A DNA stretch of 64,000 nucleotides from a virus. The stretch covers positions 64,001-128,000 of IMG/VR virus record IMGVR_UViG_3300028840_003497. One strand, given 5' to 3'. The position numbers were made by a program, and so were the translations under genes. Positions within the stretch are counted from its first letter, which is position 1. Each line of letters opens with the position of its first letter. The notes under the pieces were generated by a model that was not told the DNA's origin, ran no database searches, and was given only the letters and a program-made list of their open reading frames with translations. Below are positions 1-64,000 of this stretch, in pieces.

Positions 1-146
1 CCGACTCCAATGGTCAGCGTCAGGATAACACCTAACGATATCAACAATGAAGTCGCTGTAAGAACAACCCCCAGCGATATAACCACCATTGCCCTTGCTC
101 CTTCAGCCTTCTTGTTTTCCTGTTCTCGTTCTTGCTCTTCATTCAT

Positions 147-410
147 CTAGTCCTCCTTTATTATTGCAGACATTTCCAGTTTTATTCGTGACTTCTTCTC
201 CCGGTACACCACCTCGATCAGATCGCGGTGAATCACCTCGTCTCCGTCCAATTTTGAGGACGCATGCGCGTAGTACTTTAGCTGTCCCAGCTTCTGCCGG
301 TCGGACAGGATTGCCAGCGCCCCACGGATCGACGCCGTGTTCCAGTTGTGAACCTTCTCTGAAACCACCGGAGCCTCATCCGACCCTATCTTAAAATTAG
401 ATCCGACCAT
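147..410 (-). CDS. hypothetical phage protein
   Basis: 87-aa ORF with AGGAAGGA RBS, in the tightly packed minus-strand gene run. Confidence 0.6.
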   Translation of the reverse strand: MVGSNFKIGSDEAPVVSEKVHNWNTASIRGALAILSDRQKLGQLKYYAHASSKLDGDEVIHRDLIEVVYREKKSRIKLEMSAIIKED

Positions 411-514
411 GTCATCCTTCCTTTACAACTCTAGACTGACGATGCTTCCGCCACTTCTCGAACGCCTCCAGAAGACCAACATCACTGGGTCGCAGATCAA
501 AAAGACCATTCGTT

Positions 515-721
515 TCATCGAACTCGATTTCGGAACCAGTAATCTTCCGTGCCGTGCTTCTTCGTAAACCCACGATGGTACATCAGTCCACACCCAGGGC
601 AATGATATGTGTTGTACGCAGCAACTAGCCGGTTGGGGATCTTCGTAAAGCCGCGCAGGGTGTACTCGCACGATACATCCCCGTCGATCCACTCCATCTT
701 GCCGCCGCACTTACACTTCAC
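515..721 (-). CDS. small zinc-ribbon protein
   Basis: CKCGG...CPGCG; start overlaps the upstream stop. Confidence 0.55.
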   Translation of the reverse strand: MKCKCGGKMEWIDGDVSCEYTLRGFTKIPNRLVAAYNTYHCPGCGLMYHRGFTKKHGTEDYWFRNRVR

Positions 722-939
722 CCCGAAATCCCGCGCAGGATGATGTCATTTTTCGTGATCTTGCGGACCCTGAACCTGCCGCCATTCACCTCGACGATCT
801 GATTGACACGAAATAGTGCCACGCCCTTGCGGACCGCCGTCCCGTTCCCATGGACCACGCCTTCGACTTCACCCTTTTTCAGCTTATCGTAGATCTCCTG
901 GTTGATCATCTCCATACGACCCGTCTCCGGATTCTGCAT
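718..939 (-). CDS. hypothetical protein, paralog of 3353..3595
   Basis: GGAGG RBS; shared pattern MQN.T...FRV...E..G..FRV..I.K.DI.LR. Confidence 0.7.
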   Translation of the reverse strand: MQNPETGRMEMINQEIYDKLKKGEVEGVVHGNGTAVRKGVALFRVNQIVEVNGGRFRVRKITKNDIILRGISG

Positions 940-1525
940 TTATCTCCTCCTTATGTATCCATCCCCAGACCTTTTTGGCCCAGCGTTTTCCCTTCCAACG
1001 GCGGACATGAAACCCGCTCACGGACCCCGGCTGAAACTCCACCCGATCAATGGTGCTGAAATAATGACAGTGCGAGTTCTCCTCGATCGTCTTCCGCATT
1101 GAAATCATAAACCCAGCCGTCCCCTCCACCAGCAATGGTGGACCTACCCAGTAGCATTCTTTGCCCCTTAGACGGTACGACAGCGCCCTCACATGCCTCG
1201 CGTAAGTCTTCGGCGGAGTTCGGCACGAGTTCATCCCCAGGGACACCACAACGGCATCCACGCGGCTCTCCGCGAGGTACATCTCGAAGTCGGCATCCTT
1301 GGCCCAGGAACTTGCACGACCACCAATAGTTGCCTTGGTCGTGACGTGCGCCCCGGCATCCTCGAATCTCTTCCGAAGCCCCATCTCCAGACCCGATCCC
1401 TCTCCAACGAGAGAATCGCCCAGGATTAGGATGTCCTCGTTTTTCCACCGGGAAACGTCTCCTGCCAACGCAATGCTGACCGCCAGCATTATCGCCACGC
1501 ACATTACCATACTCAACCGCGTCAT
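884..1525 (-). CDS. secreted SGNH/GDSL-family hydrolase
   Basis: N-terminal signal peptide; block I ILGDSL, block III SLGMN, C-terminal GFH. Confidence 0.75.
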   Translation of the reverse strand: MTRLSMVMCVAIMLAVSIALAGDVSRWKNEDILILGDSLVGEGSGLEMGLRKRFEDAGAHVTTKATIGGRASSWAKDADFEMYLAESRVDAVVVSLGMNSCRTPPKTYARHVRALSYRLRGKECYWVGPPLLVEGTAGFMISMRKTIEENSHCHYFSTIDRVEFQPGSVSGFHVRRWKGKRWAKKVWGWIHKEEINAESGDGSYGDDQPGDLR

Positions 1526-1540
1526 CTCAACACCTCTCTC

Positions 1541-1786
1541 TCAGTACCTAGCGTTTTGCCGTCGAATCATATCGGCCCACGGCTCGTCGTAGAGCACCTT
1601 CTCGATCTCGGCGAGACGCTCCTCGATCGACAGCGCAGCCAACCCGGCAAGATGCATTCTTTTTTCCTTGTCCGCCTTCTCGGCTCGGCACTGGCCACAC
1701 ACCGATGGAGGCGGATAACCAGATCCCACTGGCTCATACTTTGTCTTCCCACACTCCAAGCAGGTTATTTGCACAATCATTGCCAT
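1541..1786 (-). CDS. zinc-finger hypothetical protein
   Basis: CLECG...CGQC; GAGGA RBS. Confidence 0.6.
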   Translation of the reverse strand: MAMIVQITCLECGKTKYEPVGSGYPPPSVCGQCRAEKADKEKRMHLAGLAALSIEERLAEIEKVLYDEPWADMIRRQNARY

Positions 1787-1801
1787 CTCAATCCTCCTCT
1801 T

Positions 1802-1817
1802 GCGAACTTGAGTTCGC
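1802..1817. promoter_or_regulatory. 16-bp palindrome copy 1 (GCGAACTTGAGTTCGC)
   Basis: Intergenic; one of six near-identical copies. Confidence 0.8.
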
Positions 1818-1855
1818 GTTCACTATCGAAGTGGTGGCCCCAAGACAAAAGAAGG

Positions 1856-2527
1856 TTACTTACGAACCGGCTTGTCGAGCTTCTTTCGGCCAACTCCTCC
1901 ACACTCCTCACAAGGCACACCCTTTTCAAAACCACGCGTCTCGCACTTCGTACAGTCCTCGTGCGTAGCCATGATCCCGTGACGCAACATATAGGCCGCA
2001 AGATCACCGGCCATCTCTTCTATCACGGCCTCCTGCTTGAGAATCTTATCCGTCAGACCGACTTGCTCCGCATCTAGCCGTTGGCTATTCTCGACCTCCT
2101 CCTGGATCCGGTTCCCGAACTCGTGCTTGGCATCCATCCAATCAGCGACGTGAGCCTCAGCCTTGCGCTCTGCAAAGTCCAGCCTCTTCTCCAAATCATA
2201 AATCCTGTCCCGGCGCTCCTCGGCAATCTGCAGGGCATCATCACGGCGCTTCCGGACGATCTCAAGTTCGTTAAGCACCTCAAAATACCTCTTCACGAAA
2301 CCATCCAAATGCTCGGCAGACTTCAAATCAACACGCACTCCTTCGGAGGTCTGGTTGTCTCCAAAGCAGTACACGTTAAAAAACTCTTCAATAAAACCAA
2401 GGTTTCCTGTAGCTACTTCATCCCGTAACTGCCTAAGATGTCCAAGAAGTTCATCGAGAACAAACCTGTTCTCGCTGCTCAATCTCATGTTCCTAATCGA
2501 ATTCTCAATATTGATACGCATGTTCAT
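1856..2527 (-). CDS. coiled-coil protein with C-terminal CxxCxxxG/CxxCxGxG zinc finger
   Basis: CTKCETRG...CEECGGVG; GGAGG RBS. Confidence 0.6.
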   Translation of the reverse strand: MNMRINIENSIRNMRLSSENRFVLDELLGHLRQLRDEVATGNLGFIEEFFNVYCFGDNQTSEGVRVDLKSAEHLDGFVKRYFEVLNELEIVRKRRDDALQIAEERRDRIYDLEKRLDFAERKAEAHVADWMDAKHEFGNRIQEEVENSQRLDAEQVGLTDKILKQEAVIEEMAGDLAAYMLRHGIMATHEDCTKCETRGFEKGVPCEECGGVGRKKLDKPVRK

Positions 2528-2535
2528 GTTTCCTC

Positions 2536-3348
2536 CTACAAGTACTTCTTCAGCATCTCCACAACTATCTTGGAAACATTGAGGACGTACTTTTTGTCAT
2601 TCTTTTCTAGGGCCTGGAGCGCGTCCCGATGATCCTTGAGAAAGTCCCCCCGAGCATCATCAATGAAGAACCTGATATACTCCCCCAACTGTGACGGTTT
2701 ATCAATCTCCCCCTCCTTGGAAAATATGCCCTGCAGCCTCTCATCGGTCAGGTAGGACTCGAACTCATCACGGACAACCTGGACCTCGGGAGCAATTTCC
2801 ACCGGAGGTTTCTTTGCCTTGGCTTGCTGTTTTTCCTTAAAGTCCTCGCCCTTCTTCTTGATCATAAAGACCGACCCCTGCTCGGTGGAGAACATCTTGT
2901 GCAGTGGCTTAATCACCACGCCTTCGCACAGGTTCTTCCCAGCCTGAACATCACTTGGCCCCTCCCGAGAATCAAAAGCAATGTCAAACTCCATCGCCTC
3001 CTCCAAACCATCGACCGTCGCCATGATTGGAACAAGAAACTTCTCCAACCCCAGAATTTTCATGATCTCGATCATGTCGCCTGATGGCTGCATCTCCTCG
3101 TCCTTGCAGAGATCATAAAACAGGATCCTTTTCTCGGGACCGTAATCAACACCCTTCTGGACACCAGCACCGAACAACTCCCCGTACAAATGGTAGGTCG
3201 CATCGTCGAAGACCGCCTTGTCACTCCAGGTCCTAATCAAATTCTTGTAATCATCTCTTCCCAGGATGCCACGGGACGGGATTACGCTGCTCCTAATCCC
3301 CTCCCATTTATAGATGGAGTCTTTAATTGCTTCTGTTTCTTTTGACAT
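2536..3348 (-). CDS. Rnl2-family RNA ligase, N-terminally truncated or chimeric
   Basis: Motifs III (LYGELFG), VQKGVDY, IIIa (FYDL), IV (EGVVIKP), V (IKKK) and the C-terminal Rnl2 domain (YLTDERL..IFSKEG) present; motif I KxHGxN absent. Confidence 0.75.
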   Translation of the reverse strand: MSKETEAIKDSIYKWEGIRSSVIPSRGILGRDDYKNLIRTWSDKAVFDDATYHLYGELFGAGVQKGVDYGPEKRILFYDLCKDEEMQPSGDMIEIMKILGLEKFLVPIMATVDGLEEAMEFDIAFDSREGPSDVQAGKNLCEGVVIKPLHKMFSTEQGSVFMIKKKGEDFKEKQQAKAKKPPVEIAPEVQVVRDEFESYLTDERLQGIFSKEGEIDKPSQLGEYIRFFIDDARGDFLKDHRDALQALEKNDKKYVLNVSKIVVEMLKKYL

Positions 3349-3352
3349 TATT

Positions 3353-3595
3353 CTACCTCTCCTTTTTTTTAACCCTTCTCAAAACAATGTCCTTCTTTTT
3401 TATCCTGTGGACGCGAAACAGGCTCCCTTTTAATTCAATCTCTTCTCCAACTCGAAAAGTCACTGTCCCTGCTGGAATTTTTGACACGTCACTGAAAAAA
3501 GCACCTCTTGCATATTGCCCTTCTTGCAGCTTTTCGATTTGGTTGTACAAATCTTCTGATATTCCTTCGAAATTTTTCGTTTTATGATTCTGCAT
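3353..3595 (-). CDS. hypothetical protein, paralog of 718..939
   Basis: Visible alignment to 718..939. Confidence 0.65.
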   Translation of the reverse strand: MQNHKTKNFEGISEDLYNQIEKLQEGQYARGAFFSDVSKIPAGTVTFRVGEEIELKGSLFRVHRIKKKDIVLRRVKKKER

Positions 3596-4305
3596 TTTCT
3601 CTCTCCTTATTCCGTCTTATTGTATAAAACTTCCCACCAAGACACATATCAATACCTGTCTTAGCTTTGTATTCTATTTCTTGTCTATGACACCAACTGC
3701 AAAAAATCGAAGTGGCCACAAAACCTACCAAAATACCAATTACAAAACATTCAACCATCATACACTCTCCAACTTCTCTTCATACCAAGGTCCCTAAACC
3801 TCACCGCATTCACTACATCGCGGCCAACCGTCATAACCCGCATGAACGTCGTCCCCAGACTGAACGGTGTCTGTCGAAAAGCACCTGGGACACTGCTTAT
3901 AGGTATCTATCGCCTCTTTGTGCGGCATCTTGTCTATCTTCTTTTCCAGGCACATGTGTTCCCTGTTAGCGTCCTCCTTGTTGTCAAAGAATTTGGTACC
4001 CGCTTTCAATCTACTTTTATACCAAAACAGATTCCCTTCCTTAACAAAGAAATCCTCACACGCCTCCTCAAATGTCCTAGCAACTTGTTTGCCGTGGAGT
4101 CTTGCTGAGCCTGACTTGCCACAACCGGCAAAGTTATAGCTTTCCTGCCAAATCTCGAAAGTTGGCCACTCCTCGGCGCTTAACGCTTTTTGCTCCTGTA
4201 GAGCGGCACGCAGATCAGCCTTCAGTTTTTCGACTTTAGTATTAACTCCTCGAAGTCGAGGAGATTCTTTGATTTCTTTTCTACCTGTTCTACTTACCAT
4301 CAACA

Positions 4306-4533
4306 TCACCCATCTGCACGATCCACGAAAGATTTTGAATTGCATCGTCGACAATCGTTCACAAACCTCCGCATCCAATAATGCGACAATCGTTTCGCCT
4401 TCTTGGGATCATTCGTATAGCCCCAGTCAACACCCCCCTCACCCGGAATCTCAGAAACATAATGAATACTATTATCCCCCAAGAACCTGCTGCAAATATA
4501 ACTATCCACTCTTGTTTTCATCGCTTCCTCCAT
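4306..4533 (-). CDS. hypothetical phage protein
   Basis: ORF in a coupled gene run. Confidence 0.5.
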   Translation of the reverse strand: MEEAMKTRVDSYICSRFLGDNSIHYVSEIPGEGGVDWGYTNDPKKAKRLSHYWMRRFVNDCRRCNSKSFVDRADG

Positions 4534-4745
4534 TTAAGAATGATGTCGCAGGACTCCTCGGGGGTTCCCACATCCCGCACATTCAGTGGCCACAACTCCC
4601 GACACTCGCTCGATGTACCGTCGCCGTTGTCCAGCCACACCTCCGTGTCATCACCCATCCCATTCACCTCGGGCAGATCCTTGACCCACTTTTTGAGCTG
4701 GCGAACTGTAATACAACCGTCAACCTTCAGAAATTCAGGCAACAT
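4518..4745 (-). CDS. hypothetical phage protein
   Basis: GGAG RBS; TVRQLKKWVKDLPE pattern typical of small phage ORFs. Confidence 0.6.
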   Translation of the reverse strand: MLPEFLKVDGCITVRQLKKWVKDLPEVNGMGDDTEVWLDNGDGTSSECRELWPLNVRDVGTPEESCDIILKWRKR

Positions 4746-5073
4746 TCACTCCCTCTTTATTGTCGCTTTCCTTTTCCTTGTCACTATCCAGAGCAAGCTG
4801 CGCGATACACACTTGCATCATGGCGCATGGCTCGCAAACTGTTACTGTCACCGGTTCCATCAGCGGCATCGTCATCTCCTCATCTGTACCCATGACGCTG
4901 GCAATCGCACTACTGCCAAGCAGTGCAGCCAGCCCGTCTTGACGTTGGATCACGTCGGATTTTAATCCGTGACGTTCTATGCGTACTGTCCAGAACATCG
5001 GCAGTCCCGTATGTCCAATTCTCTTCTTACATACTCCACACTGTGCATGTTTCCGTAGTTCTTTTTCTTTCAT
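4735..5073 (-). CDS. Cys-rich hypothetical protein
   Basis: CGVC...CEPC; GGAGG RBS. Confidence 0.65.
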   Translation of the reverse strand: MKEKELRKHAQCGVCKKRIGHTGLPMFWTVRIERHGLKSDVIQRQDGLAALLGSSAIASVMGTDEEMTMPLMEPVTVTVCEPCAMMQVCIAQLALDSDKEKESDNKEGVNVA

Positions 5074-5358
5074 TTTCCCCTCCCCGTGGTTTTCAATGTT
5101 GCATTTGTGATTACTTGCTACAGTCCTCTGTTAGCCCTGCCACACACTGCTATTCCCCTCGCCCAAAGATCGCCTTGATCTCTCGCCTCCGTCTCCGCAT
5201 ACGGCGACCACATGCTTTCCGGTCCAAGCACTCGCACGGCTTCCCGTGATGTATGACAGCCTCAATGTTCAGCAAAACTTCTGGATATTTACTACCACAC
5301 CGAGCACACTTCTTTCCTGCATGCACCTCGGACTTGCAAAGATTTTCATTGGACCCCA

Positions 5359-5730
5359 TCAGATGTCCACATTCGCCAGAAGGCACATCAGCGTATCCTT
5401 CACGTGAACTTCGGCAACATTGCCTGCATACGTGGCGACCTTATCCCGCAGGTCCTGCATGGCCTCTCGGTATCGCTCGATAGTCTTTAGCAACTTGTCG
5501 TTTTCTTTTTCCAGTTCCAAGAACGCATCTGCCAACGGCTCGAAATCATCATAGGCATCACCAATATTATCCCACAACTGCGCATACTTACTGGTACAGT
5601 CAAACTGATCACGGACCACGTCATCATCCCAATCGTCTTCGATTTCCTCTGGATAGTCCTCGCGCAGACCTTGGACATAATCCGCATCTACTAACTTCGG
5701 ATACCAAAATTCTTTTTTATACTTTGACAT
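5359..5730 (-). CDS. hypothetical phage protein
   Basis: Coupled (TAATG) to the upstream ORF. Confidence 0.6.
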   Translation of the reverse strand: MSKYKKEFWYPKLVDADYVQGLREDYPEEIEDDWDDDVVRDQFDCTSKYAQLWDNIGDAYDDFEPLADAFLELEKENDKLLKTIERYREAMQDLRDKVATYAGNVAEVHVKDTLMCLLANVDI

Positions 5731-6398
5731 TACTTACCTTTCGCAATTGCAAGATCGGCTCGCAGGTTATTGACCGCGTTCTCTACATGCATAACCGCAT
5801 GCACATAGCTCTTGTCCTCCCATTCAAACAAATCAGCCAGTACCCTCACTAATTCGTTCCTCTGCTTCTCGATCTCCCCCCAGGACTCAGCAACCTCTCT
5901 CAAGTGATCCGCAACATACTGTGAACCCTTCCCTCGCATGAAAGCCTGCAGCCCAGCCACATCCATACAGCGCCGTAACCGCTCCACCTCTGCCTCCAGC
6001 CCCGCCACCTCACGCTTTGTAGCGTGGATCTCGTAGTCCATACAGACCGTCGCCGAGCGCCCCTTGCAGAACGGGTTCTTGTCAGTATTTTCATGCTTAC
6101 ACGTTGCACACAGGAACTTTTCAGCCCTCTCTCGGTCCTCGTCCTCCTCAACAGCAGCGACAAACTCATCCTTAGAGACCTGCTTTGGACCGTCCCCCGT
6201 TTCCACGATATGCATCAGAGGCTTGTCGGTAGAGACCCCCTTCATCATGCACGACTCACACTGGAGCGGATCCCCTTCGTTACCGTAGAAGTCGAACGAC
6301 GGAATACACCTGGTAACAATGCCACAATCGGCACACTTACACATCTGGTGCCGCAGATCTCCTGTCCTGTGTGTAAAAATCTTCTCCTCGCTCATCAT
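5730..6398 (-). CDS. Cys-rich/coiled-coil hypothetical protein
   Basis: Several CxxC pairs; LEAEVERL module. Confidence 0.6.
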   Translation of the reverse strand: MMSEEKIFTHRTGDLRHQMCKCADCGIVTRCIPSFDFYGNEGDPLQCESCMMKGVSTDKPLMHIVETGDGPKQVSKDEFVAAVEEDEDRERAEKFLCATCKHENTDKNPFCKGRSATVCMDYEIHATKREVAGLEAEVERLRRCMDVAGLQAFMRGKGSQYVADHLREVAESWGEIEKQRNELVRVLADLFEWEDKSYVHAVMHVENAVNNLRADLAIAKGK

Positions 6399-6468
6399 CT
6401 GCCTCCGTAAATCAGCTCACAAACCTTCGCGCACTTCGCCACACCGCACCAGCATCTAATCCTCCGCG

Positions 6469-6912
6469 TCAAAAACCCTCCGACCTAATGGCACCCATCA
6501 AATCCTCGATACGGATCCTCTTCTCATTCAAATAGGCCAGCGCACTCACCTTCGCTGATTCGTAAGTCTTGAAGATATGAATATAATCCATGTAGATCCG
6601 CTCCTGAGCATCCATTGACGCCTTCGCCTGCATCGGAACCGTAACCAAAAGATCGGCGTTCCATGAGCGCGCCATCGACTCGTACTCCTTCACCCGATCC
6701 TCAATCTCCTTCCGGATCTTTTCAAGATGCTCTTCGACGCACTCACTGTCGGGCACACTGATCTGCGAGGACGGCACAAAGACAGGCCCCTGCGGAACCC
6801 TCGACACCAGCCGGTACTTGCAAATTACCACCGTCGGCTCGGGCCATCCTCTCACCCTGCGATTCACCACAAACACAATATCGCCAACCTTCAACTCTTC
6901 TTTCCAACTCAT
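6469..6912 (-). CDS. hypothetical phage protein
   Basis: GGAGG RBS; LKVGDIVFV start. Confidence 0.6.
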   Translation of the reverse strand: MSWKEELKVGDIVFVVNRRVRGWPEPTVVICKYRLVSRVPQGPVFVPSSQISVPDSECVEEHLEKIRKEIEDRVKEYESMARSWNADLLVTVPMQAKASMDAQERIYMDYIHIFKTYESAKVSALAYLNEKRIRIEDLMGAIRSEGF

Positions 6913-7028
6913 TCTGCAACCTCCAACACCAACAACATTGCTCCATCTTAGAGCCGTTCATCAACACGATCTTTTTTTTCAGCCCAAACATCCCCTTCTG
7001 GCAGACCCAATTAACAAAAACACTGGTT

Positions 7029-7526
7029 TCAGCCACCTGGGTTTTGTTGTGGTGGCGGAAGTCCCAGGAGGTCTCTTCCTCTTTGCACGAGGTACGCCCT
7101 GACAGACTGAGGCATTGTTCCGTCGGGATAGACCAAGTGATTCTGCTTAATGGTAAGAAGTACTCCACTCTCTAGATTTCTTGGTACGCGCGCAGCTTCC
7201 ATCCAAAGGCCCGGCGCGAACCAGATCATATCCCAGGGGTCCTTCTCGTCCCCCGCATCCACCAGGATCTCCCGGGGCACAGAGGGCCACGCAGAGACCG
7301 CCCGCGCCACCACAGGATCGGTCAACAGATTGACCTGCATCAGGCTCCCTCCGTGCTCGCTCTTGAGCACAGCCACAGCCTCCTTGAAGGCAGCCTCAGC
7401 CCGGTCCCTAATCTCCTTGAGATACTCGGGATCTACTTCAATATCTTCTTCTTCCACCGTGTTGTTTTCCGCAACTTTAGGATCTTCCATTATGCCCTCC
7501 ACCACCATCTTGATGGCGTTCGTCAA
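7029..7526 (-). CDS. hypothetical protein
   Basis: 165-aa ORF immediately downstream of the MTase. Confidence 0.55.
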   Translation of the reverse strand: MTNAIKMVVEGIMEDPKVAENNTVEEEDIEVDPEYLKEIRDRAEAAFKEAVAVLKSEHGGSLMQVNLLTDPVVARAVSAWPSVPREILVDAGDEKDPWDMIWFAPGLWMEAARVPRNLESGVLLTIKQNHLVYPDGTMPQSVRAYLVQRGRDLLGLPPPQQNPGG

Positions 7527-7532
7527 CAGGCT

Positions 7533-9902
7533 CTATTTCTCGGGTTTCCTCGTCTTCGGCTTGCCGGTGTCCTTGTCCTGATCTAATGCAAGATCCACCC
7601 ACTGAGCACTGTCCCCCTCGCGGATCGGGCTCACGCTTGTCAGATCAAAATACCTCTGGCAAATAACGTCACAGTATCTGGGATCCATCTCAGATCCAAA
7701 ACCGCGCCTCCCTGTGCGCTCTGCCGCAATGATCGTCGTGCCACTACCCATAAATGAATCCAGCACAATATCGTCCCGCAAGGAGCTGTTTTTGATCGCC
7801 CGCTCGACCAACTCGATGGGCTTCATGGTATTATGGGACATGCCAATCGCTGTCTGAAACGTATGACATCCTTCAACAACCAAGTTGCACACAACACCAT
7901 TATATGGAGATTTCTCGACGCTCATGATACGCCGCGTGAAACACTCCACACCATCGTATTCGAAGAAATGATACGCTGGACACTTGCTCCGCTGAGGCGA
8001 AACAAAAACAACATAGCAAGGCAGCGTCTCTTTAAAAATCCTATCACCAATTCCAGCCCCAGGAGGAGCATTGTGAATATTTGTCGTCGTCCTGAAACCG
8101 AGAGACTCTGCCAACATAGCCACCTGAGCCGCAAGGAAAGGAGACACTGTCTTGCACACACGGTAGTGCCGTATATTGCTCCCGTCTCCAGCCATATACC
8201 CATCCAACATCGCAGATCGAGTCTCCTCCGACCACTGGTCAAAGCGAGGGAACATCTTATTTGCTGCCCCACGCCCGCACATTTTCTCAAGACGATCCCC
8301 CCAATCACTGTCGAAGAAAACAACATTCATCCCATTGCCGTGATTGTCATACACGGAGGCCTTCGCCTTAAATGCCAACTCCAATAACTTCACCAGATGA
8401 CCCTCTTTGACATGCAACGAAAAACGAGGAAACTGCTTCTTCCCGTTCCCAGCCTTTAGGAATGATCCTTCTGCAGCAAATAATCCTATGGCCCAAGCTT
8501 CATCAACAGAAGGGCTACGCCCAACACCGCACTCTAGTTTCGGCGTCAAAACATAGTCTCCAGCCAGAAGATCCGAAGCCTCAACAAATCTCGGATCATC
8601 ATACTGCCCACTCCCTACACGCCTACGAATCAGGAATGGGTGATTATGTGTTGCCGAAACCGACAAGGAAGACCCAGAAACCGAGATATGAAAAATATCC
8701 TCTTTATACTCGTGCACCGTCACATTCTTTACAGAATGAAACTTGCCATCGTGACCAAACACAGAATCACCAATGCCAACGTCAGATATCGGCTGATATC
8801 CCTTGTCTGTTACAATCATGCTATCCGGAGAGAGACACGGATGTAAATCGTTCTTTCTCGGCTTGTCGTAATTCCAAACGTCCGCCTGATCCCGATCCCC
8901 ACACCAGTGTCGATCCGTAGCTCCCTCTCTCCATCCGTACAAGATCGGCTCGTACTGCCGCTGATAGTCCGAGCGACCTATCGTAAATGTATTCTTGGCC
9001 CAGATGATGAACGTGGACCAGTGTCCACCGGCCTCTCGGAACGTTCCCTGCAAAGTATCCAGCTCCGACGAAGACATGCAAATATAGATCGCGCCTTCAC
9101 AGACCGGCAACATCGCCTGCATAGTCTTCAGCAAGAACGGACGGAATTCCTCACCGAGATCGTCATTCTCGATCTCCCGATGATTCCCGCGCAGTTTATC
9201 CTTCATTGTCTTGCCATAGGCCACGTTATACGGAGGATCCGTGAAAATCATCTTGGCAGCCTCTCCATCCATAACCTTGTCAATCACCGCGCGGTCCGTC
9301 GAGTCTCCACAAATCAACCTGTGAGGCCCCATCTTCCAAACGTCTCCCAGGCTCGTGATAGCAGGGACTGTGTCCGGGTCCGGAGGATCTGGCGGCTCTG
9401 CGCCCCCCTCACCCTGGCCGTCCTTGTACTCGGAGATTAACCATTCGACCTCCTCGCGCTCGAACCCGATCCCAGCAATGGCCTCGTCACCCTCTTTCAA
9501 CATGGCTTGCAAGTGAACCGCCAAAGCATCGTCGTCCCACTCCGACACAATCTCACCTAAGCGGTTGTCAGAGATATTGAACCCGGCAGCCGTCACGTTG
9601 TCATCATCGGCCCAGATCACCGGAATATGCATCAGACCAATGTCCTGACAAGCATACAAACGCTGATGCCCCGCCTCAATAATCCCGGTCCTTTTGTTAA
9701 CCAAAATAGGCCAACGAACTCCAAACCTCTGAATCCCGGCAACCAGCGTCTCCAACGACACAGTCTTCCGGGGATTCGACGGATCAGGCTTCACTTCGCC
9801 AATCGGCTTAAGCAACGGAATCAAATCCGGAAGCACTTCAATGTCACGCTTTGCACCCTTCAAATAAAAACGCTCTCCGCGCTTATCATACGGTTCACCC
9901 AT
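7533..9902 (-). CDS. ParB/Srx-N-domain + N6/N4 DNA methyltransferase, intein-containing
   Basis: NPRK/PILV/AGHQR ParB motifs; TDPPY; HP|TMKP; DSFMGSGTT. Confidence 0.92.
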   Translation of the reverse strand: MGEPYDKRGERFYLKGAKRDIEVLPDLIPLLKPIGEVKPDPSNPRKTVSLETLVAGIQRFGVRWPILVNKRTGIIEAGHQRLYACQDIGLMHIPVIWADDDNVTAAGFNISDNRLGEIVSEWDDDALAVHLQAMLKEGDEAIAGIGFEREEVEWLISEYKDGQGEGGAEPPDPPDPDTVPAITSLGDVWKMGPHRLICGDSTDRAVIDKVMDGEAAKMIFTDPPYNVAYGKTMKDKLRGNHREIENDDLGEEFRPFLLKTMQAMLPVCEGAIYICMSSSELDTLQGTFREAGGHWSTFIIWAKNTFTIGRSDYQRQYEPILYGWREGATDRHWCGDRDQADVWNYDKPRKNDLHPCLSPDSMIVTDKGYQPISDVGIGDSVFGHDGKFHSVKNVTVHEYKEDIFHISVSGSSLSVSATHNHPFLIRRRVGSGQYDDPRFVEASDLLAGDYVLTPKLECGVGRSPSVDEAWAIGLFAAEGSFLKAGNGKKQFPRFSLHVKEGHLVKLLELAFKAKASVYDNHGNGMNVVFFDSDWGDRLEKMCGRGAANKMFPRFDQWSEETRSAMLDGYMAGDGSNIRHYRVCKTVSPFLAAQVAMLAESLGFRTTTNIHNAPPGAGIGDRIFKETLPCYVVFVSPQRSKCPAYHFFEYDGVECFTRRIMSVEKSPYNGVVCNLVVEGCHTFQTAIGMSHNTMKPIELVERAIKNSSLRDDIVLDSFMGSGTTIIAAERTGRRGFGSEMDPRYCDVICQRYFDLTSVSPIREGDSAQWVDLALDQDKDTGKPKTRKPEK
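7830..8837 (-). mobile_element. intein (336 aa) with LAGLIDADG endonuclease in the MTase
   Basis: CLSPDS start, ATHNHPF block B, GLFAAEG and GYMAGDG, SHN|T end. Confidence 0.92.
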
Positions 9903-9985
9903 TATGTTCTCCTGTTATTAGAGGGGGGAAGGAACTCAAAAAAAACACAACATAAATCAACATTCAACAATCTCCAGCTTGGAAG

Positions 9986-10014
9986 ACGTTACGCTTCCAC
10001 CGCGCATTTGTCAA
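9986..10014 (-). promoter_or_regulatory. sigma70-type promoter
   Basis: TTGACA-17-TAACGT upstream of the MTase. Confidence 0.7.
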
Positions 10015-10035
10015 CAAGAATCAAAAAATGAAGAT

Positions 10036-10051
10036 GCGAACTCAAGTTCGT
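10036..10051. promoter_or_regulatory. 16-bp palindrome copy 2
   Basis: GCGAACTCAAGTTCGT, about 20 nt upstream of a -35 box. Confidence 0.75.
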
Positions 10052-10057
10052 CGCTCA

Positions 10058-10582
10058 TCACTCCTTCTTAGGGATATTCATCTTCTCACGAATCGCAGAC
10101 AGATCGTCTTTCTGGTCATCAATCTTGTCGCCGAGCTTCTTGACGTTCTCTTTTAATTCCCCCTGGACTTCCTTGATGGTGTCGAGCTTCGTCTCGTGGA
10201 CACTTTGATCAGTATGCATCTCCTGTTGCTGATCACCAATCCTCTGAATCCCGTCCGAATTCCTTGAAACGCGAACGTTCATATTTTGAAAACTGAAAAA
10301 CAGCGCTCCAGAAGCAAAAACAATAGGAATAAACCAAACGATTAGCTTGGCCCATGTGTCACGAGACAACCCGAGGGGACCTTTGTCATTCTTTGGAGGG
10401 AGATAGTTGCACGACGTGCAGTGTTCGGAGTTATGGTTTGATTCGTAATGCCCGACATCAGAAGGGGAAAGAGCAACGGATTCTGGGGAACCTTTCACGT
10501 CGACCTCCTTATCAATAAGAGTATCCACAATTAGATACGAAGTCCACATAAAATATGTATCAGGGAATGATGTTAAGCGCAA
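10058..10582 (-). CDS. single-TM + coiled-coil membrane protein; true start probably later
   Basis: Hydrophobic segment LIVWFIPIVFASGALFFSF followed by a heptad-rich tail. Confidence 0.5.
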   Translation of the reverse strand: MRLTSFPDTYFMWTSYLIVDTLIDKEVDVKGSPESVALSPSDVGHYESNHNSEHCTSCNYLPPKNDKGPLGLSRDTWAKLIVWFIPIVFASGALFFSFQNMNVRVSRNSDGIQRIGDQQQEMHTDQSVHETKLDTIKEVQGELKENVKKLGDKIDDQKDDLSAIREKMNIPKKE

Positions 10583-10607
10583 TCAAAAAAACAGAACAGG
10601 TCGCGAA

Positions 10608-11465
10608 CTACTCCTCGGGCTCGTCACCATCGTATTCGGCATTTTCGGATGTGCCATCGCCTTTGTCCCGACTCTCCAACTCCTCGATCAGACCGGCACC
10701 GTACGCTACACTGTCGTCTTCCTCAACGTATGCGATGAGCCGAACACCGAGGTTCTTCTCCATCTTGCGGAACACGTCTTGGATCGACTCGATTCCGGCA
10801 TTCGTTCCCAAATACTCCGTGCAAATAAGATCGAGGTTGTTGCCTGGCTTCTCGCTTCCCGAGATTTCCCCAGCCTTTTCCAATGCCCGGCTGACGTTCT
10901 TGTGTTGCTCGGGGAAGAGTTTGAAATTCATTGGTTTCGGCTTCTCCTCGCCGCCCTCATCTCCTTCTCCGTCTCCACCTCCGCCACCCTCACCCTTGGC
11001 ATCTTTGAGCATCTTGTCGATCTCGACAACAGATTTCCCGGCGACCTTATTGCGCCATTCAGATGCGTTCTCGACAGTCACAATGTGCATGAGCATACGA
11101 GCTTTCGTCCACCCAAGACCCCGCATCCACTGCTGAATATTGGCTGGCATTTTCTTGAACCACTCCTGCAACTGCACAAGAAACTGAGCCTTTCGGATAT
11201 GAATCTGCAGTTCTTTCTCGACATATTCGCGAAAGGAATCAAAGCCCCAGTCCCGATACATATCCTCGTCGTAAGCGGTCTCCAGCACGACAGCCAGATC
11301 CCAATTCTTGTCTTCGGTCTCAGCAAGTAACCGCAGAATTTTGTCTCTGATCTCCTTGTTACCGTACTTGCTTTCCTCGTTTTCACCCTCACCAACTACA
11401 GCCAGATCCAAACCATCCTTGGTTTCGTCAACCTTAGCTTTCTTTACTTTCTTCTTTGCCACCAT
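10608..11465 (-). CDS. putative DNA-binding phage protein (DUF3102-like/HTH)
   Basis: W.L...L......Y...GF.SF.EY...EL...A pattern; AGGAG RBS. Confidence 0.55.
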   Translation of the reverse strand: MVAKKKVKKAKVDETKDGLDLAVVGEGENEESKYGNKEIRDKILRLLAETEDKNWDLAVVLETAYDEDMYRDWGFDSFREYVEKELQIHIRKAQFLVQLQEWFKKMPANIQQWMRGLGWTKARMLMHIVTVENASEWRNKVAGKSVVEIDKMLKDAKGEGGGGGDGEGDEGGEEKPKPMNFKLFPEQHKNVSRALEKAGEISGSEKPGNNLDLICTEYLGTNAGIESIQDVFRKMEKNLGVRLIAYVEEDDSVAYGAGLIEELESRDKGDGTSENAEYDGDEPEE

Positions 11466-12000
11466 TGTCTATCTCCTTGTTTTGCAACCGTAAACATTCA
11501 GCAATCACATATGCATCTGCAATATTGTCATCGCTTACCTTGAAACCGCGCTCACACACGGCTTTGATTATTTCTTTCTTGCCCTTCCTCCCTTTGGAGA
11601 AGCGGCCCTTTCCAAGCACTCTCTTCCTGGCAGAAGAGGCCACGATCATAGTAGGAATGAGACCCAGAGCAAGCCACAACTGCGATTTGACAGTACCCTG
11701 AATCTCTCCGAGGTCGTTCTGTTTTCCACTCGCACCGAAAGCATACTGCTCAATGGCTATTTCGATGACATCTGCCACACGAACATGCCGTGTCTCCACC
11801 GACCGACACATTTTAACGATACCATTGGCAATATAGACCAGCCTTTCGATTTTTTTCTTGACAGATGCATCCCTCGGAAGCTCCCAGCCCCAGAGCCCAT
11901 GGTCTACAACCTTACCATCCTGGTTAACCACCACCGCAGCAGCTGCCCTGACCGACAAGTCAAGCCCAATGAAAAATCGCTCTTTGCACACCATGATCAT
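11434..12000 (-). CDS. ruvC: RuvC-like Holliday junction resolvase
   Basis: IGLDLS, IAIEQY, LGEIQG, DNIADAY. Confidence 0.85.
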   Translation of the reverse strand: MIMVCKERFFIGLDLSVRAAAAVVVNQDGKVVDHGLWGWELPRDASVKKKIERLVYIANGIVKMCRSVETRHVRVADVIEIAIEQYAFGASGKQNDLGEIQGTVKSQLWLALGLIPTMIVASSARKRVLGKGRFSKGRKGKKEIIKAVCERGFKVSDDNIADAYVIAECLRLQNKEIDNGGKEESKES

Positions 12001-12581
12001 CAATACGTCCCGCAAGACAACCGGATACCCTTCGCCAGCACATGCGGCATCCCGCCAGGATCTATGGTCACTCTCTCTAGCAACCGGTGCCAAACAAAAA
12101 CTTGTTCATAAATGTCGTCACTCGGGATCACGCCAACAAAGGCATACCTCGGATCGTTTCTATTGATACGGTCGAGCAGGTTCCGGCGTGCCCTCTCGCG
12201 AGAAAACAATTTCCTGTCCTTGCTCGTGCATACCGAGAAGTATGCGTTGACATATTTTCCGTACAAATCCTCACGCACCACCTTGTAGGCCACAGCGATC
12301 ACAAAGTTACCAACCTCCTCGTAAAAAAGGTTGTATCCCTTGCTCAGGATCGCATCAAACACTGACTTCCTTTCTGCCTTGCGGGCATCACGAGCAACCT
12401 GCACCTCCATGTCACGTTCAATCTTGCGCCGGTAATGGATCAAGGAAAGGATCATCGCCCCTTCCTGCTTATCCTCCGGAACATTGTGGAGCCACAATGG
12501 AACTTCGAAAGGAATCTCCAACTCGTCAGCCTTCTCTCTCCCCGCCGCTATAACGGCATCTCTAATTGTTTGATTCGTCAT
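12000..12581 (-). CDS. hypothetical protein
   Basis: Start reassigned to MTNQ to avoid full overlap with the upstream gene. Confidence 0.55.
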   Translation of the reverse strand: MTNQTIRDAVIAAGREKADELEIPFEVPLWLHNVPEDKQEGAMILSLIHYRRKIERDMEVQVARDARKAERKSVFDAILSKGYNLFYEEVGNFVIAVAYKVVREDLYGKYVNAYFSVCTSKDRKLFSRERARRNLLDRINRNDPRYAFVGVIPSDDIYEQVFVWHRLLERVTIDPGGMPHVLAKGIRLSCGTY

Positions 12582-13188
12582 CGTCTCTATCCTTATGTCG
12601 AGACGCCGAGATCGCAACCAAATCGTGCCCACCTCGCATCTCAGTACAAATCGCCAGCGCGTCTTCCAGGAGCACCGGCTTGTAATTCCACACGTCGACA
12701 CCAACATCGACGATATTATCGAGAGATCGATACATCCCGTGAAGATGCCCATGAAGTACCGGCTTGTCCTTCGGCCACACAGTCGCGTCCGCAGGATCGT
12801 GTGTCACGAGTATCCCTCCCGGCAAGACGAGCGAAGTCGCAGCCAAAACGAAACCGCGATTCAAATACCACTTCGGCTTGAATCGATCATGGTTTCCAAA
12901 CACAAGCACCTTAACACCTGGCATTTTCGAGATGATCTTCTCCACGTAATTGTCCCGCATGGGGCCAAACAATGTAAGATCCCCAGCAATAATAAACAGA
13001 TCGTTCTCGCCAACACAATCGTTCATATTGCGAATCAGACCCTCATCCATCTTGGCCAAGTTCGCCCACGGACGATTACCCTTCTTCCACACAGTCTCGT
13101 GGCCAAAGTGCAAATCAGCCGTGAGCCAGATCTTATCGAACCCCATCTCTGTATAGTCAAGCGTTGGCAACATCATAGCATCCCCCAT
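12562..13188 (-). CDS. calcineurin-like metallophosphoesterase
   Basis: ADLHFGH, GD, GNHD, THDP, HGHLH, VGVD. Confidence 0.9.
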   Translation of the reverse strand: MGDAMMLPTLDYTEMGFDKIWLTADLHFGHETVWKKGNRPWANLAKMDEGLIRNMNDCVGENDLFIIAGDLTLFGPMRDNYVEKIISKMPGVKVLVFGNHDRFKPKWYLNRGFVLAATSLVLPGGILVTHDPADATVWPKDKPVLHGHLHGMYRSLDNIVDVGVDVWNYKPVLLEDALAICTEMRGGHDLVAISASRHKDRDDDESNN

Positions 13189-13189
13189 A

Positions 13190-14257
13190 TCAACCTGCCT
13201 TTTTCTTTCGCTTTCTGACACCAAAACAAAGATCACGCCCGTCGCAGAACTTTGGTTTTCCCTTCGATTTCATCTGGCATTCCGTAAGCCGAGGCATCTC
13301 CTCTGCCGCAGCCCGCATAACAAGACGCACGCTTTCCATTGCCTCGGACTCAAGATCCTTAAAGGCCACCGTGTTCTCATCACAAACCAACGCAGTCTGA
13401 TCATCACGGATCCTGTCAATAGCCGCGACCGCCAAGATGCAAGACCGAAACCTGTCCTGGATCTCCTCGATGATCGACTCGTCACGATTGACGAGATGTT
13501 CGATCATCCCAGATGCCAAACTGCGATCTCCTTTAAAAATGTAAATAATCCTAGCCTTCTGGATCCCAGTCGCCCACATCCCAATGTGAGCCTGCTCGAT
13601 ATGCTGAGACCTCGGCCTCCCTCCGAACTTCGGATTCAGGTCATCCTTAGCATCCAACTTCTCCGTCTTGATCTCAACAACCTCCAAGCCTTCATCAGGC
13701 CAATCGAAAATAGCGTCGATCTTCACAACCGCCCTGTAACCAGGAATCCTCAATTTCGGCTCGTCGTACTCCCACCCATCACCGGCTGGTCTCGGACCCC
13801 ATCCACGCTCCAGAGATACACCATCAGGGACCTTGTTCTCAAAACCAACTACTTCCCTCTTAAATTTAGAGGTGTCATCTTCGTCGATCTGCACCCAGCG
13901 CTTCCAACGACCAAGCATGACACCATCCGGGAAGGACGCCAGAGCCTTTTGCTGCATCAGATCGTGATAAGCATGCCCCTGGTCGAAGTTCCAGAGTGTC
14001 TCAGATCGAAACATCACCTTCGGAGCATCAGCCTTCTCCTGTTGAGACGCCATCAGCGCAAACATTCTCGGACACACTTTGTGAACACCCGAGGCTCCGA
14101 TCCACCATTCTTTCCAGATCGGATCGTTCTTGTCGAGGGTGACATTCGCAGCCCCTCTCTCCTCGATCCAATGCTCCTTGAGGGCCTCCACAACTTTGGT
14201 CGAGGCAATACTAATCGGTGGCAGCTCTCTTTGCTGCCTCATATGCTGACCCAACAT
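13190..14257 (-). CDS. Cas4-like PD-(D/E)XK exonuclease with Fe-S cysteines
   Basis: AS....CPR, GHAYH, KIDA, VEIKT, Q motif, three C-terminal Cys. Confidence 0.8.
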   Translation of the reverse strand: MLGQHMRQQRELPPISIASTKVVEALKEHWIEERGAANVTLDKNDPIWKEWWIGASGVHKVCPRMFALMASQQEKADAPKVMFRSETLWNFDQGHAYHDLMQQKALASFPDGVMLGRWKRWVQIDEDDTSKFKREVVGFENKVPDGVSLERGWGPRPAGDGWEYDEPKLRIPGYRAVVKIDAIFDWPDEGLEVVEIKTEKLDAKDDLNPKFGGRPRSQHIEQAHIGMWATGIQKARIIYIFKGDRSLASGMIEHLVNRDESIIEEIQDRFRSCILAVAAIDRIRDDQTALVCDENTVAFKDLESEAMESVRLVMRAAAEEMPRLTECQMKSKGKPKFCDGRDLCFGVRKRKKKAG

Positions 14258-14302
14258 TCAACCTCCTCCGGCAATCTATGCCGACATCAACTCTACATTT
14301 TT

Positions 14303-14686
14303 TCAACCGGACTTCTGCATCCCAGCCTTTTTGTCAATTTCATTAACCCGGAAAGTAATATGACATACGGATTCGTCATCACTGATTCCTCCGTAAAACT
14401 GCGAGAGATGCCCGAACCACACCTCACCATTGGCAAATCCATCCGTAATAGGTAGCCTTTTGTCCTTGCGAAACTGTGCCACCGTACCCGGACGCACACT
14501 GACTACTGTTGCCTTCCCAAAGGGGATCGGCTTGCCATCATCCGGGGTCCATGGAAGAAACTTCGAGGTGAAAACCAACTCTCCATTCGCAGAATGCGGA
14601 CATGTGCCTTTGGGATATCTTCTAACAATCCCAGCACATTTTCCTTCCATGATTAAGCGAGTTTCGGTACGTGTGCAACTAAACAT
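14303..14686 (-). CDS. ASCH/PUA-like domain protein
   Basis: LIMEGK...RR, DGF.....F......Y, HITF pattern. Confidence 0.65.
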   Translation of the reverse strand: MFSCTRTETRLIMEGKCAGIVRRYPKGTCPHSANGELVFTSKFLPWTPDDGKPIPFGKATVVSVRPGTVAQFRKDKRLPITDGFANGEVWFGHLSQFYGGISDDESVCHITFRVNEIDKKAGMQKSG

Positions 14687-14702
14687 CTATCAACTCCTTC
14701 AT

Positions 14703-14722
14703 CTGCGAACTTGAGTTCGCAG
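14703..14722. promoter_or_regulatory. palindrome copy 3 (extends to 20 bp)
   Basis: CTGCGAACTTGAGTTCGCAG, intergenic. Confidence 0.8.
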
Positions 14723-14755
14723 CAGCGGGATCGTAATCCCCAACAAAAAACCAGC

Positions 14756-15469
14756 TTAACTCTTTCCGCTCAGCCTGTCCAGACCTAGAAACCTCGATCC
14801 AACCTTACTCAGCAAACGCACAAACGCCAAATCATTCTCCAGCGCATCAAGCCTAGCATCAGCCCCAATGTTAGTACGCGACACACTGGGCGCACCAAAA
14901 GGAGGAGCATCTTCGTGTTCTCTTACCCCAGGATTGGCCTCACATGCCCGCATTCGCTCCAACTCGGCCAAGCGTCCCCGCATACGCTCTAGCTCGGCCT
15001 CTGCGGCCTGCATCAGCGGAGCCTGCGACTGAAGGCGAACCAGCGCCCCTGTAGTGCGTTCCACTACATTCTCCCAGTTCAGATCGTCCCCGTATGCGGC
15101 TTGCATCTTGGACAGCGCCTTGGAAGCCCTTACAACAACGTCCGAGCCTGAAAGGCTTTTCTGTCTGGACTGGATCAGTTCAGTTTGAATCCTGTCCACA
15201 TTCGTATTAGCAACTCCAATCTGAGTCTTCAAATCTGTGTTTTCTAATTGGAGCTTCTGGGATCTCTCTATAAGGAGAGTCAATTCTGCAAGAACAAGTG
15301 CCTGGTTAATTGCCCCATCCTCCGGACAAGTCCCAAGCACCAGCTTCGTTACATCCGAGACAAACGCCTCCAGCCCAGACTGATCACAGCACTTATCATC
15401 CGAGCAATCATTACGATCGCATGAGTGATCCACACCAGATTCACTTCCACATTCAACTTTGTTCTTCAT
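14756..15469 (-). CDS. coiled-coil hypothetical protein
   Basis: 237-aa ORF. Confidence 0.55.
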   Translation of the reverse strand: MKNKVECGSESGVDHSCDRNDCSDDKCCDQSGLEAFVSDVTKLVLGTCPEDGAINQALVLAELTLLIERSQKLQLENTDLKTQIGVANTNVDRIQTELIQSRQKSLSGSDVVVRASKALSKMQAAYGDDLNWENVVERTTGALVRLQSQAPLMQAAEAELERMRGRLAELERMRACEANPGVREHEDAPPFGAPSVSRTNIGADARLDALENDLAFVRLLSKVGSRFLGLDRLSGKS

Positions 15470-15695
15470 TATTCAACCCTTCCACAATCTTTTCCAGCAA
15501 TGAGCAGATAACCTCTGCCTGTGTCTTGTTTTTCATATCCACCGAATCAACGTAATTGGCAACTGAAGCAAAAATGTTGTCAATATCATTCTGAAGTTCC
15601 TTTATCTTGCCACCCTGCACGTACCACCCAGCCCAGAACCCTAACAATACTGACAAAATAAAGAAAACAACCACTACGATAGCAACTACTCCCAT
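15453..15695 (-). CDS. small membrane protein, paralog of 34571..34798
   Basis: TM helix + DNIFA...A.VICSLLEK shared. Confidence 0.65.
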   Translation of the reverse strand: MGVVAIVVVVFFILSVLLGFWAGWYVQGGKIKELQNDIDNIFASVANYVDSVDMKNKTQAEVICSLLEKIVEGLNNEEQS

Positions 15696-16474
15696 GGTAC
15701 CTCCTGCACACGCGCCCACTCGGGCCACGTTTCCATATCCTTGCCCTTACCTTTTTCTCCGTTCGACTTGGCCCAGCCAGATCCGAACTGCTTCATGAAC
15801 ACTTTCACACCCGCCATTTGGCACTGTTCAATGATGTCAAGAGCCCAATGCGGATACATCATCCGCGCCCCAGGTCCAGACTCTCCACCAATAATGACCC
15901 AATTCAAACTATCCGAATCCAGCCACTGCCAGCGCCCCGGCATCACCCCTCCAAAGCCAATGTCCAACTCCTCCAAGAGGGGCTCGCAGCTGAGAAAACG
16001 AACCTGCGACGGACAGTCCAACAGCACGGGCACCCGCGCCATGGCCACCTCGTTGTTCTCCACCGTTGCCCCGTGATAGATGTGCCCGTAGTCCTGCGGG
16101 TAGCCCTGGCGACCCTTCAAGAAGTCCCGCATCCGCTCCGGACGCTTCGTGAGAACCTGAAAGATGTGCCTCGGGTTATTCTCCATCTCGACGTACACGT
16201 CCTCGATGAAGCTCGTCGGGATCGCCCGGTGGAACAGGTCCCCCATCGAGCAAACGAACACCTTCCTCGGCCTCGTCCACCTCGACGGCTGGTCGAGCCG
16301 ATCCGGATGCGTCGTGGGCTTGAACCCGTTCTTGTAGCCCTCCTGCCCCATCGCCTTCAGCCGCCTGGACATCTTCTCGGCGTAGCAGTTGTCGCACCCG
16401 GGGCTGACCTTCGTGCAACCGGTCACCGGGTTCCATGTCGCATCCGTCCACTCAATATTGCTCTTGTCACCCAT
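15686..16474 (-). CDS. phage Gp37/Gp68 family (DUF5131) protein
   Basis: IEWTDATWNPVTGCTKVSPGCDNCYA, SMGDLFH, LTKRP, IGGESG. Confidence 0.92.
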   Translation of the reverse strand: MGDKSNIEWTDATWNPVTGCTKVSPGCDNCYAEKMSRRLKAMGQEGYKNGFKPTTHPDRLDQPSRWTRPRKVFVCSMGDLFHRAIPTSFIEDVYVEMENNPRHIFQVLTKRPERMRDFLKGRQGYPQDYGHIYHGATVENNEVAMARVPVLLDCPSQVRFLSCEPLLEELDIGFGGVMPGRWQWLDSDSLNWVIIGGESGPGARMMYPHWALDIIEQCQMAGVKVFMKQFGSGWAKSNGEKGKGKDMETWPEWARVQEVPWE

Positions 16475-16719
16475 CTACATGCCTCATCATTGTCCTCATA
16501 AAAATCGTAGAATACGCATCTTCAAGAATCAGCCTCAATTCATCCTTAGTATTAGCTCTTCCAATCTCCATCTTCTCACCACGTTCAATAAGACTGAGCA
16601 CGTACAGATCGCCATCCATAACAACCTCCACACCTAATCCCATCTTGTCTTCAATTTCGAACAAGGCCCACCATAACTTAGATAGTCGTTCAACGTGGGG
16701 GCCGAAATTAGGTGTCTTG

Positions 16720-16989
16720 TCACCCATTATGACAGCCAGAAATCGGGACAGCATCAACACACCTTTTCTCAGAGCACGGATGGATCTCTCTATCACCGCT
16801 CCACGGATGAGGATCACTCATGGCTATGAACTCAGCCTCCGCTCCGTTCTTTCCTTTCCAGTAAACAGGCTTAGTCTTATCTGAGTCCTCAAACATACGG
16901 AAAACATCGCCTTTTTTCACGTCACAGATCCCTTTGACACTAATCCATCCGTCACCATTCTTTACCTCAACAATACGTTTTTCACTCAT
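16720..16989 (-). CDS. hypothetical protein
   Basis: GAGGAG RBS. Confidence 0.6.
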   Translation of the reverse strand: MSEKRIVEVKNGDGWISVKGICDVKKGDVFRMFEDSDKTKPVYWKGKNGAEAEFIAMSDPHPWSGDREIHPCSEKRCVDAVPISGCHNG

Positions 16990-17058
16990 CTCTGCTCCTC
17001 GATTCCTTTAGCCTCAGCACCCACGGATCGCACTCCATCTTATTCTCTGGATCAAAAC

Positions 17059-17328
17059 CTATTTGATACTCCTACACGGCGGTGGCTCAGGAGGCTCGGG
17101 TGGATCTAGCAACTTTGATCTGCCTTCTACGTCATATCCGTTATTCGGGGCTCCACACTCTGAGCATCTGTCTCTGTTCAGATTGAACTTCTCGCAATAC
17201 GGACACTTCCACGGATTGTTTTCTTCCCGCGTATCAACGTAGAAAACAACCCTACTCGGCCTATGAGCCTGTAGAGGTTTCGGTCGCGGAACCATTGGTG
17301 GTCCATTTATACCCATATCGACTCCCAT
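17059..17328 (-). CDS. RanBP2-like zinc-finger small protein
   Basis: WKCPYC..N....RCSECGAP. Confidence 0.55.
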   Translation of the reverse strand: MGVDMGINGPPMVPRPKPLQAHRPSRVVFYVDTREENNPWKCPYCEKFNLNRDRCSECGAPNNGYDVEGRSKLLDPPEPPEPPPCRSIK

Positions 17329-17337
17329 CTCATCATC

Positions 17338-17973
17338 TTAGATGCCAGATTCCACGCCACGACTGAGAACAGCTCTTCGCTGCCATTCAGCCGCTACTTT
17401 CAAAAACACCATGTACTCCTCAATTTGACTAGTAGTGTACCCGTATCCAACTGCAAGGTTTTCAAAATTTTTCAACCATTCTTCCGTGTCGTGTAAAATG
17501 CTATTTACTATAATCTGTGTCGAACTCACGACGCAGAGCGGCCCATTCGACGCAATGATGCACAAAGGACGAATCTTCCAATGATCATCAATTACCTCGG
17601 ACTCGCCGCATACCACTACTTTTCCTGAAACACGTGCCTGCCCGGAAACACGTGCCTGCCCACATATCCGAACTGCCCCAGAGATCCTCGCCTGGTCGCA
17701 CACCCAAGACATGCCTGAAACCCAGACTGAGCCAGAAATACTAGCTTCGCCAGAAACACGCGCCAAGTTGTACACACTCACGTCATCAGAAATCCAAGCA
17801 GAACCTTCCTGGGACAAATTGTGCTCAGACTCAATCCAACCACCAAGATCACCAGCCTTTACACCAACGGATGGAATATCAATCAACGCCTGAATTCGGT
17901 GCAATGTACGAGACTTCATATCACCAACAATAATTTTATACTCTTCAGTGAGAGTATACTTTCTATTTTCCAT
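17338..17973 (-). CDS. phage hexapeptide-repeat (left-handed beta-helix) protein
   Basis: LHRIQAL, GDLGGWIESE.NLSQ, ARVSG repeats. Confidence 0.8.
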   Translation of the reverse strand: MENRKYTLTEEYKIIVGDMKSRTLHRIQALIDIPSVGVKAGDLGGWIESEHNLSQEGSAWISDDVSVYNLARVSGEASISGSVWVSGMSWVCDQARISGAVRICGQARVSGQARVSGKVVVCGESEVIDDHWKIRPLCIIASNGPLCVVSSTQIIVNSILHDTEEWLKNFENLAVGYGYTTSQIEEYMVFLKVAAEWQRRAVLSRGVESGI

Positions 17974-18558
17974 CAGAATCTTCCTCCTTAGCCATTCGAC
18001 AGCGAGGATCTACCAATTGATCTTCGCTCACAACACTTACCGTCTTTAATTCAAAATCTTCGATCACGCGAATCCCATCTTCTCGCATGTGCGACTTTTT
18101 GATCGTTCCACTTGGCGCGAACATCGGCTGAACAGGAATAATGTCTTCAGTCTTCACCGGCATCTTCACCTCATCACACTTGGCAATTTCTTCTGGCGTC
18201 ATCGGGCGACTTTCAAAAAAATCTTCTACGAAATTATGATGCCTGATCAGTGGCCTAATCAAACTCCTCGCAAACGCACGCTTCTTTGGAGAAAGATGCT
18301 GTAACGATTCGCGCAATTCTTTCCACTTCTTACGACGAATCTTGCGCTTTACCTTGTCACGCATTCTCTGATTAGAGGTTCTACGTCTCATCTCTGGCCT
18401 CCTTGCTATCAAACTCATCCAGTAAGTCGTCGTCCATTGATTTTCCGTATAGCTTTATGAAACTCCTCACCTCATCTCTCGTGGCCATCCCAGGCTTTCC
18501 CCTGCGAGCGTTTATTGCCTTTCGATATCTATCAGGGACTTCAACGGTGTAACTAATC

Positions 18559-19059
18559 CTAATCTTCATCGCTTGCCTCTTCCAACACTTTTATGACTCG
18601 TTTCATTTGCGCTCCCCTAACTTCTTCCCAGGCTGCTTCCCAGGCTGCTCCCCAGGCTGCTCTCCTGGCTGCTTCCCAGGCTACTTCCCAGGCTGCTTTC
18701 CTGGCTGCTACCCTGGCTATTTCCAACTCTCTATCGGTGATCTTGCCAGCTACCCAGTCTCGTTTAGCCTGTATAGCCACTAGACTGCGAGGATCAGGAT
18801 TCTTCACAGAAGCCAGTGCATCGTCGGCAAAATCGCAGGCAAGCAAATGAAGCTTTTTCTCAGGGATTATTTCGTTGCGTAGCAGTACCCAAAGCCGATC
18901 TTTTGCCGGTATATCCAAGGCGGCGATTTCAAGCGGTGCTAGACTCTTACGCCCTGCCCATAATTTCTCTACTATTTTTCGGGTGTATTCTGCACATGGT
19001 TTCCATTTCATTATTTGTTTAACTGTAATTTCTTTTAGCGTGGACCTATTCATCAACAC
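18559..19059 (-). CDS. phage protein with AAWE repeats
   Basis: DRLW, LLACDFA, AAWE tandem repeats. Confidence 0.7.
   Translation of the reverse strand: MLMNRSTLKEITVKQIMKWKPCAEYTRKIVEKLWAGRKSLAPLEIAALDIPAKDRLWVLLRNEIIPEKKLHLLACDFADDALASVKNPDPRSLVAIQAKRDWVAGKITDRELEIARVAARKAAWEVAWEAARRAAWGAAWEAAWEEVRGAQMKRVIKVLEEASDED
18627..18718. repeat. degenerate 12-bp coding tandem repeat (CCCAGGCTGCTT)
   Basis: Encodes AAWE/AAWG units. Confidence 0.75.
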
Positions 19060-19795
19060 TCCCTATCCCTACCATCGGGCGATTCTTTATGCTCTGTCTG
19101 CTAGTAGCTTTAAGTCTCTCTACCTCGGCCTCCAACTCCTTCACGCGAACCCTCTCCTGTTCCAAGAGCCTGTCCATTCCCCGGTAGTGTTTACCGGCAC
19201 AAAGCCAACACATCCATTCGTCCTTATAAATATCTGGTTTGAAGGCATTCTTAGCCAACCTTGCCTGGCCACAACGACAACACGTCACAGGATCATCACT
19301 CCAACCACCTGAACGCTCAGTCTTGGCGTTCAGTTCAGTCTCTAACCGCTCCACCTCGGCCTTGAGATCGTCGCGTTCACAGACCAGTTCCACCTTTTCT
19401 ATGAGCAATTCGTTGCGTTCTTCTTCTAGCAGTTGATGCTCATGCGGATTGTCTTCACCCCAAACAAATTCTTTGCAAAACGCCCTAAGTCTCTCCACCT
19501 CAGCCTTTAGTTGCTCATCATCACACTCAAGACTTGTTTCAGATCCCAATGCCCTAATGTTTTTGACACCCCATCCGGGCACATCCGCATCCATTTCCCA
19601 CCCTATATATGGTTTCATCTTTGGTGGTAAAAAATGATTCAAATGAAAACGCTTCTTTTCGCCATCTGGCAAGTAAACGGAAGCACAACAACCTTCTTCG
19701 TAATCTTCGGCTATCATGCACCTGAGCATGATTTCTTTACCTTTTTTTATTCTTGCATCAGGACTGTATTGCCTATGTCTTTCTTCTGCCTTCAT
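19046..19795 (-). CDS. mosaic coiled-coil phage protein
   Basis: Three L.AEVERL modules and CxxC pairs. Confidence 0.6.
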   Translation of the reverse strand: MKAEERHRQYSPDARIKKGKEIMLRCMIAEDYEEGCCASVYLPDGEKKRFHLNHFLPPKMKPYIGWEMDADVPGWGVKNIRALGSETSLECDDEQLKAEVERLRAFCKEFVWGEDNPHEHQLLEEERNELLIEKVELVCERDDLKAEVERLETELNAKTERSGGWSDDPVTCCRCGQARLAKNAFKPDIYKDEWMCWLCAGKHYRGMDRLLEQERVRVKELEAEVERLKATSRQSIKNRPMVGIGSVDE

Positions 19796-20727
19796 CTCTC
19801 AGTTCCCCTTGTAATGTGGACATGTATTTAAGTGACTCGACTCAGGAACGACTATCCCGTCAGGATCCACTAATGTTACAAATCCGCACTCGGGACAGTA
19901 TTTGCCCTCAATATCGACATGTTCTGGAGGCTCGATTCGTACCGGATCTATGGTGCGTGGGTTTCCTCCTAGAACCTTGTCAACTAAAGCAGTAACACTT
20001 TCGACCCCGTTCCCCTCCAACACAATATGAATATCAACTCTGTTATTATCGTCGCTCATCAATCCTCCTCAATCCGGCCCACTGGCTAATTATTCTTCTC
20101 CACGTTTATAATCGCGCATCGCCTGCGCCATATCCTTCAGCGCCTCGGAAAGCGCCATACATCCTGCTGGACTCGTAGCCACAATTGGAGGTGTCTGCCC
20201 GTTCCCCTTGCGATCGTCCACGACAACCACGCTCCGCCCCAGTTCGTTAACGCGCAGGACCAGGGTTAAAGGGCCACCTGTGCCGACTGGAATTGTAGTA
20301 ATCGTTCCCATTTCAGTCCTCCTCTATCTCATCGGAACAGATCGGTCTCTCGGCCTTAACGGACCTGTACGCTATGCTACTCTCCACAAAGCACACCTGA
20401 TCGCAAGCGGAACAATCCTGAAGACCGGCCAGCAAATGATGAGGGATCCCGACCTTCTCTCCACACCACGGACAGACCGGATGAAAGCGCCACGCGTTCT
20501 TCTTCGGTGCCCCCTTGATTTCCGTAACCTGCAACCCGACTATCGGCGCAACGTGATCGCCCATGCCGCTCATCTCAATTCCATCGATCACGAATATCGT
20601 GTTTTCGTGAGACACATGCATCCCGGCGGTGAACGGTACCGGGTACTTGCGCGTATCCACAGCGATCACGGTCCCGCGACCATTGATCTGGTCAATACTC
20701 TCAACATCGTGTAAATTAATCATTGAC

Positions 20728-21207
20728 TTAACGCTCCACCTTATATACCACGTCAACTTTTTTTGATAATTGCATCCCGGCATCTAGGCATTCCACAGAC
20801 GCCCTGTCATCATCAAGACTTGTGAGATCACACCCACTCTTGCCCCCCGATAACAACCTGTCGGCTAAATCAATCTCCTGCTGGGGAGACATGACAAGCA
20901 AAGTTCTCCCGTTTATCAATTCAGCATCTCTTTCAAGACGGGCCTTCAGCTCCTCTTTATTGACATATTCTCTCCGTCGAATAACGGCCTCAAACTCCGC
21001 ATGACGCCTATCTGATTCCTTCTTAATCTCCCGATCAACCTCCTCCGCTGTCCCCATAATAACAACAGAACTAAAACAACGAAACTGACCCTCGTTGCTC
21101 CACTGCTTCGCCTCCTCTTCGCTCGAAACAGCATATCCGACAGGCTCCGGAGATGATCTCATTGTCAGATCCTGGTCCTCCATCAAAACATAAACTTCAT
21201 TCATCTC
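20728..21207 (-). CDS. hypothetical protein
   Basis: ORF in a coupled run. Confidence 0.5.
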   Translation of the reverse strand, partial: EMNEVYVLMEDQDLTMRSSPEPVGYAVSSEEEAKQWSNEGQFRCFSSVVIMGTAEEVDREIKKESDRRHAEFEAVIRRREYVNKEELKARLERDAELINGRTLLVMSPQQEIDLADRLLSGGKSGCDLTSLDDDRASVECLDAGMQLSKKVDVVYKVER

Positions 21208-21488
21208 ATAACCCCGCTTTCTTGATCCGCTCACATAAGGCTACAAGCTCATTTTGCAGTTTGAACAATTCCCTAGAGTGCTCGGCAAGCTCTTTAGAAT
21301 ATTCAGACAATTCTGTCTTGAGATCATCCCGTTCCGCCTCCGCTTTATCAGCCCTGGCAGTCTCTGCGTCGATATCCCTTGCATCGTTAATCGCCAAAAG
21401 AAGCAGCATTTGCTCCGCCACGGGCTCAAGCTCGTCTGCCCACTCTTCCAGTTCTTTTATATCCCTTTCAAGCATCTCCCACCTCTCG

Positions 21489-22850
21489 TCACCCCGCCTT
21501 CATGTTGAGGATCGGCTTCACCCGCTCAATAATCTTCGCCGTCGGGCCAATGGCCGCCTCTATCACCTCAGAGGGCTTGTACGCTCCCGGAGATTCGTCC
21601 AGAGGAAGCACCGAGGAGTAGATGCCCTCCATCTGCTTCTTGGCGTCAGAAAGCGCCAGGGTTCGCTTAGCCTCGGACCTGGAGAACAACCGTCCGGCCC
21701 CATGGGGAGCTGATCGATTCCACTCATGGTTTCCGAGCCCCTCGCAGATCAACGTGCCGTCCCGCATATTGAAAGGCAGGATCACCTGTTCACCCTCGTG
21801 CGCGCGTATGGCCCCTTTCCGAATTACCAAATCCTTGAAGTCAATATAATTGTGGACCGTCTCGATCCGGGCCTGTCTATTGTCACTCTTAACGCCAAGA
21901 ATATCGAGGCATTCGCGCATGATGCAGTCACGGTTACGCTCTGCATACGCCTGCGCGAAAACCATATCCCAAAGGTACCCGTAAAAATCATCGCCCTCTA
22001 AGAAATCAAGAGTGGATCCCTTCACATTGTGCAAGCCCAGACTCTCGCGAAGATCCTTGATCGCCTTCGGGATCGCTGACCGTGGCTTCGTCGTTTCTCG
22101 GATCTTGGCAATCTTAGCCTCGTAGTCCGGTGTCATTTTTGTCTTGCGGTTCTCGGTCGCTTTCTTTTGCCAATACCGACAGATCTTCTCGCCCAGCTGC
22201 CGCGACCCGCAGTGAACAATCAGCCAGTAATCATCCCCGCCATCGACACGTCCCAGCTCAATGAAGTGATTACCTCCGCCGAGGGTTCCCTGGCTGGCCT
22301 GCGCCCGAGTAAAATCCATCCCTACTCGCTTACACATCTGCTCGAACCAAAAAGCGTTCATCTCGGGAGGGTTCGGCACATCAACAGACTCGTCCCTCGC
22401 CACCAACCCTCGCCGAAGACTATGAACCGCCCCATCGACCAAACTCCAAAACACCTCCCGTGGCCCACGAACAAGGAAACCATGAGTCCGCGAATCCTCA
22501 TGAACATTAAACCCCATCGGAACACGCTCCCGAATCTCATTGTCCAGATGCGCCATTTCAAATTGACCACTGTGGCGAAATCGTGTGCCCAACATTCCGC
22601 ACCCGATATCAACGCCAACAACAGAAGCAACAACTAGGTTCTGCAATGGCATTGTAAATCCAATGACAGAACCTTTACCAGCATGGGTATCAGGCATTAT
22701 TGCAATATGATCACCCGTATCACGAAGATCAAAAGCAGGATGATTTGTCATGGCAGTAATCTGCGAAACGCACCCCGGATCAACCTGATCTGCAAAAACC
22801 TTCGCAGATGAATATTTTCCATCTATCTCAAACATCATCTTCCTCTCCAT
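21489..22850 (-). CDS. rtcB: RtcB RNA ligase
   Basis: MPDTHAG, VGVDIGCG, GGGNHFIE, HCGSR, HN, RKGA, PHGAGR, DESPGAYK. Confidence 0.95.
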   Translation of the reverse strand: MERKMMFEIDGKYSSAKVFADQVDPGCVSQITAMTNHPAFDLRDTGDHIAIMPDTHAGKGSVIGFTMPLQNLVVASVVGVDIGCGMLGTRFRHSGQFEMAHLDNEIRERVPMGFNVHEDSRTHGFLVRGPREVFWSLVDGAVHSLRRGLVARDESVDVPNPPEMNAFWFEQMCKRVGMDFTRAQASQGTLGGGNHFIELGRVDGGDDYWLIVHCGSRQLGEKICRYWQKKATENRKTKMTPDYEAKIAKIRETTKPRSAIPKAIKDLRESLGLHNVKGSTLDFLEGDDFYGYLWDMVFAQAYAERNRDCIMRECLDILGVKSDNRQARIETVHNYIDFKDLVIRKGAIRAHEGEQVILPFNMRDGTLICEGLGNHEWNRSAPHGAGRLFSRSEAKRTLALSDAKKQMEGIYSSVLPLDESPGAYKPSEVIEAAIGPTAKIIERVKPILNMKAG

Positions 22851-22904
22851 CCGCCATCTTAGCGACGATCACACAAGGGACATTACCATGCTACGCAGGG
22901 TTTA

Positions 22905-23261
22905 TCAACCTACCTGCTCAAAGTTTACGGTCACCATTTCCCCCTCCCAAACGAGACCGACACGCGATAAGTCGAGAGAGTCCTGTTCGAAGTGGAACGG
23001 TGGAATATCTCCACTGACCCACCCAGTGCTGCACGCCTCTAACCACGCATTTTGCATGATCTGTGGGAGTCTCCCGTGGAGAAAGGCCGTTGTGATTAAA
23101 TCGTACCGGAAGCCAGCGTCGTTCAGCTTCTGCTCGAACAGATGGAACATCTTCCACAACTCGCCAGGATGTAAGAGCCACTGATCGAGGAGCGCCGCAG
23201 GGACCGACATGACCCCACGCACTCTCGTTTTTCCGTCCAGTATTTCATCCATCGTCGGCAT
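22905..23261 (-). CDS. hypothetical protein
   Basis: ORF in a coupled run. Confidence 0.5.
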   Translation of the reverse strand: MPTMDEILDGKTRVRGVMSVPAALLDQWLLHPGELWKMFHLFEQKLNDAGFRYDLITTAFLHGRLPQIMQNAWLEACSTGWVSGDIPPFHFEQDSLDLSRVGLVWEGEMVTVNFEQVG

Positions 23262-23491
23262 CGACTACCCCTTTCCTTAAGGCCCGCATATGCGCGAGCC
23301 TCTTCGAGAATTGCATCTTTCTTTCATCCGGCCAATCCGCGCTCACAGTCCGAAGATGCTGATGCACTGAATTAAACAGAACTGCATACACATCCACGTT
23401 TGCGATCTCGGCAAACGCTACAATATTCTCAAACACATCACGCGGTATCATTAAATACGGCTGGTCATTAACATAGGCCATCCAACCTCCA

Positions 23492-23507
23492 GCGAACTCA
23501 AGTTCGC
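23492..23507. promoter_or_regulatory. 16-bp palindrome copy 4
   Basis: GCGAACTCAAGTTCGC directly before an RBS. Confidence 0.8.
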
Positions 23508-23509
23508 AG

Positions 23510-23890
23510 TTATTTATTGGTCAAACGCTCAAAAACCCTCAAGGGAATCGCAATCCAGTTCCGATCACACATGGGATCGTTGTACCCGCCCTGGATCTCG
23601 ATCGCCAGCGCAGGCTCCTTCTGGACCGCATTCGCCTCGCGCGTAATTTTTCTCAGCCATTCCCACTTGATCGGAAGACTTGCATGGATTGTTTTCTTGC
23701 ATTCGATCAGGAATCCGATCGAATCCTCCTCACAGACGGCCTCTACGCCTCTTACATCCCCCTTGGAAAAGACAGAAGATCCAGACCCGGCAACCTTCTT
23801 ACCGCCCAGCCTGCGCGCTACACGAGCCTCCTGATCATCCGGAGTTCCGTCGTCCTTCGGTAGAAACCTGTTCGGTTTGTGTCTCGCCAT
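23510..23890 (-). CDS. Hjc-like PD-(D/E)XK resolvase/nuclease
   Basis: QE.RVA..LGG....GSGS....KGDV, LIECK. Confidence 0.8.
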   Translation of the reverse strand: MARHKPNRFLPKDDGTPDDQEARVARRLGGKKVAGSGSSVFSKGDVRGVEAVCEEDSIGFLIECKKTIHASLPIKWEWLRKITREANAVQKEPALAIEIQGGYNDPMCDRNWIAIPLRVFERLTNK

Positions 23891-24303
23891 CATTGCTCCA
23901 AACATCCGCCTCATACGGATCATCATTGTCGCCACACTTCTCAACTGCAACCAGCAGATCACTCTTGCGGATATATGTCCTGGGACCGTTGTTCTGCTGA
24001 ATAATCACCCCATCCTCTGGGGCCAAAAAAGAAACAAAAGATTGCCCTTCCAGTTTCCTAACAATCGAGTCCCCCTTCTTTACACCCTTAATACATGTAT
24101 TCATCATCCATCCTTTTCAATATCCACGAGCGATACCGTGACCGAAGAAGGAAATTCGCTACTGGGATTTAGCGCCTTTAAAACCACCATCCTGCGAGAC
24201 GGAAATCTCTCGATTATATACTTATCTGTCGTTCCGATATTCTTCACGACAACCTTGTCATCGACCGAAAAATCACCAACACGCTTCCTTCTGCCTTTCG
24301 TCA

Positions 24304-26499
24304 TTACTCCTCCGCGTCTATGCCCTCCAGCATATACTTCATAAGAACCTTCTTCATTTTATCGAACACCTCTGGATTCTCAATTCTCGCGAGCGCCGAA
24401 CCCTTTTTCTGGAACTCCTCGTCACCTACAAACCATGTTTTTTTACTACCATCCTTCTTCTCACGAAAGAGGCCGTACTTCATGGCCTGATCAAGCACGT
24501 ATTTTAATTCCTCTACCATCCCCTGTCGAGCCCCGACAACACGCATAACGTAACTACCGGTAGCCTGCGAAGCCGCAGTCTTGTTCTTGATAATCTTAAA
24601 GTTCATCTGAACTTCCTTGCCAACCTCCAGTTGAAAGTTTTTCTTAAGATCTGAGTCAAACGTCTCCTTCTCCCAATTCGACGGCCACATCGAAACGATC
24701 ACTGAGGATCCAAACTTCTGCCCCATCCCAGCTGGCATGATGCTCCCTGGGCCAAACTTCGCCATCGACATACGCTCCTGGTTGATCCATATTTGTGTAA
24801 CAAGCTTTCCAAAATCACGTTTCACATCAATAACTGACGCCGTAACCTTTCTCACGAATTTATTAATCAGCTTGGCCTGCGCCGCTCTCTGCTCGTCCTC
24901 CGTGCTTGCCTCCACCTCGATGCTCGGTGTCATCGCCGCTACCGAATCCAAGATAAAGAGATCAATCGCTCCAGTTCTCATCATTTCGTCGTAGAGGTCG
25001 ATTCCCTCCTCTGCCGTCGAAGGGTCAACGACAAGCAGAAGCCGCGTATCCACTCCAACGCGCTTAGCCCATGCAAGATCTAGGGTACCCTCGTGATCGA
25101 AGAACGCAACTCGAAACTCCTCGTAACTGTTTTCCTCGTACCGCTTGATGCGCTCCTTGAACGCAGTGGTCTTTTTATTCTTGGTCTTTCCGGTTTTCTC
25201 GTCGGTGACCTCGACCTCGATCTGCTTATGAGTCCCTTTCTCCCGGTTGGAGAAATCCTCCGGATACGGTACCGGCTTGAAGATTCCATTTTTATAACAG
25301 TCGCATGTTCCATGCGCCTCGTATTCAATCTCTCCTGTGTCCTCGTCAAAGCCGGTCTCCACAACCGTAATGTCATCGACGAACCGAAGGCAATTCGCAC
25401 ACAGCTTCTGAGCTATGGCACCAACGCGAAGCGCCTGCGTAGTCTTCCCAGAATTATGAACAACCAGACCATTAGCCACGTAATTATTATAGGGATATGC
25501 ACACTTGAGATCATAGGTTTCAAACTCACCCACTCTCTCGATTTTAGTAATTTCAGACTCGGCAACAACAAAACTCAAATTAGCCAGTCGATCCACTATG
25601 TGCAACGCCCCATGCTCGGACGGATCAATCAACCTAAGATTGTCAATACCATTATTATTGAAATCCTCATCCTCATGATGAACATGAATATGATCAGGAA
25701 GAACAACCAATCCATCGATCTCTGTTTTGGATTTTGTATTTAAGAAATCACGATATTTCTCAAAAGACATGCCATTCAAAAACGCCTCATATACCATCCT
25801 GGACTTCTGGATACGACGGTATGGATAATCCTTGCCCATCTTGGAACAATGAACAATCTTCACGGGAGCAATCGGGTGATACTTGACACATACACCATTC
25901 CTCGTTGTCGCTTTTTTTCTACCAACTTTTCTTGTATTATTATGCACAAAAACTTTCGAACCAACCTTTAATTCACCCAATGGACTAAACCCATCTGGCG
26001 TCATATATTTGTGATCCATTGTGCTTATCAAAAATTCCCCTGTTGACACCTCAACTCGATAGCACATTTTAACACCTGTCCTGACCACATCCAACACCTT
26101 GTTTCTCACAATACAACCATCGTGGTTCACGGACTTCACATAAAAATCAACATCCCCCCTCAGTGCAACCTTGCCGCGCATGTCCGATGCATCCACAAGT
26201 TCACCACTGAACCTCTCGTATAACCTCCGAATCGTGCCCCCTTTTTTGTTTACTACCTCCCCATCCATGGAAACAACATCATATCTCAAAAAACTATCTC
26301 CAGAGATGCACGACTCAGCACCACGAAAAATAGTCAACCTGCCAACAGGGACACCACCACCAAGAGCTACGTCAAAATTCAAGCTACCGGTCAGAAGACG
26401 ATCCATGTCATGAGGCTTCATATTAGCAGCCAACCCAATGGTTCGACCGAGCTTGTTGTTGACGGATTTTTTGAACGCTTTCAGTATCTTACCACGCAT
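24304..26499 (-). CDS. recA: RecA/UvsX recombinase, intein-containing
   Basis: TGSLNFDVALGGGVPVGR, GAES|SGKTT, LDSVAAM, INQER. Confidence 0.93.
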   Translation of the reverse strand: MRGKILKAFKKSVNNKLGRTIGLAANMKPHDMDRLLTGSLNFDVALGGGVPVGRLTIFRGAESCISGDSFLRYDVVSMDGEVVNKKGGTIRRLYERFSGELVDASDMRGKVALRGDVDFYVKSVNHDGCIVRNKVLDVVRTGVKMCYRVEVSTGEFLISTMDHKYMTPDGFSPLGELKVGSKVFVHNNTRKVGRKKATTRNGVCVKYHPIAPVKIVHCSKMGKDYPYRRIQKSRMVYEAFLNGMSFEKYRDFLNTKSKTEIDGLVVLPDHIHVHHEDEDFNNNGIDNLRLIDPSEHGALHIVDRLANLSFVVAESEITKIERVGEFETYDLKCAYPYNNYVANGLVVHNSGKTTQALRVGAIAQKLCANCLRFVDDITVVETGFDEDTGEIEYEAHGTCDCYKNGIFKPVPYPEDFSNREKGTHKQIEVEVTDEKTGKTKNKKTTAFKERIKRYEENSYEEFRVAFFDHEGTLDLAWAKRVGVDTRLLLVVDPSTAEEGIDLYDEMMRTGAIDLFILDSVAAMTPSIEVEASTEDEQRAAQAKLINKFVRKVTASVIDVKRDFGKLVTQIWINQERMSMAKFGPGSIMPAGMGQKFGSSVIVSMWPSNWEKETFDSDLKKNFQLEVGKEVQMNFKIIKNKTAASQATGSYVMRVVGARQGMVEELKYVLDQAMKYGLFREKKDGSKKTWFVGDEEFQKKGSALARIENPEVFDKMKKVLMKYMLEGIDAEE
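25453..26310 (-). mobile_element. intein (286 aa) with HNH endonuclease in the RecA P-loop
   Basis: CISGDS start, STMDHKY, VHHEDEDFNNNGIDNL, VVHN|S end. Confidence 0.92.
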
Positions 26500-26590
26500 T
26501 ACAACTCCTCCGTTTTGGGGAAAACCATCTTACCTCCATGGGCTGTGTTTTAGCAAGAAAATGATAAATAGAATTGGTCATAAATGATTG

Positions 26591-27574
26591 TCAGACCTTT
26601 ACACAAACCGACAAGTATGGCGCTGTCTTTGCCGCTTCGGACAAGACCATCTGGCCTGCCATAGCAGTCGAGCCTGGCGACCCGACCGTCAAAAACTTGT
26701 AGCCCTGCATCTGATCGTCGACGGTTCCGAGCAAGAACTTATCCTCGCGCAACTTTCCGACCAGCCGTTTGGTCCTGTCCTCGGCCACGCGCATCGACGC
26801 CTGCAACGCCGCACGAATACCGTCAAGGCTCTTTTCTTCGATCTCCAAAGGCCCCCTACCCGGCTGCGACTCTCCGGCGTACCGAATCGCAAACGATCCG
26901 TAGCACACTCGAACCAGCGGGTTCCACAGGGCCTTCCAGAATTCGACCGTAGGAGCCATCTCGACACCAACAAGCTTCCCGTTGACCAGAATTACCGCAC
27001 CGATCTGATTAGGCACCAGTTCAAACTCAGCAACGAACTCGTCAAGCTGCTTTGAATAATTATTCAGAAACAGGACAAGGTTCGAGGATCCGTGTGAGAG
27101 ACCATACCCATGGATAAACTCACCTATGGCACCCCACAGCTTGTTGTACTGCTTCTGCTTCCGCATGGCGAGAGCACTCGCACGCAACTGCGCCGGAAGA
27201 ATGAGCATATCGTGATCACCGTGAGAGATCAGACCTCCCTGGCTCTGCTGGATACACATCGCTGTGTCGATTCGCTTGGACGAGTTCCCATCCACAAATC
27301 CACCACTCCCCAGCGCGTGATCCTGCGCGGCCTGCTTAACAACCCAACCAGCCCCTGTCGGGATGATCGTCGGATTCTCACCAGGATGACGCAAATCTAC
27401 GGTACCATAATCGGATGTTCCGACACTTATTCCGCTGGGAGGATCGAAACTATCGTCCTGTACTCCACCCTCGTCAACCAGCGGAATCACCTCCATGTTT
27501 CCTACGCTCTGAGAACGCCCATGTCCGACTCCGAACAGGATGTCTTCCATCGATACGCTTTGACGTGTCGTCAT
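26591..27574 (-). CDS. ARPP/DUF6569-like protein, translationally coupled to the Ro-like gene
   Basis: NMEVIPL, AQDHAL, CIQQSQGG, Q..LW..I, QIGAVILVNGKLVGVE patterns (family recalled, not searched). Confidence 0.6.
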   Translation of the reverse strand: MTTRQSVSMEDILFGVGHGRSQSVGNMEVIPLVDEGGVQDDSFDPPSGISVGTSDYGTVDLRHPGENPTIIPTGAGWVVKQAAQDHALGSGGFVDGNSSKRIDTAMCIQQSQGGLISHGDHDMLILPAQLRASALAMRKQKQYNKLWGAIGEFIHGYGLSHGSSNLVLFLNNYSKQLDEFVAEFELVPNQIGAVILVNGKLVGVEMAPTVEFWKALWNPLVRVCYGSFAIRYAGESQPGRGPLEIEEKSLDGIRAALQASMRVAEDRTKRLVGKLREDKFLLGTVDDQMQGYKFLTVGSPGSTAMAGQMVLSEAAKTAPYLSVCVKV

Positions 27575-29175
27575 GACTCACCTCCAATCAGGGCTAGACT
27601 CTCGATGGTCGAGCCCTTCAAAGCATTCCTGACCAGGGTGTTAATGCCTGTCTCTGGATCCGTCTCCAACAGCCCGCGCAACATAGTCGTTGCGAGCGCC
27701 GCCGGGGTCCTCACCGGCATCGTAGTTGCACCCTCGATCTTATCACATAATTGCCGCACTGCGCCTCCCTCGGCAGCGAACACCGGGTTCATATGAAACA
27801 CTGGTGTCTTGATCCCGACACCACGAGCCGCCACCAGAACATCCTGGAAGCGCCCTGCAGGCGCGTTCTCGTACCCGTCCGACAGGACGTAAACCACCTC
27901 GGGCTCTCGCCCCAGAACGGCCAGGAGACCCTCAGCAAGCGAAGTGTCTCCTTGCGGCCTAACGATCCGATGATCCTCTCCAAGAACCCCTCCGCAGTAC
28001 ACAACCTCGCACTGAGACGCCGTCTTCTCCAGCATATCCCGCAGCGCCAGAGTGGCAGCCAACGGACGCAGATGCTGAGTCCTGTCCCCAGCCATAGATG
28101 CCGAACCGTCAACCACAATACCTACTCGATCATATTTGACCGGCAGAGCAGCCGCAGCAGCCTCCGCCTTCGTATCCAACGCATCGAACACCTTCTTGTC
28201 CGCTCCGTTTTCGAAAGCATATATGTATAAATCCACCGGATCGTACCGGGTGGGATCCATCTTAACTTCGACACCAGCAGCCTTGGCCCGCTTCTGAACC
28301 GTCCTACGCTCACCAGTTGTCATCGTGCCAGACGCAGCCTTCACCTTCAGAATATCCTCCGGCTTCACGCCCGGGTGGTACATGCTCCGAATACCCTCCA
28401 ACACCTCGGTCGGCAACTTCTCACCAGCCTTTATATCTATCTTCGCGTCCACGAATGCCTGGAACAACCGGATTGAAAGATCGACCCGCTTCCCGCTCAG
28501 AAAGGCCAAACACTCAACTACATACGGTTCCTTGTTCAATCCACGAAACTTGAACACGTGATCCTTGAAAATCGCTTTTTCCTTCGCCGTCCAGCGACGC
28601 CGATCCTTCTGAGCAATCGAACCGATGATACTGAACCGACGCTGCCCCCACGCATGCGCGAGTGCCCGTGCCATTTTGCCCCGGTACTTGAGCGTCCAAA
28701 GATCGAGCCGCTTCGCACCAATCAGCGAGGACAGAATAAGCTTCCGCGTCCTGGCATTGTTCGCCTTCGTGACGCCAAATTCATCTCCCTGTCCACGAAA
28801 CGCATCGAACAAACGAAACATCCTCGGTGCCGGAAGGTGATCGACCAAATGGACTAGTACTTCCCTCTCCAACTTCGGATTCAGAAAAACATCCGCATCT
28901 GGAGTACGCGGATTCGAAAGCAGCCTCCCAATTCCAATCTGACGGGCGTGGTCGGCCACCCCTGGCAGCAACAACATCGCCAAGTAAATGTCCCGGCTCA
29001 TCACGAACAACTCGCCGTGGACCGCCATCTCGGCAGCCTTCTGTTCTTCTTTCGTGTTGTAATGGGTCGCCCGGCCAAACGAAGTAGTCGCCGTGTCCAG
29101 AAAATTACACACTTTCTGGCTCGCCTCGACCGGCTGAATTTCATTCCCGCTTTTCCACAATGTGACGCTATTCAT
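27571..29175 (-). CDS. divergent Ro60/TROVE-like helical domain + vWA protein
   Basis: Basic helical N-terminal region; MIDAS VVDGSASM, GDTS, LSDGYEN; adjacent Y-like RNAs. Confidence 0.65.
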   Translation of the reverse strand: MNSVTLWKSGNEIQPVEASQKVCNFLDTATTSFGRATHYNTKEEQKAAEMAVHGELFVMSRDIYLAMLLLPGVADHARQIGIGRLLSNPRTPDADVFLNPKLEREVLVHLVDHLPAPRMFRLFDAFRGQGDEFGVTKANNARTRKLILSSLIGAKRLDLWTLKYRGKMARALAHAWGQRRFSIIGSIAQKDRRRWTAKEKAIFKDHVFKFRGLNKEPYVVECLAFLSGKRVDLSIRLFQAFVDAKIDIKAGEKLPTEVLEGIRSMYHPGVKPEDILKVKAASGTMTTGERRTVQKRAKAAGVEVKMDPTRYDPVDLYIYAFENGADKKVFDALDTKAEAAAAALPVKYDRVGIVVDGSASMAGDRTQHLRPLAATLALRDMLEKTASQCEVVYCGGVLGEDHRIVRPQGDTSLAEGLLAVLGREPEVVYVLSDGYENAPAGRFQDVLVAARGVGIKTPVFHMNPVFAAEGGAVRQLCDKIEGATTMPVRTPAALATTMLRGLLETDPETGINTLVRNALKGSTIESLALIGGES

Positions 29176-29226
29176 AACGCACCTCCAGCTCTGAAACTGT
29201 CATCAGATGTTGTGGGGATTGATAAA

Positions 29227-29290
29227 TCCGAGGGAGCGTGGAAGTCGATCTATGTTTTAATGTAACTGAAACGACTTCTCAGTCCTCGAA
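29227..29290 (-). ncRNA. Y-RNA-like element B (handle with minimal loop)
   Basis: TTCGAG/CTCGGA and GAAGTCG/CGACTTC stems; shares GAGGACT and TTCAG with elements A and C. Confidence 0.7.
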
Positions 29291-29308
29291 CGTTTAATCA
29301 GAAAAAAA

Positions 29309-29436
29309 GCGCCGAGAGAGTGGGTGAGGCATTGTGGTTGACAAAACAAGATTTGAACTTGCTACTGTCGGATTTAATGTCCGATGCTCTACCAAATGAG
29401 CTATTCGCCTGAAATGTCTCTCTAGTCCTCAGCGCC
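29309..29436 (-). ncRNA. Y-RNA-like element A enclosing a complete tRNA mimic
   Basis: GCGCTGAG/CTCGGCGC closing stem, internal cloverleaf ending ACCA, own promoter, T7 tail. Confidence 0.8.
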
Positions 29437-29441
29437 TGGGG

Positions 29442-29470
29442 AATCTAACTCCGCCCACAGCATTTGTCAA
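29442..29470 (-). promoter_or_regulatory. sigma70-type promoter for element A / Ro-like operon
   Basis: TTGACA-17-TAGATT; +1 falls at the RNA 5' end. Confidence 0.75.
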
Positions 29471-29521
29471 CATGTTTTTTTGTTTTTTCTCCTAATCAAC
29501 TGAGCGCACGCTCTCCGCTCA

Positions 29522-30550
29522 TCATCCAGCCTTCCAACTCTTCGACATCTTCAACAGGGCTTTAGCATCAGCCTTCCCCTCCGGGGTGAGCCTGTGCATG
29601 TGTTTGTCCAGAAAGTCTTTCAATATCGAATTCGGTTTCTTCTTTCGGACAAGGCTAAACTTCAGTTTTGCCACCCGATTCTGATTCACCGGCATCTCCA
29701 TCAATTTATCAGTAACCCTCTGTGGAGCTTGGATCGCGCCAGACCGAAAAACAACCTGGCCACTAACCATCGAAGGCTTGAATTTCTTCGCGATCCGCAT
29801 GGGCACTTTGTCCATGTACCCAGCGTCCTTGGCAACCACATCCTTGACCTTCAACTTATCCCAACTCTCCAAAATCTTGGACGCCGTGTACACCACATCG
29901 AAATCCCTCGGAACCTTCCGATCCCGGTCCAACTCGATAAATTCCGGCTTGAAGTTGTACGCATACTGCAGCCCATCCACCACCGACACAAAGTGGCCTC
30001 CGACGTAGACCTCACCCCTGGGTCGATCCAAAACATCTCCGTATTCGGTCGAGTGCAAAACGTCAATTTCAGGATCCAACTGCTTCTCCCTGTAGACTAT
30101 GAAATCATTACGAGGAACCTGAAACTCAATCTCGAATCCATGCAAAGTATGATCCATATCATAGACCCTGTACCCGAAACACTCGCCGAGATACGGATCG
30201 TCGTAGAACATACCGGCCAGCTTTGTGGACCCGTACCGAATAATAACATTGCAATCGTTCCGCAACAGAACCATGGAGGCCATCTTGAGACCCTCACCAT
30301 GCTTCCCGACGGCACTCGCATCTCCGCGCTTCCCGGATTCTCCGATCTTCATAAACCCGTGATCGTCAGGCAAATAGTCGTTTATCATCTTGACGCTGCA
30401 CAGTTTTGGATCCCCATCGACATCATTAACCCTCTGATCGAACGATCCAAAGTCCATAAAGTTCTGGTTAATCTCCCGAAGTGCCTCAGAAAAACCCCAG
30501 TCGGGGAGGTAGTTCCTGCTCATCCCGTACTTTATAACGTGATCATCCAA
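29522..30550 (-). CDS. GHKL-type ATP-binding protein
   Basis: ALREINQNFMD, GESGKR, GKHGEGLK, LDRDR; probable TTG start. Confidence 0.75.
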   Translation of the reverse strand: MDDHVIKYGMSRNYLPDWGFSEALREINQNFMDFGSFDQRVNDVDGDPKLCSVKMINDYLPDDHGFMKIGESGKRGDASAVGKHGEGLKMASMVLLRNDCNVIIRYGSTKLAGMFYDDPYLGECFGYRVYDMDHTLHGFEIEFQVPRNDFIVYREKQLDPEIDVLHSTEYGDVLDRPRGEVYVGGHFVSVVDGLQYAYNFKPEFIELDRDRKVPRDFDVVYTASKILESWDKLKVKDVVAKDAGYMDKVPMRIAKKFKPSMVSGQVVFRSGAIQAPQRVTDKLMEMPVNQNRVAKLKFSLVRKKKPNSILKDFLDKHMHRLTPEGKADAKALLKMSKSWKAG

Positions 30551-30554
30551 AGTC

Positions 30555-30890
30555 CTACTCCTTGTCAATACTGATCTCGGTGATCCGATCCTTGGACGCC
30601 TTGATCTTGAGAAAAACCAACCCGTCCCGGATACCTGCCTTGATCGTCCGCAGGTCGAACTGCGGAGAAACCGATATCTTCTCCGTAATGGAGAGGTCAA
30701 CCTTCTCCTCAAACTCCTCGGGAAGATCCGGAACACCGACCTCTAAATGGATCGTTCCACCACAAACCTCACTCGTCTTCGGACCGACATCCGTGTGAAT
30801 CGTCGTGTTGTCCTTGGTCGCTCCAGGCGCGGCCACCATAATTGTCAGCTCCTTGAGAGTCTCCACCCTCACCACATTGCTGTCGCTCAT
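30555..30890 (-). CDS. small heat-shock (Hsp20-like) protein
   Basis: VAAPG..K...I and FD...IKAGIRDGLVFLKI alpha-crystallin patterns. Confidence 0.7.
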   Translation of the reverse strand: MSDSNVVRVETLKELTIMVAAPGATKDNTTIHTDVGPKTSEVCGGTIHLEVGVPDLPEEFEEKVDLSITEKISVSPQFDLRTIKAGIRDGLVFLKIKASKDRITEISIDKE

Positions 30891-31009
30891 CTTTTTCTCC
30901 TTTGGAAACGTTTTGTTTTCGTAGTCAATTGATTCATGATCATATCGCGGCATCTCACCGCGCCTCTTTGTATCCAGCCAGCAGTATCTCACTGCGATCT
31001 ACAACGGTC

Positions 31010-31037
31010 ATGTTACTCACATGCGGGAGTTTGTCAA
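31010..31037 (-). promoter_or_regulatory. sigma70-type promoter
   Basis: TTGACA-16-TAACAT. Confidence 0.55.
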
Positions 31038-31038
31038 C

Positions 31039-36637: not shown

Positions 36638-39600
36638 TCAAAGCGTCCCCAGTTTCTTATAAAAACGCATCCTCCTCCGGTACTTTGGATTCAATTGAAC
36701 AATCATTTCGTCAACTACATCAACCACAATCGGCTGTGGTTTCTGCTTGCATTTCCCAGCACGCCAGGGACATGCCACCTCGCACTTTCCATCCTGCGGA
36801 AAGCACCACCTCTGAATACGACCCACTATTTGCTCAACATCGCTAATCGGAGTCGCCATCACCAGAACATCGATCGACGGAATGTCGAGGCCCTCCTCAC
36901 AATTATGCACAACAAAACCATCGCATAAAAAGTTAGACTCGCCCTCCATGGTAAAATCATAAACGTCCCTAGATCTAACACTTTCTACAGACACAACACG
37001 AACCCATAAAGCATCAGAATTAGACCACTCAAGCAACATTTCGTTATTGGTTGCATCTGCTACGGATTTCAACAGACTGCGATGGACACCGTTGCGATGA
37101 ATACTTCCACCCACCGGAACAGCCACGCTTCCTATGATATCTTTCTTTCGAAGACCCTGAGAACGCAAAACCCTCATCGCATGAATCCACTGCTCCTCTG
37201 GAATACGCAACCCAACTCCGTCTTCTGCTCTGTCAAGTTTGCACAGATCTGAAAGCATCTTCCTCTTTCGAGGCATCAAATAAGGACCAACAAAATCCAT
37301 CATTTTTTTAATCCAAAACATGCCAGCAACCTTAACAGTCCAATATCTCCTCCTTCTGACAGAATTAGAACGCTTCGCAGATCTAACAAAAGAAATAATC
37401 CCGTGCCCAAGTAACATATGTTGAACCTGATACGCCAATTTCCTACTTGAACTACAGTGAGAAATCTCAAGTTTTTTACGACCAACATTTCCATCGGTAT
37501 CTATAAGGGCCGCAATTAATGCACCGGCACTTTCTCGGTCACAAAACAGCAATCTATCCGACAACTTCTTCTCCCACGCCCGACATCCGTCCAAGCCATG
37601 ACTTTCGGCCAATTTGCGAAACTTAGACTTAACCCCACCACCATTCTTGCCACCCAAAACTACACGATATTTCCCAGGCTCCTTGTCCTTTTCGCATAAC
37701 GCTGCATTATATTCAGAAAGCAAAAACGACACATTATCCACAATATCTTTATCTATATTAAAAAAAGCAGCCTGACCACTAGCCAACTGAGAAGTGTTCC
37801 CATCGCCTATAAAATAACCCATCAATGCAGCCTCATTCACCTCCACATCACTTTTTCCGTCCAGTTGAGCATTGCCCGGAATCATAAGCCAATCCCCAAC
37901 CACAATCTCATCAGATCTCACCCACCCTCGCTGCGACATAACACGATGATCTCCGCTCACAGATAAAGACATCACAGATCTATTATCACCACCTCTCCCG
38001 CATGATATTTTAAGAACATCTTTCACCCCCGTTTTCCATGCCTTAACAATCTTATTCGGAACAAAATCTCCAACACCCTCCCTGTAAGATAACAGCCTAA
38101 CACCCTCCTCCCCGCACAAATCCCTTACGAAGAGAGGTTCGCCAGTATCGGCATCGACAACAATACTATCGCCATCAACACACATCTGTTTTGTAGCAAA
38201 AATAACATTCGCAGATTCGGCATGCGCCAACTCTTCGGACGTCCTGTTTTTGAGCTTCATCTCTCCTTTACGATGCAGAATATTCCCACGCTTCCCACGC
38301 TTCGTTTCCTTCCACACCTCGCCACTGAACCACTGCCCGGTGTAGAAATCGATCCTCGGAACGAAGTCCAAATCGAGCCCGAACAGAATGCCGCCAAGCT
38401 GCTCGGCCATCTCCTTGAGGTGTTCCAGCCGCTCACTGACGACCATGAGCTTCCGACCGGCCTGGACCGCCTTCACCATGTCGTCCACGATGTGCCGCGT
38501 CCTGAATTTGTCGGCAGCGAGCTGGTTAACGATCTGGCCACTGTTTAAATTGTCGATCGATACTTGGTACTTGCCACGGGAGATCCTCTTAAGAGTTGAA
38601 TCCGTGATAACCCTCCGCAGCTTCGGACGCATCATCTTCGTATGTACCGAGTATGTGATCGGAGATATGTGCTTAAAGAAAACGTCCTGCGAGCCGTCCT
38701 TGCGACGTGGAGTCGCCGTAACACCCAATCTCCATGCTGCCTTGAACCGAGGAATGATACCAGCCCACGATCCAGCCCCGACGCGGTGGCAATTATGAAC
38801 GACCGCCCCTGTTTCAAGGATGTAAGAAGGATGCCCAGAAACATTCAGGTTGTAAACACGGACTCGATCTCCCTCAGTACAGATGGCAAATCGCTCAAGA
38901 TCCTCTCGTTTGAGAACCTCAACACTTTCCACCCTAATCCCATTAAGCATCGACCTTTTTTTGCATCCTGCTCCCGACGACTGAGAAGTTTGTGTGACCG
39001 ACCGTCCACCTCCACAGCCACCATCCTCTTCCTGTTCGCCAAGTCCACTTTGTAGGACGCGGGATATCTGTCTGGATTCACGCGCTTGACCATCGTTCTG
39101 ATCGCCACCTCTGGCTTCCACCCTTTCCCGAGAGCATCCAAGAGCATCAATTGAGGAACGGTCATTCCGGTCCCGTTTCCACCCCTCACCGGAGGACGAT
39201 GCCCCATGCTCCTCAAAGAACGAGACACCTTCCTTCTCACCTTTTCTAATGACATCGGATTCGACACTTTCATCCGACGCGAAGCTTCCTCTCGCACCTG
39301 CGGATTCTTCTTGTGCCATTTTAATACAGCGTCGGAAAGCTTCTTCGTAAAAAGGCTGGAATTCTCCGACATCCATTTCCGCTGACAGGATGTCGAACAA
39401 AATCTTGTCCTCTTCTGCTTCGTCTCCACCACCCCGCAGTACTCGCACATCGCCTGCCGCTTGCGCCTCGCCGCTCCAGAACACTTCCTCGAACAATACT
39501 TCCGACCGGCCCTCACAGAATTCGGCTTCCTGCACATCTGACACGACTGAGTTTTTGCACGTCCCATATCTCCGCATCATACCAATGCACTCTGAGTGCG

Positions 39601-40531
39601 TCAATACAGAACACCCAGCAAGATCCTTGGCATGGACCCACCCATTGTTCGTCAAAAATGGATGTTCTGCTGTGCAAATTACCTCTGTACTATCAGCAAA
39701 CGAAACCACCCGTAAATCTGACACATCGATAAGCCTGCTCCCGACGCTTTTAACACGCCCGTGACCAACAGCATTCAGCACCACATCGCCATCACGAATT
39801 TCCTCGATGGGAACTTCTTCATCTGGCGTAAGAACATGAGTCCCCTTCACAAAACATTCGTCCGAGACTATTGTACCAAAGTGAGAGTACATCGATTCTG
39901 GATACTTGAACCCATCATCACGAGATAGAGACTGTAACAACGCGATAACGAAGTCCGGCGGATCCCCATTGCTCTCCAGCTCATCGAACTCGCAGCGCGA
40001 CTGCTTGATGATCCCCACACGCGCGTCCGGCATCATCCCGAGAATTCGATTCTTCCACTGCTGAACCAAGAAGTCTTTATGAACAAGGATCAGCGTTCTC
40101 CGCCCCATTCTCCGAGCAAACTCTAAAGCCATTATTGTCTTACCCGCACCAGGAGGAGCCTGAAGAAGAGCGCCGCCCCACTTCCTGTTCTCCAGGGCAA
40201 GTGCTAGTTCATCTAGAGCATCCGCCTGCTCAGCAAACGGACCCTCGGCTTTGAAATTCGTCTGAAGATCTTGCATGGGCTTGCCGTATGAGACGTCCAG
40301 AACCTCCTCATGATCCCCAGAACGTCGCTCCAGATAGTAGTATCTCGGAACACCGATGAGACCCCTTTCGTCGTCCTCCTCGAACAAAAAAATGGGTTTC
40401 GGATCCTCCTTGGTCTGGATGTCCGTCGTCTTCCGTGGCTGAATCGTCAGTTCCTGCTTGATATTGTCAACCTGATACTTGTTCAACTCATCAAGCTGGA
40501 GCCAAGCCATACCAGAAATAATAACCTTCAA
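36638..40531 (-). CDS. SF2 DExH helicase (UvsW/A18-like) with two inteins
   Basis: APPGAGKT, DE|CH, TATPRRKDG, EGLDIP, QIVGRIQR. Confidence 0.92.
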   Translation of the reverse strand: MKVIISGMAWLQLDELNKYQVDNIKQELTIQPRKTTDIQTKEDPKPIFLFEEDDERGLIGVPRYYYLERRSGDHEEVLDVSYGKPMQDLQTNFKAEGPFAEQADALDELALALENRKWGGALLQAPPGAGKTIMALEFARRMGRRTLILVHKDFLVQQWKNRILGMMPDARVGIIKQSRCEFDELESNGDPPDFVIALLQSLSRDDGFKYPESMYSHFGTIVSDECFVKGTHVLTPDEEVPIEEIRDGDVVLNAVGHGRVKSVGSRLIDVSDLRVVSFADSTEVICTAEHPFLTNNGWVHAKDLAGCSVLTHSECIGMMRRYGTCKNSVVSDVQEAEFCEGRSEVLFEEVFWSGEAQAAGDVRVLRGGGDEAEEDKILFDILSAEMDVGEFQPFYEEAFRRCIKMAQEESAGARGSFASDESVESDVIRKGEKEGVSFFEEHGASSSGEGWKRDRNDRSSIDALGCSRERVEARGGDQNDGQARESRQISRVLQSGLGEQEEDGGCGGGRSVTQTSQSSGAGCKKRSMLNGIRVESVEVLKREDLERFAICTEGDRVRVYNLNVSGHPSYILETGAVVHNCHRVGAGSWAGIIPRFKAAWRLGVTATPRRKDGSQDVFFKHISPITYSVHTKMMRPKLRRVITDSTLKRISRGKYQVSIDNLNSGQIVNQLAADKFRTRHIVDDMVKAVQAGRKLMVVSERLEHLKEMAEQLGGILFGLDLDFVPRIDFYTGQWFSGEVWKETKRGKRGNILHRKGEMKLKNRTSEELAHAESANVIFATKQMCVDGDSIVVDADTGEPLFVRDLCGEEGVRLLSYREGVGDFVPNKIVKAWKTGVKDVLKISCGRGGDNRSVMSLSVSGDHRVMSQRGWVRSDEIVVGDWLMIPGNAQLDGKSDVEVNEAALMGYFIGDGNTSQLASGQAAFFNIDKDIVDNVSFLLSEYNAALCEKDKEPGKYRVVLGGKNGGGVKSKFRKLAESHGLDGCRAWEKKLSDRLLFCDRESAGALIAALIDTDGNVGRKKLEISHCSSSRKLAYQVQHMLLGHGIISFVRSAKRSNSVRRRRYWTVKVAGMFWIKKMMDFVGPYLMPRKRKMLSDLCKLDRAEDGVGLRIPEEQWIHAMRVLRSQGLRKKDIIGSVAVPVGGSIHRNGVHRSLLKSVADATNNEMLLEWSNSDALWVRVVSVESVRSRDVYDFTMEGESNFLCDGFVVHNCEEGLDIPSIDVLVMATPISDVEQIVGRIQRWCFPQDGKCEVACPWRAGKCKQKPQPIVVDVVDEMIVQLNPKYRRRMRFYKKLGTL
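36902..38182 (-). mobile_element. intein 2 of the helicase (427 aa, LAGLIDADG)
   Basis: CVDGDS, SGDHRV, GYFIGDG, ALIDTDG, VVHN|C. Confidence 0.92.
38845..39567 (-). CDS. DUF559/Vsr-like endonuclease nested in the +1 frame of intein 1
   Basis: YKVDLA, VEVDGRSH, QDAKK, GWKVLRFSN; N-terminal CxxC/CSxxC repeats; own promoter. Confidence 0.85.
   Translation of the reverse strand: MGRAKTQSCQMCRKPNSVRAGRKYCSRKCSGAARRKRQAMCEYCGVVETKQKRTRFCSTSCQRKWMSENSSLFTKKLSDAVLKWHKKNPQVREEASRRMKVSNPMSLEKVRRKVSRSLRSMGHRPPVRGGNGTGMTVPQLMLLDALGKGWKPEVAIRTMVKRVNPDRYPASYKVDLANRKRMVAVEVDGRSHKLLSRREQDAKKGRCLMGLGWKVLRFSNERILSDLPSVLREIESVFTT
39576..39604 (-). promoter_or_regulatory. internal sigma70 promoter for the nested endonuclease
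   Basis: TTGACG-17-TATGAT with extended TG; ATG 8 nt downstream. Confidence 0.75.
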
Positions 40532-40594
40532 CCTTCAACCTCCAACAAACCGGACCGCGCAGTGACCAAAAGGCCACTGTCGATCCTTCATTTT

Positions 40595-41482
40595 CTAAAA
40601 TGGAAGATCTCCGTCATCCTGATTGTTTCCAGGACTGAATCTTCCACTACTATCCTGACCACCACCGTAACCGGCCCCCTCGGACCGAGCACCACCACCT
40701 TTTTGACCACTACCGCCACCCATTCCGACGATCTTTGCCATCGTCTCGTAGGAAAGCGGTCTACAAATGTCGTGCCAGTTGCTAATGGGTTCCACATTCA
40801 AGGCATCCGGATCCGCGCCGTGCTGCTGCAGGAATTTAACATAATCCTCTGGAGCAACCCGATCAATGTACTCCCAGGTCTCACCGATACCGGCCTCTTT
40901 ATCGCCGCTTCGGCTCGTATCCCAAACCGTACCCTCCAGACTCTTGCCACGTCGCTCTGCCTGCCACAACAGTTTCTTAAGGACGCCAGGACTCTTCTTG
41001 CTACCCTTCTTCGCGCCAAGAACAACCCGAGGGAAAGCGTCCTCGTGGATCGTGCCTTCCTTGTCCTCCCAAGTTCGATGATGGAGCTTGATACTTCCAT
41101 CATCCAGATACTCAACCTGACCCATGTCAATACCACTGAACATTCCAATGAACGAAGGCCAGTCGTCTCCACCCTCTTTCATGCAAAGCGGGCATCCTCG
41201 ATCATCAATGTTGTTCTTTGCCAAGCATAACGCGTTCCAGTACCCACAACCACGCCACTTGTATAGCCCGTGCTCGTAGTAAGAGAATGGAGATCCATCC
41301 AAAAACAAAAACCGATGTGTAACCGGCTTGCCAGGGAATAGTGGATTTTCCGAAGCGTCCTGCATCCTGAAGCGAAAACGGTAAAGTCGTTCCTCTTCCG
41401 AGAACTTGCCTCCGCCTTCTCCATCTCCGGTGTCTTCGTCGGGAGGAAGATCCCAACCTCTCTGTCCATAATTGCCAATCAT
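40595..41482 (-). CDS. gp32-like single-stranded DNA-binding protein
   Basis: H/C..CPLC Zn site, Gly-rich linker, DDGDLPF tail; upstream promoter TTGACA-17-CATTAT (41567-41595). Confidence 0.75.
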   Translation of the reverse strand: MIGNYGQRGWDLPPDEDTGDGEGGGKFSEEERLYRFRFRMQDASENPLFPGKPVTHRFLFLDGSPFSYYEHGLYKWRGCGYWNALCLAKNNIDDRGCPLCMKEGGDDWPSFIGMFSGIDMGQVEYLDDGSIKLHHRTWEDKEGTIHEDAFPRVVLGAKKGSKKSPGVLKKLLWQAERRGKSLEGTVWDTSRSGDKEAGIGETWEYIDRVAPEDYVKFLQQHGADPDALNVEPISNWHDICRPLSYETMAKIVGMGGGSGQKGGGARSEGAGYGGGQDSSGRFSPGNNQDDGDLPF

Positions 41483-41600
41483 GTCTCTCTCCTTCTGTGC
41501 TCTTAGCACTAATTAAAGTCTTACAGATCTCTCTGAGATCAGGCGACTAACCTCCTGCGACTCGCGATAATGCACCATCCGTTGCCGTTTGTCAACAGGA

Positions 41601-44204
41601 TCAGAACGGCACTTCCTCACTATCCTCGTACTCATCCGTGTCGTCAGGGATCTCGTCATATTTCATCGAGTCGAAATCCCAGTCAGACAAAACCACATCT
41701 TTCGAAATCTGTCCTCGTCGGAGCTTGAGAGCTTTGAATTTCAAAACCTTGTCATCCCTGTCATCCTTCGACTGCTCCAACGCAAAGACAGCATGAGCAT
41801 CCTGGCCAATCTCGTCAGCAAGCGCAATCGTTCCCAGACGAGCACCTCCCCCTTTTTTCTCGCTCAACTCCGCTGTTCTGTTCTGTTGGGCAAATCCACA
41901 ACAAGCAAATCCAAGCCGTTTAGCAGCACTCTTCATCCACTCCAGAGCACCAATTGCTCTCTCTCGCCTGTCGCCACTGATTTTCAGATCATAGATAGAG
42001 TCTACGGCGACCATATCTGGCTGACACGCACGGATAGCTGCTTCGATGCCTTTTGGTGAAAGATCATCATCAGAATCCATGATCCACAGGTTCTTCAACG
42101 AGCGACTTTTTACAATAGTATTCTCAAGACTTGGAATAGCGAAATCCGATAACTGCCCATGAATAAGATCCTTGTAACTGACGTTCGCTTCGACCACGAA
42201 GAACCTCTCAGCAATCTCCTCTTTGCTCATCTCCGGAGACACGATGAGCGTACGATAACCTTCGGACCATGCGTGCCGGGCGGCAATAACCGCCACGAAT
42301 GTGTTGTGAACAACCATATCATTTGCCACGAACGCATGCCCATCCATAACCGTTAAATCGAACACCCTTTGGACACCGTCATATTTTATCGATTCAACTC
42401 TATCCCAATGATTAACTGTCAAATGTCTCAAGTGTTCTGCGTCAAACGCATCCAGGAAAGCTTCAAATATTCTTCTACTTACAGTTTTTCGTCTATACAA
42501 CTTATTAACGCTGATTCGAGTTGTCATACCTAAGACTGACGACATCGAATCATACCTAGCAACTCTTGGAGCATCAGGAAAACTATTCACTATTCTAAGC
42601 AACTCTTCCTTCAATACAGGTGTCACCGGTATATTGTCAATATTGGGATTAGTAGCATTCTCAAGCAACCCAACCTTGCTGCTTTTACCACCGACTATCG
42701 GGATATTGTTTTTGAACGCATCGTGGGATGTCGAGTAGATCCTGTACACCCAAGAATCAAACATCTCCCCGTTTAGCCTGACTGCTTTATACCGCACTCT
42801 CCCCTGTATCCCGAAGCGCAAGAACAATCGCTGCAACTGATCAATAAGCGTTTTAGATGCCAATCCCACTTCAGCAGTACAATGATCACGTCTGCCATTC
42901 TTGCCCTTGACAAGTGGAAATGACCCATCACAACTCCAAAATGCCCCGAGAAATTTCGCCAATGACTCATTATCATACTGAAATACTCTGTCTGGAATAG
43001 TCTTATTTTTAGACAATGATCTATCACACCCCCAACTATCCCACTTTTCCCAAAAGCTACGACCATTAATCCTGTAACGACCATCATCCTTTCCACGCGT
43101 CATCGGAACAAGTTCACTACCATATATTCGACAAAACCTTTGCACATGACCTATAATTACATTGTCAGCTTTTGTGAAGGTTGGTAGATCTTGCGTCACC
43201 CCACCATCTGCCAACATCATACCTATCAGCATGGATTCTTCATCTCTTACACTAATAGATTCAGTTGGCTCTGGAATCAATCCAGCAGACTCAACATAAT
43301 CTCCAACAACAAGTTCATCGGTTCTTTTCCATCCGTCAACAGTCATCATCGGATGCTCTGGCGTTTGAGACATCTCACGCCCACTATACAATCCAACCCT
43401 TAAACATTCCTTTGTTCCCATATCCAACCACGCATCTGGCGTAACAGGAACAATAGAGCCATCTGATTTTCTGGTAAGCACACAATCTTTGTCCTTTACA
43501 ATCTGTCCAATCGTCTTATACTTCCCCGTAGTTGAAATGTAGGATAATGTATCCATGTGTAGGCATTTGCCAACTCCGGGGCGGGCCACAAACATGGTCA
43601 GTGTCTTTGGCCACATCCCAGCTGTCATATGATCCAGTGTCGGCCATGGAAGCGGCACCCCACGATACCCTCCGGCAACCTTCTTGTACATATCCATTAC
43701 GCCGTCACCAAGAGCGGACATGGATTTTGGCATGCGCGTGCGCGCTAAATATTGGGAAGCCTCCACAATGGCCGTGACACCATTGGAAATCTCTTCCGGA
43801 TTCTCCTTTGTAAACGCGCTGGAAACCACATCCTGAGACACGTAGATGACATGACGAATCGCAGCAGCCTCACGAACAATTCCAGCGTAATGATCAACAT
43901 TAGCCACCGTGGCAACTGCATCAGTAAGATTCGCCAGAGCTATCCCCCCCCCGATCTTCTCTAGGTCGCCATTCTTTTTCAGGCGCTCCCCGAGAGTAAC
44001 GTGATCGACAGGCATGCCATCTGCATCCAAGGATGTCATCGCCTTGAAGATTCTGCGATGTGCTTCTACATAAAAATCCGCCTGCGTAATAACACCCTCG
44101 ATAACCCGAAGTGAATTATTATCCAGCAATATGGACCCCAGAACAGACACCTCGGCTTCATAATTGTAAGGCGGCACTCTCCCTCCAACATCAACCTCTT
44201 TCAA
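41601..44204 (-). CDS. dnaB: DnaB replicative helicase, intein-containing
   Basis: PPYNYEAEVSVLGSILL, ARPGVGK|T, SPEM, QQNR, IGQDA. Confidence 0.93.
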   Translation of the reverse strand: MKEVDVGGRVPPYNYEAEVSVLGSILLDNNSLRVIEGVITQADFYVEAHRRIFKAMTSLDADGMPVDHVTLGERLKKNGDLEKIGGGIALANLTDAVATVANVDHYAGIVREAAAIRHVIYVSQDVVSSAFTKENPEEISNGVTAIVEASQYLARTRMPKSMSALGDGVMDMYKKVAGGYRGVPLPWPTLDHMTAGMWPKTLTMFVARPGVGKCLHMDTLSYISTTGKYKTIGQIVKDKDCVLTRKSDGSIVPVTPDAWLDMGTKECLRVGLYSGREMSQTPEHPMMTVDGWKRTDELVVGDYVESAGLIPEPTESISVRDEESMLIGMMLADGGVTQDLPTFTKADNVIIGHVQRFCRIYGSELVPMTRGKDDGRYRINGRSFWEKWDSWGCDRSLSKNKTIPDRVFQYDNESLAKFLGAFWSCDGSFPLVKGKNGRRDHCTAEVGLASKTLIDQLQRLFLRFGIQGRVRYKAVRLNGEMFDSWVYRIYSTSHDAFKNNIPIVGGKSSKVGLLENATNPNIDNIPVTPVLKEELLRIVNSFPDAPRVARYDSMSSVLGMTTRISVNKLYRRKTVSRRIFEAFLDAFDAEHLRHLTVNHWDRVESIKYDGVQRVFDLTVMDGHAFVANDMVVHNTFVAVIAARHAWSEGYRTLIVSPEMSKEEIAERFFVVEANVSYKDLIHGQLSDFAIPSLENTIVKSRSLKNLWIMDSDDDLSPKGIEAAIRACQPDMVAVDSIYDLKISGDRRERAIGALEWMKSAAKRLGFACCGFAQQNRTAELSEKKGGGARLGTIALADEIGQDAHAVFALEQSKDDRDDKVLKFKALKLRRGQISKDVVLSDWDFDSMKYDEIPDDTDEYEDSEEVPF
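42303..43565 (-). mobile_element. intein (421 aa, LAGLIDADG) in the DnaB P-loop
   Basis: CLHMDT, TPEHP, GMMLADG, AFWSCDG, VVHN|T. Confidence 0.92.
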
Positions 44205-44231
44205 TATTCTACCTCCACTAATTTTGGAATT

Positions 44232-44882
44232 TCATATGTTACGAATTGCCTGCCGAGCTATCTCTTCGCGCTTATCCTCCCCGTACACATGGATAGCCAT
44301 AACATGCTCCTTGAGAGAATGTAGTGTGGACGGCTTGAGAATATCCGACATGGCTTCGCCCTTACCCTTGAGAACCGCATTGGTCGTGATGATCGTCACC
44401 AACTGATTCGCATTTCTCGTACGAATAAGTTCATCAAACAGACGCTCCCCGAAACCAGTTCGGTCCAGTGTGCCCTTGCCAAGATCGTCCAGCACAAGAA
44501 CATCAACCTTCATCGCACGATCCCAGTACGTATCATCTTCGTCAAAGTGATCCTTGCTAATTACAAGACTTTTCAGTGAAGCCGCCTCAATAAACATTAC
44601 CGTGCTGAATCTCCGACGGAACTCCTTGGCGATTATCGCCGCCATCGAAGTCTTACCAGTACCATTCGCTCCCCACAGAAGCATGCCGAGTCCCTGCTCG
44701 CGCATATCCTCCATTTTACGAATGTAACTCTTTAAGATATCGCGCGGGCTCTTCGACTCGCGCTCATCGGCAATATCCGAAACGCCATCACAGTCGACGT
44801 TCCAGTACCGCTTCGGAAGCCGCATCCGAACAAGATCATCCTTCGTTAATTTTCTACGTCTCAGTGTCACAACCTGACCCAT
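44232..44882 (-). CDS. DnaC/IstB-like helicase loader ATPase
   Basis: GANGTGKT, LVLDDLG, IITTN. Confidence 0.88.
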   Translation of the reverse strand: MGQVVTLRRRKLTKDDLVRMRLPKRYWNVDCDGVSDIADERESKSPRDILKSYIRKMEDMREQGLGMLLWGANGTGKTSMAAIIAKEFRRRFSTVMFIEAASLKSLVISKDHFDEDDTYWDRAMKVDVLVLDDLGKGTLDRTGFGERLFDELIRTRNANQLVTIITTNAVLKGKGEAMSDILKPSTLHSLKEHVMAIHVYGEDKREEIARQAIRNI

Positions 44883-44887
44883 AATAA

Positions 44888-45457
44888 TCACCAGCCATGC
44901 CCAAACGCTTCGTCCTCCGGCTCCTTGTACTCGTCCGAATCGCTCCGCACCTGGGACACGCTCCTTGATGCTACAAACGGCAACCCGCGCTCCGCCATGG
45001 GGAAGATTCGGTCTCGACCACCCCAGAGAAGCTCGACTGTTGGAATCCCAGTCAAGCCACCCTGCCTGCTCTTGACCATCTCTTCCCAATTATCACAGAG
45101 GTAAAAGATCGCCTTCTTTACAAGTTCGCCTCCATACGCCTCTAACAACTTCTTCGCCAACACTCTCTGCTTCACACCCCACCATACTTGGCTTGATGGC
45201 AGTGTCACACTCCAACTGATGCGCTTCGTGATTGCCTCACGAAACCATCCCTGAACATGCTTAGATGTTAACACCTTCCCGAAGGTTTGTCCACATTCAG
45301 TGTTTTCTAGCTCTAACTCTGGCAGTCTGACCTTCGCCGATTTTGCATCCCTCTCGGCCTTTCGGGACCGCTTGGCAATCCTCGACTTCTCGGTCTCTGC
45401 CTTCACCTGTGGAATACGTTTTTTCAACGCACCAAGGCTAAACCTTTTTGTCATCAC
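44888..45457 (-). CDS. hypothetical protein (possible replication initiator C-terminal domain)
   Basis: Position directly upstream of the loader and DnaB. Confidence 0.5.
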   Translation of the reverse strand: MMTKRFSLGALKKRIPQVKAETEKSRIAKRSRKAERDAKSAKVRLPELELENTECGQTFGKVLTSKHVQGWFREAITKRISWSVTLPSSQVWWGVKQRVLAKKLLEAYGGELVKKAIFYLCDNWEEMVKSRQGGLTGIPTVELLWGGRDRIFPMAERGLPFVASRSVSQVRSDSDEYKEPEDEAFGHGW

Positions 45458-45667
45458 GACCCTCCATGACTGTAACCATATGACCCAACACTCGCCGCTT
45501 CATCCCCTTCACAAGAACGAGCAGTTCGACCCATGTCTCCTGGTAATCTCTACCAACCTCAACCTGACAACGATCCGAAAATTCCCGCGCCTCGTAGTCA
45601 TTCATGTCAGTAATTGTCTCACGCCAAGATCGCGCATCATGAACAATGCCGACCCCCCAAACAGTCC

Positions 45668-46099
45668 TTACTTTATCTCCGATGAAGATCGTGCGAGCCA
45701 ACCTAATACCTCAAACTTCCTAGCCACTACAGGCCGAAGTATTTCATCATGATCCAACATCCACATAGGCGTCCGAAATGTCACCCGCGTCCAGGACCAC
45801 CCGTCAGCCCGCAGGATCGCCTTGCAAACCTCGTCGGCATCCAAACCCGGATGATTACTCACAACGGCACACACGGCCTCCTGTAGCCTGCAGATCCGAT
45901 CCTGCCAGGGCTGTCCTGCATCCTGATCCTCAATCGTTATCGTAACGCCATCTCCGAGTTCAACGAAGGGCCTGTCTGTCCCTGTCAAAAATCTCAGTTT
46001 CTGAACGGTCTGCCCCATTTCATAAAGAATCAACCCGCCCAGATCCAGATCAGAATCCTGGGACATAACGATAGAAACACCTTCGTTTGTCACTTCCAC
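45668..46099 (-). CDS. hypothetical protein
   Basis: Coupled ORF. Confidence 0.5.
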   Translation of the reverse strand: MEVTNEGVSIVMSQDSDLDLGGLILYEMGQTVQKLRFLTGTDRPFVELGDGVTITIEDQDAGQPWQDRICRLQEAVCAVVSNHPGLDADEVCKAILRADGWSWTRVTFRTPMWMLDHDEILRPVVARKFEVLGWLARSSSEIK

Positions 46100-46485
46100 C
46101 TCTGCTTCGCTTGCTGAAAGACATCCGCTGCATGCCGTGAAGAAATATCGTCATCGTACAGCGCCCAGTTCAATAGGGCTGTCACATACATTGTTCCCTC
46201 TTCACCGAGATCCTCCCCCCATTTCTCCGCCACAAAACTATGATGATACAACCCGGTCAGATTCCCTGGGTACATCGTGTAGCAACGACCATCGCGTCTC
46301 ATGATCGACAACGTTACACCACCACCAATGACTTTTTTTATCTCATCGGAAACCGGTGTCGCGAGCAACTGGTAAACCAACCCGTTTCCCGGTGCCCAGC
46401 GGATCATTGACGTAGGACCAGTGACCTGCGCCTCTACTTTTCCCTCCGGTGGAACATTTAATTTGATCAAATTATTGCTTTCCAT
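46090..46485 (-). CDS. hypothetical protein
   Basis: GGAGG RBS. Confidence 0.6.
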   Translation of the reverse strand: MESNNLIKLNVPPEGKVEAQVTGPTSMIRWAPGNGLVYQLLATPVSDEIKKVIGGGVTLSIMRRDGRCYTMYPGNLTGLYHHSFVAEKWGEDLGEEGTMYVTALLNWALYDDDISSRHAADVFQQAKQRWK

Positions 46486-46557
46486 TCAACCTCCTCCCGG
46501 ATCCCCCGGGTGATCTTGGTTTAACAATGGAGATGATCGCTCAATCTGCGATCAGAG

Positions 46558-46872
46558 TCAACTTCCGGATGCCCTATTCTTGGGAGAACCTCTAGCATTG
46601 TCCTCCTCCGTCACGTAATCCAAGTCTATCTTGATTCTATACTTGCCAGCTATAGCAGCCAGAAACGCTCGCAACGATGAAGCCACGTATCCATTCCTTC
46701 CTACAACCTGACCGACATCTTTTGGATTAGTGTACAACTCCGCCGTAATCCTGTACGGACCAGGGCGAATATTCACTTCTACATCGTCCGGATGATCCAC
46801 GAAGTGGCGAACAATCCCGACAACTTCTTGAACCGCTAATATAATTTCTGGCCCAACCCGTGTGCTACCCAT
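46558..46872 (-). CDS. khpA: KH-domain RNA-binding protein (KhpA-like)
   Basis: FVDHPDDVEV, DVGQVVGRNG..A.SLR. Confidence 0.85.
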   Translation of the reverse strand: MGSTRVGPEIILAVQEVVGIVRHFVDHPDDVEVNIRPGPYRITAELYTNPKDVGQVVGRNGYVASSLRAFLAAIAGKYRIKIDLDYVTEEDNARGSPKNRASGS

Positions 46873-46881
46873 GACAACCTC

Positions 46882-47199
46882 TCAAAAACCGACGTCTCTT
46901 TTCATCTCCGCCTCATGCTCACGTCTTGCCTCAACAAGTCTAGATGCTTCTTCCATAGAGATGCCACGAGATCTTAGACCGTTAGTTCTGCGCGCCCGAG
47001 CCCGCGCCGCATGCAACTCTTTAACCTGCTGGCTGTATCTCTTAAAAATCCGACGCAGTTTCATTTTGACATCAGCAGGAATATTACCCTCGGACTCAAA
47101 ATACATGCGTGTCCTATCGATAAAATCCCGCGTTTTAGGTGTAACCTTGATACTTCGAAGATCTCTGAGAATCTCCCCAACAGTCATCGTCTCAAACAT
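46882..47199 (-). CDS. basic hypothetical protein
   Basis: RBS and upstream TTGACA-18-TATAAA. Confidence 0.6.
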   Translation of the reverse strand: MFETMTVGEILRDLRSIKVTPKTRDFIDRTRMYFESEGNIPADVKMKLRRIFKRYSQQVKELHAARARARRTNGLRSRGISMEEASRLVEARREHEAEMKRDVGF

Positions 47200-47283
47200 G
47201 TCAACCTTTCAGCATTCTGATCAGACCCTCCCTTTATAAACCATAACGATGACCGTTGTCAAACGCGAGCTGGTCGGAGTCTT

Positions 47284-47299
47284 GCGAACTCAAGTTCGC
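47284..47299. promoter_or_regulatory. 16-bp palindrome copy 6
   Basis: GCGAACTCAAGTTCGC, about 20 nt upstream of a TTGACA. Confidence 0.8.
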
Positions 47300-47341
47300 G
47301 GGAATATTCGACTCAATTGTTAGGGTAAGTATTGGGAGGGG

Positions 47342-48388
47342 CTAGAGGACTGTCTCGACCTGGATCGCGTTATCAACCAAGAATCCGTTCAAAATCCCGG
47401 CGGCCTCAGTGATCATCTTGGCACTCTGCCCAAAGAGAGTGCTCCTGAATCGGTTGCCCTGCTTCGTCAGTTCGTCCTTGCCTCGGCTGCTGCGCTTGAA
47501 ATTCGTGTATTCGGTGACCGCGTTAAATGCCGCGTAGCCAGTTCCTGCGACACCAGGAATGTCCTGCCCCCTGCCGGTAACAGCGAGGCTCAGCAGCTCG
47601 TTCCTGGCCTTTTCTGCGCGAGTATTACGTTTACCATCTGGCGGGTCCGGGATCAGTTGTTTTCCGAAATCTTCCCACATCGTCGAAGTCATGTTCATCC
47701 GGGAGAGGGCCTTCATGAAATTGTCGGTCCGCTTGCTGCGCTCGTGAGCCTGGCTAATCGCCTGCTGCGCGGCCTCGATCTTCTCCTTCATCGTCTGGGT
47801 ATGCCGGATCCGGATTTCCTTCATAACGTTCTCCTCGCGCGCCGCATCAATAAGAGCCATCCTGATTGTGTTGTAGCAAGCAATCCGAATGTCCGTCTCG
47901 CCGATCCGAACTGAGAAGGTCCCGTCAAATGCGCTGACCAACATCAGGTACTTCTTATGGACGTCTCCGGGCACAATCTCGCTCTCGTCGAACTCGGCCT
48001 GGATCCAGATCACCTTGCCGTCCTTAAAGGAACCCGCGCTGTGGTACTTGAGTGCGCCCGCTTCGATCAGTTTGTCCACAAAATCGAAGGCTTCATAGTT
48101 CTGCAAAGGGGTCCAGCCAATTCCTACAACCCCGAGCGGAGCCTCGTCGGTCTCGCGCATGATCATCTTGTGAGTACCAACCAAGACCTCGCGCATCGGG
48201 GTGGCCGGATCGGGTGTGAAGCTCAGTGGACGCTCAACGACCTTCCAATCCAGATCCGCCTCACGCATGAGGTCCTGTGCAGTCTTTACCTCCTCTTCAC
48301 TAACGTCCACACCGGTCCCTTGCCATGGCATCTCGATCACGATGTCGTCGGTCTTTTGTGTTAATTTTTTTTCGATTTCTTTTGTCAT
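47342..48388 (-). CDS. DUF932/TIGR03299-family phage/plasmid protein
   Basis: PWQGTG, LDWKV, LQNYEAFDF, IRIACYNT, IRHT, FNAVTEY; promoter TTGACT-17-TAAGCT (48443-48471). Confidence 0.88.
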   Translation of the reverse strand: MTKEIEKKLTQKTDDIVIEMPWQGTGVDVSEEEVKTAQDLMREADLDWKVVERPLSFTPDPATPMREVLVGTHKMIMRETDEAPLGVVGIGWTPLQNYEAFDFVDKLIEAGALKYHSAGSFKDGKVIWIQAEFDESEIVPGDVHKKYLMLVSAFDGTFSVRIGETDIRIACYNTIRMALIDAAREENVMKEIRIRHTQTMKEKIEAAQQAISQAHERSKRTDNFMKALSRMNMTSTMWEDFGKQLIPDPPDGKRNTRAEKARNELLSLAVTGRGQDIPGVAGTGYAAFNAVTEYTNFKRSSRGKDELTKQGNRFRSTLFGQSAKMITEAAGILNGFLVDNAIQVETVL

Positions 48389-48524
48389 GATTGGCTCCTT
48401 TTTTCTCCGGCATCTTACCGGGATCGTTTACGGCCTAAAAACAGCTTAAATCCGAAGCACTGCATAGTCAACCATAATTAGGGCGTTTTTAAAACTAATC
48501 AAAAATAACTGCGTATTTAAAAAA

Positions 48525-49115
48525 TCACACAGGAGTTGTGGATATCATAAACGACGTGAATATCTCAGGATCATTGAGATCGAATTCGAATTCGGCCCCA
48601 CGGACAGCGACAATCCCGGACAGTTCACCGACCTCAGATCGGTCGACGCGCACGCGAAAACCTTTCATCTCTCGGAATTCCCCATGCTCTCCAGTTATCA
48701 AGTATTCGTCCTCTACCACGAACTTGCGTTCACCGAATTTATCGAACCACCCGATCACATCCTCTGGGGAATCTCCGTACCCGCAGGTCAGCAAGCAAAC
48801 CGCGTGGCGCATCAGGGCGTTCACAAAATCATCAAAGTGCTGGAGGCAAGACATAACTACCATTTCATCGACCATCTTAATCGACCCTGCGAGACGCCAC
48901 TCCTCTCCCCAGTCTATAATCGATCCATGGACCTTCTCCTGGATTTCTCCGTTGAAGTCGAAGATGATCACATTCGTATTATCGTACTCAAACCGAGGCT
49001 TCCAATAGATATCAATGGCCTCGTCAGTCCGAACCCCCTTGATCCACAGACCTCTTCGACTTCGAGCCAAATACTCCGATGGCCCGAGTCCGTTCGCTAT
49101 TTCTGACTTTTTCAT
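48525..49115 (-). CDS. hypothetical protein
   Basis: GGAGG RBS. Confidence 0.55.
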   Translation of the reverse strand: MKKSEIANGLGPSEYLARSRRGLWIKGVRTDEAIDIYWKPRFEYDNTNVIIFDFNGEIQEKVHGSIIDWGEEWRLAGSIKMVDEMVVMSCLQHFDDFVNALMRHAVCLLTCGYGDSPEDVIGWFDKFGERKFVVEDEYLITGEHGEFREMKGFRVRVDRSEVGELSGIVAVRGAEFEFDLNDPEIFTSFMISTTPV

Positions 49116-49390
49116 ATTCCTCCTCCGTCAGAACATCAGTGCGCCACACGTATCGAAAGATCCCCATTAAATATACACAGACAGCTTTTACATCCGGACC
49201 CGGACGTCTGTTGCTCTTCTCCTCCATCCGGTCCAGATGAGATCTGATCTTCTTTGTATAAGCTGGCTTTTTACAAGGCGTAAATCTAGGAATCTTCCTG
49301 ATCCCCTTCTCTCGATTGATCACGAAGTTCATATCTTTGGCCGTCCATAAATCTATTTTCATCTTATCAATATTGGACAGCACCCCACCA

Positions 49391-50464
49391 CTATTTCTTT
49401 TGGGATTCACGATCTTTCCGCATTTTCTCGCGCATTTCATCCAGATCGTTCTTGGCCTCCTCCTCGGACTTGGCCTCCTTCTCAGCATCCTTTTCTACTT
49501 CCTCGTCACTCTTTTGCTGATCGATCATGCGCTGCTCAAGGGTATCGACTGCAGACGAAACCGAGGCGATACGCTTACGCTTCATCTCTTCGACGCCCAT
49601 TGCCATAAACTCTGGCATCATAACGTTCTCCTCGTCGCCATTCGGAGACTCGTCGACAACACCCATTTCATTTTCCAACTCATCCTGGTCGTTCTCCGGT
49701 CCGTTCGTGTTGATTCGATTCTCACTTGGATCTTCATCCGGAATCCCGCCAAGAAGTCGTTCTAACATCGAAGCCTTCTCCAGGATGTTACCGATCTTGA
49801 CTTTCGCCATGTTCGACCACACAGCACCTTCCTCCTCCGTCGGGACCGATCCGATGCGACCAACATCTCCATCCGGCATCGCGTTCCCGGCCTCCTCGTA
49901 GGAACTCGCTGCCTCAGCCAACGATCCGAATACCTGTGTAACATCCCCATCTTTAATCACGAACACATCCAATTCTTCTGCACTAACAGTGAATTTCTCT
50001 AATGCGTCCTCGCGCTGCAATTCCTGCATCGCCTTCGGGATCATGCCGATTGGAAATGTCGCCCCCGGAGGAAGCACCCAAAGGTGCGCCTGATGATCGG
50101 CGATCTGACCCATGCGGCGCATCTCGGACGGAAACAGTTCGACACCCTCCGCCATTCCGCTGAGCAACTCACTCTTGATAGCCTGCTTTTCGGCCCACGG
50201 AATCTCAATTTTTTTCCTGTCATGACGAGCAATGATGAGGTGGATAACTTCCATCGGCTGCGGACGACCATCAGGCCCTGGAACAGAGAACGCATCCGAC
50301 ATTGTCTTCTTCAGAAAAACGCCGTATTTATTGTTCTCGAACGTGGCGATGACTCCCATCTCCTCAGCCCCCTCCGGATTCTTGATCCGAAAGAACTCCG
50401 TCATTGGACCACTCATCTTGTTGCGATCGATCCTGTGAACTTTTCTTGTTTTTTTGCCAGCCAT
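49391..50464 (-). CDS. phage protein: H.I.R...W.EKQ.IK...E.FP...HLW domain + acidic tail
   Basis: Conserved-looking N-terminal domain; low-complexity C terminus. Confidence 0.65.
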   Translation of the reverse strand: MAGKKTRKVHRIDRNKMSGPMTEFFRIKNPEGAEEMGVIATFENNKYGVFLKKTMSDAFSVPGPDGRPQPMEVIHLIIARHDRKKIEIPWAEKQAIKSELLSGMAEGVELFPSEMRRMGQIADHQAHLWVLPPGATFPIGMIPKAMQELQREDALEKFTVSAEELDVFVIKDGDVTQVFGSLAEAASSYEEAGNAMPDGDVGRIGSVPTEEEGAVWSNMAKVKIGNILEKASMLERLLGGIPDEDPSENRINTNGPENDQDELENEMGVVDESPNGDEENVMMPEFMAMGVEEMKRKRIASVSSAVDTLEQRMIDQQKSDEEVEKDAEKEAKSEEEAKNDLDEMREKMRKDRESQKK

Positions 50465-50657
50465 TATTCTTCTCCTTCAATATCCATGCGCTCACATTCG
50501 AGCGTTGTGATTCTCTTCGTCATCAGAAAGTTTCCGTTCTTCTCATTCTCCCAAAGGATCTGAAACATCCGAACTTTCTTCCTCATGGACAGCCATGAGA
50601 TCAGGGTACCAACAAGCATTCCCCCAGCGAACAATCCCACATTTAAAACCCAGTACA

Positions 50658-51191
50658 TCACTTGTCTTTCATCTCCTCGGACCACCGTACAAGATTACGA
50701 CGTAGAATCATCGCAGAAGCGTGCAATGGACCCCTCTGAAAAGTCGGCCCCGATTCACCTGTTTCCGGGTTTACACCGCATATCTGAGGACAATACCCCG
50801 ACGGATACCCTTCCACCATAATCCACTCATCTATAATTGTGCCAATACCAGCCTTCCCTGTCTGAAGCAGGTTTGATGCCATCCGGCACTCGTTCTCTAC
50901 CCAAGACCGCGCCAAATCAAATCTGGTTGTTTCCAAATTGACCATATGCTCGGACTTGGGGAGATCTTCAACTATCCCGCGACCATGCGATAGAGTTATG
51001 TCTATCCGAACAATACGCCCCTTGAACCACGCAGTTTTCAGATAAAGATCATGCTGTCCGATTTCGATCTTTGCACTAATACCAGAGAGTCCGACCCCGC
51101 GCATCGCAGCATCGATCTCCCGCCATTCCTTGTTTTCCGAAAGGGACGGTCCATCTGCAAGCAATTCCTGTAACTTGTTTTCTTGGTTCAT
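50658..51191 (-). CDS. stand-alone TSCPD/NrdJ-C-like domain protein
   Basis: K...G...LY, IDI, ASNLLQTG, PSG pattern. Confidence 0.5.
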   Translation of the reverse strand: MNQENKLQELLADGPSLSENKEWREIDAAMRGVGLSGISAKIEIGQHDLYLKTAWFKGRIVRIDITLSHGRGIVEDLPKSEHMVNLETTRFDLARSWVENECRMASNLLQTGKAGIGTIIDEWIMVEGYPSGYCPQICGVNPETGESGPTFQRGPLHASAMILRRNLVRWSEEMKDK

Positions 51192-51532
51192 ATCTGTGGA
51201 ACCTCTCTTATATCCTCTGGGACATTTTTCATAGCCTCAAGAAACATCCGTGTGGCCTCACACTCCCCTACAACTCCAACCAGCGCGTTCATCGCACCCA
51301 TATAGCGTCTCATAAACTGAAGGCAGTTCTGTTCCAGCATCCCGTGCCTGAGACGAATATACTCTACCGATAACATGTGGGATATTTGTCCATGATTCGC
51401 TGGATCATCGAGGCCAAGGATTTTCTTGGCAGTGTCCGGAATTTGTTCAATCCGGGCCTCTATATAATCCTGCGGCTCCATCGTCGCAATATTCGGTTTT
51501 CCATCAGTCATCAAATATCAGCCTTCAACAAC

Positions 51533-51603
51533 AAAAAAACTGCCGACTGCCCGGGTTCGGATGTGGGGGGGGACATCCGGGAGACCCGGGTCAGCCGGGC
51601 AGC
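51533..51603 (-). terminator. long GC hairpin + T7 (intrinsic terminator or small structured RNA)
   Basis: CTGCC/GGCAG, CCCGGG/CCCGGG and CGGATGT/ACATCCG stems followed by TTTTTTT on the minus strand. Confidence 0.6.
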
Positions 51604-51607
51604 AAGA

Positions 51608-52492
51608 CTAAATCTCGTTAGACTGCGCTCCTAGCTGCCGAGCCCACCGAGTTATTTTAGCATCATACCATTCACAACGGTAACCACGCCAGTATAACCA
51701 TGGCCTTTTCGACTTAAAAATGCGCCCTCTCTTCCTCATTGCATAAGCCGCCTCCGTAGCGCTCCCACGAACAGACAGCATATTCGCAAAATCCCGTGGG
51801 TTCGAATAAAACCTCGACAGCAATTGCGCCGTCCCGAGATCGAACCCCGATTTATTGTAATACGTGTTCATGTCTTCATTCTGAACCACGGCAAGAATCT
51901 CATCCTCTGTGTGCGATATGCATCGCTTCTTCTTCTTAAGGATCCCTAGCCGATATGCCGTCTTCCTCGGATGCGTGCCGAGAGCACATCTGTCGAACTG
52001 AGACTCGTTTCGGATCGTCCCGGCCAACCCCCAAGGATTAAGAGTGAACCCTGCATCATCGGATTCATCGGAGACCTCGTCAGCGGCTCTCACAATTTCA
52101 TATGCATAGAACAGCGCCCTATCCTCGATCTCCTTTTCTCCATCCATCAACTCTCCGCACTCCCACCATCCATCCTTTTTATAATTGGCAATACCATCTG
52201 CCAAACGACCAATGATCTGCAATTGATGCTTGCTCAGTGGATCAATGGTTACCTTCTCTTGTCCTGTATCTTTCTTCACATTCGCCAATGTTACAGGAAG
52301 CTCATCTGGTTCAAAAATATCGCTCCCACAAAACGGCACATAATCTCCCCCTCGATCCTGCGCCTCCAAAACAATATCAGAACTCGGCCACGCCACGGCA
52401 GCCAATGCTCCGATGGCCAATATAGAGGCCATTACAATCAATCTAATAATCTTTTTCATCTCTTCCTCCTCGCCAGACACTGCACAATCCAA
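51608..52492 (-). CDS. membrane-anchored lysozyme-like/SLT-fold protein
   Basis: Signal/TM segment; IRNESQFD and DLGTAQL resemble SLT motifs I and II. Confidence 0.55.
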   Translation of the reverse strand: MDCAVSGEEEEMKKIIRLIVMASILAIGALAAVAWPSSDIVLEAQDRGGDYVPFCGSDIFEPDELPVTLANVKKDTGQEKVTIDPLSKHQLQIIGRLADGIANYKKDGWWECGELMDGEKEIEDRALFYAYEIVRAADEVSDESDDAGFTLNPWGLAGTIRNESQFDRCALGTHPRKTAYRLGILKKKKRCISHTEDEILAVVQNEDMNTYYNKSGFDLGTAQLLSRFYSNPRDFANMLSVRGSATEAAYAMRKRGRIFKSKRPWLYWRGYRCEWYDAKITRWARQLGAQSNEI

Positions 52493-52544
52493 TAAATGTT
52501 CCGGCTTTAGAACAAGACATTATACCCTTTATCTCTATTAATCG

Positions 52545-52926
52545 TCAAAAGTCCCCTCGCAGAGAATCCACAGTATGGCTCCCGCATCTCGGACAGACAT
52601 GATTTTCTTTCTGATCCAACGTCTGAGGCTCTGGGGAATCCAGACCGTTCCACCCGCATTCTTCTACCTCCAAGCGGAGATGTTTGCACGTCTCCCGGAA
52701 CTTAAACCCAGGGCATGTGCATCCTATTTCTCCCTGAACAAAAGACCCGCTAACCTCGTACATAGTTTCTGGATCCGACGAAGACGGAATAGAAATCACA
52801 AACGTCTTTCGATCAGCTTGGCACGCCTGGAACGTCCTTATCTTACGTTGATGATCCTCTTCTTTTTTTACAGTATCAAACACCTGGTCCTCCCTGCCGC
52901 AATCCTCGCAGCCATCGATCAACATA
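52545..52926 (-). CDS. SWIM zinc-finger protein
   Basis: YEV...CTCPGFKFRETCKH; C-terminal CPRC. Confidence 0.75.
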
Positions 52927-52935
52927 CTGCCGTCT

Positions 52936-53367
52936 TTACACCGATTTGTCAACAGCATCCTCCGGATCAATCCCATAGATCTTACACGATCCTTTTGCAA
53001 AAATAATAGCCCGTTCACATTGCTTCTTTGTGAATCGCCCGATGTGACAATCGCTCTCCGTCATCCGCATATGAGATTGCAACTTACGATACGCTCCCCC
53101 GCGCGAGAGGTTCCCTGTCTTCCATAAAGCATCGAACCAACGATGCAATTCCCTCCTGGCATCGCGAGTTTCCTTATTAGCCGGAATCCCCAGCGGAGAT
53201 CCGTCAGGATGACACCCGTGGAAACACTTGCATTTAGGAAAGTTGTCACAGCTATAAAAACGTCCACTCCTCATGTCAACAAGATGCATCTGCCCACCGC
53301 ACTGTGGACACTCCAATACCGTCTCGCCATCATTCGACTCACCAGTAAACGCATTAACTATCCTCAT
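52936..53367 (-). CDS. DUF3268-like zinc-finger protein
   Basis: CPQCG, CDNFPKC, GCHP..PLG.PA, H.WFD.LW, CHIGRF. Confidence 0.8.
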   Translation of the reverse strand: MRIVNAFTGESNDGETVLECPQCGGQMHLVDMRSGRFYSCDNFPKCKCFHGCHPDGSPLGIPANKETRDARRELHRWFDALWKTGNLSRGGAYRKLQSHMRMTESDCHIGRFTKKQCERAIIFAKGSCKIYGIDPEDAVDKSV

Positions 53368-55046
53368 TAATTTCTCATCGACAGCTTGAATAACTGACTA
53401 CCGCGTGCAAACAAGACCTCATTTCCACGTTTAAACAGACGCATATCGCCTCCTATCATCGGATCCGAGATGCGCTTCACACCGTCTACTGTCGGCGTCG
53501 CCCCGAAGAGTACCAGATCCTCCACCTCGTCGATATGAGCACAGACCCCCTTGTCCAGGGTCACGAAGTTGATCCCGGAGTAGGCGACGTCCTCGTCCTT
53601 CCAAAACAGGATCGCATTCACGTAATCGCGCTCGAAACGATAGACAAACTTGTCGTACTGGCCGTTCTTCGTACCGATCACAATCATCACCCGGTGATCA
53701 TGTTTGGCATCAACAATCCGGTACCCGTCCAACTCTTTTAGCCGAACCTGATTACACATCTGCGATCCAGGAAACACCGAGGCATACCAGGATCCCAGCA
53801 TGTTTTGGATCGCCACTCCATCAAACAGTTGTGTTGCCATCGGCATCACATTCGCCACAGGATGTGGGAAGACCTGCGTGTTATTCCCGACCTTCCTGAT
53901 CATCAACTCGATCACGTTCTCGTCGTAATGAATGTAAAAACGGCCATCGTAGGCCATCATTGATTGACAGGGCGCACGTTGCCCCACAGGGAGCAGCGTC
54001 TTTGCATTGACCAAGTATGCCTCCCCACCTTCACGTCGCCCGTACAAGGGATCCTGATCGCTCGTGTGGCCGAAACATCCGTCCCCCTGGATGGAGAACG
54101 GTGTCCCTCGATCCTTCGTGAGGCACACGACAGACCCGTCCATCGCAATAAGGTCGAACCCATCAATCCTATCGTATCGAAAGATATTCCGTTCGAGGCC
54201 GAACACCTCGGATATCTTGAGTCGGTCCGTACTCGAAATATTTCGAGGAGCTACAAAGACCACCCCCAATCCTAAACCCTTCGGCGGAGGCACCCGACGA
54301 CCATCCTCGAACACTGCCTTATACCAGCGCCTGTACGCCTCCGGGATCGTCTCGAAGCTCGGGACCATCTTCGGGACCTTCACGTCGTCGTTGAACACCG
54401 AGAGGTTCTGCAGCATCCGATCTGCCATCTTCTTCACCGACGGGTGCTTGCCCTTAAACGGATGAATCCCGGTGAACAACTGAAATGTCACAATGCCCCA
54501 GGAAAACCAGTCGGTCTCCCGCGTCCAACTCTTGGCCTGCCAGTCCCGGATGCTGTCCATGATCGCCGTCGCCGGATAACTCTTAGTCTGATAACTATCG
54601 ACATCGATCCAGAAAACATCGCTCCCTTTCAGAAGCAGATTCATCTCGTTCAAATCGACCACTAGAACATCGGCGGAGTGGATCCCCTCTAATCCGTCCT
54701 GCATATCGCGGACGATACCGAACACATCGTCGGGGCCGATTCCATTCCTCTTCTTGTACGCCTTCGTGAATAACTGACAAATGGGGGACGCATCCTTCAC
54801 AAATCTCATCGAATATCCAACCGGTTTGTTGCGTGAATCCAATAGCACATTGAGAGGCTTTATGACGTTCTTGTTTCTGATCTTCGACAACTCCTCGATT
54901 TTTTGCTCTGGGATCATTTTTTTTGGGTTTGCATAGATCTTGTATGCCGTGCTGCCACGGACATACACACTACCTTCGCCACCCGAACCCACAAAATCAC
55001 GCTTCGACAGACTAACCTGACCGCCCCCCAGGATCTTGATTTTCAT
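53367..55046 (-). CDS. YegI-like Ser/Thr protein kinase
   Basis: GSGGEG.VY, AYKIY, DLNEMN, IDVDS, TDWFS, GIHPF. Confidence 0.88.
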   Translation of the reverse strand: MKIKILGGGQVSLSKRDFVGSGGEGSVYVRGSTAYKIYANPKKMIPEQKIEELSKIRNKNVIKPLNVLLDSRNKPVGYSMRFVKDASPICQLFTKAYKKRNGIGPDDVFGIVRDMQDGLEGIHSADVLVVDLNEMNLLLKGSDVFWIDVDSYQTKSYPATAIMDSIRDWQAKSWTRETDWFSWGIVTFQLFTGIHPFKGKHPSVKKMADRMLQNLSVFNDDVKVPKMVPSFETIPEAYRRWYKAVFEDGRRVPPPKGLGLGVVFVAPRNISSTDRLKISEVFGLERNIFRYDRIDGFDLIAMDGSVVCLTKDRGTPFSIQGDGCFGHTSDQDPLYGRREGGEAYLVNAKTLLPVGQRAPCQSMMAYDGRFYIHYDENVIELMIRKVGNNTQVFPHPVANVMPMATQLFDGVAIQNMLGSWYASVFPGSQMCNQVRLKELDGYRIVDAKHDHRVMIVIGTKNGQYDKFVYRFERDYVNAILFWKDEDVAYSGINFVTLDKGVCAHIDEVEDLVLFGATPTVDGVKRISDPMIGGDMRLFKRGNEVLFARGSQLFKLSMRN

Positions 55047-55177
55047 CTCAACCCCTTGTCAGGATGTTCGATCAGGACAAACTTTGAAATATCATCTTGA
55101 AAATGATTCCCGTATTCTGGGCTGTCGTCGATCATCAGATCAATCTCGTATTCCTTGCAAATCTTCGCCTTCCCCAT
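55043..55177 (-). pseudogene. C-terminal remnant of a HAD-like gene
   Basis: KAKICKEYEIDLMIDDSPEYG; stop overlaps the kinase ATG (ATGA). Confidence 0.6.
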
Positions 55178-55484
55178 GAATTAAGATTTCACCAGGATCC
55201 GGACGATAACTCTCCAGCCACTCCAGGTAATACCGATAAAAATAAGGACACTTGCTCCGAAGGAAGTCTATCTCGTCCTTGGTGAACTTGAGTTCGCAAT
55301 ATGCCTGAATCTGTTCCTTGAGCCGATCCACGAAGGATGACCCCCAAGGCGTCTCGCCCCTGTCGATGAAACGGTATTCGACAACCGCGTCCGGGAAGAG
55401 CCGGAACACGGCGTTCTGCATGCTAAATTTATAGAGATCATCGTCTAAAAGGCTACTAATAATACAACTATCAATATTGCTCAT
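55140..55484 (-). pseudogene. pncB: nicotinate phosphoribosyltransferase N-terminal fragment
   Basis: SLLDDDLYKFSMQNAV...YRFIDR; ends after ~115 aa. Confidence 0.8.
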
Positions 55485-55488
55485 TTTG

Positions 55489-56094
55489 TTAACACTCCAC
55501 GCCAAACTCGCGCTCGGCCATCCTCTGGTTGTCGATCGGAATCAGAGCACCAAGATTCGATTCGTAAAGCGCCACGTAGACATCCCCTGCCCACTCCCCC
55601 AGTGCATTGTACGGCATATTGGCGATATAGAATAGCTGGCTCATCGAGTGCTGCCCGGTCGGACCTGAGTGGCAAAGAACACCCTCCACGAATTCCGTCG
55701 CGTTCCCGAAGTCCACCTCCTTATGCATCTCATCCTTCGAGTACGACGGGAGCGGCTTGACTATGTGCATCTGCTCCCTGAACCGGTTACCACCCTCGTC
55801 GTAGTCGGCGTCGTCCCCGACGTAAATGTACGGCCCATTGGCTTCGAACTGCCATCTGGTTGGATCGAAGATCGTCCCGTCCGGCATCAGCACCCAGCCA
55901 TGAACAACAAGGGTCTTGTTACCACACCGCTCGTCCCACGGAGATCCATCCTCGATGTACCCGAGAAAGTGCCCGTAGACCGGATGCCCATCGACAACCC
56001 CGGCCTTTACGCACTCGCACGCAATCCCGTAACACTGAGCCACCCAGTCCTCGACCGGAATACCAATTTCCTCCGCCACTTTGTTAATATCCAT
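55489..56094 (-). CDS. hypothetical protein (possible C-H-D papain/transglutaminase-like)
   Basis: QCY, HGWV, FDPT; promoter TTGACA-17-TAAGGT (56136-56164). Confidence 0.55.
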   Translation of the reverse strand: MDINKVAEEIGIPVEDWVAQCYGIACECVKAGVVDGHPVYGHFLGYIEDGSPWDERCGNKTLVVHGWVLMPDGTIFDPTRWQFEANGPYIYVGDDADYDEGGNRFREQMHIVKPLPSYSKDEMHKEVDFGNATEFVEGVLCHSGPTGQHSMSQLFYIANMPYNALGEWAGDVYVALYESNLGALIPIDNQRMAEREFGVEC

Positions 56095-56160
56095 TTGTAT
56101 CCTCCCGCCGTCATCTCGACGGCTATCTTACAGACACCTTAGTCCGTCCAGTAGCGTTTG

Positions 56161-57051
56161 TCAACCTACATGAACCGCTCCCATAGACAGATCGTCGTCG
56201 TGGCTCCACCCGCGCTTCTCACATTCGCGCAGGAAGCCCTGCATTCGCCGCTTAACGAACTCTCCCTTGTACCCTTTGAACTCCATCATCTCGCGGACCA
56301 CGTCCAGCCAGGGAACGCTCTGGCGATCCTGATCGACGAAGCTTTTCACTCCGTCCGAAAATACAGCCACTGTCTCGATGAAATCATCATCGTCCACGCA
56401 ACCCGGATCTTCGCCATCGGTCGTCAGATCCCTCACCCCATCCGGATATCCCCGGAAATAATCCTGGCGGAACAAGTCCAGATCGTTGCTCCAGAAACAT
56501 CTCTCGTCTTGCTCAATCGTGTCTCCGTTCTCGTGAACGTAGTCCACCCTCCACCCCTTCTCGGGATCCTCTCGCATCCTCTGCTGGACCGCCATCAAAC
56601 GGGACCGGCTCAAAAAATAGGACGGGTAGAGAGGAAATCCCGACGGTGAAACGATGTCAAAAATCGCGATCCCTCCTAAATGCATCCGGAACGCAATCGT
56701 CCCGTCGCCCATCCCGAAAACGTTAATCCTGTGATCGACAAACACCCCGAGCAACGTCGCATCAAGCATCTCCTCCGGCATCCCCATTAGACGCTGGATC
56801 GCAGCTGCCGAAGCGACGATATGACGCATGTCATGTGCGTCCTCGATTCCGAGCCGCCGCAGAAGAAACTGCTCCGCCGAAGACACAATCACCCGGGCTC
56901 CCACATCCGAGTCCTGGCTACCGGAACACCCGTCCGACACGAAGGCATACCCGAGCCCCTTTGCGCGCCCGGCAACCTCCCCAGATCTCGCGTAGTCCTC
57001 GCAGACCTTGTGCGAGTGCCCTATCGTAAATGCGTGATCAGCTTGCATCAA
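56161..57051 (-). CDS. PP2C-like phosphatase (YegK-like)
   Basis: GHSH..CED, SDGCSG, ATLL, GDG, SDGV, DDLS. Confidence 0.9.
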   Translation of the reverse strand: MMQADHAFTIGHSHKVCEDYARSGEVAGRAKGLGYAFVSDGCSGSQDSDVGARVIVSSAEQFLLRRLGIEDAHDMRHIVASAAAIQRLMGMPEEMLDATLLGVFVDHRINVFGMGDGTIAFRMHLGGIAIFDIVSPSGFPLYPSYFLSRSRLMAVQQRMREDPEKGWRVDYVHENGDTIEQDERCFWSNDLDLFRQDYFRGYPDGVRDLTTDGEDPGCVDDDDFIETVAVFSDGVKSFVDQDRQSVPWLDVVREMMEFKGYKGEFVKRRMQGFLRECEKRGWSHDDDLSMGAVHVG

Positions 57052-57605
57052 CCACCTCCGTTGGCGGCCAGGACCTTCAGGTACTCGACCACCTTCTCGT
57101 CGGTCCAGGCATGAATACCAGTTTCCAACTTGGTAACGTTCTCATCCGGAAACAGTTCTCTACCGCTCTTCTCGATCAGCGTGTCCTTCCAATCGATACT
57201 CGTCACCCTCTTGCGGTCGCCGATCTCTATGTGACCGAGGCGTGTCATCACCTTGAACCATGGTCTGTGGAGGCAGCACGAATTGGGGCAGTAGCCGTTC
57301 GGTAGTTCCTCCATAAAAATTGGACCAAGCCCAGCATCGAGAAACATCCCCATGAACCGATCTCGCATCGCCTTCTTCTTGACCTCCGTCTCCGGGTCCA
57401 ACATCACCGTCGTAGCTTCCAAACCTTCTAAGAGAGCACTCCTGGCTTCACGGAGAGTATTCCAGTCAGCGTCATTATCCAATGAACGCTGTGACATCTT
57501 CACGTAGATCATCACGCCTATCATGTCAGATCCTAAGCGCTCCTCGTAGGTGGCCAATTCGTACCCATCGTCCAGTGGCCTCGCAGGGTCAAGTCCAGCA
57601 CGCAT
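57048..57605 (-). CDS. hypothetical phage protein
   Basis: PNGYC, PW, G.RKRV.SIDW, HAW. Confidence 0.65.
   Translation of the reverse strand: MRAGLDPARPLDDGYELATYEERLGSDMIGVMIYVKMSQRSLDNDADWNTLREARSALLEGLEATTVMLDPETEVKKKAMRDRFMGMFLDAGLGPIFMEELPNGYCPNSCCLHRPWFKVMTRLGHIEIGDRKRVTSIDWKDTLIEKSGRELFPDENVTKLETGIHAWTDEKVVEYLKVLAANGGG

Positions 57606-64000: not shown

Follow-up and report, generated by a model that had tools for sequence, protein, structure and literature searches.

A homing-type endonuclease gene very probably overprinted on the loop of a phage helicase intein

The out-of-frame intein endonuclease is, as a general idea, already published. Such an enzyme was described for a dnaX intein of cyanobacteria (Gorbalenya 1998, as cited; bioRxiv 10.64898/2026.09.14.751524), and actinobacteriophage inteins with an endonuclease outside the intein frame have been reported as well (bioRxiv 10.1101/2025.01.02.630785). 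The out-of-frame enzymes in these reports are LAGLIDADG ('+2ORF' or antisense), antisense VSR-like and frame-3 endonuclease VII-like proteins, and the layout was called rare (bioRxiv 10.1101/2025.01.02.630785; 10.64898/2026.09.14.751524). An earlier note on the DNA studied here had contrasted the arrangement with intein endonucleases that are normally in-frame domains; it is not unprecedented, as the Gorbalenya report (as cited) and the two preprints describe such layouts.

In fractured genes, a free-standing Vsr-like or GIY-YIG endonuclease gene lies between the halves of a split intein (Dassa et al. 2009, PMC2677866). I-Bth0305I is an EDxHD homing endonuclease that is encoded by a group I intron and carries NUMOD/HTH modules (PMC3239194). 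Insertions of the ShiLan type place out-of-frame HNH genes in phage methylases, and leaderless initiation has been discussed for them (PMC11855218).

In this study, we analyzed a helicase intein within a 64,000-nucleotide stretch of phage DNA (hereafter, the window). Very probably, a homing-endonuclease gene has been overprinted, on the same strand and in the +1 frame, on the loop between the splicing halves of a working class-1 mini-intein, with the nuclease made separately. Several features are shared with the published non-canonical inteins: the DNA between the two splicing halves also holds the endonuclease ORF; its in-frame translation contains no stops, shows no fold that can be recognised and is predicted to be disordered; the alternative frame is under purifying selection; and a mini-intein invaded by a free-standing endonuclease gene is the proposed origin. 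Unlike those inteins, this one carries a same-strand +1 zinc-finger/DUF559 nuclease and a conserved putative promoter of the leaderless type, and the hosts of the nested loci are helicase, SNF2 and clamp-loader genes interrupted at the Walker-B DE|C site. Also unlike the rare published cases, the nuclease belongs to a large family (1082 clusters at 50% identity, with nested loci numbering at least 125), in which the out-of-frame layout is the normal state, though the papers call it rare. The locus shares with the ShiLan-type insertions an endonuclease gene hidden in another frame of a still-open host gene; those insertions, however, lack a splicing domain and are believed to be retained in the host protein, whereas here a canonical intein would remove the filler.

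The intein and the gene nested within it

The host is a phage SF2 (ResIII/DExH) helicase gene (36638..40531, minus strand; likely ATG at 40510) of 1297 codons with two inteins inside, and the extein is computed to be approximately 515 aa after splicing. Intein 1 (38792..39856, minus strand; 355 codons, helicase aa 226-580) splits helicase motif II (Walker B), being inserted between DE and CH (DE|CH). Its Cys1 is Cys226, directly after the DE of the N-extein, and Cys at this first position is near-invariant across 113 relatives among the matches listed. Block B reads T-A-E-H, and blocks F and G (...VYNLNV...VVHN) are followed by Cys+1 (CH). The N-terminal Hint part in the host frame (39581..39856, minus strand) matched the intN HMM (E=6.7e-25), and the C-terminal splicing part, which consists of the strand RVESVEV and blocks F and G (38792..38941, minus strand), matched the intC HMM (E=4.5e-11). 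A Pfam scan matched Hint_2, Intein_splicing and Vint at the ends of the intein. In the AlphaFold2 model of intein 1, the Hint parts have pLDDT values above 90, and the best Foldseek match of the Hint domain is the gp41-1 intein (6qaz, E=4e-7), with the DnaB and RecA inteins also found. By its sequence features and its Hint fold, intein 1 is a class-1 intein, which presumably splices.

Between the two splicing parts, the host frame runs through about 209-210 stop-free codons (38942..39568, minus strand), in which R, G, S and E are abundant. The Pfam scan matched no family in this host-frame interior; the filler is predicted to be disordered, and its pLDDT is below 50 over most of its length. 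Normal splicing blocks, a Hint fold and such an interior agree with the dual-coding intein that the earlier note had claimed.

The second coding layer is a nuclease gene (P0002; 38845..39567, minus strand; 240 aa plus TGA) on the same strand as the helicase and in the +1 frame relative to the intein, as had been claimed. Both frames are open throughout the 723-nt overlap, which reaches block F, and an HMM scan of both found the nuclease in the +1 frame only. N-terminally, the protein carries two zinc fingers of the FCS type (CxxC...CxxxC; aa 9-29 and 41-61; 39385..39543, minus strand), taken to be a putative DNA-binding module. Their Pfam match (zf-FCS_1) is weak, the PDB FCS fingers 2w0t and 2l8e were matched, and Cys41, 44, 57 and 61 are kept in at least 90% of the nuclease-family members. 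The catalytic domain (GGNG...YKVD...EVDGxxH...D..KK...GWxVLRFxN; 38860..39186, minus strand) was identified by Pfam, Foldseek and profile search. It matched Pfam DUF559 (PF04480) with E=1.8e-12 and 47.6 bits, above the gathering cut-off of 20.6, and residues D175, E186, D188, H192 and D201 are invariant in 80 nuclease sequences among the matches listed.

The AlphaFold2 model of the nuclease has a mean pLDDT of 90.8. With this model, Foldseek returned the catalytic domain of I-Bth0305I (3r3p) first (probability 1.00, TM 0.64 on the target), followed by the DUF559 structure 3hrl and Vsr. A profile search of PDB sequences with the nuclease family found 3hrl (8.6e-14) and 3r3p (6.7e-4), the latter not being found by a single-sequence search; the I-Bth0305I chain reads EVNG where the family reads EVDG. 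The window nuclease and I-Bth0305I are each bipartite: DNA-binding modules (putative here) come first, and a Vsr-like catalytic domain makes up the C-terminal part. Unlike I-Bth0305I, the window nuclease belongs to Pfam DUF559, is overprinted on an intein, and has the two FCS-type zinc fingers instead of the N-terminal NUMOD/HTH repeats of EDxHD enzymes, which are absent.

At its 3' end, the nuclease gene runs into the C-terminal intein part and shares roughly the first 32 codons of the latter; the last 30 or so nuclease codons coincide with structured Hint strands of the C-terminal half and with the beginning of block F. In this the locus resembles the fractured genes (PMC2677866), in which the nuclease 3' end likewise overlaps the IntC coding region. 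Both involve phage DNA-metabolism host genes and have, between IntN and IntC, a nuclease gene of the Vsr superfamily that is equipped with expression signals of its own (putative here), and gp41-1, the best structural match of our Hint domain, is one of those split inteins. Unlike in the fractured genes, the host frame in the window is never broken (1297 codons, no split into two ORFs), and the intein is in one piece and would splice in cis.

These comparisons lead us to propose that: the ribosome translating the helicase would read the intein DNA in frame 0, giving the stop-free disordered filler; protein splicing would excise this filler with the Hint domain and so restore the helicase; the nuclease, in which a helical linker joins two FCS zinc fingers to a catalytic domain of the Vsr/DUF559/EDxHD type, would be separately translated from its own ATG at 39567; during co-infection, the nuclease might cut helicase alleles that lack the intein, close to their DECH codons; and recombinational repair might then copy the intein together with the nested gene into the cut allele (homing). 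Splicing, the start of transcription, translation and the specificity of cleavage are our inferences, and which site would be targeted for homing, and what kind of cut would be made, is pure conjecture.

Putative expression signals of the nested gene

The earlier note had also assigned an internal promoter to the nested gene. A putative promoter, the sigma-70-like element TTGACG-17-(TG)TATGAT (39576..39604, minus strand), lies inside the intein codons and, matching 10 of 12 positions, is the best-scoring one of the region. The nested ATG is located 8 nt downstream, a spacing that predicts a near-leaderless nuclease mRNA. The geometry TTGACN-16/17-TAnnnT-8 nt-ATG is kept in four orthologous inteins (those of the window, L176, L173 and L174), which are mutually related; all four match at 10 or more of the 12 positions with the same distance to the ATG, and L173 carries the perfect consensus. 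In L174 the TTGAC is in a different codon phase, encoding V-D and not L-T, which points to conservation of the element at the nucleotide level. This part of the claim thus gained comparative support from the four orthologous inteins; most of the wider family shows a Shine-Dalgarno motif before the nested ATG instead. A promoter-like site of at least 9/12 is present in only 12% of this family, and a Shine-Dalgarno motif precedes the nested start in 47% of it, as compared to 13% of control ATGs. In most family members the nested ATG is 1-12 codons upstream of the first CxxC.

The helicase mRNA might then itself serve for translation of the nuclease, through internal initiation, with the promoter-like match arising as a by-product of the intein codons. 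This alternative, which concerns only the mode of nuclease expression, is a serious possibility, though not the one we favor. The family-wide frequencies just given are consistent with it, and strong promoter-like sites in the window's genome are at chance level (12 vs. 13.1 in shuffled sequence, i.e., no excess); the GGAG in the window, however, is just 2 nt before the nested ATG, too near for a good Shine-Dalgarno sequence. The conserved hexamers do overlap conserved intein residues (L-T and I-G-I/M-M), but a coding by-product accounts poorly for the match and the 8-nt spacing shared by all four orthologous inteins, or for a TTGAC retained in another codon phase. We favor a nuclease that, in the helicase lineage, is probably expressed from an internal sigma-70-type promoter on a near-leaderless mRNA; most other members of the family probably start theirs from an internal Shine-Dalgarno site. 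If the nuclease does have its own leaderless promoter, it would be an autonomous selfish gene that uses protein splicing as intron-borne genes use RNA splicing.

Distribution and signs of mobility

Relatives were gathered from several sequence collections, and locus counts are lower bounds. The intein is patchily distributed among helicase orthologues as judged from these sequences: DECH alleles free of the intein were found in orthologues with 70-79% extein identity, and the same nested nuclease is present in orthologues at about 51% identity. In L176 the intein is present with the catalytic core of the nuclease deleted, and in the sister alleles closest to the window helicase a LAGLIDADG_2 nuclease occupies the same place, in frames +1 and +2. 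Full-length relatives of the nuclease are nearly always found within inteins at the nucleotide-binding motifs of several unrelated ATPases; free-standing relatives were found too. We take the intein-free alleles, the recurrence of the nested nuclease, the core-less copy and the free-standing relatives, together with an in-frame and a fractured relative (L004 and L130, described below), as signs of mobility and of a homing cycle.

The nested gene could, on the other hand, be functional and separately expressed and yet be a domesticated nuclease for DNA processing, repair, defence or counter-defence that is lodged in the intein. DUF559 proteins of unknown role are common in cellular genomes outside mobile elements, and DUF559 overall comprises 5790 clusters at E<=1e-10, rhizobial matches among them. 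We nevertheless consider this unlikely given the near confinement of full-length relatives to inteins of unrelated ATPases, the patchiness among helicase orthologues, the copy that lost its catalytic core within an intein that is still present, the LAGLIDADG_2 nucleases in the same position of sister alleles, and a nearest solved fold that is a proven homing endonuclease.

For the homing endonuclease that we favor, we tentatively suggest a wider setting, with somewhat less than even confidence: overprinted inteins may correspond, in one piece, to the split inteins of fractured genes and possibly preceded them; the DE|C lineage may be a general landing pad for nucleases, with at least two nuclease families settled there in two different frames; and the helicase branch may carry a passenger with its own leaderless promoter. 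A free-standing endonuclease gene that lands in the loop of a mini-intein would either split the intein or, where the host frame can be rid of stops, come to occupy a second frame. One relative, L130, is fractured exactly as are the genes of Dassa et al. (2009), IntN being closed by a stop and IntC preceded by a start of its own, and the zinc-finger/DUF559 family connects single-piece inteins with split inteins. If the landing-pad reading is true, many inteins annotated as mini or decaying need to be reclassified. Protein and genome engineers could also find uses for these nucleases, which are compact, carry zinc fingers as targeting modules and may be self-promoted, and for mini-inteins that would splice despite a 200-residue disordered insert.

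Selection on the two frames

Among the matches listed, at least 131 of 143 close relatives have the nuclease in the +1 frame of a long ORF, and at least 125 of 133 unique relatives pair the +1 nesting with a host frame free of stops, as compared to the 0.5 that synonymous shuffling predicts. In the window, the host frame has no stops vs. 12.4 expected from synonymous shuffles of the nuclease ORF, and none of 500 such shuffles gave a stop-free host frame. The third frame is chance-like, with 2075 stops vs. 1880 expected over the 133 unique members among the matches listed (15 vs. 11.5 in the window). Within the host-frame segments of 113 relatives among these matches, Pfam Intein_splicing was matched in 104 and a nuclease family in none.

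Substitutions fall mostly at third codon positions of the +1 frame, in line with the earlier note's expectation of purifying selection there. Each computational check that the note had put forward turned out as it had foreseen. Numbers at nuclease-frame positions 1/2/3 were 4/4/18, 13/16/45, 24/20/68 and 38/30/100 in four close pairs, and 48/41/87 between the window and L176; in every pair compared, the nuclease frame exceeded the host frame in amino-acid identity. For the window copy dN/dS is saturated, as its closest intact nuclease relative among the matches listed is only 55% identical. At the level of sequence comparison, these data show selection against host-frame stops together with purifying selection on the nuclease frame, and the dual-frame layout is real and maintained by selection in at least 125 related elements. 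The family offers a large natural data set on two proteins sharing one DNA stretch. Gene callers have no way to annotate two frames over the same DNA, so genes of this kind (helicase, SNF2 and clamp-loader) are likely split or mislabelled in databases.

An intein that no longer splices, in a helicase gene decaying as a pseudogene with its open frame a mere leftover, is very improbable. Two relatives do have host-frame stops (1 in L003 and 23 in L130), but in the window the catalytic splicing residues are all intact and all 1297 codons are open, and stop avoidance far beyond chance is repeated across the family. Moreover, synonymous codon choice in the nuclease frame follows the host-frame residues of the C-terminal Hint strand; the Gly codon before Trp, for example, gives a host-frame Val in 88% of members.

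That the nuclease is truly in frame, its offset being due to compensating sequencing or assembly indels or to programmed +1/-1 ribosomal frameshifting, is scarcely credible: the window is from a metagenome-assembled phage, and L004 has the same nuclease domain in frame in another helicase intein, but the +1 offset is repeated in at least 125 unique, independently assembled loci (the same layout in more than 120 independent assemblies rules out indel errors), the nuclease frame has a stop 3 codons before the ATG and its own TGA, Shine-Dalgarno sites precede the ATG in many relatives, and avoiding host-frame stops would be pointless if ribosomes left the host frame.

The overprinting that we favor can also be followed at individual codons. 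The nuclease-frame GWxVLRF overlaps the host-frame RVxSVE, and the invariant Tyr-Lys pair of the nuclease is encoded by TAC-AAR, codons that are forced by dual coding.

An intein carrying a nuclease gene in its +1 frame

The helicase gene (36638..40531, minus strand) is a single open frame of 1297 codons encoding a phage helicase of the ResIII/DExH type, interrupted by two inteins. When called mechanically, the ORF starts at a TTG (40531, minus strand), while the database protein P0033 (1290 aa) starts at an ATG (40510, minus strand); the source viral record is 176 kb with terminal repeats. Intein 1 (39856..38792, minus strand; codons 226-580 of the ORF) begins with a Cys right after the DE of motif II, has T-A-E-H as its block B and ends in VVHN, followed by CH. 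Within it, on the same strand as the helicase and shifted +1, lies an ORF for a nuclease of 240 residues (39567..38845, minus strand). Intein 2 (36902..38182, minus strand; helicase aa 784-1210, C...HN|C) is of the canonical kind, its LAGLIDADG_3 domain lying in frame. Both architectures, classical and overprinted, are thus present in one helicase gene.

HMM scans of both frames placed the nuclease in the +1 frame, with DUF559 matching well over threshold (E=1.8e-12), and found only Hint/intein splicing models in the host (helicase) frame, where Pfam matched both ends of intein 1 and no family in the interior between them. The nuclease has two FCS-type zinc fingers (CxxC...CxxxC), and its fold, predicted with the family alignment as input, reached a mean pLDDT of 90.8. 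A fold search with this model gave the homing endonuclease I-Bth0305I (3r3p), the DUF559 protein 3hrl and Vsr as the best solved structures for the catalytic domain. When a sequence profile of the nuclease was compared with PDB sequences, 3hrl (8.6e-14) and 3r3p (6.7e-4) were found; a search of PDB sequences with a single sequence as query missed I-Bth0305I, which the profile and fold searches reached. In the model of the host frame, two Hint segments with pLDDT above 90 surround about 200 residues below 50, and the Hint part resembles mini-intein structures, with the gp41-1 intein ranking first. The observation of an intein with an overprinted +1 nuclease ORF is confirmed, the description in the earlier note being accurate in every checkable detail. 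The note's interpretation, that a free-standing endonuclease gene uses the intein as a protein-level intron whose off-frame translation would be spliced out, is supported by the comparative, selection and predicted-fold results.

Conservation of the nesting and selection on the two frames

When the +1 product was used as a protein query, 26 homologous proteins of stand-alone length were found, with near full-length alignments. The first loci examined were L002, L009, L010 and L011, from four separate sources spanning GC-poor to GC-rich. Each combines a Hint N-part, a filler (the host-frame reading of the nuclease DNA), a nuclease ORF in the +1 frame and a Hint C-part with HN|C or HN|S at its end. 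A nuclease profile was then run against IMG/VR and the GTDB species genomes, and the best 80 of the roughly 300 relatives confirmed in each collection were considered; +1 nesting was called when the enclosing ORF was open for at least 100 codons upstream and at least 40 downstream. Among the matches listed, the nuclease lay in the +1 frame of a long ORF at 131 of 143 strongly matching loci in the +2 relation at none of them and in frame at one (L004), the remaining loci being truncated contigs, free-standing genes or interrupted hosts. The +1 nesting is conserved among homologues. Pfam detected Intein_splicing in 104 of 113 host-frame segments among the matches listed, and a nuclease family in none (0/113). 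The host genes encode helicases (ResIII/DEAD), SNF2 ATPases, clamp-loader/DnaX-like and other P-loop proteins, cut in nearly all cases at DE|C, the Walker-B site within motif II of the helicases. An exhaustive nuclease-profile search gave 1082 clusters at 50% identity (E<=1e-30), nearly all of 160-340 aa.

To assess whether both frames are open by chance, synonymous codons were permuted within the nuclease ORF. There are no helicase-frame stops across the nested nuclease, with 12.4 expected and none of the 500 permutations stop-free, so the open host frame is maintained by selection; the third frame has 15 stops (11.5 expected). Among the matches listed, the host frame was stop-free in 125 of 133 non-identical nuclease sequences, where 0.5 would be expected, and the third frame of the same sequences held 2075 stops versus 1880 expected. 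The earlier note had predicted frame-specific selection, and substitutions do concentrate at third codon positions of the nuclease (+1) frame: differences at positions 1/2/3 were 4/4/18, 13/16/45, 24/20/68 and 38/30/100 in close pairs, and 48/41/87, 80/78/122 and 107/82/124 between the window's nuclease and its nearest relatives. Amino-acid identity was always higher in the nuclease frame than in the host frame (e.g., 0.70 versus 0.47).

Some motifs in the host-frame filler look conserved, and these were rejected as an independent signal because they are passengers of nuclease motifs. Close to the nuclease start, a host-frame M-R-V-V-R mirrors the CEWCG zinc finger, and a nearly invariant L-Q is the invariant nuclease Y-K (TAC AAR) read one base earlier, the Tyr being forced to TAC since TAT would make a TAA in the host frame. 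Dual constraint is limited to the 3' end: there the DNA for the nuclease's GWxVLRFxN overlaps that for the intein strand R-V-x-S-V-E, and 88% of members use, for the Gly ahead of the Trp, a codon that makes the host frame read Val. The filler has a high content of R, G, S and E. Compared with synonymous shuffles, its hydrophobicity shows no selected decrease (0.251 versus 0.252) and its polar content is barely elevated (0.623 versus 0.603). This composition is mostly automatic, resulting from a Lys/Arg-rich gene read one base early and not from extra selection.

Expression of the nested gene

A nuclease-frame stop three codons ahead of the nested ATG makes fusion by frameshifting implausible. 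Most family members have an ATG 1-12 codons ahead of their first zinc finger, and a Shine-Dalgarno motif precedes the nested start in 47% of cases versus 13% of control ATGs; the window's own nested ATG has only a GGAG, 2 nt away. The promoter-like TTGACG-17-TATGAT and its TG extension, which the earlier note had reported inside intein 1 with the ATG 8 nt downstream, are present as described. The genome has no excess of strong sigma-70-like sites (12 versus 13.1 in shuffles), so that the case for a promoter rests on position and conservation in orthologues, not on abundance. Among these strong sites, a TG extension is found solely in the one right before the nested start. Its geometry is kept in all three orthologous helicase inteins retrieved: TTGACG-17-TATCAT-8-ATG in L176, the perfect consensus TTGACA-17-TATAAT-8-ATG in L173, and TTGACT-16-TATAGT-8-ATG in L174. 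In L174 the TTGAC is in another codon phase, encoding V-D instead of L-T, and across loci the second hexamer varies at the same positions as real promoters do. Judging from these sequences, we lean somewhat towards a functional internal promoter, which would yield a nearly leaderless mRNA. The spacer of the promoter-like element in the window also holds an inverted repeat, GCACTC-A-GAGTGC (about 39587..39599, minus strand), to which no role was assigned because L176, L173 and L174 do not conserve it.

Known systems, alternative forms and mobility

Out-of-frame intein endonucleases are already known as a kind. Gorbalenya (1998, as cited) described one in the Synechocystis/cyanobacterial dnaX intein; in that intein a LAGLIDADG-like enzyme is reported to occupy a second frame under frame-specific selection, the in-frame region is disordered, and the layout has been termed a rarity (bioRxiv 10.64898/2026.09.14.751524). 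Actinobacteriophage inteins carry antisense LAGLIDADG, antisense VSR-like and frame-3 endonuclease VII-like enzymes, and further out-of-frame intein endonucleases were predicted to exist (bioRxiv 10.1101/2025.01.02.630785). Vsr-like free-standing endonucleases occur between split-intein halves (PMC2677866), I-Bth0305I being their characterised prototype (PMC3239194), and phage methylases carry out-of-frame HNH genes without a splicing domain (PMC11855218). Our literature search found no paper tying DUF559 to inteins in such an arrangement. Not described in the searchable literature are: this nuclease type; the same-strand +1 layout; the host range; the abundance; and the conserved promoter-like element.

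The helicase gene had no megablast match among deposited phage genomes, and a pattern search of IMG/VR for near relatives of the helicase N-extein likewise found none; orthologues were recovered by protein-level search. Among these orthologues, whose N-exteins are 45-82% identical, some are intein-free, with an uninterrupted DECH, and others have mini or full inteins at DE|, inteins at the Walker-A site, or inteins at the intein 2 site. L173 and L174 (about 51% extein identity) contain the same zinc-finger/DUF559 nested gene, their nucleases sharing 55% and 48% identity with that of the window. The closest nuclease relative (L176:1217-1855; about 70% identical where the two align) has lost its EVDG...H catalytic core through a 35-residue deletion, with both frames still open; it resembles a homing gene that has decayed inside a persisting intein, a stage expected in the homing cycle. 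The two closest helicase alleles, L172 and L175 (exteins 76-78% identical), have inteins at the same DE| site with out-of-frame LAGLIDADG_2 ORFs, of 354 codons in the +2 frame (L172, 1023-2084; E=3e-23) and 366 codons in the +1 frame (L175, 1109-2206; E=2e-21), the host frame being open in both.

At two other loci the +1 nuclease lies between IntN and IntC: in L130 (2017-3000) 23 host-frame stops separate the halves, making it a fractured gene as Dassa et al. (PMC2677866) use the term, and in L003 (3667-4680) there is a single host-frame TGA with an ATG close behind. In their layout, both resemble variants of this element in fractured-gene or split-intein form. In a UvrD-like helicase intein (L004, 2795-5290) the same nuclease domain is in frame and without zinc fingers, the only in-frame case in the 143 close relatives among the matches listed. 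Six relatives (L031, L040, L116, L127, L140 and L159) have no intein HMM match nearby in any frame and appear to be truly free-standing copies.

The helicase family is an intein hotspot, with insertions at the DE|C site, the intein 2 site and the Walker-A GK site. Several of the orthologues P0042, P0044, P0051, P0054 and P0062 have an insert right after the Walker-A GK that begins ALAHGEPVLT, which suggests an intein with Ala as its first residue.
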